Assembly (NCBI GenBank): GCA_963665295.1
Contig: OY762209.1
Coordinates: 4,192,001-4,256,000, forward strand
From: Syntrophorhabdaceae bacterium
Lineage (GTDB): Bacteria > Desulfobacterota > Syntrophorhabdia > Syntrophorhabdales > Syntrophorhabdaceae
Length of the DNA stretch: 64,000 nucleotides
Reading direction: 5' to 3'
Numbering within the stretch: position 1 is the stretch's first letter; each line of letters opens with the position of its first letter. The translations under genes and the position numbers were made by a program. This document shows positions 1 to 64,000 of this stretch, in pieces. The notes beneath the pieces are model-generated. The model searched no databases, was not told where the DNA came from, and was given only the letters and a program-made list of their open reading frames with translations.

Positions 1-1807
1 AGTGTTTCTCCCTTGTAATGTCGATCACTGTCCCTGTGGCGGCAGGCCGGCCGTTATAGGATATGGAGTTCCCGAAGGCTTTCATGGTGAGGACCTTTCC
101 GTCCTTTCTTATCACCCTGAAGTCGTACTCCACGTGGTCCGCCTGTCCTGCAAGCCCTTTCGCCGTGTTTCTTTCCATCTTCGTCCTGTCGTCGGTATGG
201 GCCATATCCGCGGGACCGAGAGCATCCACAACCTCTTCGTACGCATACCCTGTCATGTCCGAAAACCGTTGGTTGACGAACCGGAAAAGACCATCCTGCA
301 CAATGTAGAAACCGACAAGAGAGCTTTCCACCACGCTGCGGTACTTTGCTTCAGATTCCACAAGTTCCCGTTCGATCTTCTTGCGTTCCGTAATATCTAC
401 AAGGATGGCGCGGAACCCCTTCTGTTGCTCATCCCGAATAATCGGACTCGCATAGGCTACCATGGGAAACCTGCTTCCGTCCTTTCTTATTGCTGAATAT
501 TCGTGGCTGCTCGATGGTTTTCTATTCGTCAGCATACTCGCGATGTTCTGCTTTATCCTCTCGCGGTCTTCAGGGACAATCATGTTTAGAACATTGAACG
601 TCCCACGGTCGAATTCCTCCCTCGTATAGCCGAACATTTTACAGCCGAAGAGGTTTCCAAAGGTGAAGTTTCCCCTTTCATCGAACTCGCCCACTGCCTG
701 CGGCAATGTGTCGGCAAGTTCTCTGAATCTGCGCTCGCTTTCCTCCAATTGCCCTTCCGCGGCTTTTCGGTCCGTAATGTCCGTACATACTCCCAATACC
801 GCCCTCTCGCCCGTTGAGGATATGGTGAACGGGATCTTGATGGTATGCAGGAAACGGGTCCTCCCTGCCGAATCGGTAATCCTCTCCTCCGGAATTTCCA
901 GAGCCTGACCACTCTCCATCACCCGCCTGTCGTTCTCAACAAACCAACCGACCTCATCCTTATGGGGGTGAACATCCGCATCCGTCTTCCCGGCGAGCCC
1001 TTCCACCGTCGTCCCGAAGGCATCGGCCACCGCTCTATTCACAAGGACGAACCGTCCTTGTCCGTCCTTCGCAAAGATAAAATGGGGAACGAGATCGATG
1101 ACCTGCCGGAGTCTGCTCTCGCTGTCGCGCAGACGCGTCTCCACCTCCCGTCTCATGGTTATCTCCGCTTCGAGCATCTCATTCTTTGCCTTCAACTCTC
1201 CGAGGGCCCCTGCCATCCGCTTCCGGAGCCCGTTTACAGAGAGGACAAGGGGCAAAAGGTACGTGAAGAAACATGCGACCTGGATGGTCCAGTTAATGGG
1301 GGACAAGAGATAGCGGTCCATGCCTGGTTTCGTGCCGATTACACCGCTGCAGATTCCGGCACCTATGACGGCGATTGCAAAACCCCCGATCGCCAGGGTA
1401 ATCAGACCCGCTTTTCTTCCGAGAAATATCCCCGCAAAAGCGCAAAAGATGACGCAGTGCATCACGCCCGTTCCCGCAAGTCCCAGGTTGAAGAGCGACT
1501 GTATCCCAAGCACATAACCAATGGCGAGCATAGATGAGAAGGACACGGGCAGGGGCAGACGCTTCCGATACCTGAACGCCAGGATTGCCGTCAAATAGGC
1601 CGCCACATGAAGAATGGCGATACGGTTGAAGGTGGGCTCCGTCAATGACCGATAAAGCGAAATTGATACTGCCACTCCACCGATAGCGAGCAACATGGGG
1701 AAGGTTTTGCTGAATATATCTGCCACGACCGGGTACATCTCGTGCGGATTGTCGAAGGACGAGAAACCGACAAGCCTGGATCGTGAAGGGTGTATCCGTT
1801 TATTCAT
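1..1807 (-). CDS. Membrane-anchored multi-PAS sensor protein (probable histidine kinase), truncated by the window edge
   Basis: Not in the ORF track because it runs off the edge. Manual translation of segments: ATG at 1807 after GGAGAG, a hydrophobic N-terminal region (TFPMLLAIGGVAVSISLY...), then three PAS/PAC units (ESRLRQVIDLVPHFIFAKD; ESERRFRELADTLPQAV...DITERK; ESEAKYRSVVESSLVG...DITREKH). Confidence 0.85.
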   Translation of the reverse strand, partial: MNKRIHPSRSRLVGFSSFDNPHEMYPVVADIFSKTFPMLLAIGGVAVSISLYRSLTEPTFNRIAILHVAAYLTAILAFRYRKRLPLPVSFSSMLAIGYVLGIQSLFNLGLAGTGVMHCVIFCAFAGIFLGRKAGLITLAIGGFAIAVIGAGICSGVIGTKPGMDRYLLSPINWTIQVACFFTYLLPLVLSVNGLRKRMAGALGELKAKNEMLEAEITMRREVETRLRDSESRLRQVIDLVPHFIFAKDGQGRFVLVNRAVADAFGTTVEGLAGKTDADVHPHKDEVGWFVENDRRVMESGQALEIPEERITDSAGRTRFLHTIKIPFTISSTGERAVLGVCTDITDRKAAEGQLEESERRFRELADTLPQAVGEFDERGNFTFGNLFGCKMFGYTREEFDRGTFNVLNMIVPEDRERIKQNIASMLTNRKPSSSHEYSAIRKDGSRFPMVAYASPIIRDEQQKGFRAILVDITERKKIERELVESEAKYRSVVESSLVGFYIVQDGLFRFVNQRFSDMTGYAYEEVVDALGPADMAHTDDRTKMERNTAKGLAGQADHVEYDFRVIRKDGKVLTMKAFGNSISYNGRPAATGTVIDITREKH

Positions 1808-2142
1808 AATCTCTCCGTAGCGACAAGTCTGAGCCCCGGTGCGCTTTCAGCCCGCTAATACTGTAAGCGACTATAAAGTTAATACAAGTGCGCCGAAATT
1901 TACAGGACATTCTCCGCAAGCCGGCCCACGCAACGGGCTCTTCGGACCTATCTGTCCCCATGCGGCGGGGCTTAGCGGACGCAGTCATCACGGCCCCTTA
2001 TTATGTATACGGAGATTCTGCAGATTACTTAAGCGCCGGAACGCCTATCATCCAAAAAACCCCTGATAAACACAAGAAAACGGTGCTAAGGCGACAATTG
2101 AACTCCGCCCCGTCCTTCGTTGCCCGTCTGGGAGACAGCACA

Positions 2143-3462
2143 CTAGTGGGGGTCGGGCAGCGTAAAGTAAAAAACGGCCCCTCCATCGGGCTTTCCTTCA
2201 GCCCAGACGCGTCCTCCGTGGAGGTTCACGATCCGTTTTACGATAGCCAGACCGACACCCGTGCCCTCAAAATCATCCGAACCGTGGAGGCGGTGGAAGA
2301 TGTCAAACATCTTCTCTTTTTGCGCCATATCGAAACCCACGCCGTTGTCCGCAACGGAATAGACCTTTTCACCGTTGCCCTGCCAACCCCCGACCTCGAC
2401 CCGCCTCCTTTCCCGGCGTTTCGAAAACTTCAGTGCATTGGAAAGGAGATTGTTTACCACCTGCCGTACCAGCCTTTCGTCACCGACGCCGTCGGGGACC
2501 TCCCATACTATCACGTCGCCTCCGGAGTAAACGGCAGCCAGGTCGTCAAGCACGGATTCAATGAGCCTTTTCATGGGGATCGTATCCTGGTGTATTGCCT
2601 CCCGCCCCAACCGGGAGTATGCGAGGAGGTCATCGATGAGTTGTCTCATCCTTTCGGCATTGTTACTTATCAGGCCGACGAGTTCCCGGGCTCTCTTATC
2701 GAGTTCTGCGCCGTACTTGTCGGCAACCCTGCGGGAAAAACCCTGTATGGCAACAAGGGGAATGCGAAGGTCATGGGAAACCATGGAATTGAAAGCCTCC
2801 AAATCGCTGTTCGCAATCTCCAGATTCCGCACGTGCTGTTCAAGCTCCCCGTTCAGTTCGCGAATCTTCATTTCCGCCTGCTTGATCTCGGTGATATCCC
2901 GAAGTACGGCAAGGGTTGCGGGCTTGCCCCCGTGCCTGACGGTCTGCACGGAGGCCTGTATGGTGCGTATGTCCCCGCCAGACCTGAAAATCCTGTATTC
3001 CGCTATCTTATCCAGTTTATCGCCCCTCTGCCGGGCATGGACTCTTTCCTTTACCGCCTCCCTGTCTTCAGGCACGATGAACTGGTCGAAGGGTTGACCG
3101 ATAATCTCCGAGGGGTCTTTGATGCCATGAATAGCGAGAAACGCGGGATTCACAAAAACCCGCTCGTTTCCCACAGTGAGAGTGATACCGTCAGCGACGT
3201 TCTCGATGACGGCCCGGTATAATTCCTCTTTTTCGTGAAGGGCCCTCTCCGCCTTCTCACGTTCTTTCGTCTCCATGTTTCTCTTCCGCAACGGGGCCCG
3301 ATACTTTCTCAACATAAAGCAGGTCGTCTTCTGTCTTTCCCTGTCTCCTGTCCCGGAAAGCAGGGCCAACCTTCTTCCGCGCCCCCGCCCGTTGTCCGCC
3401 TTCGCTGCTACTCCTCTCCTCTTTGCGGCAGACCGCCTGTCATGCCTCGTGATCCGGTCCAT
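2143..3462 (-). CDS. PAS-domain sensor histidine kinase (HisKA + HATPase); true start may be ATG 3276
   Basis: PAS ending in LRDITE, H-box SHDLRIP, N-box NLLSNALKF, G1 DNGVGF, G2 GTGVGLAIV. Confidence 0.9.
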   Translation of the reverse strand: MDRITRHDRRSAAKRRGVAAKADNGRGRGRRLALLSGTGDRERQKTTCFMLRKYRAPLRKRNMETKEREKAERALHEKEELYRAVIENVADGITLTVGNERVFVNPAFLAIHGIKDPSEIIGQPFDQFIVPEDREAVKERVHARQRGDKLDKIAEYRIFRSGGDIRTIQASVQTVRHGGKPATLAVLRDITEIKQAEMKIRELNGELEQHVRNLEIANSDLEAFNSMVSHDLRIPLVAIQGFSRRVADKYGAELDKRARELVGLISNNAERMRQLIDDLLAYSRLGREAIHQDTIPMKRLIESVLDDLAAVYSGGDVIVWEVPDGVGDERLVRQVVNNLLSNALKFSKRRERRRVEVGGWQGNGEKVYSVADNGVGFDMAQKEKMFDIFHRLHGSDDFEGTGVGLAIVKRIVNLHGGRVWAEGKPDGGAVFYFTLPDPH

Positions 3463-3562
3463 GACAAAGTATACCAGATTACGCGTAGGTGAGAAACAGG
3501 GCCCCAGTCAGGACACTCGACAATCTGAGCGTCATGGTATTAAACTAATGCAGTCGGACGCT

Positions 3563-4663
3563 ATGAAACCCAGACCCCTCAAACAGGTTCTTATCTTCAT
3601 CCTTCTGGTTTGCCTGTTCTCCTGCACCCACAACCAGCCGTCCTTCAATGAAGCCCTGTGGCGCCAAACCGTCCTCGATGAGAAAGAGGATAGCCTCTAC
3701 GCGCCCCACTTCGCGGAGGGAAAGTATTTTAATCCCTGGATGCCGAGAGAACAAGGAGGTTTTCTCAGACTCCTTAAGATGTCCCTTTCCGAAGGTACTG
3801 AATATACGGAGGAAGAGAGCACCTTCAAGCCGGGGCTTATTCCGGGACTCAAAGAAAGGATAGGGTCGATGCCCGACGGCGACTTCATCGCCTGGATAGG
3901 TCACTCGACCTTTCTCATACGAGTGAGCGGCGTAAATATCCTGACCGACCCTATCTTCTCCGAAAGGGCTCTCATACCCAAAAGGATAACACCGCCGGCC
4001 ATGAAAGCCCGGGAGGTGAACGAAGTCGCTCCCGGAGTGAACGTGCTTATATCGCACAACCACTATGACCACCTGGATGTCAAGAGCCTGGAGGCCCTTT
4101 CAGGGGCTTCAAGGATTATCGTCCCCATGGGTCTCAAGTCCTTCGTGGAGGAAACGGGCGAAGCTCCCATAGAGGAGATGGACTGGTGGCAAAACATTTC
4201 TATCGGCGATAAGGTCAAGATAATCTGCCTTCCCGCCCACCACTGGTCGAGACGCCTATCCCAGAAGACCAATGAAACCCTCTGGGCAAGCTACCTGATC
4301 GTTGCCCCTCATGTAACTATCTACTTTGCCGGCGACAGTGGCTATTTTGTCGGCTACAGGGAATATGGACGCCTGTTTCCCGACATTACTTACGCCATTA
4401 TACCCACCACCGCCCTTCACCCGCGTGCTTTTATGCACTATGCCCATATGAATGTGGAAGAGGCGCTGGACGCTTTTCAGGACCTCAACGCGAAATATTT
4501 CATCCCCGCCCACTGGGGCACATTCCAGATCAGCAGTGAGCCGCCCGGTTATCCCGTCATGGAACTGAAAAGAAAGATACGGGAAAGGCGCCTCGATCCG
4601 TCGCGGTATAAGATTATGGACCTCGGTACCCTTCTCCCCGTGGAAGACGAACACGGAAAATGA
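3563..4663 (+). CDS. Metallo-beta-lactamase-fold hydrolase (NAPE-PLD/RomA-like), probable lipoprotein
   Basis: Motifs WIGHST, SHNHYDHLD, PAHHWS, FAGDSG, PAHWGTF; signal peptide with lipobox LFSC. Confidence 0.88.
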   Translation: MKPRPLKQVLIFILLVCLFSCTHNQPSFNEALWRQTVLDEKEDSLYAPHFAEGKYFNPWMPREQGGFLRLLKMSLSEGTEYTEEESTFKPGLIPGLKERIGSMPDGDFIAWIGHSTFLIRVSGVNILTDPIFSERALIPKRITPPAMKAREVNEVAPGVNVLISHNHYDHLDVKSLEALSGASRIIVPMGLKSFVEETGEAPIEEMDWWQNISIGDKVKIICLPAHHWSRRLSQKTNETLWASYLIVAPHVTIYFAGDSGYFVGYREYGRLFPDITYAIIPTTALHPRAFMHYAHMNVEEALDAFQDLNAKYFIPAHWGTFQISSEPPGYPVMELKRKIRERRLDPSRYKIMDLGTLLPVEDEHGK

Positions 4664-4776
4664 TGTCTTCGCCAACAGGTATTTGCAGAAATCCGGAAAA
4701 AAATGCTAAGGTATTTTTGTAGGATGGACCTCTCTTCACACTGAAAGGTACCGGCAGAAGAGGAAAAGGAGACCTT

Positions 4777-6390
4777 TTGCAATTCAGGAACAGTATACTA
4801 CGGCTTACGGCGCTCTTCATCATCTTCCTCATCGGGCCATGCCTGACCGCTCAGGCCGTTCCTCTTTCCGGCAGCAAGAAGGGCGTCGCCGCGCCTTCTT
4901 CAACCACCGACCCCCTAGGACGCGGCACACCTCAGGGTACGATAGTGGGATTTATGCTCTCCGCCCAAAAGGGTGAGTACGAGCGCGCTTTAAAATATCT
5001 CGACACCAGGAAGACGGGGCGGAGCGCGGTCAGGCTTATCGATGAACTGCAGGTGGTTCTGGAAAGAGGTTTTTCCGGTAAACTCGGGATGTTAAGCACG
5101 AAGGCCGAAGGACGTCTCGACGACAATCTTCCGCCCTCAAAAGAGTTGGTGGGCACCATCGAAACCGAGTCGGATAGTCTCGACGTCCTCCTCGAAAGGG
5201 TTCAGCGGGGAACCGACCCCCCTATTTGGCTCTTCGCGTCCGAGACGCTCGCGAAAGTCCCTGAAGTCTACACTGACCTCGACACCTTGTCTCCGGACCG
5301 GTTTTTCCCCCGATTCATGACTGAAAAGGTATTTATCTGGTTCCCCTTGTGGCAATGGATATACATCCTCCTTGTGGCCCCCTTGTCGTTTCTTGTGGCG
5401 ACGTTGCTTACCCGCCTTCTAACCCCGTTCCTCCTCAAGGTAGTGGTGCGCGTAACCAAGGTCAAAAGCGACCGCCATGCAATGACCCTCACGGGTCCCC
5501 TCCGTATATTGATACTGGCATTGGCCCTGTGGGCTATTTCAACTTTTTCCCACTCGATCCTGGTAAGCCTCTTTTGGACCTACGCCGCCATAACCCTTGC
5601 TGTAGTGGGCGCCACGTGGCTTACCATACGGCTGATCGACGTAGTGGTAAAGCTTAAACACAAGAAGTGGTCTGCCACCGCAACGGGACGGGTCGCCATG
5701 GTACAACTCGTCGGCAAACTCTCAAAAGCCTTCACCCTCATCGTGGGTGTCCTTATCATCCTTTATGTTGCGGGGATCAATATCACCGCAGCCCTGACCG
5801 GGTTGGGAATAGGCGGTGTCGCAGTCGCCTTCGCTGCTCAGAAGACCCTGGAAAATCTCTTCGGCGGCATTATGATCATCTCCGACCAACCCATCCGCGT
5901 CGGAGATTTCTGTAAAGCCGGCAATCACACGGGCACTGTCGAAAGCATCGGTCTTCGTTCCACGTTCCTCCGTACCGTCGAAAGGACGACGGTCTCGATT
6001 CCCAATGGACAGTTGGCCGTAATGAGCCTGGAGAATTTCGCCCATCGCGACAAGATATTATTTCACCACAGCATCAATGTGCGGCCCGATGCCACCGGTG
6101 ATCAACTCACGAAAATCCTCGCCGGAATGAGAAACCTGCTCCACGAACACCCGAAGATAGACCCTGAGGCGGCTCGGGTAAGCCTTATCAGATTCTCCGA
6201 TTCCGCCTTTGTAATAGAAGTGTACGCATACATCAGGGAAACCGCGTACGACGCATTCACTTTAGTCCAGGAAGAAGTGCTTCTCGAAATCATGGGTGTG
6301 ATAGAGGCTCACGGTGCCGGCCTTGCTTTCCCGGCTCAGACAGCAGCCTCCATCTCCCCGGACCGGGGAGCGGAGGGTCCCAAACCCTGA
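4777..6390 (+). CDS. MscS-family mechanosensitive ion channel with N-terminal periplasmic domain
   Basis: TM3 motif GLGIGGVAVAFAAQKTLENLFGG, DQPIRVGD, GTVESIGLRST; signal peptide. Confidence 0.92.
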   Translation: MQFRNSILRLTALFIIFLIGPCLTAQAVPLSGSKKGVAAPSSTTDPLGRGTPQGTIVGFMLSAQKGEYERALKYLDTRKTGRSAVRLIDELQVVLERGFSGKLGMLSTKAEGRLDDNLPPSKELVGTIETESDSLDVLLERVQRGTDPPIWLFASETLAKVPEVYTDLDTLSPDRFFPRFMTEKVFIWFPLWQWIYILLVAPLSFLVATLLTRLLTPFLLKVVVRVTKVKSDRHAMTLTGPLRILILALALWAISTFSHSILVSLFWTYAAITLAVVGATWLTIRLIDVVVKLKHKKWSATATGRVAMVQLVGKLSKAFTLIVGVLIILYVAGINITAALTGLGIGGVAVAFAAQKTLENLFGGIMIISDQPIRVGDFCKAGNHTGTVESIGLRSTFLRTVERTTVSIPNGQLAVMSLENFAHRDKILFHHSINVRPDATGDQLTKILAGMRNLLHEHPKIDPEAARVSLIRFSDSAFVIEVYAYIRETAYDAFTLVQEEVLLEIMGVIEAHGAGLAFPAQTAASISPDRGAEGPKP

Positions 6391-6520
6391 AAATCACCTC
6401 GGAGGAAAGGGGCCCGGAGACAAGTGCGGTTCGGATATCGGGAACCGGCCATGCGATGGACCGGGACCTGGGATAAGAGCCCACGGAAATGAAGAACGGA
6501 AGCAATGAAAGGGAGGTCAC

Positions 6521-7678
6521 ATGAGAGTCGGAAAAGTCTTCGTATGGATCCTGTTCGGTTTATTTGCCTTAACCTTCATCACACCACCACCGGTATCGTC
6601 TCAAAATAATCCTTCCAAGTTCAAACAGGAGGAACTGGACCAGATGGTCGCCCCCATCGCGCTTTACCCTGATGCCCTTCTCGCTCAGGTGCTGATGGCC
6701 GCCACTTATCCCCTGGAAATAATTGAGGCCGATCGTTGGTCCAAGCAGAACAAGGGACTGAAGGGCGATGCCCTCAACGCGGCCGTAGACAAGCAATCGT
6801 GGGATACGAGTGTAAAGTCCCTTGCTTCCTTCCCTCAGGTTCTTGGCATGATGAGCGACAAGATAGAATGGACTCAAAAGCTGGGGGACGCTTTTCTCGC
6901 CCAGCAGAAAGATGTTATGGCCACGGTTCAGAAACTGAGGGCAAAGGCCCATGCAGCGGGCAACCTCAAGACCAACTCCGAGCAGAAGGTGGTGGTCCAG
7001 GAACAGATTATCGAAATAGTCCCTGCCAACCCCGCTGTAGTATATGTTCCCGCATACAACCCCACAGTGGTTTACGGGGCCTGGTGGTATCCCGCATACC
7101 CGCCCTACCCCGTGTATCCGCCCGGCGCCATGGCGGCTACGAGTATAATGTCCTTCGGCCTCGGGGTCGCGGTGGGAGCGGCCTGGAGCAATAACTGGGG
7201 GTCATGCAACTGGCACACGGGCGATGTGAATGTGAACGTCAATAAGAGCGTAAATATCAATAATACCCACATCAACAATTTCAACAACAACAACTTCAAC
7301 AAATGGCAGCATGATCCCGATCATCGGAGGGGCGTGGCGTATCATGATAACGCCATGGCCCAGAAGTACGGACAGACACAAAGGGGCGGCGCGGATCAAA
7401 GACAGCAGTACAGAGGGTTCGACGGAAACGCCAGGGGAGACTCCGCCAAGGCAGCCAACCGGCAAGGGGCGAACACAACCGCCGCAAACAGGCAGACGTC
7501 ACACCAACCCACAAGGGCCGCGGCCTTTGACGGGATGGACCGCGGCGGCCGGCAGGCGATGAATAGTAGTGAAAGGGGACGGACAAGCAGGGAGAGCATG
7601 GGCTCCTACGGAGGCCATTCAGGGTTCGGAAGTTCAGGCCGTTCCGAACGCAGCTTCTCCGGCGGCCGTCGCCGGTGA
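6521..7678 (+). CDS. DUF3300 domain-containing exported protein with N-rich/RG-rich low-complexity tail
   Basis: ELDQMVAPIALYPDALLAQVLMAATYP, WDTSVKSL, VYVPAYNPTVVYG; RBS GGAGG. Confidence 0.88.
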   Translation: MRVGKVFVWILFGLFALTFITPPPVSSQNNPSKFKQEELDQMVAPIALYPDALLAQVLMAATYPLEIIEADRWSKQNKGLKGDALNAAVDKQSWDTSVKSLASFPQVLGMMSDKIEWTQKLGDAFLAQQKDVMATVQKLRAKAHAAGNLKTNSEQKVVVQEQIIEIVPANPAVVYVPAYNPTVVYGAWWYPAYPPYPVYPPGAMAATSIMSFGLGVAVGAAWSNNWGSCNWHTGDVNVNVNKSVNINNTHINNFNNNNFNKWQHDPDHRRGVAYHDNAMAQKYGQTQRGGADQRQQYRGFDGNARGDSAKAANRQGANTTAANRQTSHQPTRAAAFDGMDRGGRQAMNSSERGRTSRESMGSYGGHSGFGSSGRSERSFSGGRRR

Positions 7679-7730
7679 GCGCATGAAGAACAATCGCTTA
7701 CCCACTAACCCCTTGAGGAGGAAAACAGAT

Positions 7731-8696
7731 ATGATCGATTTTGCCGAAAAAACGCGAACCGGGTCAAGACCCTGGACCCGTCTGATATTTGCATTTGCCC
7801 TCGTAATATTTGCCCTTACATTCTCCGATTCATCGTGGGCCGCCCCCCGGGGGCAAAAGGTCTTCAAAACCGCCGAGGAAGCCGTGAGCGCACTGCTGGC
7901 CGCAACAAAAACAGCCGACGCGAAGGAAATGACCGCTATCATGGGACCCAGGATCAGGGATATTTTTTCCTCCGGCGATAGCGTTGCGGATAAGGAAACC
8001 CGTGATCTTTTTATACGGTCCTATGAGGAAAAGCACAGCCTTCAGCAGGTCGCCGGGGATAAGATGGTCCTCTTCATAGGTGCGGAGGACTGGCCTTTCC
8101 CTATTCCCGTGGTAAAGAAAGGGAAATCGTGGCGTTTCGATACAAGAGCGGGGTTGGAGGAAATACTCGACCGCCGGATAGGAAAAAACGAACTGGGAGC
8201 CATCCAGGTCTGCCTCTCTTATGTGGACGCGCAGCGTGACTATGCTTCGAGGGGGAAAGACAAAGGAGGGCTGCTCGAGTATGCCCAGAAATTTATAAGC
8301 GATCCCGGCAAGAAGAACGGCCTCTACTGGGAAGCGGCGGAAGGAGAGGAGCAGAGCCCCATGGGGCCCTTCATGGCCTCTGCGGCGCGGGAGGGATATC
8401 GGTTCAAAGCCGGCGCGAACAAACCTTCACCTTACCACGGTTATTTCTACAGGATCATAAAGGCCCAGGGGCCCGCCGCCCCGGGTGGCGCATATGATTA
8501 CATGGTTCGGGACAGCATGATAGGCGGTTTTGCCCTCGTGGCGTGGCCTGCGAAATACGGGGTTTCCGGAGTAATGACCTTCATCGTGAACCATGGAGGC
8601 AATGTCTATGAAAAGAACCTCGGCAAGGACACCGCAAAGGTGGCCAGACACATGACCACATTTGATCCCGACAAGACGTGGAAGAAACTGGATTGA
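7731..8696 (+). CDS. DUF2950 domain-containing exported protein
   Basis: WPFPIPVVK, RRIGKNE, KNGLYW, PYHGYFYRI, GVMTFIVN; RBS GAGGAGG; typical partner of DUF3300. Confidence 0.88.
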   Translation: MIDFAEKTRTGSRPWTRLIFAFALVIFALTFSDSSWAAPRGQKVFKTAEEAVSALLAATKTADAKEMTAIMGPRIRDIFSSGDSVADKETRDLFIRSYEEKHSLQQVAGDKMVLFIGAEDWPFPIPVVKKGKSWRFDTRAGLEEILDRRIGKNELGAIQVCLSYVDAQRDYASRGKDKGGLLEYAQKFISDPGKKNGLYWEAAEGEEQSPMGPFMASAAREGYRFKAGANKPSPYHGYFYRIIKAQGPAAPGGAYDYMVRDSMIGGFALVAWPAKYGVSGVMTFIVNHGGNVYEKNLGKDTAKVARHMTTFDPDKTWKKLD

Positions 8697-8701
8697 CGAT
8701 T

Positions 8702-8736
8702 ATCGCAGGGGCGCCCTTCACGGACGCCCCTGCGAT
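8702..8736. terminator. GC-rich hairpin between convergent genes
   Basis: ATCGCAGGGGCG...CGCCCCTGCGAT, 12-bp inverted repeat; no clear U-tract. Confidence 0.6.
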
Positions 8737-8764
8737 GGCAGCCTGCAGATAAACCGGTTCTCTA

Positions 8765-9238
8765 TTATTTCATCCGGCGAAGAAGCAAACTTGCTTCGCC
8801 GGTATCGATAACCAATTGGTTGTCCCCTTCGATTCTGAACCTCGCATTCACGTCTTCCTTCGGCTTATTGATGATCATGGTAGATCCGATTATATGGTAC
8901 CGGAAGGTCTGGTCTCTTGCGGAACCGTCCGCATACCTGGTGGTCTCAACAAGACTGCCGTCGGGCTGGAAGAAAAGGATCATTGAGGTAAAAGCCTTTT
9001 CCGGCTTCGGGTTGATGCTCGTCACCTGCCAACGCGTATTACCCAGAGGCCTCGTGTCCTCGGGCACAGGCTTCGGTTTGGCAAGTTCGTAGCTGAAGAC
9101 TATGGCATCGGCTTGATCGACCATGGGTGGCGAGTCGCCCGGAACAAAGGGACCGCTGGCGCAGGCGCCAAGCATTACGAGGGCAAAACAGGATGCCGTA
9201 AGACTCAAGGCTGTCATCAGGTGTTTACTTCTTTTCAT
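8765..9238 (-). CDS. Hypothetical lipoprotein (beta-rich, lipocalin/META-like)
   Basis: AGGAGG RBS before ATG 9238; signal peptide with lipobox LGAC; 'LGNTRWQVTSI' strand pattern. Confidence 0.7.
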   Translation of the reverse strand: MKRSKHLMTALSLTASCFALVMLGACASGPFVPGDSPPMVDQADAIVFSYELAKPKPVPEDTRPLGNTRWQVTSINPKPEKAFTSMILFFQPDGSLVETTRYADGSARDQTFRYHIIGSTMIINKPKEDVNARFRIEGDNQLVIDTGEASLLLRRMK

Positions 9239-9551
9239 TTTCTTCCTCCTCTTGCATATCATGATACGGTCCGCTCGAAAAACTGTCCGCCGCGACACGG
9301 AAGGCAGGTCAGGACTCACCCCCCCCCTATGGGGCAGCCGGAAATGGCGGGCCTATCCTTCAATGATTGTATGGTTTGCCTGGTTAGTCGGGAAAAAGGA
9401 ACGGCAGGTTACACGTTTCGGCGAAAAGAGCATCGCTGACGGAGATTCAAGGCTGCATTCATGAGGCATCATGTCTCTGAATCCAGTTGACTTGAACAAA
9501 CAAGCCACACAGGCATCGTCAAAACGTGAGTCTGCGAATGGACTGGAATGT

Positions 9552-9773
9552 CTATGCTTTTTCCTTCTCTTCGACGTCTTCTTTCACCTCGGCGTTTTCC
9601 TGACCTTCAGTTGCTTCCTGGGTTTCCATAACATCTCCCTCTTCGCCGACCTCAACCTCGCCGCCTTCTTCCTGCGTCTTGCCGGCAAAACGCCGCTGCC
9701 GTTTTTCCTCCTGCTTCTTGAGACGGGCAGTCTCCTTTCTTCTTTTTTCGCTTTTGTATGCGTGTCTCGCCAC
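9552..9773 (-). CDS. Small hypothetical protein, basic N-terminal half and acidic C-terminal half
   Basis: Strong RBS GGAGGAGG before GTG; 73 aa with biased composition. Confidence 0.7.
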   Translation of the reverse strand: MARHAYKSEKRRKETARLKKQEEKRQRRFAGKTQEEGGEVEVGEEGDVMETQEATEGQENAEVKEDVEEKEKA

Positions 9774-10026
9774 TTAAGCCCTCCTCCTCCTACATAAGAT
9801 TATGCTGGCATACTAACATTAAAAGCAGAGAAAGAACAGTCATTTGTGCAGGGAACCATACATGAAACATAATTTTCGAGGTTCCCGGGAGGACACCATT
9901 CCGCCTGCCGGAAGGTCGAGACATTCATACCCGCCCGATCATAAGTTCACGGATGGCGCCTGATGTGCTAAGATTGATTGCAGAGGGCATCATTGCAGGA
10001 AGAGAGCACAAAGTGAGCGAGGACAG

Positions 10027-11262
10027 ATGATAACTATCGACGATATATACGAAGCCGGGAGGCGCATAGAACCCTTCATCCATAAGACCCCGCTGATCCA
10101 CTCAAGTTCCCTGAGTAAGGCCACAGGGGCCGAGGTCTTCATAAAAGCGGAAAATCTCCAGAAGACAGGTGCGTTTAAAGTGCGAGGTGCCTTCAACAAG
10201 ATGATAGGTCTCGGGGCGGACAAAGTCATTACCGCCTCCATGGGCAACCATGCCCAGGCGGTTGCCTTCGCAGCAAGGGAAACAGGGGCCAGGGCAAGGA
10301 TTGTCATGCCCGTCATGGTGACCCTGGTAAAAGAAGAAGCCTCGAAGGCTTACGGGGCGGAGGTTATTCTTTATGGAGACAACTTCCGCGAGTCCCTCGA
10401 ATATGCCCTGTCCCAGAACGAATACCTCTTCATCCACCCCTTTGATGACGACCGGATCATCGCCGGACAGGGGACCATAGGTCTTGAGATTATGGAGCAA
10501 ACGCAGGGAATCGATGCGGTGCTCGTGCCCGTGGGCGGAGGAGGTCTTGTCGCGGGAATTGCCCTTGCCGTGAAGGCCATTTCTCCGCAAACGGAGGTCA
10601 TAGGTGTCCAGACCGAGTCGGCCCCCTCGGCGTACAGGTCCTTCTACGAACGCCGGCTCGCCACGATCCCGCCATGCCCCACCATAGCGGACGGCATTGC
10701 GGTAGGAAGGACCGGCGACAGGCCTTTCGAAGTCATAGCCTCCCTGGTGGACGACATGATACTGGTGAAGGAAGACTCCATAGCACTGTCGGTTCTTCTT
10801 TTCATGGAAAGGATGAAACTGGTTGTGGAGGGGGCAGGCGCAGTCCCCCTTGGGGCGCTTCTCTCGCACAAGGAACGCTTCAGAGGAAAACGTGTCGCAC
10901 TCGTTGCAAGCGGCGGAAACATCGATTTTACCATCATCGACCGTATTGTGCGTAAAGGCCTCGTTACCAACGGGAGGATCGCGGTTTTCGAGGTCATTGT
11001 CCACGACCTGCCGGGCAGCCTCCGCGACCTCACGGGGATTATCGCGGCCCACCGGGCGAATATCCTCGACGTGTATCACAACAGACTCGCCGAAAACGTC
11101 CCGGTCGGGAAGACCGAGGTGGCATTTACCGTGGAGGCGCGTTCCAGGGAGAACCTGGAAGAACTGCTTTCAAGTATCAGGGCCGGGGGCTTTGTTGTGA
11201 AGGATGTCGGGTCCCTTCCGGATAACGGCTATCCCCGGGCTCCCGATGGGGAGGGCGGATGA
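10027..11262 (+). CDS. ilvA: Threonine ammonia-lyase (PLP), form with a single C-terminal ACT domain
   Basis: KAENLQKTGAFKVRGA (PLP lysine), ASMGNHAQ, PVGGGGL, SGGNID, ACT motif DLPGSL. Confidence 0.92.
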   Translation: MITIDDIYEAGRRIEPFIHKTPLIHSSSLSKATGAEVFIKAENLQKTGAFKVRGAFNKMIGLGADKVITASMGNHAQAVAFAARETGARARIVMPVMVTLVKEEASKAYGAEVILYGDNFRESLEYALSQNEYLFIHPFDDDRIIAGQGTIGLEIMEQTQGIDAVLVPVGGGGLVAGIALAVKAISPQTEVIGVQTESAPSAYRSFYERRLATIPPCPTIADGIAVGRTGDRPFEVIASLVDDMILVKEDSIALSVLLFMERMKLVVEGAGAVPLGALLSHKERFRGKRVALVASGGNIDFTIIDRIVRKGLVTNGRIAVFEVIVHDLPGSLRDLTGIIAAHRANILDVYHNRLAENVPVGKTEVAFTVEARSRENLEELLSSIRAGGFVVKDVGSLPDNGYPRAPDGEGG

Positions 11263-11633
11263 AGATAACCGAGCGGCAATTTGATGACCTTGTGGAGAAG
11301 GCCATACGGCGAATACCCCCTGAGATCCGGGAACACCTTGAGAACATAATTATCTCCGTGCTCCCTAAACCGTCAAGGGAGATGCTTCGCGAGGCGGGTC
11401 TGCCCGCAGGTGAGACGCTCCTCGGGCTTTTCCAGGGGATTTCGCTTCTGGAGCGCACCGTTTCGTCCCCTCCGCTTTTTCCCGACACCATCTTCCTCTT
11501 CCAACAGCCCCTTCAGGAGATGTGTGCTACAGCCGAAGAACTGGAGGAGGAGATCGAAATCACCGTGGTCCATGAAGTGGCGCACTTCCTGGGGATAACC
11601 GAAGAGCGACTCGCCGAGTTAGGCTACGAATAG
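11259..11633 (+). CDS. Zincin-like metallopeptidase (DUF1025 family)
   Basis: LLGLFQG, PDTIFLFQ, ITVVHEVAHFLG; ATGA overlap with ilvA. Confidence 0.88.
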   Translation: MKITERQFDDLVEKAIRRIPPEIREHLENIIISVLPKPSREMLREAGLPAGETLLGLFQGISLLERTVSSPPLFPDTIFLFQQPLQEMCATAEELEEEIEITVVHEVAHFLGITEERLAELGYE

Positions 11634-11646
11634 GTCATCAAACCGC

Positions 11647-12282
11647 TCACGTGAAGGGAACCCTGCGCTCCAGGGTCTCCGGATAGGGATACTCCATGCG
11701 CCTTGCCGTGGCTCGTGCAACCTCCTCCCCGAAATAACGGGCCACAAGGATTAAGGCGAGGTCTATGCCCGCGGAAATACCCGCCGAGGTGAAAACGTTC
11801 CCGTCTTCTACAACATGGAGGCAGTCCTCGACCACTGTGTCAGGGAAGGATTCTCTCATCCATCCCAGCATGTTCCAGTGGGTTGTTGCGCGACGGCCCT
11901 TGAGGAGTCCCGCCTTCCCGAGGAGCATCGAACCCGTGCACACGGATGTTACCGTTTCAGCCTGGACTGCACGCTCATGGATCCAATTAAGAAGGCGGCC
12001 GTTGGCTATCTCCTTCCGTGTCCCCAATCCGCCCGGGACCATGAGGATGTCGAAGGGTGGACAGTTCTCGACGGTGAACTCAGGCATTACCCGCATTCCG
12101 CCTGTCGTGATTACCATCTCGTCCCTCTCCGCCACAAGCATGACCCTGAAGGGGGAAGCCTCCTCAAGGCGCCTATCCTCGTTGAGGCGAGCCACGGAAA
12201 AGACCTCGAAGGGTCCGCAAAAATCGAGGACCTCCACCTCGTTGAATATAACAATACACACTGTTTTGCGCACCATATGCAA
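11647..12282 (-). CDS. DJ-1/PfpI family protein
   Basis: EVLDFCGPFEVF, VPGG, SVCTGS nucleophile, TSAGISAGID. Confidence 0.9.
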   Translation of the reverse strand: MHMVRKTVCIVIFNEVEVLDFCGPFEVFSVARLNEDRRLEEASPFRVMLVAERDEMVITTGGMRVMPEFTVENCPPFDILMVPGGLGTRKEIANGRLLNWIHERAVQAETVTSVCTGSMLLGKAGLLKGRRATTHWNMLGWMRESFPDTVVEDCLHVVEDGNVFTSAGISAGIDLALILVARYFGEEVARATARRMEYPYPETLERRVPFT

Positions 12283-12287
12283 CTCCT

Positions 12288-13169
12288 TTAGCAGCCCCTT
12301 GGCCGAGCCTTTCTCCCAGGGATTTTCGACTCACACGGGACCCCGGTCTGGCACAAACCGCACCCGTAGATATTCAGACCATATCTTTCCTTGATGTAAG
12401 ATGTGGTTACCGTATCTATGTATTCCTTGCACTTCTCTTTATTGTGCCCTTCTTTGGTAATTGCGCCGGCGGGACAGCGGTCCATACACTTCCCGCACGT
12501 ACCGCCCTGCAAAAAAAGACAGTACTCGTCGTGGTCCCTGTAAGGCCTCATGGTCGCGTCTATATTGACGCGCGCCACCACAGACCCACAGCGAACAGCC
12601 TTTCCCACGGGGGTGATAAGGCCGTCACAAAGCCCAAAAGTCCCGAGACCCGATACATATGCGGCGTGACGCTCAGACCATGTGGATGCCAAACCGTACT
12701 TTTCCGAGATATGCATGGCCCACAACGGGGATAACTGGGGCGCTATCGCCTCATACCCTCGCTGCGTGAGCAGAGAGACCAGGTGCCTGCGTAGTTTCAC
12801 GTTGAATTCCTCTCCTGCCTGTCGCGACCGCGCCCATCGTTCCGCCGGAAACCGCGTCTCCTCGCGGCTGTCCATTTTTGTCGCCCTTGTCTGGGGCAGA
12901 ATCCAGGCAATCACCGTGACCTGCGACGGTGCGACCTCCATATCGGGAAAGCCGGTCCTCAATATGTCAATCGGCTCCCAGTAGAACGTCCCCACATGGG
13001 CTTTGATTTCCGCATACAGAGGGTCCTGCCCCGTAGAGAAACCCACGAGGGGCCGCCCCCAGCCCGGCTCGTTGTTTACGGTGCCGAGATTGTTTTGAGA
13101 AGACGCCGCAAATCCGACAATCTCCTCCCTGATCCACGCCGCCAAATTTGCCTCGCCACTGCTTCTCAT
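12288..13169 (-). CDS. 4Fe-4S protein of the QueG/reductive-dehalogenase-like superfamily
   Basis: WSERHAAYVSGLGTFG, CGKCMDRCP, C...CGLCQTGVPC. Confidence 0.8.
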   Translation of the reverse strand: MRSSGEANLAAWIREEIVGFAASSQNNLGTVNNEPGWGRPLVGFSTGQDPLYAEIKAHVGTFYWEPIDILRTGFPDMEVAPSQVTVIAWILPQTRATKMDSREETRFPAERWARSRQAGEEFNVKLRRHLVSLLTQRGYEAIAPQLSPLWAMHISEKYGLASTWSERHAAYVSGLGTFGLCDGLITPVGKAVRCGSVVARVNIDATMRPYRDHDEYCLFLQGGTCGKCMDRCPAGAITKEGHNKEKCKEYIDTVTTSYIKERYGLNIYGCGLCQTGVPCESKIPGRKARPRGC

Positions 13170-13205
13170 AACATAATCCCTTTTCCTTACCCTCCACCGG
13201 ATTCG

Positions 13206-14018
13206 CTACAGGTAGCGATGAAGCACCTTTCCTCCGGTGATGGTAAGACCGATCCCGAATGAATAACCTTCGCCCACTTCGATGGGTCCCAGGTCGGCCA
13301 CCTCCTCAAAAACGGAAGGCATAAACCGGACATCAGCGTCCCCGGCCCAGGCATCCGCGACTTTCACATCGGTGACCATGCTCATGGTGAGGTCATGCAC
13401 CAGAGGCTTCAGAGGATTTTCGAAATCAGGGAAATGGCGCATCAGATAAAACTTCACAGGGGGCACTTCTTCCTCGGCGATGCGCCTGCTGAATACCAGC
13501 GAGCCCTCTACAATCCTTTCCTCGTGAGAGACGCAGATACCCTTCATTTTCGCGCCTACCTTCTTTCCACCTACCTGAGGCGTCAAATCGTGGAGTTTTG
13601 TTATATGGACGCGGCCGAGTTTCTTGGGAAAACCCTGGATGAACCCCCGCATGAGGGTGAAATCGTTATCGACCCAGATATAAGGAACGTAATATCCGGG
13701 TACGCCCTCAAACTCGCACCGTACCATGACGATACATTCCCGATAGATGGAACGCTCGGGGTTGACAAAGGAGATGTCGGGATTGGAGGCGCTTACGGAA
13801 ACCCATTCCACGAACCAGACGGCTCCTTCCCCCGGGTTCAGACCCATCTCAAGGGGCGGAGGAATCAGGGCCCTCACTTTATCGGGGTCGGCCTTGAATT
13901 TGAGATGCATCACGTCTCCGCCATAATGCCAGGGCGGTGGGTCCATGAGGGACGATCGACCCTCCGGCGATAAAGGCAGCATATATCCCTTGAGCGAAAG
14001 CCTTTCTTTTGAATCCAT
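13206..14018 (-). CDS. Acetoacetate decarboxylase-like (ADC) superfamily protein
   Basis: PPPWHY, YRECIV, IWVDND, RGFIQGFPKK (Schiff-base Lys); RBS GGAGG. Confidence 0.85.
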   Translation of the reverse strand: MDSKERLSLKGYMLPLSPEGRSSLMDPPPWHYGGDVMHLKFKADPDKVRALIPPPLEMGLNPGEGAVWFVEWVSVSASNPDISFVNPERSIYRECIVMVRCEFEGVPGYYVPYIWVDNDFTLMRGFIQGFPKKLGRVHITKLHDLTPQVGGKKVGAKMKGICVSHEERIVEGSLVFSRRIAEEEVPPVKFYLMRHFPDFENPLKPLVHDLTMSMVTDVKVADAWAGDADVRFMPSVFEEVADLGPIEVGEGYSFGIGLTITGGKVLHRYL

Positions 14019-14191
14019 AAAGCCTCCTTTTTTATGTTTTAGGGTCTTTGCGTTCCCCTGTTTCCCGTCCCTGTGAATAACCGGTCGTGCCGATCATTGA
14101 TTGACTTGATACCATCAATAGTTTATTATGTCAAGTAGTTACATATTTGTTACACAGTTTCATTATGTATACTATTGGAGGTTCACAGATC

Positions 14192-14485
14192 GTGAATGAA
14201 TTCTGCCCGGTTACGAGGACGTTAGATATCATTGGCGGAAAATGGACCCTCCTTATTCTGAGGGATCTCTTCGAAGGGACGAAAAGGTTCGGTGAGCTTC
14301 GAAAATCCCTGGAAGGAATAAGTCCCAAGACCCTGTCCGAAAGACTCCGTTACCTGGAGAAAGAAGGGATCGTTGAAAAGAAGATCTACCCGGAGGTCCC
14401 TCCCAAGGTCGAGTATTCATTAACGGAAAGGGGCAGAACGCTCCGCCCCATCCTGATCAGCATGAAGCACTGGGGGAATCTGTAG
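14192..14485 (+). CDS. HxlR/DUF24-family winged-helix regulator with N-terminal Cys
   Basis: GGAGG before GTG 14192; CPVTRTLDIIGGKW, RFGEL, PPKVEYSLT. Confidence 0.9.
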   Translation: MNEFCPVTRTLDIIGGKWTLLILRDLFEGTKRFGELRKSLEGISPKTLSERLRYLEKEGIVEKKIYPEVPPKVEYSLTERGRTLRPILISMKHWGNL

Positions 14486-14555
14486 GACGCAGTCATCAGA
14501 GCGACACCGTCCGACCCGGTCGCGGCGGACTCTTTTCCCGGCAAACTGCACCAAC

Positions 14556-14900
14556 TCATGGCTGTGACCGGAATGTCTCCACCGCCGCTTCGATATCCCT
14601 CAACACCGGGATATCCGTGGAGAGGTCCACCATCTCGAACACCCGTTTTACCGTCTCATTTGCCCCGCATATTACCATCTTCCCTTTTCCTTCCTCTACC
14701 CGGCCCTGGGACTGGTAAAGAACCCTTATCCCTGCGCTGCTTATATATTCCAGATCATGGAAGTCCAATACGAGAAAGCACTGTCCCCTCTCCACCAGGG
14801 CCCTCAATGATTCTGTCAGTCCCGGGGCGGAAACTGCGTCAAGCCTCCCCTTAACCGTCAGGATCAGGATGTGATCTTTAGAATAATTTGTGATTTCCAT
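14556..14900 (-). CDS. STAS anti-sigma-factor antagonist (RsbV/SpoIIAA-like)
   Basis: GRLDAVSA, LEYISSAGIR with phosphorylatable Ser; RBS GAGGAG. Confidence 0.9.
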   Translation of the reverse strand: MEITNYSKDHILILTVKGRLDAVSAPGLTESLRALVERGQCFLVLDFHDLEYISSAGIRVLYQSQGRVEEGKGKMVICGANETVKRVFEMVDLSTDIPVLRDIEAAVETFRSQP

Positions 14901-14985
14901 TCTTCTCTCCTCTCGCAGTGGATCCCCGCCCAAAAAGGCGCTCCACGAACATTATCGGTATTTTCGCAGTTAAGTTTCCCTTTGT

Positions 14986-17076
14986 CTACGCTTTTTCAAC
15001 CATCCCGGGGAAGGCGGCAGGCCCAAGGTACCTCACGCACAGCATGGTAATATCGTCGGATTGTATGGAACCCGCCGAGTGCGCTCTCACTGCGTCAAGG
15101 ACACGATGGGCCATGTCCTCCGGAGAAGTCATCGGGTCGGTCCGTCGCAAGGTAAAGAGGAGCCTTTCCTCGCCGAATAACCTCCCTTCGGAATCCATTG
15201 CCTCCGTGACCCCATCGGTGAACATGAACAAGGCCTGACCTTGGGACAGGACCATGGCCTGACCCTTGAAAGACGTCTCCCTCCTGATGCCGAGCGGCCT
15301 TCCCGGCGTCACGGGCACCGCCATTGCCCCAAGGTCCGGCCCCATCAGGTAAGGAGGATTATGACCTGCGTTTGCGTAATCGAGTTCTCCTGTCTCCACG
15401 TTCAGGACCGCGAGAAAAATCGTGGTAAACATGACGTGGTCATTCTCCTCGCAGAGAACATTGTTAGCCTTCGTGAGGATTTCCGAGGCAAAGGCGGGCC
15501 CCCTCTCGGCCGCGGCAAGGAGCCTGATAACCGTTTTGCTCCTCGCCATAAACAACGCGGCAGGGACTCCTTTATCCGTTACGTCGCCTATCACAAGGCA
15601 CAGGCGGGTATCATCGATGAAGAAAAAGTCGTAGAAATCGCCGCCCACTTCCCGCGCAGGTTCGAGTACCGCGAAAAGCCCGAAGGTCTCCCGGGTCAAC
15701 CCGGGAGGATGGGGGACCATGCTCATCTGTATTTCGTGGGCAATCTTCAATTCACTTTCAATCTTCTCCTTGGCGGCGGTGGTCTCCTTGAGTTTTTCGA
15801 TATACCCGGTGAGCGACCCTATCATAAATGCGAAGGCGTCGGCCAGGCCCGCGATTTCATCCTTCGATTTGCCGGCAAGGCTTTTGATCCCCGCACGGAT
15901 CTCGTCAACCATGTGAAAATCCGTGCGCGAGAGGGACCTCGCATAAAAGCTCAGAAGCTTCAGATTGCCTGTCATCCTGCCCACCAGAAAAAGGGCGAGT
16001 AGGCAGCTTAAAACGATGATGGTAATGGTGAGCACGATCTGCCAGGTGACAATCTTTTTGACCGGAGCATCTATCTCATCCTTGTAAACGGAAGCCACCA
16101 CATACCATCCCAGGGGGGCAAAGTAATCCGCGTACCCTTCCTTCAGGAAGCGATACTCGTTGGGATGGTCGGGTGGTTTGTTCCATAGATAGACAAAGGG
16201 GATTCCCGGGGTTGCGGACGCCCTGACTATGTCGTCATAATGGTTTGTGCCCCTCACGGGGTCCTTGACGCCGGCCACGTTCGTACCCGCCCGCTCGGGG
16301 TGAAGGAGCATCTGTTTCCGGTCGTCAAAAAGATAGAAGTACCCCGTCTTGCCTATGGTTATCCTGCTGAACGTATCTTTCAGGTCTGAGAGCACCCGGG
16401 CGATCTTGACGTCCTCATCCTTTTGGATGTCATCGATGTATACACCGGTTCCCACGATCCAGTTCCACTTCCGGTAAAGTTCTACGTAACTCAATTTCTC
16501 AACAGGCTTGTTCTCGCCCAGCCTTATGTGCCAAAAGGAATCAAACCCGCTTCCACGAGTCCTCGCCGTCTTTATGACGTCCCTTACCACGTATTTTCCC
16601 TTCACATCGCGGTATTGCCAAAGGTCTTTCTTATGGAGACCGGGGTCCGGATGGGAAATGTTCATTCCTTTCTCATCGTAGATGAAGAAGTAATCATTAT
16701 TCCCGAACTTGAATCGCCTCACTGATTCCGCCGCGAACTGTTTCGCCTGATTCTCGGTGAGGACGCCCGCTTCGTAAAGGCGCTCGCAGGAGTCGATATG
16801 CGCAATAACAACGGCTACCAGGTTTCTCAGTTGCTCCTTATATCTGAGCAAGGCGTACTCCCGGTGGTAGACAATGCTCTTGTACTGGTTTTCAATATCG
16901 AGTTTGACAAGAGAAAGTTGGTTTCGCGCCGCGTCCCTGGTCGTCCGACCCACAACCCGGGTGACTTCCGTGCCGGTGAGGGCCATAATCGCCGCAGATG
17001 AAACGACAAGTATGCCCACAATAAGAAGGAGCATTTTCGACCGGAATGAAGTGAACATCCGCGCTCCGAGGATCAA
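14986..17076 (-). CDS. Membrane Cache-HAMP-SpoIIE (RsbU-like PP2C) phosphatase
   Basis: TM, Cache-2-like sensor (DYFFIYD...HP...WNWIVGTGVY), TM, HAMP, AHEIQMSM, VGGDFYD, IGDVTDKG, NAGHNPP, FTDGVTEA, SDDIT. Alternative start ATG 17058. Confidence 0.92.
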   Translation of the reverse strand: MILGARMFTSFRSKMLLLIVGILVVSSAAIMALTGTEVTRVVGRTTRDAARNQLSLVKLDIENQYKSIVYHREYALLRYKEQLRNLVAVVIAHIDSCERLYEAGVLTENQAKQFAAESVRRFKFGNNDYFFIYDEKGMNISHPDPGLHKKDLWQYRDVKGKYVVRDVIKTARTRGSGFDSFWHIRLGENKPVEKLSYVELYRKWNWIVGTGVYIDDIQKDEDVKIARVLSDLKDTFSRITIGKTGYFYLFDDRKQMLLHPERAGTNVAGVKDPVRGTNHYDDIVRASATPGIPFVYLWNKPPDHPNEYRFLKEGYADYFAPLGWYVVASVYKDEIDAPVKKIVTWQIVLTITIIVLSCLLALFLVGRMTGNLKLLSFYARSLSRTDFHMVDEIRAGIKSLAGKSKDEIAGLADAFAFMIGSLTGYIEKLKETTAAKEKIESELKIAHEIQMSMVPHPPGLTRETFGLFAVLEPAREVGGDFYDFFFIDDTRLCLVIGDVTDKGVPAALFMARSKTVIRLLAAAERGPAFASEILTKANNVLCEENDHVMFTTIFLAVLNVETGELDYANAGHNPPYLMGPDLGAMAVPVTPGRPLGIRRETSFKGQAMVLSQGQALFMFTDGVTEAMDSEGRLFGEERLLFTLRRTDPMTSPEDMAHRVLDAVRAHSAGSIQSDDITMLCVRYLGPAAFPGMVEKA

Positions 17077-18788
17077 TGCTCGAAATGAAGGAACAGAACG
17101 TTCATATCCCCTTTCCGTTCCTCGCGGATGCTGTCCGCATACTGCTGAATCATGTAGCCCGAGAGTCTCACCGCCGCCTGCACATCCCTCTTCAGTTCCT
17201 CCTTAGTAGGCCTGGAGGGCGACAGGAGAAGGGCCTGACCGCGGTATGATATGGCGACATCAAGTTTGAATTCATCGAATTCAACCTTCATCCTGATTGA
17301 GGTATCAGCCAAATCTATGAGAGACGCAGCCTCCAGGAATTCGTTCATGGCAGCTATGGCGTTACGGATCACCTCGGGGCGGGCCCCCCAGTTCCTTCCC
17401 TGATTCTCCATAAAATCGAAAATCTTGTCCGACGAATCAGTGCCCGCACCAAGATCCAGAACTGCCTGCTTCGAGATCCCTATCCTGAGGGCGAGGTTGA
17501 GAAGGATCGCGGTGACCGTTGCAAGGGAAAGGGATGAACTGAATATGGGTCTTATCCAGGGATGAACATTGAGATAGAGGTCGGGGACCATGTCCGCGCT
17601 CAGGCCGAAGATTATCGATGCCCCGACCACGAAGGTCTTGCGGGCATCCATCATTCTCGACATCATGATCTGAAATCCGGCAACGATCATGAAACTCACC
17701 GCAAAGATCAGCGTTGCCCCGATGACGGGTTTCGGCATTATAAGAAACACCTCCGCCAATTTGGGGAAGAACGCGAGGAGTATGAAAATACCGCCCGCAG
17801 CGAAGGCGATAATGCGGCTTGTGGCGCCTGTTGCCACGGAGAGACCCACATTCGAGGACGATGTAGATTGTCCATACCCTCCTATTATGCCGGGAATGAG
17901 CCCTCCCAGTCCGTCCGCCAGGATTCCTCGTGCTACCCGCTTCATGTCGGGTCGCTTCCACTCGCTGTCGTTGATCTTCTGGCACGTCACGAGGTCTCCC
18001 ACGGTCTTGAACGTAGAACAAAGTGTGGCTACTCCGAAGGGAATGATAAAGGAGAAATCAAAAGCCCATCCCACGTGGTTCAGTTGGGGAAACGCAAAGA
18101 CAGGAGCCTTCGATATCTTCTCCAGATCACTCCCCGTGAGAATACCGAGCAGGGCAGATGCCAGATATCCCGTTACCATTCCCACCAGGATACAGTAGAG
18201 CTTCATTTTCCCTTTGCTCCACACGCTGAGGATAATGATCACCAGGAAAGTGGTGAGCCCGACCATTATCTCCCTCGGGTGCAGAGAAGAACTGCCTGCC
18301 TCGTAGCCAAAGAAGTTCTTCACCGAAATGGGGATGACCACGATACCCACCATGGCCACCACAACCCCCGTCACCTCGCTCGGGAAGAGGACCCTGAGCC
18401 TGTGCATAACCCTGGAAAAAAGACACTCGATTATCCCCGCCACAGCGGTCATGCCGAAGAGAAGAGGGAGGCCGCCCGCCGCTACGGCAACCTTGGAGGC
18501 ATCGAAGTACGAGGGGCCGCACACCGACGGGCAGAGGAACCCTGAACCCAAGGGACCCTTCTTAAAGGCCTGTATCACCGTAGCCAATCCCCCGGCGATC
18601 ATGGACAGGCTTATGAAACTCCTCGCCGTCTCGGGCGTTATTGAGCTGCCCAGTTGACGGACAATGAGGACAGGAAAGATGATTGCAATGAAGAGTATAA
18701 ACACGTGCTGGAGCCCCAGCACAATAGTCGTAAAAAGGGGAGGCCTGTCATCTACGCCGTAGATCAGGTTTGTCGGTCTCTTGCCCAT
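17073..18788 (-). CDS. NCS2 (uracil/xanthine permease) family protein with C-terminal degenerate RsbW-like HATPase domain
   Basis: LIYGVDDRPP, LGLQH, GILADG, SNVGLSVATG, PKPVIG; about 125 extra C-terminal residues with an HATPase_c_2-like layout. The stop codon overlaps the next gene's TTG. Confidence 0.88.
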   Translation of the reverse strand: MGKRPTNLIYGVDDRPPLFTTIVLGLQHVFILFIAIIFPVLIVRQLGSSITPETARSFISLSMIAGGLATVIQAFKKGPLGSGFLCPSVCGPSYFDASKVAVAAGGLPLLFGMTAVAGIIECLFSRVMHRLRVLFPSEVTGVVVAMVGIVVIPISVKNFFGYEAGSSSLHPREIMVGLTTFLVIIILSVWSKGKMKLYCILVGMVTGYLASALLGILTGSDLEKISKAPVFAFPQLNHVGWAFDFSFIIPFGVATLCSTFKTVGDLVTCQKINDSEWKRPDMKRVARGILADGLGGLIPGIIGGYGQSTSSSNVGLSVATGATSRIIAFAAGGIFILLAFFPKLAEVFLIMPKPVIGATLIFAVSFMIVAGFQIMMSRMMDARKTFVVGASIIFGLSADMVPDLYLNVHPWIRPIFSSSLSLATVTAILLNLALRIGISKQAVLDLGAGTDSSDKIFDFMENQGRNWGARPEVIRNAIAAMNEFLEAASLIDLADTSIRMKVEFDEFKLDVAISYRGQALLLSPSRPTKEELKRDVQAAVRLSGYMIQQYADSIREERKGDMNVLFLHFEH

Positions 18789-18847
18789 GGAGTATTTCTC
18801 CACTACTCTTATCACTATACAGAATCTTTGTCAATCAGCTTCGGGCA

Positions 18848-20639
18848 CCATAATCCACCACCCCTCTCGCCCTTACCGCTGCTTTGCCCTCCATCCGAGC
18901 CGTCTTTCCCCACCACCCTTTAAATCGGAATCAAATATGAACCCTTCGTTCCGTTTCGTCTATCCAGACATGGCACACGCCTCTCTGACGGGTAAGATTT
19001 GGGCACACCCCTCCTTTCGCCGTCTCGTTCCACAAAGAGTCTCTTCCCCGCTTCTCATCATCTATCCCGAAAGTACAAGCTCCATGATGCGTTGCCGTGC
19101 TGCGAACAATAATTCCAGGGAGGGGTGTTCTCTCGATATGCGGATCACAAGTTCCCTCGCGTGGGTCATGACCCTTCCCGGCAGGTTGATGAGGGAAAAG
19201 CGGATCGCCTTCATTCTCCTGGTGGCCCATGATCCTTTCAGCACCAGACGTTTCAATGCCGAATTGATATTAAAGGCGAGGACCATTATCCACCACCAGG
19301 CGGCATTCTCTCCGAACTTACCCGTTGGGAGTCTTCCCCCGGCAAGGTCCTCTTTCATGATAGAGTGGGCCTCCTCCGATTTCCCTGCCCGTTTATAATG
19401 CCACCGTATCAGTTCATCTCCTTCCATATCCCTGTTTGTGACGATGCCGAATATCCTGTAGCGCTTTTGTGTCATCATCATCGTAGGGAATGAGAGTTGC
19501 CCTTCCATGCCGGGAAGGATATCCTGTTTTAAAAGCTCACGGGTAGCGAAGTAGCGGTATTCCGGATCCTTTTTGCTGTGGCCGACCGCATTGGGTACGT
19601 AGCAGACTTCGGTCCACTCCCTTCCCGTCTCCTTTCCTTCTTTATAGAGAGGTCTCCACTCTTCTGCCTGGGCCACTGCCTTTTTGAACTCAGAGGTCAC
19701 ATCGGCGCCTATGGCAAACTCGATCCTGCCGAAGCGTGTATTTTCGCCATTCTCGCAGTACTTCAGGAGGTCGTGTTGATACCCTGCGGTATCGGAACGG
19801 AGATAGACCTTCTCTACACCGGGAGGAAGCTTTGAGAGGGCTTCCTTGAATACTCTTAACTGTTCATGTCCCGCAGGGACATTGCCGTCCCTGAACTCGG
19901 TATGAAGAATCAACTCCTGTTCCGCCCACCAGGTATTGAACGGTTGATAGGCCTTATGGTGTTTATAACTGAAGAGGGCGCTTCTCTTCAACGTCTCTAT
20001 CAGGGTTGCATCCATATCGAGGGTCGCGACCTTTGGGGAGGCGGACTTCACTATGGAGCAGATGAAATCCCGGTGTACCTTCATGAGGTTCATAAGATGC
20101 TCGTTCGGGGCGGGAATGAAGGCCTTCCCCTTTTCCCTCTTCTTCTCCTCCCGCGCATCATGGAAGGCGGAGAGATACCGGAATATCGGGGAAGGGGAAG
20201 GGAACGTGCGTTGCCGCTCCCGGGCTTTCCGTTCCTTGCGGGTAAGCCCTTTCTGTTCTATTCGCCGCACGACTCTGCACAGCCCCTCATCCTTTTCAAG
20301 GATAGTTACATCGTCTACGCTGTCTCCTCCGGCAAGGTTCAGAAGAATGAGGGTGAGGATTATCTGCGTGTCTGTCCAGCCTTCACTCTTTATATGCATG
20401 TGAGCACCGATCGAACCGGCGAGGCCCAAGGCCGATGCAAGGTCGAGGTAGAGGGGGAGCCCTGCGAGGGAGGTCATGCCTGTTTCTCTTTTCTCTTCTT
20501 CATACTTGTACGGAAGGAGGCCCTGTGGCATAATTGATTCACCTCGTTGGTGATGGAATTTGGTGTGGTGACTACATTCTATCATCCCTATTCGTAGGGG
20601 CCAACGGGGTTTTTGATTATTTTTGGTGGGGGATTAAGG
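18848..20639 (-). mobile_element. Complete IS1380-family insertion sequence (1792 bp)
   Basis: Ends CCATAATCC (18848) and GGATTAAGG (20631-20639) form an imperfect inverted repeat; 4-bp direct repeat GGCA at 18844-18847 and 20640-20643. Confidence 0.85.
19062..20531 (-). CDS. IS1380-family DDE transposase
   Basis: TSLAGLP, LDMDAT, FRDGNVPA, LRSDTAG, RAGKSEEAHSIMK, FGENAAWW. Confidence 0.9.
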   Translation of the reverse strand: MPQGLLPYKYEEEKRETGMTSLAGLPLYLDLASALGLAGSIGAHMHIKSEGWTDTQIILTLILLNLAGGDSVDDVTILEKDEGLCRVVRRIEQKGLTRKERKARERQRTFPSPSPIFRYLSAFHDAREEKKREKGKAFIPAPNEHLMNLMKVHRDFICSIVKSASPKVATLDMDATLIETLKRSALFSYKHHKAYQPFNTWWAEQELILHTEFRDGNVPAGHEQLRVFKEALSKLPPGVEKVYLRSDTAGYQHDLLKYCENGENTRFGRIEFAIGADVTSEFKKAVAQAEEWRPLYKEGKETGREWTEVCYVPNAVGHSKKDPEYRYFATRELLKQDILPGMEGQLSFPTMMMTQKRYRIFGIVTNRDMEGDELIRWHYKRAGKSEEAHSIMKEDLAGGRLPTGKFGENAAWWWIMVLAFNINSALKRLVLKGSWATRRMKAIRFSLINLPGRVMTHARELVIRISREHPSLELLFAARQRIMELVLSG

Positions 20640-20656
20640 GGCAAGCAAGGGCTCGC

Positions 20657-20685
20657 TTGACACGGGGCGGATGGAGTGCCACAAT
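20657..20685 (+). promoter_or_regulatory. Putative sigma70 promoter of the PP2C gene
   Basis: TTGACA-N17-CACAAT with an extended -10 TG. Confidence 0.55.
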
Positions 20686-20835
20686 GGTCAAAAGGCCCCC
20701 CTGCCCTGCATGCAAGTCCCCGGGGACACAACTACCGGGAGACAAAGGCGGGGGTTATTACCGCAGTTATAGTGGTTACATTATCCTTAAGGCACGATTA
20801 CCGCCAGGCGCTTCAGGTCGGAGGGCAGACGGCAC

Positions 20836-21687
20836 ATGAACATCGTTGCGGGCATCAGCGAAGATATCGGAATGCGGAGCGCAATGGAGGACGAGCACGC
20901 CATCTATGAGAGGCCCGACCTGTCCTTTTTCAGCGCCGAGGTGTACGACGGCCACCTGGGAATAGAAGCAGCGCGGCTCGCCTCGGAGATGCTCACCCCG
21001 CATTTTCTCAACGCCTTGTCCACTGAATCGGAAAAACGGGCGTACGACCGGGTCCCCGTGGAAGAGATGCTGCGGGAGGCCTTCGTCGCGATCGACAATT
21101 ACATCGTATACCAACGTATCAGAAGCGGGGCCGCCGCCGCGCTCCTTTATATCATGGGAGACCGGTTCCTGGCCGCCAACGCGGGCGACTCACGGGTTGT
21201 CATGGGCACGGAATCGGGCGTCATGCCCCTCACTCTCGATCATAAGCCCGATATTCCTGAGGAAAGGGCGCGGATAGAAGCGCTCGGCGGAAAGGTCACG
21301 CGGATCGGGGTCCCCCGGGTCATGGGTCTCCTTGCCATGAGCCGTGCCCTTGGGGACGCGGAACTCAAACCCCTGGTCACCTGCGAACCCCGGATAACTG
21401 CAGGTCTTCTCGGGCGGGAAAATGATTATGCGGTGGTGGCCTGCGACGGGGTGTGGGATGTCCTCAGCCCGGAAGCCGTGATGGATATCGTCCGCCATTC
21501 GGGAAATGTCCAAAAAGGGGCCGATGCGGTAAGAGATGCCGCTAGGCAGCAGGGAAGCTCCGACAATGTCACCGTCATCGTTCTCGACCTCACCCGCCAT
21601 ACCCGCCTGTGCAGCCGTGGATGGATGGAGATATCCCTTGTCTTTGACAAGGGACTAACCCTCTTGAACCGGGACGCCGCTCATTAG
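20836..21687 (+). CDS. PP2C/PPM Ser/Thr phosphatase, eukaryote-like
   Basis: RSAMED, YDGH, NAGDSR, DHKPDIPEERARIEALGG, LAMSRALGD, CDGVWD, SSDNVT. Confidence 0.92.
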   Translation: MNIVAGISEDIGMRSAMEDEHAIYERPDLSFFSAEVYDGHLGIEAARLASEMLTPHFLNALSTESEKRAYDRVPVEEMLREAFVAIDNYIVYQRIRSGAAAALLYIMGDRFLAANAGDSRVVMGTESGVMPLTLDHKPDIPEERARIEALGGKVTRIGVPRVMGLLAMSRALGDAELKPLVTCEPRITAGLLGRENDYAVVACDGVWDVLSPEAVMDIVRHSGNVQKGADAVRDAARQQGSSDNVTVIVLDLTRHTRLCSRGWMEISLVFDKGLTLLNRDAAH

Positions 21688-21732
21688 CGGAATCCTTACT
21701 CCAACCCGCCTGACTGTGGTATTACATATACT

Positions 21733-22200
21733 ATGCCCCGCTTCGTAGTCCACGAACACCATTCAAAGAGGCTTCACTATGATTTCAGACTGGAGATGGA
21801 CGGCGTCCTGAAATCGTGGGCCGTACCTAAGGGCCCCTCCCTTTCCCCGGCCGACAAGAGGCTGGCCGTTATGGTGGAAGACCACCCCCTGGAATACGGG
21901 GATTTCGAAGGTGTGATACCCGATGGGTATTATGGCGCTGGTCCGGTGTTAATCTGGGATTGCGGAGATTACACCCTTGTGATGGCGGATTTCTCCAGGG
22001 GACGGGTGGAGTTCTTTCTGGAAGGGAAGAAGCTCCGGGGGACCTTCGTGCTAACGCGGTTCAAGGGTAAAGAAAGGGATTGGCTCCTCATCAAAAAGAA
22101 CGACGAATTTGCGCGGAGAGACTTCCGGATCATCCCCGAATTAACTCCTCACAAGAGTGATACCCTCGAAGAGCGGGTCCCTCCCTGTAATGCGGATTAG
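21733..22200 (+). CDS. Stand-alone LigD 3'-phosphoesterase domain protein
   Basis: FVVHEH, LHYDFRLE, SWAVPKGP, RLAVMVEDHP, YGAG, IWD, WLLIK. Confidence 0.92.
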   Translation: MPRFVVHEHHSKRLHYDFRLEMDGVLKSWAVPKGPSLSPADKRLAVMVEDHPLEYGDFEGVIPDGYYGAGPVLIWDCGDYTLVMADFSRGRVEFFLEGKKLRGTFVLTRFKGKERDWLLIKKNDEFARRDFRIIPELTPHKSDTLEERVPPCNAD

Positions 22201-22201
22201 A

Positions 22202-23092
22202 ATGAATACCACCACGACCATCTTTCAAACACGCCTCCGGGCCTTCGTTCCGGGCCTTGCCGTCTCTGTCCTTCTTGCCTTCCTTCATATGCCTGTATAC
22301 GGGTCGACACTATGGGGCGCCGCGGGAAGCCGCGTGGACGGCGGTGGAATCCTCGTCGGAAAGAACTACGATGCCGTTTCAGGATCCTGCGAGCTTCGCA
22401 TGGTAATCCCCAGACAGGGTTTTTCCTACTTCGGTCTCTTTCCCGTTCCCGGCAGGAAAGGACAGGGACCCATGGCGGGCGTCAACGAAAAGGGTCTGGC
22501 CATTGTGACAGCCTCTCCCGACAGTCTGGCTCCACCGGCCAGGGGCAAACCTCCGGGGGAACTCATCATGGAACAACTCCTCACAGGTTTTGACACGGTG
22601 GATGGGCTCCTTTCGGCCGAAAAAATCCTTGAAGACGGCCCCTCCCTGTTCTATGTCGTTGCCGACAGGTCAAAGATCGCATTGGTCGAGACCGCCCCTC
22701 GGGGCGCAAGGGCCGTCAGAACCATCGATAAGGGTGTATTATTTCACACCAATCATTATATTGATGAGGCCCTCCTTCCATCGAACAAAAGGCCGCACAA
22801 AAACAGTCAGATGAGGTTTGACCATATAGGCCTCGTTCTCAATGGTCTGCCCGGGCCCCTCACCATGGATGACTTTATCCGAATCAGCGAGGATAAAGGC
22901 GCACAACCCGGAGAGAGCATCATAAGACCGCCCGGTCCACCCGGTGCCACCCGAACCCTCGCAACATGGATACTGTTTCTCCCCAAGTCGGGGCCTCCCG
23001 AACTGCATGCCCTGTTTCTCGGGCCGGAGGAAGTCATGAAGGAGTATGACTCCAGGCTCGATCAGTCCTTCTGGACAGAAGGACTGGAATAG
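22202..23092 (+). CDS. Exported peptidase C45/Ntn-hydrolase family protein with Ser at the nucleophile position
   Basis: Signal peptide then STLWGAAG...GKNYD, AGVNEKGL, HTNHY, RTLATW. Confidence 0.75.
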   Translation: MNTTTTIFQTRLRAFVPGLAVSVLLAFLHMPVYGSTLWGAAGSRVDGGGILVGKNYDAVSGSCELRMVIPRQGFSYFGLFPVPGRKGQGPMAGVNEKGLAIVTASPDSLAPPARGKPPGELIMEQLLTGFDTVDGLLSAEKILEDGPSLFYVVADRSKIALVETAPRGARAVRTIDKGVLFHTNHYIDEALLPSNKRPHKNSQMRFDHIGLVLNGLPGPLTMDDFIRISEDKGAQPGESIIRPPGPPGATRTLATWILFLPKSGPPELHALFLGPEEVMKEYDSRLDQSFWTEGLE

Positions 23093-23251
23093 GAGCATCC
23101 CTCCCCCGCTATCATCAAAACCCGCCCTGCCGGGGCAAAATCCCGCGGACATGGCGCAGTTAAATGATACATCACCGGTTTGTTTCGTGCTATAATACCA
23201 CGCAGGTTGTGAAGCGCACACGGACAGCCACTCATAACATGGAAGAATAAC

Positions 23252-24331
23252 ATGGACGAGATAGTCAACTCTATTCACGATCCCGGCAAACTTGAGGAAG
23301 CGGAGGACAGGTATCTCCGACTGACAAGGGAGCAGCGGAAGGGACTCATTCTGGCCCTCAAGGCAGAAAGGAATGAATCCGCGGGCAGATTTCTCGTTGC
23401 CATACTCCCCGGCGAGGGAGATAAGGAGATTCACAAACTCATCAGAAAACTGATCTTCAGGCTGAAAACCATGGGCGTAATGGTCGAGGAACCCCCGGCA
23501 GCAGGAGAGCCCGTTTTGAAGAAAGTGGAAGAAGCGAGGGAACACCGGGGCTTCATGTCGAATTACGACGCCGACGGCTCGCGCATCGTGATCGCTGCCT
23601 TTGAGGTAAAGAAGCACAACTTTATCTTCGTGAAGGCCATGACACACCTGTCCGACGGTCTCACGGACCTGGAACTGGCCCCCATGACCCGGCAGGACTT
23701 CAACACCATCATCGCAGATTATGTGAGTAAGACAACCGCCAGGATCGCCTTTGTCGAGATCTCACCCCGGTATGCAGCCTATCTGATCGAGGAAGGGGAC
23801 AGCCGTTACCACCACTTCAGGGAAGATGTAAAACACCTGACGCAATTTGCGTCCTCTCTGAAGAGTGAGGTCGAGAAACCGGAGGATATATACAATCTCG
23901 CGATTCCCGATGGGGTCGAGCCTCTGCCCGAGGCCGAAATCCTCACAAGTTCCGTATTCGCCCTCTTCAACCTTGAATGGGATACAGCGGACAAAGATAA
24001 GGAAGCTTTTGCCGCTCTGGGCGCATCGACAATCCTTGTGCCGCCGCACATACTTGAGGACAAGAAAAAGACATTTGTAAAAACCCTTCTCGAAACAAGA
24101 CCGTTGAAATCCATGCTCCTCTTTATGAAGAGAACACTCGAGGATTACGCGTATATCTTCTTCCGTACCGAACAGTTCGACTCCTTCAAGGGGTTGATCG
24201 AACTATTGAGGAGTGACGAAGGTCCATACCGCGCCCTCTTCTTCTTTGTGTGGAGAACCCTTGAAGCAGGCGAAAAGGCGCCTGAACAGCCCGGCGTGAT
24301 CGTGAATCCCTATGAGCAAATTCGTCGTTAA
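23252..24331 (+). CDS. Conserved hypothetical protein (helical N-terminus)
   Basis: 359-aa ORF with protein-like composition; overlaps the rlmE start. Confidence 0.75.
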   Translation: MDEIVNSIHDPGKLEEAEDRYLRLTREQRKGLILALKAERNESAGRFLVAILPGEGDKEIHKLIRKLIFRLKTMGVMVEEPPAAGEPVLKKVEEAREHRGFMSNYDADGSRIVIAAFEVKKHNFIFVKAMTHLSDGLTDLELAPMTRQDFNTIIADYVSKTTARIAFVEISPRYAAYLIEEGDSRYHHFREDVKHLTQFASSLKSEVEKPEDIYNLAIPDGVEPLPEAEILTSSVFALFNLEWDTADKDKEAFAALGASTILVPPHILEDKKKTFVKTLLETRPLKSMLLFMKRTLEDYAYIFFRTEQFDSFKGLIELLRSDEGPYRALFFFVWRTLEAGEKAPEQPGVIVNPYEQIRR

Positions 24332-24905
24332 GGACACATTTTACAATAAGGCCAAGCAGGACGGGTATCGGGCGAGAAGTGTTTACAAGCTGAAGGAGGC
24401 CCAGGAAAAATTCGGCCTCATCAGGAAAGGTGACCGGGTACTCGATCTCGGGTGTGCCCCGGGAAGCTTCCTCCAGATGATAGCCACCCTGGTAGGCGAC
24501 CATGGCAGGGTCACAGGCATCGACATCCTTCCGGTTCCGCCTTTGCCTGCGAAAAATATTACTGTATTGACCCTCGATATCCGGGAGACGGACGTGAGGA
24601 CACTCCTGGGAGAACAATCCATCGACCGTGTCGATGTCGTTACCTGCGACATTGCCCCCAACCTTTCAGGCATAAGGGAAGCTGACGAGAAAAACGTGAA
24701 CGAGCTCTTCGATGCAGTCCTGAACGTGGTGCGGGACGGCCTGAAAACGGGCGGTAATTTCCTCATTAAATCATTCTTTTCCGAATCCTTCAAACAGACC
24801 GACAAGGCTTTGAAGGGACTGTTCAAGAAGGTTTCAGTCTTCAAACCCGCCGCATCGAGAAGCGTCAGCTCGGAAATCTACTTCATCTGCCTCGGAAAGA
24901 AATAG
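24312..24905 (+). CDS. rlmE: 23S rRNA Um2552 2'-O-methyltransferase
   Basis: GYRARSVYKL, DLGCAPGS, CDIAPNLSG, K..F, KPAASR.SSE. Confidence 0.95.
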   Translation: MSKFVVKDTFYNKAKQDGYRARSVYKLKEAQEKFGLIRKGDRVLDLGCAPGSFLQMIATLVGDHGRVTGIDILPVPPLPAKNITVLTLDIRETDVRTLLGEQSIDRVDVVTCDIAPNLSGIREADEKNVNELFDAVLNVVRDGLKTGGNFLIKSFFSESFKQTDKALKGLFKKVSVFKPAASRSVSSEIYFICLGKK

Positions 24906-24913
24906 GGACCGCG

Positions 24914-27346
24914 TCACACCGGTACAGGCGAAACGCCCCAGATGTTGTCCGCGTACTCAGTCACCGCCCTGTCGCTGGAGAACTTGCCTGAACGCGCCAC
25001 GTTAAGGATGGCCTTGCGGGTCCAGAGGGCTTCGTCCCTGTAAACCGAGCTCACCTCTTCCTGACACTTTATATATGAAGCGTAATCGGCAAGCACGAAG
25101 TAGGCATCGTACTGGAGGAGAGGGTCGACCACGGGACGGAACAGCTCGGGTGCGCCCGGGGAAAAATAACCGTCACGGATTTGATCGATGGCCCTCTTCA
25201 GTTCAGGGTTGTCTTCATAAAATTTGCATGGATTATAACCGGCCCGCATCTCAAGAAGCTCCCCTGCGTTATGTCCGAAGAGAAAGAAGTTCTCGTCCCC
25301 CACCTCTTCCCGGATCTCCACGTTTGCCCCATCCAGGGTGCCTATGGTCAGCGCTCCGTTCAGGGTAAACTTCATGTTGCCCGTCCCCGATGCCTCGTAA
25401 CCCGCCGTGGAGATTTGCTCGGAGAGTTCCGCCGCGGGCATTATGCGTTGCGCCAGGGTTACGTCATAGTTGGGCACGAAGACCAGGGCAAGCTTTTCCC
25501 CTATCGCAGGGTCCGCATCGATTGCAGCGCCTATATTATGGATAAGCTTGATAATGAGCTTGCACACGTAATATCCGGGGGCGGCCTTGCCTGCGAACAG
25601 GATGGTCCGCGAAGGAAATCCTTTCGGTACCTTCCCCTCTTTTATCCTGTTGTAAAGGGTCACAATGTGGAGGATGTTGAGGAGTTGACGTTTGTATTCA
25701 TGAAACCGCTTTGTCTGGCAGTCGAGGAGGTAATCCGCGGGAAAGGACAGCCAGTACGCCCTGTAGACGTAATCCGAAAGAGCTACCTTATTCATTTCCT
25801 TTATACGGCGGAATCTTGCGCAGAACCCCGCGTCTTCCACCAGTGGCTCCAGACCCTTGAGTTTGCCGAGGTCGGTGAGCCAGCCATCGCCGATCGCTTC
25901 AGTGATGAGACCGGCCAAATGGGGGTTTGCCTGGAGAAGCCACCGCCTGGAGGTGATACCGTTCGTCACATTCCGGAATTTTCCGGGGGTCATCTCGTGA
26001 AAATCCCTGAACACCACCTGTTTCAGGATATCAGTGTGAAGTTCTGAAACCCCGTTCACCGCATGACTGCCTATTACCGCAAGGCGGGCCATATTAATGA
26101 CCTGTCTTCCCTCTCCCGTGACAATCGCCATTCTGCCCCTGCGACCGGGGTCATCGGGAAACTGCTCCGCCACCTGCACCTGGAACCTCCGGTCTATCTC
26201 CTTTATAATCTGAAGGTGGCGCGGAAGGAGCTTGCCGAAGATGCCCTCCGTCCACGTTTCAAGGGCCTCAGGCAGCACCGTGTGGTTCGTATAGGCGAAG
26301 GTCTTCCTCGTCATCTCCCATGCATTATCCCAGAGTACGCCGTTTTCATCCACAAGGAGTCGCATCAACTCCGCTACCGCTATGGAAGGATGGGTGTCAT
26401 TGAGCTGCACCGCCACCTTGTCGGGAAACTCGTTATAGGTGGTGCGGGTCTTCTTGTACCTCCTGACAATGTCCTGGAGCGTGGCACAGACAAAGAAATA
26501 CTGTTGTTTCAATCTCAATTCCTTGCCTGCGTCGTATTGATCGTTAGGATAAAGGACCTTGGAGATATTCTCGCTATTGTCCTTTTCTTCCACGGCCTTC
26601 AGATAATCGCCCCTGTTGAAGTAATCGAGATCAAAATCTCTTGTCGATTTCGCGCCCCAGAGCCTGAGGGTGTTTACCGTCTCGTTCCTGAATCCGGGCA
26701 CGGGACAATCGTAGGCCAAAGCCATGACGTCCTCTCCTCCCACCCACTTCATGGCGTACTTGCCGCCGCCCTTCGGAGTCGTGCTCACCTCTCCGTAGAA
26801 ACGGACGGGGTAGAGAAGCTCGGGCCGTGGGAATTCCCACGGATTCCCGTACCTCAGCCAGTTATCGGGCACCTCCACCTGGAAACCATCCTTGATCCTT
26901 TGGAAAAAAATCCCGTATTCATAGCGTATGCCATAACCATAGGCGGGGTACTGGAGGGTGGCGAGAGAATCGATGTAGCATGCGGCAAGTCTTCCCAGCC
27001 CGCCGTTTCCAAGGCCCGCATCCGGCTCGTATTCGAGGGCGTCCTCAAAGGAGAGTCCGAGAAGTTCGATGGTCTTCGCGTATTCATCGGAAAGGCCGAG
27101 GTTAAGGACGTAATTCCCGAGGAGCCTGCCCAGGAGAAATTCCATGGAAAGGTAATACACCCTCTTCGTGTCCGCCTCGTAATATCGTTGCTGCGTCTTG
27201 ATCCATCGTTTAGCCAGAGGATCTCGCACGGACAGAACGATGGAATGAAACTTGTCCCTCGGCGTGGCGGAATGTACGTCCTTTGCCAGGTCATAGGTGA
27301 GGTGGTGCGTTAAAATCTTATGCAGCGTATCCTTGTCCCCTGCCAT
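24914..27346 (-). CDS. glgP: Glycogen/alpha-glucan phosphorylase
   Basis: GLGNGGLGRLAAC, QLNDTHP, YTNHT, KRFHEYKRQ, EASGTGNMKF (PLP lysine). Confidence 0.96.
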   Translation of the reverse strand: MAGDKDTLHKILTHHLTYDLAKDVHSATPRDKFHSIVLSVRDPLAKRWIKTQQRYYEADTKRVYYLSMEFLLGRLLGNYVLNLGLSDEYAKTIELLGLSFEDALEYEPDAGLGNGGLGRLAACYIDSLATLQYPAYGYGIRYEYGIFFQRIKDGFQVEVPDNWLRYGNPWEFPRPELLYPVRFYGEVSTTPKGGGKYAMKWVGGEDVMALAYDCPVPGFRNETVNTLRLWGAKSTRDFDLDYFNRGDYLKAVEEKDNSENISKVLYPNDQYDAGKELRLKQQYFFVCATLQDIVRRYKKTRTTYNEFPDKVAVQLNDTHPSIAVAELMRLLVDENGVLWDNAWEMTRKTFAYTNHTVLPEALETWTEGIFGKLLPRHLQIIKEIDRRFQVQVAEQFPDDPGRRGRMAIVTGEGRQVINMARLAVIGSHAVNGVSELHTDILKQVVFRDFHEMTPGKFRNVTNGITSRRWLLQANPHLAGLITEAIGDGWLTDLGKLKGLEPLVEDAGFCARFRRIKEMNKVALSDYVYRAYWLSFPADYLLDCQTKRFHEYKRQLLNILHIVTLYNRIKEGKVPKGFPSRTILFAGKAAPGYYVCKLIIKLIHNIGAAIDADPAIGEKLALVFVPNYDVTLAQRIMPAAELSEQISTAGYEASGTGNMKFTLNGALTIGTLDGANVEIREEVGDENFFLFGHNAGELLEMRAGYNPCKFYEDNPELKRAIDQIRDGYFSPGAPELFRPVVDPLLQYDAYFVLADYASYIKCQEEVSSVYRDEALWTRKAILNVARSGKFSSDRAVTEYADNIWGVSPVPV

Positions 27347-27493
27347 GGGTAGAACCCCCTTGTTGCAATGTTGTGTCCGCTATGATATCACGACACGAAC
27401 ACAACATGCAAAGGGTGGGCATTTCCGGCGGACCGGAGCACAGGCCGCCGGTATGTTTTTATTGTCTTACGGATCGACCCCGGAAGGACCTCC

Positions 27494-28081
27494 CTATCCA
27501 AGGGAATGGAGCTTATCGCTGTGGTTTGCCTCTTTACGCACCACTTCCACGGTGCTGGCCTGGGGGCCCTTCTCGCCCATCTCCTCTTTGAACCTCACCT
27601 CCATGCCGACCTTAAGTTTGGGAAAAGCGTCATACAAGACACTGTTTCTGTTAAAATAGACTTCGAGGCCCTCAAAAGTCTCTATAAACCCATAACCCTG
27701 GTCCGGGAAAAGTTTGCTTACCCGTGCGTGAGGGGCCGTCACGCTGGTCTTCACTTCACCGTGTCTTTTGCGGTCATAATCTTTAAGTTGCCGTTCCATC
27801 GCTTCAAAGGCATCGCGCACCATAACGTATACATCTTCATGGGAATCGCGGTCGCCCGGTTCACGGTCTACCACCAATTCCTTGCCGGGAACGCTTACAT
27901 CTACGCGGAGGTGGTAAAGCTTCCCTGTCCGGTGACGCCGATGGGGAGCTTCGACGACAACCCGGCAACTCATGATACTTTCATGGAACTGATCCAGTTT
28001 TGTTGCAGCTTCCCTGATCTTCTCCTCAAGGGCCTCGGACTTGTCCACATCATGGAAGGTAATCTGTAACGGTAGTATCAT
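27494..28081 (-). CDS. HPF/RaiA ribosome-associated domain fused to a cold-shock domain
   Basis: N-terminal HPF fold (LQITFH...SCRVVVE...DAFEAMERQL); C-terminal CSD (GYGFIET, VYFNRNSV, KGPQAS). Confidence 0.9.
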   Translation of the reverse strand: MILPLQITFHDVDKSEALEEKIREAATKLDQFHESIMSCRVVVEAPHRRHRTGKLYHLRVDVSVPGKELVVDREPGDRDSHEDVYVMVRDAFEAMERQLKDYDRKRHGEVKTSVTAPHARVSKLFPDQGYGFIETFEGLEVYFNRNSVLYDAFPKLKVGMEVRFKEEMGEKGPQASTVEVVRKEANHSDKLHSLG

Positions 28082-28200
28082 ATGCCTTTCCTCCTCTTGC
28101 GTTATTACGTGTACTCCATACTAACAAATATAATACAAGACCGGGGAACTGTAAACGTATAAACGCTTATGGGGGAGGCGAACAGCAGTCCGTGACGCGG

Positions 28201-29022
28201 TCACGTGGCGGGTGTTTCGTCGGCTGCCTTCTTTCTTGCCTTGATGAATTTCAATATCTCTTCAACCTTCTCGATCTGAAGACACGTATTTTTGCAGGGT
28301 CCTTCAGGTCTCCTGTTGGGTATTGCAAGTACCGGCACCCTTTCGGACACATCCTTTATGCCGCTCAAAAGGTCTCTTTCGCACGCGACCGCGAGAATCA
28401 GGGTCGGTCTGAACTGCCCTATTGCTTTTCGAGCCTCTTCGCCGCCGCCTGCCGTCACTACACGCATATCGTATTCCCTGGTGCGGCTCATGAGGTCGCT
28501 ACGGGCCACCTTTCCCAGACAACGGGGCAAAAGCATGAGGAGCCTTTCAGGATTCAGCCGATCGGCATTGCTGGTCGTGACGCGATTATGCACCTTAATG
28601 AAGGAGTTGCCTACCCGGTCCCGGCTGATTCCAAGCCGCCCCCCGAGCCACAGGGCCTTGGGAAGCACCAGGAGAAACAACCGCTCCACCAGCGTGTAGG
28701 GAAAAAGAGATTTGCCGGCTTTCCTCAGCACAAACACCTCAATGGATACAAGCACCAGCAGACAAACCGACACTCCGATCATGGACCACTCGATGACCCC
28801 GGGAAGGACCGTGCTGAACTGCTCGACCCTCGGTCTCATCATGTACCATGAAACGATGAACAAACCGGCCAGAATAGAGAGGGCTATGCCGGCAAGGATC
28901 AGGAAAGTGGTCGAGCGCTCCTCGATCTCATGTTCATAGGGCTGGGAACGTCCGTCCCAGTCCGCCCATTCGTCACCCAGTTTCCTGTCTTTGAATTCCG
29001 ATTTATCTATGGATTCCTCCAT
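28201..29022 (-). CDS. DUF116 domain membrane protein
   Basis: Two TM helices; LPRCL, AVACERDL, EGPCKNT. Confidence 0.82.
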   Translation of the reverse strand: MEESIDKSEFKDRKLGDEWADWDGRSQPYEHEIEERSTTFLILAGIALSILAGLFIVSWYMMRPRVEQFSTVLPGVIEWSMIGVSVCLLVLVSIEVFVLRKAGKSLFPYTLVERLFLLVLPKALWLGGRLGISRDRVGNSFIKVHNRVTTSNADRLNPERLLMLLPRCLGKVARSDLMSRTREYDMRVVTAGGGEEARKAIGQFRPTLILAVACERDLLSGIKDVSERVPVLAIPNRRPEGPCKNTCLQIEKVEEILKFIKARKKAADETPAT

Positions 29023-29179
29023 GGCGCCTTTCATCCATTGCCGCGCCCCGTGTCGGTGCCGGTGAGGCGAGCCCCGATCTACAGTTTCTCACAAACAGGG
29101 TGCGCCGGTCAAGAACGGGGCCGGATATATACAAGGAATATAGTCACGGATTAAAACCATTGAAATACTTTGCTTCCTG

Positions 29180-30433
29180 ATGTATAGAAAAGGTGTCGTG
29201 GCGACCGCAAGAATCATAGAGTACATAGAAGACCACCTCGATTGGCTGGTTGCGAAGACTGCCGGGTTTATAAGGACCCCAAGCGTGAGCGGCTTCGAAG
29301 GTGAGATCGCGAAGGTCCTCACCGGATGCCTCGCCGAATCGGGACTTAAGGCCTTTACCGACGAAGCGGGCAACGTAGTAGGGTCATTTGAGGAACCGGG
29401 CACTGCCCGGGACAAAGGAAAGGTTCTCGCCTTCAATGTTCATCTCGATACTGTCCCTGCGGGTCCCCGTGAATCGTGGAAGCATGACCCCTTCGGCGGC
29501 ATCGTGGAAGAGGGGAAGATATTCGGTAGAGGCGCGTCGGACACGAAAGGTGCGTGGGCGCCCATTATCCTCGCTATGGAGGCCGTCAGGAATTGCGGGA
29601 TCCGCCTCGAAGGCAGGACCGTCTTCACCGCCGTGGTGATGGAGGAACTCGGTCTTTGCGCGGGCATGAAGGTACTTCTTGAATCGACCCTTCGTAACGC
29701 CCTCCCCGACTACATAGTCCTCGGTGAACCAACGGGCTTGGATATTGCCATAGGGCACAAGGGTAAAACAGAGCTTGAGGTCGTCACCCATGGGAGGGCC
29801 TGTCACGCGAGCGCCCCGTGGATGGGGAAAAACGCACTCTATCGTGCGGCAACAGTAATACAAGCCATAGAAAGGAGGGCCCTGGAGATCGACACCTTGT
29901 CCGGAGACCCTCTCTTCGGTAAGTCCACCCTGGCCATGACCGACGTGACCTGCACCCCCGGCGCCAGAAACATAATCCCCGATTCCTGTGCCATGTATGT
30001 AGACTACCGGTTCCTGCCCGGCGAAACCATGGAAACCGTGAAGACTTCTCTCGAACGGTATCTCGCCTCGGACAAGATCGAAGCCGACGTTCGCATTTCC
30101 AGGGAGGACCGTCTCACCTACACGGGTTTGGAGGTAAAAGGACAGAAATACATACCGGCCTTCGGGCTGGACGAAGGCCACGTCCTCGTGCAGGAAGCTT
30201 CACGCGCGGTGCGTGATGTGCTTCCCCATGATCCAAAAATATACCGCTGGAATTTCGCCACCGACGGCGGCTGGTCCATGGGCAAACTAGGTATTCCCAC
30301 CATAGGTTTTTCTCCCTGCGAGGAGCACCTCGCCCACACGGTCGACGAGTACGTGAGAATCGATTCCCTCGTGTCCGCGGCCAAGGTTTATGCGGCCATT
30401 ATCGTCCGGCTGCTGAACGGGCGGGAACGTTGA
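29180..30433 (+). CDS. M20 family metallopeptidase/deacylase (ArgE/DapE/YgeY-like)
   Basis: HLDTV, GRGASDTKG, MEE, GEPT, HAS, AHTVDE. Confidence 0.9.
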   Translation: MYRKGVVATARIIEYIEDHLDWLVAKTAGFIRTPSVSGFEGEIAKVLTGCLAESGLKAFTDEAGNVVGSFEEPGTARDKGKVLAFNVHLDTVPAGPRESWKHDPFGGIVEEGKIFGRGASDTKGAWAPIILAMEAVRNCGIRLEGRTVFTAVVMEELGLCAGMKVLLESTLRNALPDYIVLGEPTGLDIAIGHKGKTELEVVTHGRACHASAPWMGKNALYRAATVIQAIERRALEIDTLSGDPLFGKSTLAMTDVTCTPGARNIIPDSCAMYVDYRFLPGETMETVKTSLERYLASDKIEADVRISREDRLTYTGLEVKGQKYIPAFGLDEGHVLVQEASRAVRDVLPHDPKIYRWNFATDGGWSMGKLGIPTIGFSPCEEHLAHTVDEYVRIDSLVSAAKVYAAIIVRLLNGRER

Positions 30434-30619
30434 GGCTCCGGCCCTCGTTGAAACCGGAGTCGCTGGCCTCTATACTTGAACCCCTCGATAGAGTATAATA
30501 AGACGCGTCGCGTGGAAGAGCCGCCCTGACGTTCTCCGTCCGTGCGATCCCGCGCCTGTCGGTCCGTTGCCGGCTATAATAACCATTAAACTGTCGAGCC
30601 CGTAACAAGGCGAAGGAGG

Positions 30620-30958
30620 ATGACCGTGGAATTTTTCGTTGTTGCCGATGAAGTACTGATGGGACAGGGCGTCTTCGGCGTCTTTTCCACCCTCGATAAA
30701 GCAGGGGCATACCTGGAGGATGTTCAGTTAAGAACCGGCTTCAGGTGCACGATAACACAATTGTCCGTGATGGGCTATGCCGCCACCCCGGACAGGGTAT
30801 GTGTCGCGTATTTCCATGACTGCCTGCACGATGTCTTCATTCTGGACGGTCTGTACACGGATGCCGCACTAGCCTACGACGCCACCGGAGACCAGGGACT
30901 GATAGTCGAGTTCGTGGTGGATGCTCCCGAACAGAAGCAGATTGTCGAGGACTTTTAA
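30620..30958 (+). CDS. Hypothetical protein
   Basis: AAGGAGG RBS; 112 aa; apparent internal repeat (GVFSTLDKA / GLYTDAALA). Confidence 0.65.
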   Translation: MTVEFFVVADEVLMGQGVFGVFSTLDKAGAYLEDVQLRTGFRCTITQLSVMGYAATPDRVCVAYFHDCLHDVFILDGLYTDAALAYDATGDQGLIVEFVVDAPEQKQIVEDF

Positions 30959-31031
30959 AGCCTGCTGCGGGGAGCGTGATGCCCGGGGTCCTTTCTGAGG
31001 AATAAGCGTCAACGCAGGAGGAGATTCACCG

Positions 31032-32564
31032 ATGAAGAAAAAAACTTGTGTGGTTACCCGATTCATATCAGTCCTTTTCTTGTTACTGCTTCCGGTCCTC
31101 CTTCTATCCGCGGAAAGTCATGGCACGACCCCGGCCGGGGGAGCCGGCCTTTCGGGCTCCGATTCAGCTACCCTCCCCGAGGATACCATGGCGGTCCTTT
31201 ATCGTCCCATCGAGACAAACACTGCCGACCTCACTCCCGGCACCAGGAACATAAGGGTCCTCGTCCATTACGGCAGGACTGAATTCTTTGTGGCCAATGG
31301 AAGACCCTTCGGCATCGAATACGAAAGCTTTGCCGAGTTCGAAAAGTATCTGAACAAGAACCGCCCGAAGCATTCACCCAGGATCAGCGTTACCTTTATC
31401 CCCGTCCATCTCGAAGACCTTATCCCCTACCTCCTTGAGGGCAAGGGGGACATTGCTGCCGGTTTACTCACCATGACGGAGGAACGCAAGGAAAAGGTTT
31501 CCTTTGCTAAACCGTACATTCAAAATGTGAGCGAGGTGCTCGTAAGCCATTCGGGGGCGCCCCGTATCGCGAATATCGAAGACCTTTCGGGAAAAACAGT
31601 CCACGTCCTGAGGGGAAGCAGTTTTGTCCATCACCTCCACGCCCTCAACAGGAAACTGGAGGCTTCGGGTCGAGCCCCGGCGACCATAGTCGAATTGCCC
31701 GCGGGTGCAAACGACGACGACATCCTCGAGATGGTGAACGCGGGGATATTCGAGTTTACCTTCGTGGATAATTTCATGGCCGAACTCTGGTCCCGCGTCC
31801 TGCCCGATATCAGGATCGCCTCGTCGGTCACCCTTCATAAAGGGGGGAGTATTGCCTGGGCCGTGCGGCCCGGCAACCCCGAGATGCTCAGTAGCCTAAA
31901 CGGATTTGTGGATTACGAGAAGGTTCACCTGAAGAGCAAAATCATTGAAATGTGGAACCGGTATTTCGTGGATACGAGGCTCATCAAAAACCCCTTGAGC
32001 CAGGAGGCCTTCGGGCGCGTCAAGACCTTGAGTCCTCACTTCAAGGACTCCGCCTCAAAGAACAAGATTGATTGGCTTCTCGCCATGGCGCAAGGCTATC
32101 AGGAGTCGGAACTGGACCAGAAGCGAAAAAGCCCGAGAGGGGCGCTGGGCATCATGCAACTCCTGCCAGGAACCGCCAAAAGCGTGGGATATACCGATAT
32201 CACCACCGAACGGAGTAATATCGCGGCAGGTACGGCATACCTCAACTTCATTCGTCAGACCCACTTCAACGAACCTGATATCCCCCCGGACGCACGGCTT
32301 GATTTCGCCCTGGCTGCCTACAATGCGGGTCCTGCCAGGATCGAATCCTTCCGGCAGGAAGCGAAAAAACGGGGTTTGAACCCGAACCTCTGGTTCAACA
32401 ACGTAGAGAGGGTAGCTCTTGACAAAACAGGTGAAGAGACCGTGCGGTACGTGGCGAATATCAACAAATATTACGTTGCCTACAGGATGTCGCACCACCT
32501 GGATGAGCACAAGGTGCGCAACGTAACCAACCAGGCTTTGCGCAAGGGGGACTCCCTCAAGTAG
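31032..32564 (+). CDS. MltF-like lytic transglycosylase (SBP_bac_3 + SLT)
   Basis: GKGDIAAG periplasmic-binding domain; YQES, GALGIMQL, AAYNAGP, ETVRYV. Confidence 0.9.
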   Translation: MKKKTCVVTRFISVLFLLLLPVLLLSAESHGTTPAGGAGLSGSDSATLPEDTMAVLYRPIETNTADLTPGTRNIRVLVHYGRTEFFVANGRPFGIEYESFAEFEKYLNKNRPKHSPRISVTFIPVHLEDLIPYLLEGKGDIAAGLLTMTEERKEKVSFAKPYIQNVSEVLVSHSGAPRIANIEDLSGKTVHVLRGSSFVHHLHALNRKLEASGRAPATIVELPAGANDDDILEMVNAGIFEFTFVDNFMAELWSRVLPDIRIASSVTLHKGGSIAWAVRPGNPEMLSSLNGFVDYEKVHLKSKIIEMWNRYFVDTRLIKNPLSQEAFGRVKTLSPHFKDSASKNKIDWLLAMAQGYQESELDQKRKSPRGALGIMQLLPGTAKSVGYTDITTERSNIAAGTAYLNFIRQTHFNEPDIPPDARLDFALAAYNAGPARIESFRQEAKKRGLNPNLWFNNVERVALDKTGEETVRYVANINKYYVAYRMSHHLDEHKVRNVTNQALRKGDSLK

Positions 32565-32593
32565 CCCGGCGCGTCACATGCCGCCAACCGTTC

Positions 32594-32866
32594 TCATTTG
32601 ACCAAACGATGGTAATCCTCGGAATTCCAGCACGACCGGAAAAAGGGGCACTCCCCACACTCTTTGATCCTATCCCGTTCCCTGAGGTAAGCCTTGCCGG
32701 ACATGCCGGCAATGCCATCCTTTTCCATCCCGGTAATGCAGGGAGGGGTCTTTGTTTTGCACCCGTGTCTGTTGTCGCAGTTGATGCAGTAGCCGTTTTT
32801 CGGTTTGATAAGGGTCTCCTCCTCCGCTAATCTGAATCTATAGAAACCTGGTCCCTCTGTCAACAC
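32594..32866 (-). CDS. Small Cys-rich protein, start uncertain
   Basis: CINC-x5-C-x6-C and CGEC-x5-C motifs. Confidence 0.55.
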   Translation of the reverse strand: MLTEGPGFYRFRLAEEETLIKPKNGYCINCDNRHGCKTKTPPCITGMEKDGIAGMSGKAYLRERDRIKECGECPFFRSCWNSEDYHRLVK

Positions 32867-32948
32867 CCCCGGGATTGAAGCCCATTTCCCGGGAGCCTTT
32901 TTTGTGGTACCATATGGACCGGTTCACAAAAAAAAGGGTGGGTATGCC

Positions 32949-33818
32949 ATGCCTCTTGTTACCATCGATCCCGGGTTATGCCTCAAAGACGGCCTTTGTG
33001 CCCGTATCTGCCGGAAAGTCTTCTCCCATAAGGCCGAAGGCACCGTCCCTGTAATCGAACACGAGGCCTTCTGTAATGCCTGCGGGCATTGCGCGCTCAT
33101 ATGTCCTTCCGGCGCAATCCGCCTGGACGGCGTCCCGGCCGACAAGATACACCCCGTCCGCCGCGACCTTATCCCCTCCTATGAACAGGTGAGGGAGTTG
33201 ATCGCGTCACGGCGCTCAATCAGGACTTTTCAGAAACGGCCCGTGGAAAAGGAGGTCATCGGAAGGATCATCGAGGGAGCACGGTTTGCCCCGAGCGCCA
33301 AAAATACGGGAAGCACCCGGTTCATAGTGGTCCAGGACGGAACGCTCATCAGGGCCATAGCCTCCGCCACTGCCGACTGGCTCGGCAAGACGGCAAAAAG
33401 GCTCAAAAACCCTCTCTGGAGAAAGCTTTATCTTATGACCGGCGCAAGGGACGCGGAGGGAATGGCGCGATGGGTCGGCCGGTTCCGCCTCATGGCGGAA
33501 AGTATGCGGCAAGGCACGGACCTCGTCCTCTTTGATGCCCCGGCCCTTATTCTGTTCCACGCGGACCGCTCCGTCAGGTTCGCCGACGAGAACGCCAACC
33601 TCGCCCTTCAAAACGGGACCCTTATCGCGTGTTCCCTCGGCCTGGGCAGTTTTTACACGGGCTACGTGGTGACGGCCTCGGGCCGCGACAAGGCCATTCC
33701 CCGCCTCGTGGGGCTGCCTGAGGACCACAGGATATACGGGGGATTGGCTCTCGGATATCCGGAAATACGGTTTTCCCGCTGGATCGAGCGAAACCCCGCA
33801 ATGGTCACGTGGATGTAA
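32949..33818 (+). CDS. Nitroreductase with N-terminal ferredoxin domain
   Basis: CLKDGLCARIC, CNACGHCALICP, SRRSIR, APSAKN, LGLGS, LGYP. Confidence 0.92.
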   Translation: MPLVTIDPGLCLKDGLCARICRKVFSHKAEGTVPVIEHEAFCNACGHCALICPSGAIRLDGVPADKIHPVRRDLIPSYEQVRELIASRRSIRTFQKRPVEKEVIGRIIEGARFAPSAKNTGSTRFIVVQDGTLIRAIASATADWLGKTAKRLKNPLWRKLYLMTGARDAEGMARWVGRFRLMAESMRQGTDLVLFDAPALILFHADRSVRFADENANLALQNGTLIACSLGLGSFYTGYVVTASGRDKAIPRLVGLPEDHRIYGGLALGYPEIRFSRWIERNPAMVTWM

Positions 33819-33931
33819 GATGGAAATAGTTGTGGTCCGCATTGAAAGAATGCGCCCGCTATGGTAATAAATTAACATAATTGCGCCGCTACGGGCGGCT
33901 GCTTCAAAGAAGGAGGAAGAAAAAACCCGAC

Positions 33932-35620
33932 ATGATAGAAACAGAGGCTGCGCCACAAAACGATTTTATCCGCGAAATCATCGAAGACGACTTGAAAACG
34001 AACAAGAATAACGGGCGCGTCGCCACGCGCTTCCCGCCCGAACCGAACGGCTATCCCCACATCGGTCACGCCAAGTCGGTGTGTCTCAATTTCGGCATTG
34101 CCGCCCAGTACGGAGGCACGTGCAACCTCCGCATGGACGACACCGATCCGAGCGGCGAGTCTCTCGAATATGTGGATTCAATTATAAACGATGTTCACTG
34201 GCTCGGTTTCGACTGGCAGGACCGTCTCTTCTACGCCTCCGACTACTTCGAAGACCTTTACCGTTTCGCGGTGCAGCTCATCAAACTCGGCAAGGCGTAT
34301 GTCTGCAGCTTGAGGGCCGACCAGATCAGGGAGTACAGGGGGACCCTTACCGAACCGGGGAAAGAAAGCCCCTTCAGAAACCGCTCCGTGGAGGAAAACC
34401 TGGACCTTTTCACCCGCATGCGGGCGGGCGAATTCGCCGACGGCGTACACGTGCTCAGGGCAAAGATCGACATGTCATCGCCCAACATCACCATGCGGGA
34501 CCCCGTAATCTACCGGATCAAACGATCACCCCATTACCGGACAGGCACTCAGTGGGTCATCTACCCCATGTACGATTTTGCCCACTGCCTCTCCGATTCA
34601 CTCGAACATATCACTTACTCCATCTGTACACTGGAGTTTGAAAATAACCGGCCTCTCTACGACTGGATCGTGGCTCAACTCATCCCCGAGCCCCGGCCCC
34701 GCCAGATTGAGTTTGCCCGCCTCAACGTCACCTACACGATCCTGAGCAAGCGGCGGCTCATCGAACTTGTCGAGAATAACCACGTGAACGGCTGGGATGA
34801 CCCGCGAATGCCTACCATCGCAGGCATGAGAAGACGCGGTTACACTCCTCAGGCCATCAGGACCTTCTGTGCGAAGATCGGGGTGGCAAAAAGCGACAAC
34901 CTTATCGATATGTCCCTCCTCGAAAGTTGTGTCCGCGATGACCTCAATGAGCAGGCGCCCCGTGCTATGGCAGTCCTCCGCCCCCTCAGGCTCGTGATCG
35001 ACAATTATCCCGAAGGCCGGGTGGAGGAATTTGAATGCGCGAATCACCCGCAAAACCCCGACTTCGGAACGCGCAAGGTGCCCTTTTCCAGGGTCCTCTA
35101 TATCGAAGCCGATGATTTCATGGAAGAACCGCCAAGAAAATACAAACGCCTCGGCCCCGGCCGCGAGGTGCGTCTGAGAAACGGCTACGCCATAAAATAT
35201 GCTGGCGTGGTGAAGGACGAGAAGACCGGCGAAATAACGGAAATACACTGCACCTATGACCCGGACACCCTCCACGGTGCTCCCGCGGATGGACGCAAGA
35301 TCGATGGCGTAATCCATTGGGTCTCCGCGGCTCACTCGGTCAAATCCGAAGTAAGGCTCTATGACCGTCTGTTCCGCATCCCCAACCCCGTGACCCAGGG
35401 AGACGCCTTCCTGGAATTTCTAAACCCCGATTCCCTGGAAATCATCACGAACTGCCGGGTGGAATCGAGTCTCAAGGATGCCGCCTCCGGGAGCAGGTAC
35501 CAATTCGAAAGACTAGGCTATTTCACCGCTGATTCCGTAGACTCAAAACCCGGAAACCCCGTGTTCAACCGCATCGTGCCTCTGCGGGATTCCTGGGCCA
35601 AGGTAGCTGCGAAAGGGTAA
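33932..35620 (+). CDS. glnS: Glutamine--tRNA ligase
   Basis: [52 protein letters not shown]. Confidence 0.96.
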
Positions 35621-35676
35621 AGAACCGGGAAACGGTTTCCCCACGCCTTACGCGCAGAGCATAAAGTCAAATCGAC

Positions 35677-35702
35677 AGGCCGGGGCCTCACAGCCCCGGC
35701 CT
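35677..35702. terminator. Hairpin between convergent glnS and gldA
   Basis: AGGCCGGGGC-ctcaca-GCCCCGGCCT, perfect 10-bp stem. Confidence 0.65.
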
Positions 35703-35791
35703 CTTACACCGCTCCATGTCCCACCCACGCCACTATCCGGCCCAACGATAGGACACGAGGCGCCGGGAGTGTCCGGATGATATCTCCCCGC

Positions 35792-36973
35792 TCACCCCGC
35801 CAGGCTTCTGTCCATGGTCTTGCCGAATCCATCCGCTTCAATTACAGCGGCCTTCAAAGAACTGTGGGTTACCTCAAAAGGCTCGTATCTCAGAAAGAAT
35901 ACATTCAGGCTGTGTTGGACGATGTCGTCCAGTTCGCCATCCCTCTGCATCACATCAAAACCCAGTTGGCCGAGATGCAACGGCAGGCCCACGTCTTTGA
36001 AGAACCGGGCCGCCCTCTCCGCTTCATCAATTCGTTTTTCCAATACGAGTTGTGTCATGGTGCCGATGGCCACCAATTCTCCGTGAAGGCAGTCCCTGTG
36101 CAGGTCATGGCAGGCCGTCAACCCTTGCGCCACTCCATGGGCCCCCGCGAGACCGCCGCTTTCGAATCCGATGCCGCTGAGAAGAATATTCGCCTCCACA
36201 ATACGAGCAAGGGCTTCATCGACATTCCGGTCCTTAAGCTCCTTCAGTGCCGCGGTACCGTAATCGAAGAGCAGGTCCCGGCACTGACGGGCAATTGCCA
36301 GGGCCGCCATGGTCGGCCTCGCGCCTCGTGCCGTTCGGGCTTCCGGATTTTCCATGCAACAGCGGGCTTCGTAGAATGTCGAAAAGGCATCCCCCATTCC
36401 CGCTACCAAATACCGTGGCGGGGCATGGGCGATGATATCGAGATCGACCAGGACCAGCAAGGGATTTGTTGCGCAGAACTCGATATCACTGAAAACCCCG
36501 TTCTCGTTGTAGACGACGGCATGGGCCGATGTCGGCGCATCGGTGGAAGCCGTGGTAGGAATCGTAACAACAGGCGCACCCAGCCTTGACGCTGCCATCC
36601 TTGCCGTGTCAAGGCATTTGCCTCCCCCTATGCCGATAAGGACGTCCACTTTCGGGCCGGGACCTTCAAAAAAGGCTGCAACCCTTCCTGCCTCGCCCAG
36701 CGTCGATTCACCCTGAAAGATCGTTTTCCGCACTGCGAAACCCGCAGCGTTCAGACTCTTGTCGACAATCTTGCCGAGAACAAGATCCCTTCCCGGGGTA
36801 ATGAGCACACCGGCACAACCCGAGAGGGATAAAGAGAGATATTCACCAAGCAGATCGACAACGCCTCTCCCCTGAATATACTGAGAGGGAGATACGAAAA
36901 GCTGTATCGGCCCTCTATGGTCCGGAAACTTCCGGTACGTCGGATTAGGGTCTAATGCATTCTTGTTTTTCAT
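35792..36973 (-). CDS. gldA: Glycerol dehydrogenase (family III, Zn)
   Basis: SPSQYIQG, GGGKCLD, ASTDAPTS, GMGDA, SGIGFESGGLAGAH, LHGE. Confidence 0.88.
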   Translation of the reverse strand: MKNKNALDPNPTYRKFPDHRGPIQLFVSPSQYIQGRGVVDLLGEYLSLSLSGCAGVLITPGRDLVLGKIVDKSLNAAGFAVRKTIFQGESTLGEAGRVAAFFEGPGPKVDVLIGIGGGKCLDTARMAASRLGAPVVTIPTTASTDAPTSAHAVVYNENGVFSDIEFCATNPLLVLVDLDIIAHAPPRYLVAGMGDAFSTFYEARCCMENPEARTARGARPTMAALAIARQCRDLLFDYGTAALKELKDRNVDEALARIVEANILLSGIGFESGGLAGAHGVAQGLTACHDLHRDCLHGELVAIGTMTQLVLEKRIDEAERAARFFKDVGLPLHLGQLGFDVMQRDGELDDIVQHSLNVFFLRYEPFEVTHSSLKAAVIEADGFGKTMDRSLAG

Positions 36974-37143
36974 CTGTATTTCCTTTTTCCGAAAAAGATA
37001 TCGTCCGGTCTAAGTGCCGCACCGGGCAATCGTGCAATTGGGTCGTCAAGAACTTACACGAACTCTCCGTCCTATTTCAAGCCCACCCCTATTCCGGGAC
37101 GATTGCCTGCGAAGCGGCAGGGGCAAAGAGAAGGTAGCGACAT

Positions 37144-38595
37144 CTAAAGTCCGATGCACAAGTATTTGACATTCAGGTACTCATCAATGCCGTACCTCGA
37201 ACCTTCCCGACCAAAGCCGGATTCCTTTACTCCGCCGAAGGGGGCGGTCTCGGTCGAAATAATACCGGTGTTGATGCCAACTATGCCGTATTGCAGCGCC
37301 TCGGCGACCCGGAATACCCGCCCCACGTCGCGGGTGTAAAAATATGCGGCCAGTCCGTACTCCGTCGCATTGGCCAGCCGGATTGCATCCTCTTCGTCCC
37401 TGAACCGGAACAGGGGCGCCACCGGCCCGAAGGTCTCCTCCCTGGCAGCCAGCATGTCCGCTGTCATCTCCGAGAGTACCGTAGGCTCGTAAAACGTCCG
37501 GCCCAGGGCATGCCGCCGACCCCCGGTCAACACCTTCGCTCCTTTGGCAACAGCGTCTGCAACGTGCTGCTCAACCTTCACCAGCGCCTCTCCGTCGATG
37601 AGAGGTCCCTGTGTAATGCCAGGCGCCATACCATCGCCGACCTTCAACTGGGCGCACACCAACTCGGTAAACCTGGAAGCGAATTCCCCATAGATCCCGT
37701 CCTGCACCAAAAACCGGTTGGCACAGACGCATGTCTGGCCGGTGTTGCGGTACTTGCAGATCATGGCCCCTGCCAGCGCCGCCTCAAGATGCGCGTCCTC
37801 AAATACAATGAACGGCGCATTACCTCCCAGCTCCAGGGACAACCGCTTGACCGTGCCGGCCGCACGCTGCATCAAATACTTGCCGGTACGCGTGGACCCC
37901 GTGAAGCTGAGTTTGGCCACCAACGGGTTATCCAGAATCTCGTCTCCGATAGCCTGAGCCGGGCCGGTCACGACGTTCAACACGCCCGGGGGCAGGCCCG
38001 CCCGTTCCGCCAACGCCGCGAGGGCCAGTGCGGAAAAGGGGGTTTGCGAAGCCGGTTTGATCACCATCGTACAACCCGCCGCCAGCGCCGCCCCGGCTTT
38101 GCGGGTGATCATCGCCGCCGGAAAATTCCAGGGGGTGATTGCGGCGCACACACCCACCGGCTCCTTCACCACCAGTATCCTCTTGTCGACCTGATGCGGC
38201 GGAATTACATCGCCATATGCCCGCTTGCCCTCTTCCGCGAACCACTCTATAAAGCTTGCCCCATAGGCTATTTCACCGCGCGCCTCAGCCAACGGCTTGC
38301 CCTGTTCGCACGTCATGAGAGTCGCCAGATCCTCCTGGTTCTCCATGACCTGTCTGAACCAGTCCTTCAAAATGATTGCCCTCGCCTGAGCGGTGAGCGC
38401 CCGCCAGCCGGCCAGCGCATTATCTGCCGCCATAATCGCCCGGCGGGTTTCCTTCCCGCCCAGCGCCGGAACCTGACCCAGTCGCTCGCCCGTTGCGGGA
38501 TTGGCAATCGTCATAACCTTCCTGTCGTCACCGTCGATCCATACGCCGTCGATATAGCACTGTTGCCGAAACAACGTGCAGTCGCGCAAGTCCAT
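37144..38595 (-). CDS. gabD: NAD(P)-dependent succinate-semialdehyde dehydrogenase
   Basis: ITPWNFP, FTGST, LELGGNAP, RNTGQTCVC, EETFGP, PFGGVKESG. Confidence 0.92.
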   Translation of the reverse strand: MDLRDCTLFRQQCYIDGVWIDGDDRKVMTIANPATGERLGQVPALGGKETRRAIMAADNALAGWRALTAQARAIILKDWFRQVMENQEDLATLMTCEQGKPLAEARGEIAYGASFIEWFAEEGKRAYGDVIPPHQVDKRILVVKEPVGVCAAITPWNFPAAMITRKAGAALAAGCTMVIKPASQTPFSALALAALAERAGLPPGVLNVVTGPAQAIGDEILDNPLVAKLSFTGSTRTGKYLMQRAAGTVKRLSLELGGNAPFIVFEDAHLEAALAGAMICKYRNTGQTCVCANRFLVQDGIYGEFASRFTELVCAQLKVGDGMAPGITQGPLIDGEALVKVEQHVADAVAKGAKVLTGGRRHALGRTFYEPTVLSEMTADMLAAREETFGPVAPLFRFRDEEDAIRLANATEYGLAAYFYTRDVGRVFRVAEALQYGIVGINTGIISTETAPFGGVKESGFGREGSRYGIDEYLNVKYLCIGL

Positions 38596-38723
38596 TTGCC
38601 CCCTCCTGTCCTTTCGTTTTTCCTTCATCACACTCTCGTGTATGCTCCCATCGTCCCCCTATTTTCCTTCCGTGTCAAGTCGAAATTGTTGCAAGCCCTC
38701 CAAAAAAGGAACACGAGCTCCCC

Positions 38724-40178
38724 TTGCCAAGACCGCCGGACAGGCCGGGGGAGGCGCGAGCACAGGAATGGTTCCCGTCACGGATATTGAACCCGGGAGC
38801 ACCTGTCAACGCATCCCCTTTGCCATCGGAAGTCGCGATGAAACTGACAAATATGAGGAATTCTGGAGTCTCTGATGAGTGGAAAATAGCCGTCCCGCAG
38901 GCACATGCACCTAAGGGCAATTGGTGGGAGATCTTCGGCGACCAGGAGCTAAACCGGCTGGAAGCCGAAGCCGCCGAGGCCAATCAGGACCTCGAGGCGG
39001 CCTACGCCCGCTTCAATCAGGCCCGTGCCGTTGCCGACGTGGCACGCTCCGGTTTCTTTCCCCGCTTAAGTGCCTCCTTTTTGCCGGTGGAGCAGCGCGA
39101 CTCCGAATACAGGCCTGTCGGGGGAAGACCGGGCCAGACCTACGACACCTTCACACTGCCTTTTGACCTGAGCTATGAGTTTGATCTCTGGGGGCGGATA
39201 CGGCGCACTGTCGAATCTGCTTCGGCTCAAGTGCAAGCCAGCGCGGACGATGTCGAGTCGGTAAGACTTGCCATGCAGGCAGAAGTGGCCGCCGACTATT
39301 TCGCGATTCGCGCCTTGGATTCGGACAAGGCTCTGCTCCTCTCGAGCATTCAGGTCTTCCGTAAGTCTCTCGAACTGGTTCGCAACCGAAGAGCGGGCGG
39401 CATGGTTTCCGATTTCCAGAACACAGAAGCTCAACTGCCCGATACTGCGCTGCAGCGGGCAAAGTTAGAGCACGCACTGGCCGTGTTGACCGGGAAAAAT
39501 GCATCTCTTTTCCGAGTGCCGGAGCGGCTACTCGACCTCAAGCCTCTCGTTGTTCCACCAGCGTTGCCCTCGGAACTGCTGGAGAGGAGGCCCGACATCG
39601 CAGGCGCCGAGCGCCGCATGTCCGCCGCAAATGCCAACATAGGCGTGGCCAAGGCAGCGTTTTTCCCGACCGTTAAGCTCAGTGCATCGGCCGGATTCCA
39701 AACCGGAGATTTGAACGCAAACAGAAACGCGAGCGACCTGTTTATGTTGCCGATGAGCCAGTTTTGGGCCGTTGGCCCATCTGTGACTCTCCCATTGTTC
39801 CAGGGAGGGCAGCTCATCGCCGGCCTCGGCCAGGCGAAAGCCGCCTACGAAGAAACGGTTGCCCGCTACCGCCAAACTGTACTCTCTGCTTTTGCTGACG
39901 TGGAAAATAATCTTGCCGCCGAGTATCTGCTGGCAAACCAATATGAAAAGGTAATGGCCGCGTCGAAGTCCGGGCGAAAACAGTTGGAAATTGCCAACAA
40001 TCGTTACGATGCAGGTCTCGTAACCTATCTTGAAGTAGCGACGGCTGAGAATACCTGGCTCGGAATCGAAAGAACCGCCACGCGCGTGCGCGGCCAGCAA
40101 CTTGTGGCGGTTGTGTCGCTGATCAAATCACTCGGGGGTGGCTGGCAACGGGCAAATAAAGATGGCGGAGGGATGTGA
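38724..40178 (+). pseudogene. Degenerate NodT/OprM-family outer-membrane efflux factor
   Basis: WWEIFGD, SYEFDLWG, PSELLERRPDI, LIKSLGGGW present; no signal peptide or lipobox; about 9-residue internal deletion at GMVSDF|QNTEAQ; no partner genes nearby. Confidence 0.7.
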
Positions 40179-40559
40179 TGTGCGAGGGGTTTACGGTATT
40201 ATAGGGTTGTTGGCATTTCGTTTATCCTGCTTTCCTACGAGGTTTCGTAAGCTGTGTATGCGTTCAATGGTTGACCGGACGCGAAGTCGATCGCCTTCTG
40301 CTTTGAAATACTCAATGCAGTACGCTTTAGATACACGCGAATCAAGGAGACATATCTGCTCCGAAACCTTGATGTCACAAAAAGGATCGTTGCCATGACT
40401 CCCCAAGACTGAGAGTCTCATGGACATAAGAACGTTGCCATGGTCCTGAATACCAGGCGTTTTATACGGCAAGGACTCTAGACGGGCATTATTGTTATAA
40501 TGTACATTATATAGATAGTCCTCTGTTGTGAAATATGCGCATCTGTGGGATAGGAGCGG

Positions 40560-40679
40560 ATGATGGAAATGTGGTTGGGAATCGGTGCGATGACGGTCTT
40601 TGTGGGCTGCGCAGTGGTCTGCTTCTGCCTGCGGGTCCGAAGCGTGAAACGTGGGCAGTGGATCGGGTCCTGCCGGTGA
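40560..40679 (+). CDS. Candidate 39-aa single-pass membrane peptide
   Basis: AGGAG RBS; MMEMWLGIGAMTVFVGCAVVCFCLRVRSVKRGQWIGSCR; TGnTATAAT upstream at about 40493-40501. Confidence 0.4.
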   Translation: MMEMWLGIGAMTVFVGCAVVCFCLRVRSVKRGQWIGSCR

Positions 40680-40861
40680 AGCTCGCCTCTTCCTCTGCCG
40701 GGGGCAGACGATGGAGACACGGGAAATCGGTACGAGGCATCCGAGCCGAACAATAGGTAGAAAGAAGAAGGGGCCATGAAGCATCACGGGCTCCTACGGG
40801 ACGGAAAGAAGGTTTACACCGAGGCACTATCTTAAACACTGACAAAGAAAAACGAAGAAAC

Positions 40862-41944
40862 CTAGTGTAGTGTCTCAGTAACGCCTTTACAGCGATTCAC
40901 TTTTTCAAGTATCTCCTCGGCCTTCCTGGTCCATACGAAGGGTTTGGGGTCTTCGTTGTTGCAGCGAATATATTCTTCGATGGCGGTCACCAGTTCCTGA
41001 ACGCTTTTGAAGATGCCGCGACGAATTCTCTTTCGTGTGATCTCCCCGAACCAGCGCTCCACCAGGTTAAGCCACGACGAGCTTGTGGGTGTAAAGTGGG
41101 GAACGAAACGGGGGTGTTTTTCGAGCCATGCTTTCACATTGGGGTGGGTATGAGTTCCGTAGTTGTCGAGAATCATATGGACATCGAGGCCCTTTGGCAC
41201 CTGACGGTCTATGGTACGCAGGAACTTAAGAAATTCGGTATTTCTGTGGCGGGGATAGCAGGAGCCTATGACTTTTCCTTCCAGAACATTGAGGGCGGCA
41301 AAAAGACAGGTAGTGCCGTTCCTTTTGTAGTCGTGGGTCATCGTGCCGCAGCGCCCCTTCTTCATCGGTAATCCCGGCTGGGTCCGGTCCAGGGCCTGCA
41401 CCTGGCTTTTCTCATCCACACAGAGTACCACCGCTTTGTCGGGAGGATTGAGATAGACGCCCACCACATCGGTCAGTTTCTCCACGAACTTCTTGTCTCT
41501 GGACAGCTTGAAAGTTTCTACCCGATGGGGCTGTAGTCCATGGGCATCCCAGATGCGCTGCACGGTGGCATGGCTCACGCCCTTCTCCTTTGCCATGGTG
41601 CGGGTGGACCACTGAGTAGCATCTTTGGGAGTTGTATGGAGCGTGGCTTCCACGATGGTGCGCACTATCTCCGGGTTAAGGCGCCTTGAACTCGGCCCAT
41701 GGGGTGCGTCCTCCGACAAACCGGAGGGGCCCTGTTCTCTGAAGCGGCCTACCCACAAGATCACCGTAGGGCGGGAGGTATTGAGCCTCTTCGCTATGGC
41801 GTTATGGGACATCCCTTCTGCCGCGAGCAGGCAGATGCGGGAGCGTAGAACCACCCTTTGGGGAGTCTTCTTTGCTTTGACCCATGTTTCCAATGTCTTT
41901 CTCTGCTCTTCCGTCATGTCTAGCGTACTGGCTGGATTCCACAT
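40862..41944 (-). CDS. IS630-family transposase
   Basis: CVDEKSQ, HDYKRNGT, ILDNYGTH, SSWLNLVERWF, PFVWT. Confidence 0.95.
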   Translation of the reverse strand: MWNPASTLDMTEEQRKTLETWVKAKKTPQRVVLRSRICLLAAEGMSHNAIAKRLNTSRPTVILWVGRFREQGPSGLSEDAPHGPSSRRLNPEIVRTIVEATLHTTPKDATQWSTRTMAKEKGVSHATVQRIWDAHGLQPHRVETFKLSRDKKFVEKLTDVVGVYLNPPDKAVVLCVDEKSQVQALDRTQPGLPMKKGRCGTMTHDYKRNGTTCLFAALNVLEGKVIGSCYPRHRNTEFLKFLRTIDRQVPKGLDVHMILDNYGTHTHPNVKAWLEKHPRFVPHFTPTSSSWLNLVERWFGEITRKRIRRGIFKSVQELVTAIEEYIRCNNEDPKPFVWTRKAEEILEKVNRCKGVTETLH

Positions 41945-42001
41945 GCACTATGATAGCATAGCCAAGGGTAATAGTAAAGCTATTAGTGAGCCAGTACACT
42001 A
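40863..42001 (-). mobile_element. Complete IS630-family insertion sequence (coordinates include both TA copies)
   Basis: Ends CTAGTGTAGTGTCTCAGTAA and reverse-complement CTAGTGTACTGGCTCACTAA (17/20 match); TA duplicated within CTAG. Confidence 0.9.
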
Positions 42002-42152
42002 GGGTGCGTCTGTCAGGAGCGCAAAGTCAATTGGGAAAAGGACGGGATGCGGGAATCAGGCGGCCTGCCGTTCCCTTTCTCGGTGGGTGCATCCGATTCA
42101 CGGTGTTACGCTACGGAAGGCCCCCGAAGCGAATGCATTTTTCGCTGATGGA

Positions 42153-42527
42153 TCAGTAAATGGAGCGGATCCTGCCGGTTCTTCTGTCAATAATCACCTT
42201 GTCGATAAGCTTGCCGTCAGGACCGGCTATATCCGCCTCGAAGTACCACTTTTTTCTCTCGACGTTTGTGACCTGCACTGCCTGACCGGAGTCGGCAAAG
42301 TACGCCTCGATCGCTTGTTTTGCTTCCTCGGCGGTTTTCATCACCTTCCGTTGACCATAAGGACCGCCCCCTCGCGGGCCGGGGCAGGGACGTCCATAAG
42401 ACATGTTCTCGTACGAGTCCTGGCCTTCCTGGCCCTTGAACCCCCGACCTCTGCCCTGTGCTTCAGATGTCAGGGGCGCAATCAGCGTAGCTATTAAGAA
42501 GATCATGAAAACTACCATTTTGTACAC
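42153..42527 (-). CDS. Exported PepSY-like protein with Gly-rich linker
   Basis: Signal peptide (SEA); TAEEAKQAIE...YFEADI...IIDRRTGRI. Confidence 0.75.
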   Translation of the reverse strand: MYKMVVFMIFLIATLIAPLTSEAQGRGRGFKGQEGQDSYENMSYGRPCPGPRGGGPYGQRKVMKTAEEAKQAIEAYFADSGQAVQVTNVERKKWYFEADIAGPDGKLIDKVIIDRRTGRIRSIY

Positions 42528-42593
42528 TGTCGCCCCCTTTTGATACGGACCCCGGAGACTTGAGGGGCCCGTATCATAACCTTTTTCTAAATT

Positions 42594-43049
42594 CTACCAC
42601 ATGGGACAGTTGCCATAACCACGGCCACCGTAGCCTTGACCACCGTGGCCACGACCACCCATCATTCCTCCATAACCAGGACCACGCCCTGCCATCCCTC
42701 GGCCATAACCTGCCGCAGGCAAGCCCTGCTTTTCAGCTACGGTCTGGACCTTGGCACGAAGATCAATTATCTCTTTTTGAAGCGTTGCGATCCGATTCTG
42801 GTCAGGCTTCTCCTTTGCATACTCGTTCCTGATCTCCACGCGCTTAACCAACATCTCGTCCCGTAACGGGAGGGTCTCTTTCTGGAATTTCGTGAACGCA
42901 TTCACATCGACCTGCTGGCCGGCCGCAGGACCATACCCGTAACCGCGAGGACCGGGGCCGTAACCTTGTCCCCATCCTGCGAACGCTGAACTACCCAGAA
43001 GAACCAATCCGACTGTCACTGCCAAAGCCACTACCGATGTCTTTTTCAT
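42594..43049 (-). CDS. ZraP/CpxP/Spy-like periplasmic protein
   Basis: Signal peptide (AFA); KFQKETLPLRDEM...KPDQNRIATLQKEI; G/M/Y-rich tails; AGGAGG RBS. Confidence 0.85.
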   Translation of the reverse strand: MKKTSVVALAVTVGLVLLGSSAFAGWGQGYGPGPRGYGYGPAAGQQVDVNAFTKFQKETLPLRDEMLVKRVEIRNEYAKEKPDQNRIATLQKEIIDLRAKVQTVAEKQGLPAAGYGRGMAGRGPGYGGMMGGRGHGGQGYGGRGYGNCPMW

Positions 43050-43122
43050 TTCTTCTTTCCTCCTTCTTTAGGATTATTCATATACCCAGTATAAAGGAAG
43101 AAGGTGAAGGGGCAGCGAAGAG

Positions 43123-43140
43123 ATTGTGAAGAATTGTGAA
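43123..43140 (-). promoter_or_regulatory. Tandem direct repeat, candidate OmpR-family regulator site
   Basis: TTCACAAT-tc-TTCACAAT (minus strand), 10-bp period, about 75 bp upstream of the ZraP-like start. Confidence 0.5.
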
Positions 43141-43309
43141 AACCTCATCTTCGTGTGCATAAAAGATAAGGGTTGACCTATGCAATTTCACAATTTGATG
43201 ATCGTTGTTGAAGCCCCGTTTTTAACCCCTCAAAGGCGGATATTGGGGGCGACCCTTTGGCGGACGGACTGGTATTCTCAGCGCGAGACGACTCTTCGGT
43301 TACCACTCT

Positions 43310-43951
43310 TTACAGCCGTTCCTGAGTTGCGCGGTCGTCAGGTGCAAGGCCTTTGTCCGAGGGCTCGTACATTTCCTCACCCTGGCAGGCGAGGCACAAA
43401 GCCCCATCCGCAATCGGGTAGGATTCCATACACTGAGGGCAGATCGCAAACCCGCCGCGGTGTTTCTTTCCCCTCAGATGGGATGCAACTTTTACGTTCC
43501 TGATGCTGCAGATATCCGCCCCCGCTGTTTTTATCTCGTGGAGCAACCTCTCGAAATCCTGTTCCTGCTTGGTCTTCAGCTTGTAGAACCAGGCTTTGAT
43601 CTCCTGCCATTCTTCCAACTTTACCGCATCGATGAAGATGCGTATTCCTTCCCCGGTCTCCTTGTCATAGAGAGTGAGCGCGAACCGTCCCACATTAACG
43701 GTGGTGAGAAACCCATTGCCGAGGGTGCAGGGGGTGAGAAGCTGAACGGCATCGGGGAGGCATTTGAAAGTTTCGCAGAGTGCATCGAATATCCGCCCTT
43801 CAGGAAGGAGGCGACGTGCATGGTCCACCATGAAGCCCCCGATAAGCACGCCCGGCGCCGCGAACCCATGAAAAGACCTCACCATCTCGACAAAGTCCTC
43901 GAAGGTTTTATCCACGATCATCACCGCTGATTCCTTTGGGTATGCTTCCAT
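43310..43951 (-). CDS. FmdE-family protein with C-terminal zinc finger
   Basis: FHGFAAPGVLIG, KCLPDAVQLLTPCTLGNG, CPQC...CLACQ. Confidence 0.88.
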   Translation of the reverse strand: MEAYPKESAVMIVDKTFEDFVEMVRSFHGFAAPGVLIGGFMVDHARRLLPEGRIFDALCETFKCLPDAVQLLTPCTLGNGFLTTVNVGRFALTLYDKETGEGIRIFIDAVKLEEWQEIKAWFYKLKTKQEQDFERLLHEIKTAGADICSIRNVKVASHLRGKKHRGGFAICPQCMESYPIADGALCLACQGEEMYEPSDKGLAPDDRATQERL

Positions 43952-43971
43952 CGCCTCCATATTTTCGTCCT

Positions 43972-46900
43972 CTACACTTTGATAAGCTTAACCTTCGTGT
44001 CGTAGAAGGAGACGCTCCCGCCGATGGGGTCGAGCATGCACGTGTTCTTGAGGTAGGGGTCTACCCACATGGCCGCGTTCGCATGCACCCCTGTCGCCCT
44101 TCTCGGGTCCCCCTTGACCACGGCGCCGTCAATGGTGACATCCACCGCTCCTGTTGCCCAGTGGCCGTATCCGAGCGTGAAGGTCACCACTCCGGGCATG
44201 ATCGTCTCCGTAACCTGTGCCTTCCCGACCATCGGCTTTATTGTGCCGTTCTTGAAATCCCAGGTTCCGTTCGGGTTGGTGGCCGACACTACCTTCACGA
44301 GGTCACCGTTCTTTATTCCCAGGTTCTTTGCGTCGACCGGGTTGATGACGATGCCGTTCTCGGGAACGAGGCTCAGGAGCCAGTAGTCGGGCGCGGTGCG
44401 TGATTTCGTCATCACCACGTCCTTCTGAGTTATCAGGCAGAGCGGATAGCCCTCCTCGAGGCCCGCTTCTTTCGGGGATTTTCCAAGTGTCGTCGCTACG
44501 GGAACATAAGCGGCATATCCACCGTTCCGTTTGCCGGTAAAGGCGTTCTTTGTGCCGGCAGTCTTCTCCTGGTACATGTTGATCGCCCTGCCGTACTTGT
44601 TCGCCACCTGGTCACCCTTGTAGATGTCCTTGTAATCCTGGTACCTGCCTCCCCTGTTGAGCACGTACACGACCTTTCTCCACGCGGGACCGGCCGTTTT
44701 CTCCCACCGGGCAGCATCGAATATCCTCTTCGGAAGGTGCTTCCGGGAGTCTACAAAAAGTTTCACTTCCCGGTCATCGGCGTCAGGCACGGGTGAGCCG
44801 TCCGTGGCGATGTTCGCCACCATTCGGATGTAGAAATCGTCGGGCCTGGTAAAATCCTGTCCTTTGGCGAAGCCGTCCCTGCCGAAGCCGGGCATCCCCA
44901 GTTTCTCCGCCAGGGCGAGCAGCACCGCTTCGAAGGAACAGGCCATCTCCTCGCCGAAGACTTTCACCGTCTCGGCAAGGGGCGCGATAACGGGCTGCCT
45001 CACAGGCTGGACCTTGGAAGGCATGTTCGGATGGGACCCGTGGAATTCCCAGCGTTCGAGGTAGCTTTCGCTCGGGAAGATGTAGTCGGCATACATGGTG
45101 GTGGAGCCCACGACCACGTCGGTAGTGAAGTAGAGCGGAATCTTGGTGAGGTCCGTCAGGATTTCGATATTGGTATGGCCAGAGGGCAAAGAGTAGACGG
45201 GTGTGCCCATGTAACTGAAAACCGCCTTCACGGGATAAGGGTACGCATCGCCCATGGACGGCATGATCTCCTCGTAGACATCGCTCGCGAGAGGATACCA
45301 GTTTCTCTTCGCAGGGTAGCCCTGGAACAGAGTAGTGTCCTCGTATTTCACGTCGTGCCTGATAACACTTATACCGAACCTCGTAGTTTTCCCCGGGGCC
45401 AGCTTGGCGAAGTCAAAGGGCTGGCCCTCTTTTCCACCTGTGGTATTGTAGGTGGAGAGGGCAATCATGCCGCCTTTCCAGTCGAAGTTCCCGAGAAGGA
45501 GGTTGATCACCATGGCGGAGGTGACATTGTAGAATCCGTTTGTATGCTGCGCCACGCCCCTGTGGACGTCCACCGCCGCCCTTTTGCCGTAGCTGGTGAG
45601 TTCTTTTGCGGTAAGCTCTATATCCTTGACGGGAATACCACAGATACTCGACCACTCCTCCATGGTGCGCTGGTTGGCGGATTCGAGAAGGATCCGGAGA
45701 CCGCTTTTCACCTTTATTCCCTTGATTTCCGTATCGACGAGGAGATCACCGGTGACGGGGTTCTTTTCATCATTGGGGTCAACGGCGACGGGCTTTCCCT
45801 CTTTCATCACCACGAGGTATTCGAAGCTCTGTTCCTTGCCGTCCTTCGTCTTCCTCTTTTGCACATCGGCCACACCGATTTCATGGGCTCTCAGGAATTT
45901 GCCCGGCTTTCCGTCCTTCTCGATCTTCACCAGGGGAACGGCGTTTGTCCAGGTGGGCTCGTTCGCCGCCTTCGCGGCGGCCCTGTTGGCATTGGCCAGA
46001 TACTTTGCGTCGTACGTCTTGTCTCTCAGGATAGCTTGGATGAGCCCCATGAAGAATGCTCCGTCCGTTCCCGGCTTGATCGCCATGTACCGGTTCGCCT
46101 TCGAGGCTGCCTTATTGAACCTGGGGTCCACAACTACAAGTTTTGTTTTTCCTTCGGCAACATTGGGGACAATACGGCTGTTGCGGTTGGGTGGCCCATA
46201 ATTAGCGTCAAAGAGATTCGATCCCACGGAAAGTATGTACCGGGAGTTCAACGCGTCCGCCTGCCAGTAGAACTTCGGCCCGCCGGTGAACCTGTTGAAC
46301 TCGTACTGCTCGCTCATGGCCTTGCAGGTGAAGTAAAGAGACCCCTGGCACACGGTGGTATGGCCGTGCATGTTCACGGTGCCGAAGTAATCGCCGAAAA
46401 AGCGCGCTCCGAAATCGCTTCTCCCGCCTTTCAATCTTCCCCACCAGTATACCATCTGGTTGTTCTTGGGGCCCAGGTCCGGATGGTCCGGGTCTATAAG
46501 GTAATGGAGGCTGGTCGCATGTTTCGTCTTGAATTCTTCCACCGCCCTCTTCTTGTCTTTGGCGGAAAGGATGGCATTTGCATCCACTGCCATCTCTTTG
46601 GCTATTTTTGGGTCTCTGAGTACATAAATGTCCTTGAGGCCCGTTACCTCCCTGTTCTCTTCGCCCGGGACGCGGGCAAAGATCTTCCCGCCGTTCACGA
46701 TCTCGCTGATTGCCTGGTCGAAAGGAACGGAGATCCACTTGTTTTCTCCACGCTTGCCGGCCCGTTTCAGCACCTTCGTGACCCTGTAGGGGTCGTAGGC
46801 GGTCTGGATACCCGCCTGCCCCTTCGGACATATGGCCGAATCGACGGTATTCACGTCGAGGGGCGACGACGAGTATGGGATGTTCGGCAGGGCGGCAAAA

Positions 46901-47196
46901 GGACAGTAAGGGTTGCCGTCGATCTTGAGGGCCACCGCATTCCCGTTCTTCCTGAACAGCTTTACCTTTATGCCGCATCCCGTGTTGCACTGCAGGCAGA
47001 CCGTGTAAAGGGTATTTTCTGGTTTTACAAGCTCGTATGCCTCTTCCGGGGTTAACTGTCCCGCTTCGGCCCGGCGAATCAGGTCCGAGGCCCAGTCAAA
47101 CTGGGAAGCCATGAGGGAGCCGCCGAGGATTGCGGAACCTTTAATGAAATCTCTCCTGGTTACGCCCTTGTTATCTGAATTCTTCTTCGCGCTCAT
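43972..47196 (-). CDS. Tat-exported molybdopterin oxidoreductase, tetrathionate/selenate reductase (TtrA/SrdA)-like catalytic subunit
   Basis: Tat motif TRRDFIK; CLQCNTGC...CPKG Fe-S site; YDPYRV; HGHTTVC; VVVDPR; YADYIFP..SYLERW; C-terminal INPVDA...GYGHW. Confidence 0.88.
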   Translation of the reverse strand: MSAKKNSDNKGVTRRDFIKGSAILGGSLMASQFDWASDLIRRAEAGQLTPEEAYELVKPENTLYTVCLQCNTGCGIKVKLFRKNGNAVALKIDGNPYCPFAALPNIPYSSSPLDVNTVDSAICPKGQAGIQTAYDPYRVTKVLKRAGKRGENKWISVPFDQAISEIVNGGKIFARVPGEENREVTGLKDIYVLRDPKIAKEMAVDANAILSAKDKKRAVEEFKTKHATSLHYLIDPDHPDLGPKNNQMVYWWGRLKGGRSDFGARFFGDYFGTVNMHGHTTVCQGSLYFTCKAMSEQYEFNRFTGGPKFYWQADALNSRYILSVGSNLFDANYGPPNRNSRIVPNVAEGKTKLVVVDPRFNKAASKANRYMAIKPGTDGAFFMGLIQAILRDKTYDAKYLANANRAAAKAANEPTWTNAVPLVKIEKDGKPGKFLRAHEIGVADVQKRKTKDGKEQSFEYLVVMKEGKPVAVDPNDEKNPVTGDLLVDTEIKGIKVKSGLRILLESANQRTMEEWSSICGIPVKDIELTAKELTSYGKRAAVDVHRGVAQHTNGFYNVTSAMVINLLLGNFDWKGGMIALSTYNTTGGKEGQPFDFAKLAPGKTTRFGISVIRHDVKYEDTTLFQGYPAKRNWYPLASDVYEEIMPSMGDAYPYPVKAVFSYMGTPVYSLPSGHTNIEILTDLTKIPLYFTTDVVVGSTTMYADYIFPSESYLERWEFHGSHPNMPSKVQPVRQPVIAPLAETVKVFGEEMACSFEAVLLALAEKLGMPGFGRDGFAKGQDFTRPDDFYIRMVANIATDGSPVPDADDREVKLFVDSRKHLPKRIFDAARWEKTAGPAWRKVVYVLNRGGRYQDYKDIYKGDQVANKYGRAINMYQEKTAGTKNAFTGKRNGGYAAYVPVATTLGKSPKEAGLEEGYPLCLITQKDVVMTKSRTAPDYWLLSLVPENGIVINPVDAKNLGIKNGDLVKVVSATNPNGTWDFKNGTIKPMVGKAQVTETIMPGVVTFTLGYGHWATGAVDVTIDGAVVKGDPRRATGVHANAAMWVDPYLKNTCMLDPIGGSVSFYDTKVKLIKV

Positions 47197-47207
47197 TCTT
47201 GACCCCC

Positions 47208-48050
47208 TCAGGATAATATATAGAAGACTCTCGGTTTGGCTGCAGCAGCTTCGGAAAATACCGGGGTTTTACCTGGATAACCTACCATGCCCGCGATCTC
47301 CTGTGCGCTTTTGCCCTTGAGACTCACGTGGGAGAGCGCTTCGTTGCCATTGCTCTTTACAGACTTCAGCACCATCACCTTGTTGTTTTTCATCATTTTG
47401 TAAAGCAGGCTTTCCTTGTCATCGAGATCGCCAAAGAAGTTCGCCCTGGTCGGACAGGTGCTCACACAGGCCGGAAGCATACCCGCTTTGATCCTGTGGA
47501 GGCAGAAGTGACATTTTCTCGCAGCCCCGATGGGGAGCTGATTTTTCTCACGGGGCCATTTTCTGCTGTACTCCCAGGTGGGGTCCTTTTCGTACTCTTC
47601 AACTTTCGGAGTCCCCTGCGTATAGAAGGCCCCGGCGTCGAGACTCCTTGCCTTGTACGGGCAGGCCAGGACGCAGCGTCCGCAGCCGATGCACTGCTCA
47701 TAATTGATCATCACGATACCGGCGCTCACGCCTTTTGTGCTCTTCCAGGTGGCTTTTCCTTCTCCCTTGTTCGGACAGACGGCTACGCAGGGAGGGTTGT
47801 CGCATTGATTGCAGAGCCTCGGGGTGTATCGCATTTTTACCTGAGGGAATACTCCTGACTCTTCCTCGTAGATGGGCCGGTACATGATCCCCGGGGGGCT
47901 CTTCTGTTCCGCGACACAGCTTGCGGTGCAGGCCTTGCAGGAAGTGCACCTCCTGAGGTCGATGAGCATGCCCCAGCGGGGATTATTCTTTTTCAACGCC
48001 CTTTTGATGTCTTCCTGGATGATCGACAGCTCGTCTTTGCCCTGATACAT
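47208..48050 (-). CDS. 4x[4Fe-4S] electron-transfer subunit (TtrB/DmsB/NrfC-like)
   Basis: GMLIDLRRCTSCKAC, CNQCDNPPC, CIGCGRC..CPY, KCHFC...PACV..CP; no signal peptide. Confidence 0.92.
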   Translation of the reverse strand: MYQGKDELSIIQEDIKRALKKNNPRWGMLIDLRRCTSCKACTASCVAEQKSPPGIMYRPIYEEESGVFPQVKMRYTPRLCNQCDNPPCVAVCPNKGEGKATWKSTKGVSAGIVMINYEQCIGCGRCVLACPYKARSLDAGAFYTQGTPKVEEYEKDPTWEYSRKWPREKNQLPIGAARKCHFCLHRIKAGMLPACVSTCPTRANFFGDLDDKESLLYKMMKNNKVMVLKSVKSNGNEALSHVSLKGKSAQEIAGMVGYPGKTPVFSEAAAAKPRVFYILS

Positions 48051-48063
48051 GAGCCTACCTCCC

Positions 48064-48369
48064 TCATTTCTTGTGGCAGTTGGCACAATTCGATTTGGTA
48101 TCGAAAGCCTGTTTGCCGTTGTGACAGGCGCCGCATGATTTGCCTTTCTGCATTTGCGCCATGGTAACTCTCTTGTCTTTTGCTTTTGTCACATAGAGAC
48201 TGTCGTGGCAGTCCGTGCATTGGAGATTTGTCACGTGGGTATCGTGATGGAATATCACTTCTCCTGGTTTACCCCCCTTGAAACGAACGTCTCCACCTCC
48301 TACCATGGCGACACCAGCAGAAACTAAAATCACGGACAACAGGGTGATAATGCATAATATTCTCACCAT
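48064..48369 (-). CDS. Periplasmic triheme cytochrome c7-type protein
   Basis: Signal peptide; FHHDTH, CTDCH, TMAQM..GKSCGACH, CANCH. Confidence 0.9.
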   Translation of the reverse strand: MVRILCIITLLSVILVSAGVAMVGGGDVRFKGGKPGEVIFHHDTHVTNLQCTDCHDSLYVTKAKDKRVTMAQMQKGKSCGACHNGKQAFDTKSNCANCHKK

Positions 48370-48423
48370 AAAATCCCCCTTTATTCGCAAAGGTCAACGC
48401 CAATAATGCATGCAAGATGCCTT

Positions 48424-48452
48424 AATTTAAGCACATACAGGAGTATCGTCAA
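48424..48452 (-). promoter_or_regulatory. Putative sigma70 promoter of the cytochrome-Ttr-like operon
   Basis: TTGACG-N17-TAAATT on the minus strand, 55 bp upstream of the cytochrome ATG. Confidence 0.5.
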
Positions 48453-48595
48453 GTAAAATTGTAGGGAACGGAAACCTTTTCAATTTGTATACATGTGGTT
48501 ATGATGACCGACAAGATTAGGTTAGTAGTTTATCGCAGAACTAACGAAAATAAGCAGCCTAAGAGAATGGACAGTTTTACTTCTTGAGGGTCGGT

Positions 48596-48824
48596 TTACG
48601 TCCCATCCAAAACAGCAAAGCCGGGGTCCTCAATGGCCGAGTCGGCTTCGGCCTGCTTCTCTATAATTGCATCGAGCAACAGGTTCTTCCGGATCATGAA
48701 CGAGGTTGTTTTCGTCGAATATTCTCTTATGCTGAATCTACTCAAAGCGATGGACGGGTTGTTCGGCACCTTCACGTATGCATGAAGATCCGGAAGGTTC
48801 ATCAATTCAGAATCAAGAATATGA
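48596..48824 (-). pseudogene. C-terminal remnant of a TraD/TrwB type IV coupling protein
   Basis: ILDSELMNLPDLHAYVKVP resembles the T4CP C-terminal SE.M.LPDL..Y.K.P motif; 5' side cut by the IS3 end. Confidence 0.6.
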
Positions 48825-49541
48825 TGTAAGCTGGATATAGTGGACACCATATGCGGTACAATATTCATTCATAATGGAGGTGTCCGAGTGGCAAAGATTC
48901 CAAGAGGCGTATTTACAAAAGAGTTTAAAGAGGAAGCGGTAAGAATGGTAATAGACGGCGGCTTGAGCATACCCGAGGTAGGCAGAAGAGTATCCCTTCC
49001 TAAGTCAACCTTGGCCCGCTGGGTCACACAGGCAAGAAAGGGCGGCCTTGTGGCGAAACGGAGTCCGGTCACGGAAGGAGACATGGAAGTTGCCCACCTT
49101 AAACGTGAAATAGCCGAGCTGAAAATGGAGCGTGATATACCAAAAAAACGCGACCGCGTACTTTGCCAGGGAGTCGCTGAAAGGTACGCGATCATGAAAA
49201 TCCTGCGACTCAAATATCCCCTGTCCCTTCTTTGCCGTGTGCTTGAGGTATCGCGAAGCGGTTACTACGCATGGCTTACGCGTCCGCCCTCACGACATGC
49301 CCGGGAGGAAGGACGACTGGAGACAGAGATAAAGGCAGCCCATATAAGGACCCGCAAGACCTGCGGCCCGGAAAGACTCCAAGAGGATCTTGCCGTCCAC
49401 GGCGTCAAGATGGGCATATCAAGAATCAGGCGGATCAGGAAGAAACTCGGCATACGATGTAAACAAGCGAAGAAGTTCAAGGCCACCACCGATTCGAATC
49501 ACACATTGCCCGTAGCGGAGAATCTCCTGGGCCGGAAGTTT
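48825..49541 (+). mobile_element. Truncated IS3-family element (left end, orfA, 5' part of orfB)
   Basis: Begins TG...TGGACAC; GGAGG then GTG at 48888; FTKEFKEEAVRMV HTH; LCRVLEVSRSGYYAW; TTDSNHTLPVAENLL; DDE domain missing. Confidence 0.88.
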
Positions 49542-49826
49542 GATGGCTGCGGCCATTAGAGACTGAAGCGCTACCTCTGACGTTCCGTTGACAACTATTT
49601 CCCATAGATCAGGGGCCATTATCTCCAGCCTGTTTCTAATGAGCCTCACCATCCGCCGCGCAGTTGAAGGCACGTTCTTTTGCAGAATGTTGTCGACGTA
49701 TATGGCCTTATGCCACGCCGCCTCATCCGCTCCCGCCAGCAGCAAGACCGCTATCGCCCTGCTCTCCCTGAGCATGAGGGAACCAGCTGATATTTCGGCA
49801 TTGTAGTGGTGCTCGGCGGTCGGCAT
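49539..49826 (-). pseudogene. brxA: 5' half of BREX protein BrxA (DUF1819)
   Basis: YNAEISAGSLMLRESR, NILQK..STARR, IRNRL; homology stops at AAAIK where IS3 sequence begins. Confidence 0.8.
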
Positions 49827-50520
49827 GTTTGTTTATAAATCCCCTACATAGATTGATGGCGAACAATGAGATTTAACCATTCTTTTGTTTATATATCTAT
49901 CGTTTTCGTACCCCGATGCAATCCGGCAACGATCCTATGTGTTGCTCTCCATTCCGATGAAACCCTTCTAAGACTTTAGTTTTACATCAGCGCCCGTTTT
50001 TTCAAAACTATTTCTCGAAAGAAAGGACAAATTTCATCTGTATTGAAGCGACATTTTCGTGTATAGCATGGGCAAAGGGGGCGCAGGTGTCCTTGCCCTA
50101 AATGCCCGCGGGTTTCTGTGGCTTCTGTATCTTGCTCCTTCGCGCTACATGCTTGCTCGACCGAGGTTATATTGACACAGAATTTCTGGTGGGGCCTATC
50201 GACCCTCTGGCGACCCGCGAGCAGAGACTTTCTTGTATGAAAAATTCCAAAATTTTTCAGGGGTCGCCTTTTGTGTGACGGAAGACTTCTACGAGGGTAA
50301 AATTCTCCCAGGAAAAGGATGTTTATGAAAGAGGTTGCAGTAAACCGCGGGAGGGGGAGGCTCAACGGCACTCCGGTCCTATACCCCCCCCTCTCAGAGG
50401 AAGAATGCTTTTCTCGCCGCTTTTGCTCTTTGCAGCCCTCTCCACCATAGAAAGCTCTTTCCCGATTCTGATTCTGTGTAGGTCCTACCAAGCAATCGAA
50501 TATCTCACAGACGGCTATGC

Positions 50521-50878
50521 GTGAAGACTCAGTACGAGTGGATGAACATAAGAGTGGTGAGGGACGAGGCTGGTGAGCCCTGGTTTGTGGCCAAGGACGT
50601 ACGCGAGATTTTGGAATTAGGAAATTATAAACGGGTTACATCACAGCTTCCCGACCACACCAAGGGTACGCACACTATTCGTATCCTTGGTGGACCGCAG
50701 GAAATGCTTACGATTTCTGAGGCGGGCGTCTATAAGCTCGTTTTTGCCAGGAGGAAGTCAAAAAGCGGAGAGGTTCACGGATTGGGTGGCGGCGGAGATT
50801 CTAACCTCTGTTCGCAAGCACGGCGCCTACATGACCCCGGCCGTCCGGGACAGGGCCCTGTATCTCGCTGAGCCTTGA
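50521..50878 (+). pseudogene. Frameshifted Bro-N (phage antirepressor) gene
   Basis: IRVV..GEPWFVAKDV...ISEAGVYKLVF, continuing in another frame as KAERFTDWVAAEILTSVRKHGAY; shift in the A-run 50760-50764. Confidence 0.85.
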
Positions 50879-51646
50879 TTTTCTCCACAAATGGCGAAAG
50901 ACGGTCCTATTCCTGAGAGCCTGTTCTACCGTCTCACTATGAAGGCCAACAACGAGGCTGCTATCGCTTTTCAGGGTAGATCGCTGACGACATTCCCCCT
51001 TGTGTCCGCATGCGTGGCCCCTATGGAAACAATATCGGCCCCGCGGATTTGTGACGAAGTCAGTGACGAAGGTTGTAAAGTGTTCCCTCCATGCTCACAC
51101 TGAGCCACAGACGGTTTTTCCTTATGTCGTTAAGGACAAACTACGGCCATGTTCCCTTCCGTGCATTGTGGGGCCTCTTACTCGTGACGGTATATGACGT
51201 ATGGCTTTGGGCCTTCCGAAGGCAACACTTCAATCGATTTGGATTACCTCATATTGCCATTTCGTCTGCCCGGGTTCCAAGTCCTTCGGGCCGAGGAAAT
51301 ATCTTTATTACCCTCCTTATGTTTTGGTCTGCCTATACAGTCGGACCCAGGTTCATGACTGTCATCCACGCCGTATTCTTGTCTCGGGGGAGCCCTCCTT
51401 CTAAGAGCTTCTCGGCGGAGATATACCGTAGCTGCTGACTTACGAGAACCCGGGGCAACGCCCTCTTTCTATGACCGGTTGCCCGTCCGTGATGACCGGG
51501 CGACGAAATGGACCGCACATTAAAAGCCAACCGAAGTGACTTTTTGACTAAAATTACTGATATCGGGATGAGACCGAAATACGGGTTTTTGTATTATCTT
51601 GGAAATTAAAAGTGGGACAGGAGTGGGACAAAATGACGTGCTAAAG

Positions 51647-51683
51647 AACAAGGGGTTAGGCCTTTCAAGCCTAACCCCTTGTT
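51647..51683 (-). terminator. Hairpin directly downstream of tRNA-Gln
   Basis: AACAAGGGGTTAGGC / GCCTAACCCCTTGTT, perfect 15-bp stem. Confidence 0.75.
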
Positions 51684-51689
51684 ATAATT

Positions 51690-51763
51690 TGGCTGGGGGA
51701 CGGGGATTTGAACCTCGATTCGCGGAGTCAGAGTCCGATGTCCTGCCGTTGAACGATCCCCCA
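51690..51763 (-). tRNA. tRNA-Gln (anticodon CTG)
   Basis: TGGGGGA/TCCCCCA acceptor stem, G73, encoded CCA, anticodon loop CTCTGAC, GGTTCAAATCC T-arm; 74 nt. Confidence 0.95.
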
Positions 51764-51947
51764 ACAACTCATAATCTTTGTCGTCGGTGTTAATCATTTA
51801 TCAGAATATGAATTTCAAGTCAAACATTTTCTCTGTATCAAGGCATAAAATACTGGGAGGGCCCTTTCTGCGCAGGTACCCCACGGTTCCGTGCCCTCAA
51901 TAAACGGCTCGGCGTAATGAGGCTCTCCGGCGACCGGAACGGTTCTT

Positions 51948-52484
51948 CTACTCGATCAGCAGGAATGCGTACCTGTTCATGGTTTCGGTGTAATCCTTCA
52001 GCACGTGAATGGGGTAACCCACGCTGCGCACCGTGGCATACACGTCTATGCCGAGGGCGTCCGCCCCGGGGCGGGCCAATCTCGGGTTTTTGCACTCGGT
52101 GCGGTTTACGGAGCAGGTATCGCAGACTCCGCAACCTTCGAAAGGTATGAGCAGCGCCTTGTAGTACCCCGAAAGGAATACCTCCCTTTCCAGTTCCACC
52201 AGTCTCGGAAGCACGGCTCTGCTCCATGGTTTGCGATCCTCGGGCTTTTCCACGCTCTTTTCGAAATGGAATACGGCAGCCTCGACATATTCGGAAATCA
52301 TCTGCCGGCATTCATCGATAGACGGCACGTTCGGCGGACAGGTTCCGCTCTTACCGTATTGCGGGCATCCGAACATGCAACGGAACCTGACCCATTGGGC
52401 GACCCTGATATGGCGCGCATGAATCCATTTAAAATCGTTAAACCCATGGCTTAAGAATATTTTCTCCAACGTCTCCCTTTCCAC
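51948..52484 (-). CDS. DUF2284 predicted metal-binding protein
   Basis: WVRFRCMFGCPQYG..TCPP, GCGVCDTC, CKNPRLARP, LGIDVYATV. Confidence 0.88.
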   Translation of the reverse strand: MERETLEKIFLSHGFNDFKWIHARHIRVAQWVRFRCMFGCPQYGKSGTCPPNVPSIDECRQMISEYVEAAVFHFEKSVEKPEDRKPWSRAVLPRLVELEREVFLSGYYKALLIPFEGCGVCDTCSVNRTECKNPRLARPGADALGIDVYATVRSVGYPIHVLKDYTETMNRYAFLLIE

Positions 52485-52885
52485 CTTTCAGTCTCCTCTC
52501 ATATGATTTAGTCCCTCCGGCCGGGACCGCCCCCCGCGCTATGATCCATTATTGCACAACCCCTCACGGCATGAAACATGTTTCTGCCACGGTGCCGGCA
52601 CAAGGTCACGTCCGTAGGCGGAGAGGAGATAGATTTGTACACTTAAGTGTTTCACGAGTATACCTGATTGTGGTATATCATCTTTATGTAAGTTCGCCCC
52701 GGTTCAGTATTGCCCGCGGGGGAAAGTCCGGCATGGAGAGTGCCGCGCCCCTCGCCGCATACCGTGCGAATCGACGCGCACAGGATTCATAACGGACTTT
52801 CCTTTTGCATTATCCCCTTGGATCGTTCCGTGAATGCACTGCAGTTGAGAGGCAGGTTTCAATTCTTCGCAATGGGAGATGAACA

Positions 52886-54112
52886 ATGACGAATAGCGTG
52901 AAAAGGCATGGGGACCCGGACCATCGATCTTTCCGGGGATTCTTCCTGATCGCAGTATGTGCCGGCCTGGCAATGTTCGTAGCCATGAGTTGTGGAAAAG
53001 GGACACCCGTGGAACACGAAGTGCCCACGGTGGAGGTGACAAATGTGGTACAGAAGGATGTGCCCGTTTACGTCGAATGGGTAGGCACCTCGGACGGCTT
53101 TATCAACGCGGTGATCCGCGCCCAGGTCCAGGGATACCTTATCAAACAGAGCTATTCGGAAGGGGATTTCGTCAAGAAGGGGCAATTGCTCTTCGAAATA
53201 GACCCACGGCCCTTCCAGGCGGCAGTGGACCAGGCAAAGGGAACCCTGGCGATCTCGGAGGCCCAGTGGGCCAACGCCAAGGCCAATCTCAAAAGGGTCA
53301 AGCCTCTGGCCGCTGAAAACGCGGTGAGCCAGAAAGACCTGGACGATGCCGTCGCCTCGGAACAGTCATTCCGAGCCCAGACCCAGGCGAATCAGGCAGC
53401 CCTGGAAAAAGCCCAGTTGGATCTCAGCTTTACCAAGATCGTCTCCCTTATCGACGGCATAGCGGGCATCGCCAAGACACAGGTAGGGGATCTGGTCGGC
53501 CCGAACCAGGCAGAAGAGTTGACCACCGTTTCCAAGATTGACCCTATCAAAGTATATATCAATGTAAGCGAACAGGAATATCTCAAGGCCTCTCAGATGA
53601 AGCACGCGAACCTCGAAAAGGCCGTCCTCGACCTGATCCTTACCGACGGGAGCACGTATCCGCATAAAGGCAAGTTTTTCATTGCAGACCGGCAGGTCGA
53701 TGTGAAGACGGGAACAATTAAGGTTGCCTGCCTATTCAGAAACCCCGCCCATCTCCTCCGGCCGGGACAGTTCACCAAAGTGAAGGCTCTCCTTGGGACC
53801 AGAAAAAATGCTCTTCTCGTGCCCCAGCGGGCGGTAAGTGAGCTTCAGGGAACCTACCAGGTTGCCGTAGTGGGAGCGGATAACAAGGTCGACATCAGAC
53901 CCGTCAATGTTGCCGAAAAATCAGGCGTTCTCTGGGTGATCGAGAAGGGTCTCAAACCCGGAGAAAGAGTTGTCGCTGAAGGTGTGCAAAAAGTCAGGCA
54001 GGGTATGCCGGTCCACGTCAAACCCTTCCAAACGGACACGCCCATGAGCCCCAAATCCCCGGCCGCTGCCCAAAGCGCGGCAGGAACGGCCTCGGAGACC
54101 GGGAAGAGGTAG
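52886..54112 (+). CDS. RND efflux membrane-fusion (periplasmic adaptor) lipoprotein
   Basis: Lipobox AMSC; IRAQVQG, GQLLFEIDP, TGTI, LRPGQF, VPQRAV, GLKPGERV. Confidence 0.93.
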   Translation: MTNSVKRHGDPDHRSFRGFFLIAVCAGLAMFVAMSCGKGTPVEHEVPTVEVTNVVQKDVPVYVEWVGTSDGFINAVIRAQVQGYLIKQSYSEGDFVKKGQLLFEIDPRPFQAAVDQAKGTLAISEAQWANAKANLKRVKPLAAENAVSQKDLDDAVASEQSFRAQTQANQAALEKAQLDLSFTKIVSLIDGIAGIAKTQVGDLVGPNQAEELTTVSKIDPIKVYINVSEQEYLKASQMKHANLEKAVLDLILTDGSTYPHKGKFFIADRQVDVKTGTIKVACLFRNPAHLLRPGQFTKVKALLGTRKNALLVPQRAVSELQGTYQVAVVGADNKVDIRPVNVAEKSGVLWVIEKGLKPGERVVAEGVQKVRQGMPVHVKPFQTDTPMSPKSPAAAQSAAGTASETGKR

Positions 54113-54118
54113 GCCCCA

Positions 54119-57100
54119 GTGTCGAAATTCTTCATCAACCGCCCCATCGTTGCCATGGTGATCTCCATCCTCATGGTGATTGTAGGTATCGTTGCCATGC
54201 TCGGGCTTCCCATAGCCCAATTTCCGAGCATCGTGCCGCCCGAAATCCAGGTGCAGACAACTTTTCTGGGCGCCGACGCCCTCACCGTCGAACAGTCCGT
54301 GGCGACACCCCTCGAACAGCAGGTCAACGGTGTGGACAACATGCTCTACATGTACTCCATCAACGCCAACAACGGCCAGATGACCCTCCGCGTGGCCTTT
54401 GACGTTGCGACGGACCCCAACATCGATCAGGTTCTGACCCAGATGCGGCAGCAGCAGGCCCAGAGTCAGTTGCCCCAGAGCGTCAGAAACTACGGTATTA
54501 CGAACCCTAAATCCCTGAGCAGCCCCCTAATGCTCATCACCCTTTACTCGCCAAAGGGGACATACGACGCCACGTTCCTTGCAAACTATGCCTACATCAA
54601 CATAAACGATCCTCTGTCCCGGAGCACCGGCGTAGGTCAGGTCCAGATCTTCGGGGCAGGCCAGTATGCGATGAGAATCTGGTTAAAGCCCGATCAACTC
54701 GCAAAACTCGAAATTACCGCACCTGAAATATGGTCCTGCCTGAATTCGCAGAACAAGGTGAATCCGGTGGGGCAAGTGGGTGCGGAACCGTCGCCCAAAG
54801 GGCAGGAATTCACTTACACCCTGAGAACCCAGGGGCGTCTTGTCACTGAGGAGGAATTCGGAGACATCGTGGTCCGCGCCAAACCTGACGGCTCCATCGT
54901 CCGCCTGAAGGACGTAGCCCGCATCGAGTTGGGAGCCCAGATGTACAATATCATCGGCAGGATGAACGGGGCGCCTGCGGCTATCCTTGCCGTGTACCAG
55001 CTCCCGGGGTCCAATGCGATCGACGCCGCGAAAGGCGTCAAGAAGATGATGGAGGAAATGAAACGGCGTTTCCCCCAGGACCTCGACTATCAGGTCTCTC
55101 TCGATACCACCCTTGCGGTAACGGAAGGTATCGATGAAATCGTCACTACCCTCTGGGAAGCGGTCTTGCTCGTTATCTTTGTGGTGTTTATCTTTCTCCA
55201 GGGATGGAGGGCGACCCTGATCCCTCTTGTGGCCGTGCCTGTTTCCCTTATCGGAACTTTTGCGGTCTTCCCACTTTTGGGATTCTCCATCAACACCCTG
55301 TCTCTCTTCGGACTCGTCCTTGCCGTCGGTCTCGTGGTGGACGACGCCATTGTAGTAGTCGAAGCGGTGGAGCACCATATCGAAGAAGGCATGTCGCCCA
55401 AGGATGCAACCCTCAAGGCCATGGAGGAGGTGTCAGGTCCCGTGGTGGCTATTGCCCTTATCCTTGCGGCTGTCTTCGTCCCCACCGCCTTTATTCCCGG
55501 CATTACGGGCAGACTCTACCAGCAGTTCGCAGTCACCATCGCCATATCGATGCTTATCTCCGCCTTTAACGCCCTTACTCTGAGCCCGGCTCTCGCGGCC
55601 CTGCTGCTGAGACCAAAAAAGGAATCGCAAGGGGTGCTGGGTAGGCTCTTCCGGGGGTTCAACACCTGGTTTGCCCGTGCCCTGGACGGCTATGTGGGCA
55701 TATGCGGCATACTTATAAAGAAGTCGGTGCGAAGCCTTCTATTCCTTGGTCTCGTAATAGTGGCCGTCTGCTTTCTGGGCATGAAGCTGCCCAGCGGCTT
55801 CCTCCCGGAAGAAGATCAGGGTTTCTTCTATCTGGACGTCCAGCTCCCGGAAGCATCTTCTCTCCAAAGACTCGATGCAACGTGCAAGAAGATCGAGGAT
55901 ATACTCAAGAAGACCCCCGCCGTGGAGGTGTTTAACACCATTGTCGGGTATAGCATACTCAGTCAGGTAAACACCACCTACAACGCATATTTCTCGGTCA
56001 CCCTGAAGCCATGGCACAAGAGGAACAAAGGGAACGAAAAATACGCCGCCATCATGGCCCACGTGAACCGCGAGCTGAAAAAGTTGCCCTCCACCGAGGC
56101 CTTCGCCTTTTCACCACCGGCGATCCCCGGCATCGGCACATCGGGCGGCATCACCTTCATGCTCGAAGACCGGGCGGGAAGAGGCATCGATTTTCTGGCC
56201 GACAGCACGAAAAAGTTTCTGACCGAAGCCCGGAAGCAGCCTGAATTTGCGTCGGTGAGCACATCATTCTACCCGTCGGTACCGCAGATGTACGCAAGTG
56301 TGGACCGCGACAAGGCCCTCAAGCAGGGCGTTGTCCTCTCCGAGCTATACCAGACGCTTCAGTCCTTCATGGGTGGCCCTTTCGTGAACTATTTCAACCG
56401 ATTCGGCCGTCAATGGCAGGTTTATCTCCTCGCCGACGGCCAGTACCGCACCAAACCTGACGATATCGGCAGGTTTTACGTACGGAACAAGACCGGACAG
56501 ATGGTTCCCCTCTCAAGCCTCGTGGAGATCAAGCAAAGCGCCGGACCGGAGTTTACCCTGCGATACAACGAGTACCGCGCGTCCCAGATCAATGTGATAC
56601 CCGCCCCTGGTCACAGTTCGGGCCAGGCCATGGCAGCCCTCGAAGGCGTGTTCAAACGCACCATGTCCACGGGCATGGGGTTCGACTACATGGGCATGTC
56701 GTATCAGCAGAAGGTGGCGACTGAAGGCGTACCACCTATGGTGATATTCGGTCTGTCTCTCCTGTTTGTGTTCCTGATCCTTGCGGCCCAGTATGAAAGC
56801 TGGTCTCTCCCGTTCAGCGTTCTTCTCGGTACGCCTATCGCGGTTTTCGGCGCCTTCCTGGGTATCTGGCTAAGGTCGATGGAAAATAACGTGTACGCCC
56901 AGATAGGGCTCGTGATGCTTATCGGCATGGCAGCGAAGAACGCCATCCTTATCGTCGAATTCGCGAAGGCAAAATTTGACGCAGGGGAATCCATAACCAA
57001 GGCGGCTCTTGACGGTGCGCGACTCCGTTTCCGTCCGATCCTCATGACCGCCCTCGCCTTTATTCTCGGCACGGTCCCCCTCGCTATGGCGTCCGGTTCG

Positions 57101-57295
57101 GGCGCCCAATCTCGGCGGATACTGGGGACCGTGGTGATCGGGGGGATGCTGGCGGCCACGCTGATAGCCGTCTTTCTTATCCCCGTAACGTTCTACGTGG
57201 TGGAGAAACTGGCACACCGTAAAGGCCCGCAACCCGCCGGTCCTCCCTCCGCGACCCCTCCACCACTGGAAGGAGAACCCCAGACCCATGAATAA
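54119..57295 (+). CDS. HAE1 RND efflux permease (copy 1)
   Basis: FFINRPI, YAMRIWL, VVDDAIVVVE, PEEDQG, AKNAILIVEFA, RFRPILMT. Confidence 0.95.
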   Translation: MSKFFINRPIVAMVISILMVIVGIVAMLGLPIAQFPSIVPPEIQVQTTFLGADALTVEQSVATPLEQQVNGVDNMLYMYSINANNGQMTLRVAFDVATDPNIDQVLTQMRQQQAQSQLPQSVRNYGITNPKSLSSPLMLITLYSPKGTYDATFLANYAYININDPLSRSTGVGQVQIFGAGQYAMRIWLKPDQLAKLEITAPEIWSCLNSQNKVNPVGQVGAEPSPKGQEFTYTLRTQGRLVTEEEFGDIVVRAKPDGSIVRLKDVARIELGAQMYNIIGRMNGAPAAILAVYQLPGSNAIDAAKGVKKMMEEMKRRFPQDLDYQVSLDTTLAVTEGIDEIVTTLWEAVLLVIFVVFIFLQGWRATLIPLVAVPVSLIGTFAVFPLLGFSINTLSLFGLVLAVGLVVDDAIVVVEAVEHHIEEGMSPKDATLKAMEEVSGPVVAIALILAAVFVPTAFIPGITGRLYQQFAVTIAISMLISAFNALTLSPALAALLLRPKKESQGVLGRLFRGFNTWFARALDGYVGICGILIKKSVRSLLFLGLVIVAVCFLGMKLPSGFLPEEDQGFFYLDVQLPEASSLQRLDATCKKIEDILKKTPAVEVFNTIVGYSILSQVNTTYNAYFSVTLKPWHKRNKGNEKYAAIMAHVNRELKKLPSTEAFAFSPPAIPGIGTSGGITFMLEDRAGRGIDFLADSTKKFLTEARKQPEFASVSTSFYPSVPQMYASVDRDKALKQGVVLSELYQTLQSFMGGPFVNYFNRFGRQWQVYLLADGQYRTKPDDIGRFYVRNKTGQMVPLSSLVEIKQSAGPEFTLRYNEYRASQINVIPAPGHSSGQAMAALEGVFKRTMSTGMGFDYMGMSYQQKVATEGVPPMVIFGLSLLFVFLILAAQYESWSLPFSVLLGTPIAVFGAFLGIWLRSMENNVYAQIGLVMLIGMAAKNAILIVEFAKAKFDAGESITKAALDGARLRFRPILMTALAFILGTVPLAMASGSGAQSRRILGTVVIGGMLAATLIAVFLIPVTFYVVEKLAHRKGPQPAGPPSATPPPLEGEPQTHE

Positions 57296-57327
57296 GCCGG
57301 GGATGCCCGCGAGGCCGGAATAGATCG

Positions 57328-60300
57328 ATGATGTCCAAGTTCTTTGTCAACAGACCCATCGTTGCCATGGTGATCGCCATTATCACGGTCATCGTAGGCG
57401 TTGTCGCCATGATAAGGCTACCTGTAGCCGAGTTTCCCGACATCGTTCCACCGGAAATCCTCATTCAGGCCACATACACGGGCGCCGATGCCCTTACCCT
57501 TGAACAGGCTGTTGCGACCCCTATCGAGCAGCAGATGAGTGGCGTGGATAACATGATCTACATGTATTCCGTCAATGCCAACAACGGGGAAACCCAGTTG
57601 AGGGTTGACTTTGATGTGGGTACGGACCCGAACACCGATGAGGTGCTTGCCCAAATGCGCTTCGGACAGGCGGAATCGCAGCTCCCCTCCGAAGTCAACG
57701 CCATGGGCGTGACCATAAAGAAATCGGCGAGCAGCCCTCTCGTGGTCTTTTCCATCTATTCACCAAAAGAGACCTACGATCAGGTCTTTCTCGCAAACTA
57801 TGCCTACATTAACCTCAATGATCCTCTCGCCAGAGTCAAAGGTGTGGGCCAGGTGCAAATCTTCGGCGCAGGTCAGTACGCCATGCGCTTGTGGGTAAAA
57901 CCCGATCACCTCGCCAAATTAGGGATCACGGTAGATGAGATCTCCGACGCCATTCAGTCTCAGAGCACCGTCAACCCGTCAGGCCAACTGGGGGCGGAAC
58001 CCGCGCCGCCCGGCCAGGAATTCACCTATTCCGTAATAGGGCAAGGAAGGCTCACCACGGAAAAGGAGTTCGGAGATATCGTGGTCCGCGCCAATAGCGA
58101 CGGCTCCTACGTGCGGGTGAAGGATGTGGCGCGGGTTGAACTCGGCGCGCAGTATTACAACGTCTTCGGTCGCTTCAACCGCAAACCCGCTGCCGTCATC
58201 GCCGTGTACCAACTCCCCGGCTCCAACGCCATCGATACGGCGAAAAGGGCCATAAAGCTTATGGACGAGTGGAAGCAGCGGTTCCCCAACGATCTCGAGT
58301 ATACGGTCTGCCTCGATACCACCCTCGCCGTGTCCGCGGGCATGAAAGAGATCGTGAAGACCCTTATTGAGGCCCTCATACTTGTCATTATCGTAGTTTT
58401 TCTCTTTCTTCAGGGGTGGCGGGCCACCTTGATCCCCCTGTGCGCCGTGCCCGTATCCCTCGTGGGGACCTTTGCCCTTTTTCCGCTTTTTGGATTCTCC
58501 ATCAACACCCTGTCTCTTTTCGGTCTCGTCCTGGCCATCGGCCTCGTAGTGGACGATGCCATCGTCGTGGTTGAAGCCGTAGAGGCTCATATTGAACGGG
58601 GTTTGTCCCCAAAAGACGCGACCCTCAAAGCCATGGAGGAGGTATCAGGTCCTGTTATCGCCATTGCGTTAATCCTTGCCGCGGTCTTTATCCCCACGGC
58701 CTTTATTCCGGGCATCACAGGCAGGCTTTACCAGCAGTTTGCAGTAACCATCGCCATATCCGTCCTCATTTCTGCATTCAATGCCCTTACTCTGAGCCCT
58801 GCCCTTGCGGCCATACTTCTCCGGCCGAAGACCAAAGTCTGGGGACCTCTCCAGAGGTTCTACGACTGGTTCAACCGCGTCTTCAAGCGTGCCGTGGACG
58901 GTTATGTGGGTCTCTGCGGAGCCGCCATACGGAAGGTCTTCATAAGTCTTCTCATTCTCGCGGGAGTCACGGCCATGGCCGGAGGGTTCGCCAAGATGGT
59001 GCCGGGAAGCTTCCTCCCCGAGGAAGACCAGGGATATCAGTTTGCCGCCGTGCAGTTGCCCTTCGCTGCCTCCTTGCAGCGGACCGATGAGGTGGTGAAG
59101 AAGATCGAGGAGATTGTGTTGAAAACCCCGGGAGTGAAGTACTGCACTGCCGTCGCCGGTTTTAACCTGCTCAGCCAGGTTACAAACACATATAGCGGCT
59201 TCTTTTTTATCACCCTCGAGGACTGGAGCAAGAGGAAGAAACCCGAGGAGCAGTACGAGGCCATTATGATGCACATTTATGGACAAATGTCTCAACTGAC
59301 TGAAGGCGTCGCCTTTCCGATCTCCCCGCCCGCGATCCCCGGCATAGGCACAGCCGGCGGGTTTACCTTTGTCCTCGAAGATCGTGCAGGGAAAGATATC
59401 GCCTTCCTTGCCCGGAACGTGCAGACCTTCCTCCAGGCAGCCCGCAAAAGGCCGGAACTCAGTTCCCTGGCTACCACTTTCAGTCCCGCGGTGCCCCAGG
59501 TCTACGTCAACGTGGAACGCGAAAAAGCCCTCAAGCAAGGCGTCCCTCTCGACAATATATATGAGACCCTCCAGTGTTTTATGGGAGGGACCTTTGTCAA
59601 TTACTTCAACCGCTTCGGACGCCAGTGGCAGGTCTTTGTGCAGGCCGAGGGCGATTACCGCCGAGACACGGAAGGCCTTTCCCAGTTCTATGTGAGGAAT
59701 AACACCGGCAACATGGTCCCCTTGTCGGCCCTCGCCACGGTGAAAGCCACATCAGGGCCCGAATTCACCGTGAGGTATAACCAGTACAGGAGCGCCCAGA
59801 TTTACGGAAGTGCTGCGCCCGGCTACAGTTCAGGTCAGGCTATGAAGGCTTTGGAGGAAACTTTTGCCCAGACCATGCCGCGGGAAATGGGATTCGACTA
59901 TATGGGCATGTCATATCAGGAAAAGAAAGCCCAGCAGGGCGTGCCGGTAGCGGCAATTTTCGGATTCTCCCTTCTCTGCGTATTTCTTATTCTCGCCGCC
60001 CAGTATGAAAGCTGGTCCCTGCCGTTTAGCGTACTCCTCGGTACCCCCATCGCAGTGATGGGCGCTTTTCTCGCCCTTCTTATCCGCGGGCAAGAGAACA
60101 ACGTATACGCCCAGATCGGTCTCGTCATGCTCATCGGACTTGCGGCGAAGAATGCCATCCTTATCGTAGAGTTTGCAAAAACGGAGTACGAGAAAGGGAT
60201 GCCTCTCGTCGACGCGGCGCTTTACGGCGCACGCCTGCGTCTGAGACCTATACTCATGACCTCATTTGCCTTTATCCTTGGCTGCGTTCCCCTCGCGACA

Positions 60301-60495
60301 GCCAAAGGAGCCGGTGCGCTCTCGCGCCAGATCATGGGCACGGCAGTTATCGGAGGCATGGCAGCGGCCACTGCAATAGCTATTTTCTTAATACCGGTAA
60401 CGTTCTACGTGGTTGAAAGACTCTCGCATCGGGGGGAAGCAGGGGTACCTCCGGAAAACAAGGGAGGAGAAAAGGAGGGAGGAGAACGTGCGTAA
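57328..60495 (+). CDS. HAE1 RND efflux permease (copy 2)
   Basis: Same motifs as copy 1; collinear paralog. Confidence 0.95.
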   Translation: MMSKFFVNRPIVAMVIAIITVIVGVVAMIRLPVAEFPDIVPPEILIQATYTGADALTLEQAVATPIEQQMSGVDNMIYMYSVNANNGETQLRVDFDVGTDPNTDEVLAQMRFGQAESQLPSEVNAMGVTIKKSASSPLVVFSIYSPKETYDQVFLANYAYINLNDPLARVKGVGQVQIFGAGQYAMRLWVKPDHLAKLGITVDEISDAIQSQSTVNPSGQLGAEPAPPGQEFTYSVIGQGRLTTEKEFGDIVVRANSDGSYVRVKDVARVELGAQYYNVFGRFNRKPAAVIAVYQLPGSNAIDTAKRAIKLMDEWKQRFPNDLEYTVCLDTTLAVSAGMKEIVKTLIEALILVIIVVFLFLQGWRATLIPLCAVPVSLVGTFALFPLFGFSINTLSLFGLVLAIGLVVDDAIVVVEAVEAHIERGLSPKDATLKAMEEVSGPVIAIALILAAVFIPTAFIPGITGRLYQQFAVTIAISVLISAFNALTLSPALAAILLRPKTKVWGPLQRFYDWFNRVFKRAVDGYVGLCGAAIRKVFISLLILAGVTAMAGGFAKMVPGSFLPEEDQGYQFAAVQLPFAASLQRTDEVVKKIEEIVLKTPGVKYCTAVAGFNLLSQVTNTYSGFFFITLEDWSKRKKPEEQYEAIMMHIYGQMSQLTEGVAFPISPPAIPGIGTAGGFTFVLEDRAGKDIAFLARNVQTFLQAARKRPELSSLATTFSPAVPQVYVNVEREKALKQGVPLDNIYETLQCFMGGTFVNYFNRFGRQWQVFVQAEGDYRRDTEGLSQFYVRNNTGNMVPLSALATVKATSGPEFTVRYNQYRSAQIYGSAAPGYSSGQAMKALEETFAQTMPREMGFDYMGMSYQEKKAQQGVPVAAIFGFSLLCVFLILAAQYESWSLPFSVLLGTPIAVMGAFLALLIRGQENNVYAQIGLVMLIGLAAKNAILIVEFAKTEYEKGMPLVDAALYGARLRLRPILMTSFAFILGCVPLATAKGAGALSRQIMGTAVIGGMAAATAIAIFLIPVTFYVVERLSHRGEAGVPPENKGGEKEGGERA

Positions 60496-61912
60496 GCTTA
60501 TCGTCTTCTTGGTGTTTATCCTGTCACTCGTCGGTTGCGCCATCGGACCGGACTATAAACGTCCTGCCATCGACACGCCGTCGACATGGCGTCTGGACGA
60601 AAGACAAGCAAACAATCTGGCTAATACCATGTGGTGGGAGCAATTCGATGACCCCGTGCTCAATGATCTGGTCACAAGCGCTCTCAAGGAAAACTATGAT
60701 GTCAAAATCGCCGCCGCGAGAGTTGAGGAGTTTGTGGGTCAGTACTGGATCGCCAGAGCAGGTTTCTTTCCTCAGATAAGCGCCACAGGTCAGGGTGGCA
60801 GGCAACGTCTCAGTGATAACACCTCTACCTCGCTCTCATCTTCGCCCCTCGCTTCCGGTTTCAACAATCCCTCCACCAGTTATCAGGGCGGCTTTAGCGG
60901 GTCCTGGGAAATAGATGTCTGGGGTCGTCTGAGGCGAGCCACAGAGGCAGCCCGGGCAGATCTTCTCAGTACGGAAGAAGGCAAGAGAAGCGTGATCCTT
61001 ACCCTCGTCAGCAACGTGGCAAACGGTTACGTGAATCTGAGGGACCTTGACAAACAACTGCAGATAGCGCAAAGCACAACGGAAAGCAGGCGCCAGTCTC
61101 TCAGGCTCACCGACTTGAGGTTCAAGAACGGTCTCATATCGCTGTTGGACCTGTCACAAGTAAAGTCCGAGTATGAACAGGCAGCGGCGACCGTCCCCTC
61201 CCTCAAGAAGCAGATCACCCTCCAGGAGAACGCGCTCTGCGTACTTCTCGCGAGAAACCCCGGTCCCATACCAAGAGGCAAGAGCATCGACGACCTCGTG
61301 CTGCCGGCAGTGCCCGCGGGCCTTCCGTCCGATCTCCTCGAACGGCGTCCCGACATCCGTCAGGCCGAGCAGGAACTTATCGCAGCCAATGCCCGTATAG
61401 GGGTTGCCAAGGCCGCATTCTTCCCCGCTATATCCCTTACCGGCGCTTTTGGCTGGTCGAGCGCTCAGTTGTCAAATCTCGTGTCGGGGCCTTCCCAGGC
61501 GTGGAACTGGGCAGGGACCTTCAACGCCCCTATCTTCACAGGCGGAGCTCTCATGGGCCAACTCATGGTAAACGAAGCGCAGCAGCAGCAATTACTCTTT
61601 CAATACAAGAAAGCCATCCAAACCGCGTTCCAGGAAGTGAACGACTCTCTGGAAACCCAGAAACAGACACGGGAGCAACTCGTCGTTCAGGCGCGTCAGG
61701 TCGATGCGCTCCGGACCTATGCGAAGGTGGCCAGACGGCGTTACGACAACGGGTATACGAGCTATATGGAGGTCCTCGATGCAGAAAGAAGCCTTTTCAA
61801 CGCCGAACTTTCCTATGCCCAGACACAGGGCATTCTGTTCCAGTCCTTTGTAAACCTCTATAAGGCCACGGGAGGGGGTTGGGTCATGGAAGCAGAGAAG
61901 ATCGCCAAGTGA
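60488..61912 (+). CDS. NodT/OprM-family outer-membrane efflux lipoprotein
   Basis: GGAGGAG before GTG 60488; lipobox LVGC-AIGPDYKRP; SWEIDVWG; PSDLLERRPDI; LYKATGGGW. Confidence 0.93.
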   Translation: MRKLIVFLVFILSLVGCAIGPDYKRPAIDTPSTWRLDERQANNLANTMWWEQFDDPVLNDLVTSALKENYDVKIAAARVEEFVGQYWIARAGFFPQISATGQGGRQRLSDNTSTSLSSSPLASGFNNPSTSYQGGFSGSWEIDVWGRLRRATEAARADLLSTEEGKRSVILTLVSNVANGYVNLRDLDKQLQIAQSTTESRRQSLRLTDLRFKNGLISLLDLSQVKSEYEQAAATVPSLKKQITLQENALCVLLARNPGPIPRGKSIDDLVLPAVPAGLPSDLLERRPDIRQAEQELIAANARIGVAKAAFFPAISLTGAFGWSSAQLSNLVSGPSQAWNWAGTFNAPIFTGGALMGQLMVNEAQQQQLLFQYKKAIQTAFQEVNDSLETQKQTREQLVVQARQVDALRTYAKVARRRYDNGYTSYMEVLDAERSLFNAELSYAQTQGILFQSFVNLYKATGGGWVMEAEKIAK

Positions 61913-61988
61913 TAACCGGTTATCGAGGTGGTCCTGCGCCCGCGGGTCGGGCCAGGCCAGGTTCGACCCCGGCGGTTTTCCTTCCCTG

Positions 61989-63623
61989 TCAGGTATCCCT
62001 GTTGTCCAGTACTCGTCTTACTATCTCCGCTGTTTCCTGTCTTGTGAGCGGCTTCAGAACAAGTTCCTTTACGCCCATCGCCTTGACGTCTTCTTCTGAA
62101 ATCAACTCACTGTATCCCGTGCAGAGAATGACGGGGATATCACGACGGAGTTTCATCATCTCTTTGGCGAGATCGGACCCTGTCATGTAAGGCATTGCCT
62201 CGTCTACAATCACGAGGTCGAAGGATTCAGGGTTTTCGGAGAATATTTTCAGCGCTTCCCTGCAGTCCGTCGTCGCGGTCACGTGATAGCCGATCCCTTC
62301 AAGCAGGCTTCCCGTCATCTCAACAAGAAGTTCCTCGTCATCGACAAAAAGGATTCTCTCCGTTCCACCGGGCACCGTTTCGGGAGTCTCTTTTGGTAAT
62401 TTTTCCTTCTGACGCGCCCTGGGAAAAAACACACTAAAAGTCGATCCTTTTCCCGGCTCGCTGGAAACAGTAATGGCGCCTTTATGGATCTGTACAATCC
62501 CGTAAACCACGGAAAGCCCCATGCCAATCCCCTCACCCACCGGTTTCGTGGTAAAAAAGGGGTCGAATATCCTCTCCTGCACTTCGTTGCTCATGCCGGA
62601 ACCCGTATCACTGACAATAAGGGCCACATATTCTCCCGGCGTCATATTCGGGTGGAGCGCCGGGTTTCCTTCGTCCAGGATAACATTGGTGACGGTAATC
62701 TTCAGGATTCCCCCTTTTTCGCGCATGGACTGAGCCCCGTTTGATGCGAGGTTCAGGAGGACCTGCTGTATTTGGGAAAAATCCGCAAATATTTCATCCG
62801 ATTGAGTATCCACGAGGGTCTCCATTTGAACCGTCGCGGGAAGGGTCGCCCGAAGGAGGGCGGATGTCTCCTCTACAAGCGGACCGAGGCGTGCGGGTTC
62901 CTGCCTGGGCGTGGTCTTCCTGCTGAAGGTAAGGATCTGGCGAACAAGGTCTCTCCCGCGCATACCCGACTTGCGGATGAGTTCGACGTATCTCTTGAGG
63001 GGATCCTCGTCTCCCTTGATCTCCCTTAAGGCCCGCTCTGAAAAACCGATAATTGCCGCAAGGATGTTATTGAAATCGTGGGCAATTCCTCCAGCCAGAG
63101 TCCCCATGGCCTGCATCTTGCGGGCCTGGTGCATTTCCTCTTCGTTCCGTCTCCGCTCGGTGATGTCCCTCAGGTACGCGAGAGTATTCGACTCTCCCTT
63201 GTACACAATCCTGGTTGCCGAAACTTCAATGTAGATCGGGTTTCCGTCCTTCCTGATGCCCTTGAATTCGTATCTTGAAGGCACAAGATCACCCTTTTGC
63301 CGACCCCGGTTAATGGCTATGACCTTCTCACGATCGTCCGGATGCACTGAGAAGAATACGTCTTTCCCCACAATTTCTTCCGGCCTGTCATAACCGAACA
63401 TGTCAAGAAACTTCCGATTCACATATATATGTTGATCCCCCTTTACGATGGCGACGCCGTCGTTGGAATGTTCTATGGCAATTCTATAGCGCTCCTCCGA
63501 TTCTCTGAGCGCCTCTTCCGCACGTCTGAGTTCAATCTCCGACTCCCTCAGATCGGCAATTTTCCGGCGCATATCCGACAACTCTCCGAGAAGTTCCTTC
63601 CTGGCCTTATCTTCCTCTTTCAT
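61989..63623 (-). CDS. Hybrid PAS histidine kinase with receiver domain
   Basis: PAS, AGGIAHDFNN, QVLLNLASN, DTGSGM, FDPFFTTK, receiver ILFVDDE...CTGY..KP. Confidence 0.93.
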   Translation of the reverse strand: MKEEDKARKELLGELSDMRRKIADLRESEIELRRAEEALRESEERYRIAIEHSNDGVAIVKGDQHIYVNRKFLDMFGYDRPEEIVGKDVFFSVHPDDREKVIAINRGRQKGDLVPSRYEFKGIRKDGNPIYIEVSATRIVYKGESNTLAYLRDITERRRNEEEMHQARKMQAMGTLAGGIAHDFNNILAAIIGFSERALREIKGDEDPLKRYVELIRKSGMRGRDLVRQILTFSRKTTPRQEPARLGPLVEETSALLRATLPATVQMETLVDTQSDEIFADFSQIQQVLLNLASNGAQSMREKGGILKITVTNVILDEGNPALHPNMTPGEYVALIVSDTGSGMSNEVQERIFDPFFTTKPVGEGIGMGLSVVYGIVQIHKGAITVSSEPGKGSTFSVFFPRARQKEKLPKETPETVPGGTERILFVDDEELLVEMTGSLLEGIGYHVTATTDCREALKIFSENPESFDLVIVDEAMPYMTGSDLAKEMMKLRRDIPVILCTGYSELISEEDVKAMGVKELVLKPLTRQETAEIVRRVLDNRDT

Positions 63624-63969
63624 TCTAAGTACCTCTGCAATGTTAGCTCCAATACTAGTATACAATACTTCAAAAATAATTGCCCGCCGACTTTGCATAA
63701 TCCAGGGCCGAATGCTCCCGTACGTACCGTGCCAAGGGAACCCCTGCTCAAATTCGGCAGGGTAATCGCTGCTAGTTCCCGGGGCGTTTCTCTTTCCTCT
63801 TTTCCGATTCGACGATGCTTCACCAAATATATGACAGATTTGGTCGTTGTGCGGGACTCACTGAAAAAAGTTAAAATAAACTTTTCAGCCTCCCTACCCC
63901 TTCCCACAATACAATACCTGTCGCATATTAATGGAAAGAGAAATCCGAAAAGACCACGGAGGGTGGAAA

Positions 63970-64000
63970 ATGACATATAGTGCAAAACTCCTTGACCGAG
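63970..64000 (+). CDS. Possible 5' end of a gene running off the window
   Basis: GGAGGG RBS followed by ATG ACA TAT AGT...; only 10 codons visible. Confidence 0.3.
   Translation, partial: MTYSAKLLDR

Follow-up and report, generated by a model that had tools for sequence, protein, structure and literature searches.

A predicted kinase-dead RsbW-fold domain on an SLC23-type permease as candidate STAS receptor of a proposed partner switch without a sigma factor

Partner switches are known mainly as controls of sigma factors; the locus described here sets parts of such a switch beside a membrane carrier. In the window, a stretch of 64,000 nucleotides of a Syntrophorhabdaceae genome, three open reading frames on the minus strand encode a permease, a sensor phosphatase and a STAS protein, the linked arrangement that a sequence-only reading had described.

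The operon and its membrane carrier

The permease (17073-18788, minus strand, 571 aa; Pfam Xan_ur_permease, PF00860, at residues 21-402) combines a membrane part of NCS2/SLC23 fold (residues 1-436; 17481..18788), supported by PF00860, alignment to UraA/UapA, AF2 and Foldseek, with a C-terminal RsbW/SpoIIAB-fold domain that is predicted to be kinase-dead (residues 437-571; 17073..17480), identified by AF2, Foldseek, VIA, hhalign and conservation. The extension noticed earlier is real, and at 135 aa slightly longer than the roughly 125 residues (17073-17460) then given. The membrane phosphatase (14986..17058, minus strand) carries dCache_2 at residues 40-330, a probable HAMP domain and a SpoIIE/PP2C domain (482-677) with the motifs GGDFY, DxxxKG, TDG and DD; its Cache pocket aligns with the carboxylate-binding sCache_2 structures 4EXO, 5G4Y and 4K08. 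The single-domain STAS protein (14556..14900, minus strand, 114 aa; PF01740 E 1.6e-19, TIGR00377 above cut-off) has the phospho-acceptor motif Y-I-S-S55-A-G, in which S55 is invariant in 40/40 aligned STAS proteins. Both the PP2C phosphatase and the phosphorylatable STAS protein of a partner switch are present in the operon.

The first two genes do overlap at TTGA (phosphatase TTG at 17076 over the permease TGA), as had been pointed out, but the ATG at 17058, 14 nt past the permease stop and preceded by GGAG, is the likelier phosphatase start: in a homolog from the same genus, conservation sets in only at this Met. An IS element outside the system (18848..20639, minus strand; DDE_Tnp_1_4 transposase at 19062-20585 by Pfam) is inserted upstream of the permease, 59 nt from its start, has five more genome copies of at least 99.8% identity and is without counterpart in the syntenic same-genus locus; it may alter operon expression in the source genome. 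A promoter/terminator scan and a repeat search of the region were uninformative.

The full-length permease model (AF2 pLDDT 95.2, pTM 0.90) has the UraA fold, with Foldseek matches to UraA, UapA and SVCT1, and the expected kinship of NCS2 and SulP/SLC26 folds is upheld by a match to SLC26Dg (E 4.9e-9). The family retains the TM1 QH and the TM10 motif, and its members are labelled in databases as xanthine permease XanP or SLC23. The permease nevertheless scores under the cut-offs of TIGR03173, TIGR00801, PRK10720 and RutG and above that of NCS2_1 only. By alignment, K261 takes the place of E241 of UraA (E356 of UapA) and S312 that of E290 of UraA (Q408 of UapA), the TM8 Glu and TM10 Gln/Glu whose roles in nucleobase carriers are set out in PMC3405029; across the family, Glu occurs at position 261 in 1/271 rows, and at position 312 Gln occurs in 1/283 and Glu in 0/283. 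With both residues of the nucleobase site exchanged (Lys for E241, Ser for E290 in UraA numbering), the cargo is probably an anion instead of a nucleobase.

An RsbW fold without its ATP site

The tail begins about 5 residues past the last membrane helix in the full-length model. Alone it has no match in Pfam or NCBIfam, sequence searches of Pfam, NCBIfam and PDB sequences with it gave nothing relevant, and the Pfam profile PF13581 (HATPase_c_2) does not match the source permease and only weakly matches 5/61 homologs (best E 0.0022); the fold is visible only by structure and profile-profile comparison. By these means it is of the RsbW/SpoIIAB Bergerat type, bearing out the RsbW layout that had been proposed by eye: the AF2 model has pLDDT 94.7, Foldseek matches it to SpoIIAB/UsfX/RsbW at E 7e-6 to 6e-5, and hhalign gives 96.7% (E 3.5e-10). 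The best RsbW-type structures reach VIA Z of 14.3/13.5/13.1, headed by UsfX-RsfB (8IH8, Z 14.3). An origin from histidine kinases was rejected, these scoring at most 8.5 against 11-14 for the RsbW group.

Profile alignment also agreed with the motif changes named beforehand. The N-box ExxxN reads E483-F-L-E486-A487, the G1 DxG reads Y515-R-G517, and the G2 GGLG reads V540-R-L-S543 with the loop lost. The N-box Asn is absent in 286/286 family rows and the G1 Asp in all 285 rows with a residue there, and the G2 glycines are lost family-wide. The tail keeps E483 at the catalytic-base position and gains E486; 282/286 rows have E or Q at position 483 (Gln in 115), and 276/286 have E or D at position 486. 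For the roles of the corresponding SpoIIAB residues Glu46 and Asn50 we follow passages of 10.1101/2022.07.14.500015. The family, with motifs WGAR, FDE and HFxH, comprises at least 438 clusters at E<=0.001 in bacteria and methanogens, and as it is conserved with a confident RsbW-type fold, the tail is not a chance extension. A single-protein scan of genome contigs gave no relative.

When tail and STAS protein were predicted together, Ser55 was placed on the dead active site with a score of 0.84 against 0.03 for the best of 3 controls, a value that may echo solved complexes; the same mark was reached by 116/157 solved pairs and 2/215 mismatched pairs. Three runs gave 0.84, 0.86 and 0.75, with contacts agreeing to at least 91% and partner pLDDT of at least 86. 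It is conceivable that the high score reflects the solved SpoIIAB/RsbW/UsfX-STAS structures, and the alignments supplied were of our own making. The STAS interaction suggested by the sequence-only reading has gained computational support, as a predicted interface at the phospho-serine. The residues modelled in contact with STAS are E483, E486, L542, S543 and M546, and the STAS-facing positions (E/Q483, E486, L542, S/A543, L/M546) are conserved alike in permeases linked and unlinked to switch genes. Covariation over 252 full-length rows (Neff about 187) yielded no reliable contact between tail and membrane part; the pair K278-E472 (rank 20) is no more than a lead.

Switch genes and an intact kinase accompany the fusion

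The anticipated co-occurrence of the fusion with switch genes was found: among 77 non-redundant loci, STAS genes lie nearby in 39, SpoIIE in 33 and RsbW in 30, with any of these in 43 and all three in 24. These counts leave out a true RsbW weakly matched by the tail profile (G088/L032), the duplicate loci L040, L104 and L110, and 45 loci with just 300-nt flanks; the fragments L017 and L018 were excluded from the neighbourhood count as well, the carrier of the former (G014) being kept in the phylum tally. A switch-type STAS gene lies within 1 kb in 29/77 loci, as compared to about 0.4% expected from STAS density. The linkage recurs across phyla and domains with differing gene orders, linked loci being scattered over the tree (the SUW label requires 18 changes). 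No switch gene is nearby in 34/77 loci, or in 23/49 of those with at least 3 kb on both sides; within the phylum of the source genome 4/19 loci are linked, and the paralogue in the source genome itself (C1:271213-272916) has no switch gene nearby. A search of the loci with the sigma genes of the source genome as query revealed no sigma-70 gene, though divergent ECF factors could escape it.

A Cache signal had been taken for the input; the Cache domain as a defining input was rejected, as the sensor is interchangeable: the linked phosphatases bear dCache, 5TM-LYT, MASE1, receiver, cNMP, FHA or HAMP domains. Nor did the tail prove to be the missing third component of the switch. Neighbouring RsbW proteins mostly retain ExxN, DxG and GGxG, and an intact RsbW of the same subtype is found in 63/64 carrier genomes versus 83/579 non-carriers, in 12/13 versus 69/388 within the own phylum, and in 24/24 versus 2/97 and 27/27 versus 12/94 in a second and a third genome set. 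The RsbW profile (A7) derives largely from genes adjoining such permeases, and genomes that are related do not count as independent. As an intact RsbW is present in 30/77 loci and 63/64 carrier genomes, the tail is best seen as an extra, output-type copy. In the source genome the operon holds no RsbW; an intact one is encoded 1.2 Mb away, and the best candidate kinase is C1:3000467-3000898. The STAS protein of the operon could serve another output, given that 13 sigma-70 regions and several further RsbW-like genes are encoded in that genome. Archaea lack sigma factors, and full operons occur in archaeal-labelled genomes too; in two of these (G455, G459) the only STAS gene and the only RsbW gene of this subtype adjoin the permease gene. 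Non-pathogenic carriers that have the whole operon include Ancylobacter defluvii and Fodinicurvata.

The carrier as proposed output of the switch

We propose, at slightly better than even expectation, that the permease is the output of a partner switch without a sigma factor, reached through STAS binding, with transport presumably affected. An intact RsbW-type kinase encoded elsewhere in the source genome would phosphorylate Ser55, and the membrane phosphatase would strip the phosphate upon a signal from outside, which in this case is probably a small carboxylate, with pyruvate and further C2-C4 acids as predicted ligands of the Cache domain. The STAS protein in its unphosphorylated form would dock on the kinase-dead domain joined directly to the last transmembrane helix, from which it could not be removed by phosphorylation, whereas the phosphorylated form may be kept off because two glutamates face the serine. 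Docking would then shift, up or down, the activity of a carrier that probably moves anions. The direction of the phospho-dependence is not certain, since in Bordetella phosphorylation of BtrV favours BtrW binding, according to the part of PMC8256260 consulted. The earlier proposal of a pseudokinase that binds STAS so that a signal gates the transporter, or the transporter senses, stands as regards the RsbW fold and the predicted interface, but gating is our inference and these data do not tell it apart from sensing or scaffolding.

The data on fold, interface and linkage would also fit if the permease were the input, its substrate or elevator motion setting how much STAS the tail holds and the freed STAS acting on the true RsbW or another target. 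We consider such a transceptor or sink rather unlikely. A permease with a changed substrate site might sense without transporting, 7/77 loci have two permeases in tandem, and in M. smegmatis RsbW homologs without kinase activity serve as binders (PMC7693655); yet the switch already has dedicated, varied sensors on the phosphatase, no other output recurs in the loci, no sigma output is left in the archaeal genomes whose one STAS and one RsbW adjoin the permease, and the TM1 QH and TM10 motif are kept. An unlikely alternative is that phosphorylation sets the amount or localisation of the permease and not its transport cycle, STAS being a stabilising subunit or the tail a membrane tether for STAS-bearing proteins. 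Precedents are MlaB for MlaF and the requirement of STAS for SLC26 stability (from the parts of PMC7367683 and PMC8256260 seen, respectively), and STAS-containing PLP-enzyme fusions adjoin the permease in two loci (L063, L078). However, the full-length permease is modelled confidently without STAS, and the many loci without an adjacent STAS gene are unexpected for an obligatory subunit.

That the tail serves only for structure or dimerisation, having been acquired a single time from an adjacent rsbW, with linkage as inherited gene order and no present interaction, appears improbable. It would suit the unlinked loci, the position of the most conserved residues (WGAR, FDE, Y515/G517, HFxH) outside the predicted STAS contacts, and the dimerisation of RsbW-type proteins via beta-1 described in the consulted part of PMC10120452. 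Against it, the STAS-facing residues are conserved in linked and unlinked groups, linkage is kept across phyla and domains though gene order varies, and carriers keep the kinase even when unlinked. We give hardly any credence to an atypical active kinase replacing RsbW, a candidate that the rsbW-free operon and the retained catalytic-base Glu might recommend and that we rejected because the whole family has lost the N-box Asn, the G1 Asp and the G2 glycines, Gln is frequent at position 483, and almost every carrier also has an intact RsbW.

Returning to the permease as output, the model suggests that a switch best known for controlling gene expression acts here directly on a transporter. If so, this would be a phosphorylation-controlled secondary carrier and an in-trans mirror of the SLC26-STAS arrangement on a related fold. 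The family offers a candidate target for STAS proteins without sigma factors, with a predicted interface at residue level, and in hundreds of proteins labelled xanthine/uracil permease the substrate site is changed and one domain has gone unannotated. More tentatively, at somewhat less than even expectation, the dead RsbW domain may be a portable STAS-receptor module that gives partner switches post-translational control of non-transcriptional targets, gating a widespread, unannotated, probably anion-carrying SLC23 subfamily of bacteria and methanogens and grafted elsewhere too; sigma-less STAS systems, archaeal included, would then gain a concrete target class. Under that reading the same module is also carried by an antiporter of CPA/KefB type (P0088/P0276) and by an enzyme of acyl-CoA-ligase type (P0091/P0294).

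In the titles and abstract openings of the papers listed from a largely non-subscription literature on NCS2/nucleobase permeases with RsbW, STAS, anti-sigma or GHKL parts, the fusion is not described. As in RsbU-RsbV-RsbW and SpoIIE-SpoIIAA-SpoIIAB of Bacillus, homologous loci hold a PP2C phosphatase, a phospho-Ser STAS protein and a HATPase_c_2 kinase, and the tail agrees in fold and, by prediction, in the canonical way of docking; unlike there, a second RsbW copy lacking the ATP site is fused to a 14-helix-type carrier, no sigma factor was detected in the permease loci, and the system is present in archaea too. M. smegmatis RsbW1/RsbW3 and M. tuberculosis UsfX similarly pair a non-phosphorylating STAS binder with a separate kinase (RsbW2; PMC7693655), but they are soluble SigF regulators, whereas the dead domain of the permease is tethered to the membrane, with no sigma partner seen. 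In Vibrio SypA/SypE and Bordetella BtrU/V/W partner-switch parts likewise include a STAS protein whose target is not a sigma factor or is unknown, passages of PMC8256260 and PMC10120452 speaking of unknown or post-transcriptional targets; the permease operon, by contrast, itself encodes a candidate receptor. MlaB, a free STAS protein, binds MlaF in trans via a conserved Ser/Thr face, and a phosphomimetic weakens binding; MlaF is however an ABC ATPase and not of RsbW fold, and the part of PMC7367683 consulted reports no evidence of MlaB phosphorylation, whereas homologous permease loci co-encode kinase and phosphatase. UraA, UapA, XanQ and SVCT (NCS2/NAT/SLC23) share the fold, the TM1 QH and the N-x-G-x4-T motif, but here both nucleobase-binding residues are replaced and a 135-aa domain is added. 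Anion transporters of the SulP/SLC26 group possess a related membrane fold and a cytoplasmic domain past the last helix, with STAS involved; there STAS is covalent, whereas here the covalent RsbW-fold domain is the candidate STAS receptor on an SLC23-type membrane part.

The permease operon and its RsbW-like tail

The operon comprises an NCS2 permease of 571 aa (17073-18788), a dCache_2-SpoIIE phosphatase ending at 14986 and a STAS protein of 114 aa (14556-14900), all present as the sequence-only reading had stated. The sequence does contain the TTGA overlap it placed between the first two genes, although the phosphatase more probably starts at ATG 17058; the permease extension, put at about 125 residues, is real and 135 residues long (437-571, here the tail), with no Pfam or NCBIfam match.

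The AlphaFold model of the tail (pLDDT 94.7, 82 alignment rows) has SpoIIAB, UsfX and RsbW as its top Foldseek matches (E 7e-6 to 6e-5). A wide structural search returned UsfX (Z 14.3, rmsd 2.1 A, 116 aligned), SpoIIAB (Z 13.5), Rv1364c (13.4), RsbW (13.1) and SiaB (11.2), with histidine kinases at Z 8.5 or below, and hhalign against a profile built from 21 intact RsbW proteins, chiefly encoded beside these permeases, gave 96.7% and E 3.5e-10 over 137 columns, bearing out the RsbW-like fold proposed by eye. In the profile alignment E483 falls on Glu46, A487 replaces Asn50, Y515 replaces the G1 Asp and GGLG becomes VRLS; Glu46 is the catalytic base and Asn50 binds Mg according to the available part of 10.1101/2022.07.14.500015. 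Among 290 aligned rows the N-box Asn is kept in 0 of 286 and the G1 Asp in 0 of 285 rows with a residue, confirming the claimed loss of ATP-binding residues, and an acidic residue (E or D) occupies position 486 in 276 of 286. Judged by the ATP-binding residues, the tail lies outside the RsbW kinases. In the full-length permease model (pLDDT 95.2, pTM 0.90) its first strand starts about 5 residues past the last membrane helix.

Clustered at 50% identity, the tail family forms 438 or more groups. Among 272 fetched tail proteins 211 also match NCS2 and 53 are short pieces; the tail is likewise C-terminal on a KefB-type antiporter (P0088/P0276; a 28-member cluster, one member on 15 contigs) and, in two clusters, on an AMP-binding enzyme (P0091/P0294). 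It also occurs once each with a receiver domain and with DUF5698 (P0144, P0125), but these two proteins may be assembly chimeras, and P0092 looks chimeric.

An insertion element of 1792 bp (18848-20639), which encodes a DDE_Tnp_1_4 transposase and is present in six near-identical genomic copies, sits 59 nt 5' of the permease, making local permease expression uncertain. It separates the permease from a divergent PF00481-type PP2C gene (20836-21687, plus strand), which could encode a further phosphatase for the STAS protein. The element has no match in the same-genus locus L013, in which this PP2C gene is syntenic with the permease and the Cache-SpoIIE copy (L013:6933-9000) is broken past residue 346 by a one-base frameshift, either a mutation or an assembly error. 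An open reading frame at 10027-11262 was named by eye as threonine-dehydratase-like.

Predicted docking of the STAS protein

Co-folding of the tail with the operon STAS protein gave a median score of 0.84 over three runs, where the best control reached 0.03, with at least 91% of contacts in agreement and partner pLDDT of at least 86; among 157 solved pairs 116 pass the mark applied, and among 215 mismatched pairs 2 do, a rough guide here, where our own alignments were used. As such complexes are already solved, the pass may reflect likeness and not binding. The tightest predicted contacts join tail E483, L542, S543 and M546 to STAS S55, a serine shared by all 40 STAS proteins aligned, and tail E486 to STAS S54-A56. 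The predicted pose is the canonical docking of a phospho-acceptor onto the active site, in line with the STAS interface expected on the extension. Since two glutamates face S55, exclusion of phospho-STAS is suggested. We consider it quite probable that the tail binds the STAS protein.

Gene neighbourhoods and retention of the kinase

A degenerate motif scan of species-representative genomes gave at least 125 loci; the tail is present in 125 of the 125 listed, with NCS2 in frame or just 5' in all except L121. Long flanks were available in 80 listed loci, or 77 without three duplicates, and the switch genes were counted in these: STAS in 39, SpoIIE in 33 and RsbW in 30, at least one in 43 and all three in 24. 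The co-occurrence with STAS and SpoIIE genes on which the sequence-only reading turned is thus found. Pfam confirmed 33 of 34 SpoIIE and all RsbW and STAS proteins of a submitted subset. In 31 of the 77 the nearest STAS domain is no more than 1 kb away (29 after removal of two enzyme fusions), whereas STAS density across the genomes predicts about 0.4%. Counting against linkage, no switch gene was found in 34 of 77, nor in 23 of the 49 with both flanks of at least 3 kb, and linkage in the phylum of the source genome is 4 of 19 listed loci. The NCS2-tail paralogue in the same genome (C1:271213-272916), 38% identical to the window permease, is flanked by acyl-CoA synthetase and deiminase genes, with no switch genes found nearby. 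Linked loci are dispersed over the permease tree (quick tree, 100 rows) in Pseudomonadota, Bacillota, Acidobacteriota, Chloroflexota, Bacteroidota, Thermodesulfobacteriota and methanogens, which fits an ancient association, frequently broken up. Complete or near-complete operons occur on archaeal-labelled contigs, for example beside an HMG-CoA reductase gene (L169) or arginine biosynthesis genes (L166).

RsbW proteins beside the permease mostly retain ExxN, DxG and GGxG, and the sensor domains of linked phosphatases differ between loci. Sigma-70 profiles from this genome's own genes, which can miss divergent ECF factors, had zero matches across the listed loci.

RsbW of this subtype is found in 40 of 41 chosen genomes carrying the fusion; carriers keep the kinase even if it is unlinked. 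In genomes sampled evenly, the numbers with such an RsbW are, for carriers and non-carriers respectively, 12 of 13 and 69 of 388 in the source phylum (E at most 1e-30), 24 of 24 and 2 of 97 in the family to which a Xanthobacter genome belongs, and 27 of 27 and 12 of 94 in that of a Bordetella genome, although Fisher values for this co-occurrence are overstated by non-independent kin and a profile that leans to the subtype. In the Bordetella-genome family RsbW lies within about 1 kb of the tail in 21 of 27 carriers, and genomes G455 and G459 each have a single STAS and a single RsbW of the subtype, both adjoining the permease. The best subtype kinase of the window's genome (C1:3000467-3000898) adjoins a different STAS gene. 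On the same contig, sigma-70 region-2 matches at 3885675, 1406329, 1456199, 626735 and 710938 fall within open reading frames that encode about 510-525 aa; five long primary-type sigma genes is an unusual number.

Several neighbourhoods have further features. Two permease-tail genes, several tandem, occur in L039, L059, L076, L079, L088, L103 and L108, and possibly form heterodimers. A PF04392 substrate-binding protein recurs in switch clusters (L079, L084, L098, L103, L108, L109, L112, L173). A Na+/Pi-cotransporter-family gene among STAS/RsbW genes (L105:3887-5542, L173:6588-8225; related frames in L033, L094, L111) is possibly a second transporter under the same switch. Proteins of about 710 aa with internal STAS and PALP (PLP-enzyme) domains lie directly 5' of the permease at L063:1962-4094 and L078:235-2361, the latter with an additional ACT domain. 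In Azospirillaceae an intact RsbW domain forms the C-terminus of proteins of 560-580 aa whose N-terminal part is unannotated (L176:5021-6697, L177:7219-8955, L178:7111-8856), possibly a sensor kinase form, and proteins of about 500 aa with an N-terminal RsbW-like domain adjoin a stas-rsbW pair (L003:8953-10464, L080:7769-9301), that of L080 also matching GNAT.

Cargo, signal and mechanism

Permease K261 aligns with UraA E241/UapA E356 and S312 with UraA E290/UapA Q408, positions that bind substrate according to the available part of PMC3405029. A substrate site so altered places the permease outside the nucleobase-carrying NCS2 subfamilies; nor is the fusion an SLC26 protein. Family position 261 is K in 194, D in 38, R in 17, N in 11 and E in 1 of 271 rows, and a basic residue there suggests an anion cargo. 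The phosphatase Cache pocket keeps Y123, F125, H136, F175 and K188, which match carboxylate-binding residues of 4EXO given in the accessible part of PMC12415202, and gap placement decides whether W176 or H177 corresponds to the sixth, W150; a pyruvate-like ligand is therefore plausible. Acyl-CoA synthetase, formate/nitrite channel and ketopantoate-reductase-like genes beside unlinked permease copies are loosely compatible with organic-acid metabolism.

We propose, as the most likely account and with moderate confidence, that an intact RsbW and the sensor phosphatase set the phosphorylation state of the STAS protein, which when dephosphorylated would dock on the tail and alter transport. The same docking could instead make the permease a transceptor or a sink for STAS, which we regard as rather unlikely, and a stabilising or tethering role of the tail is a little less probable again. 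A structural domain without interaction seems improbable, and an atypical kinase, given the replaced ATP-binding residues, most improbable.

The permease-tail system is real and widespread, and apparently undescribed, no description of a permease-RsbW tail fusion having been found in the literature searched. Docking of STAS on the tail would make it a variant form of partner switching with an interface open to test. It resembles the mycobacterial pairing of a non-phosphorylating RsbW1 with a separate kinase RsbW2 (PMC7693655, available part), here tail and intact RsbW, and, as far as the accessible part of PMC7367683 goes, MlaB acting on MlaF, as the STAS protein would on the permease tail.
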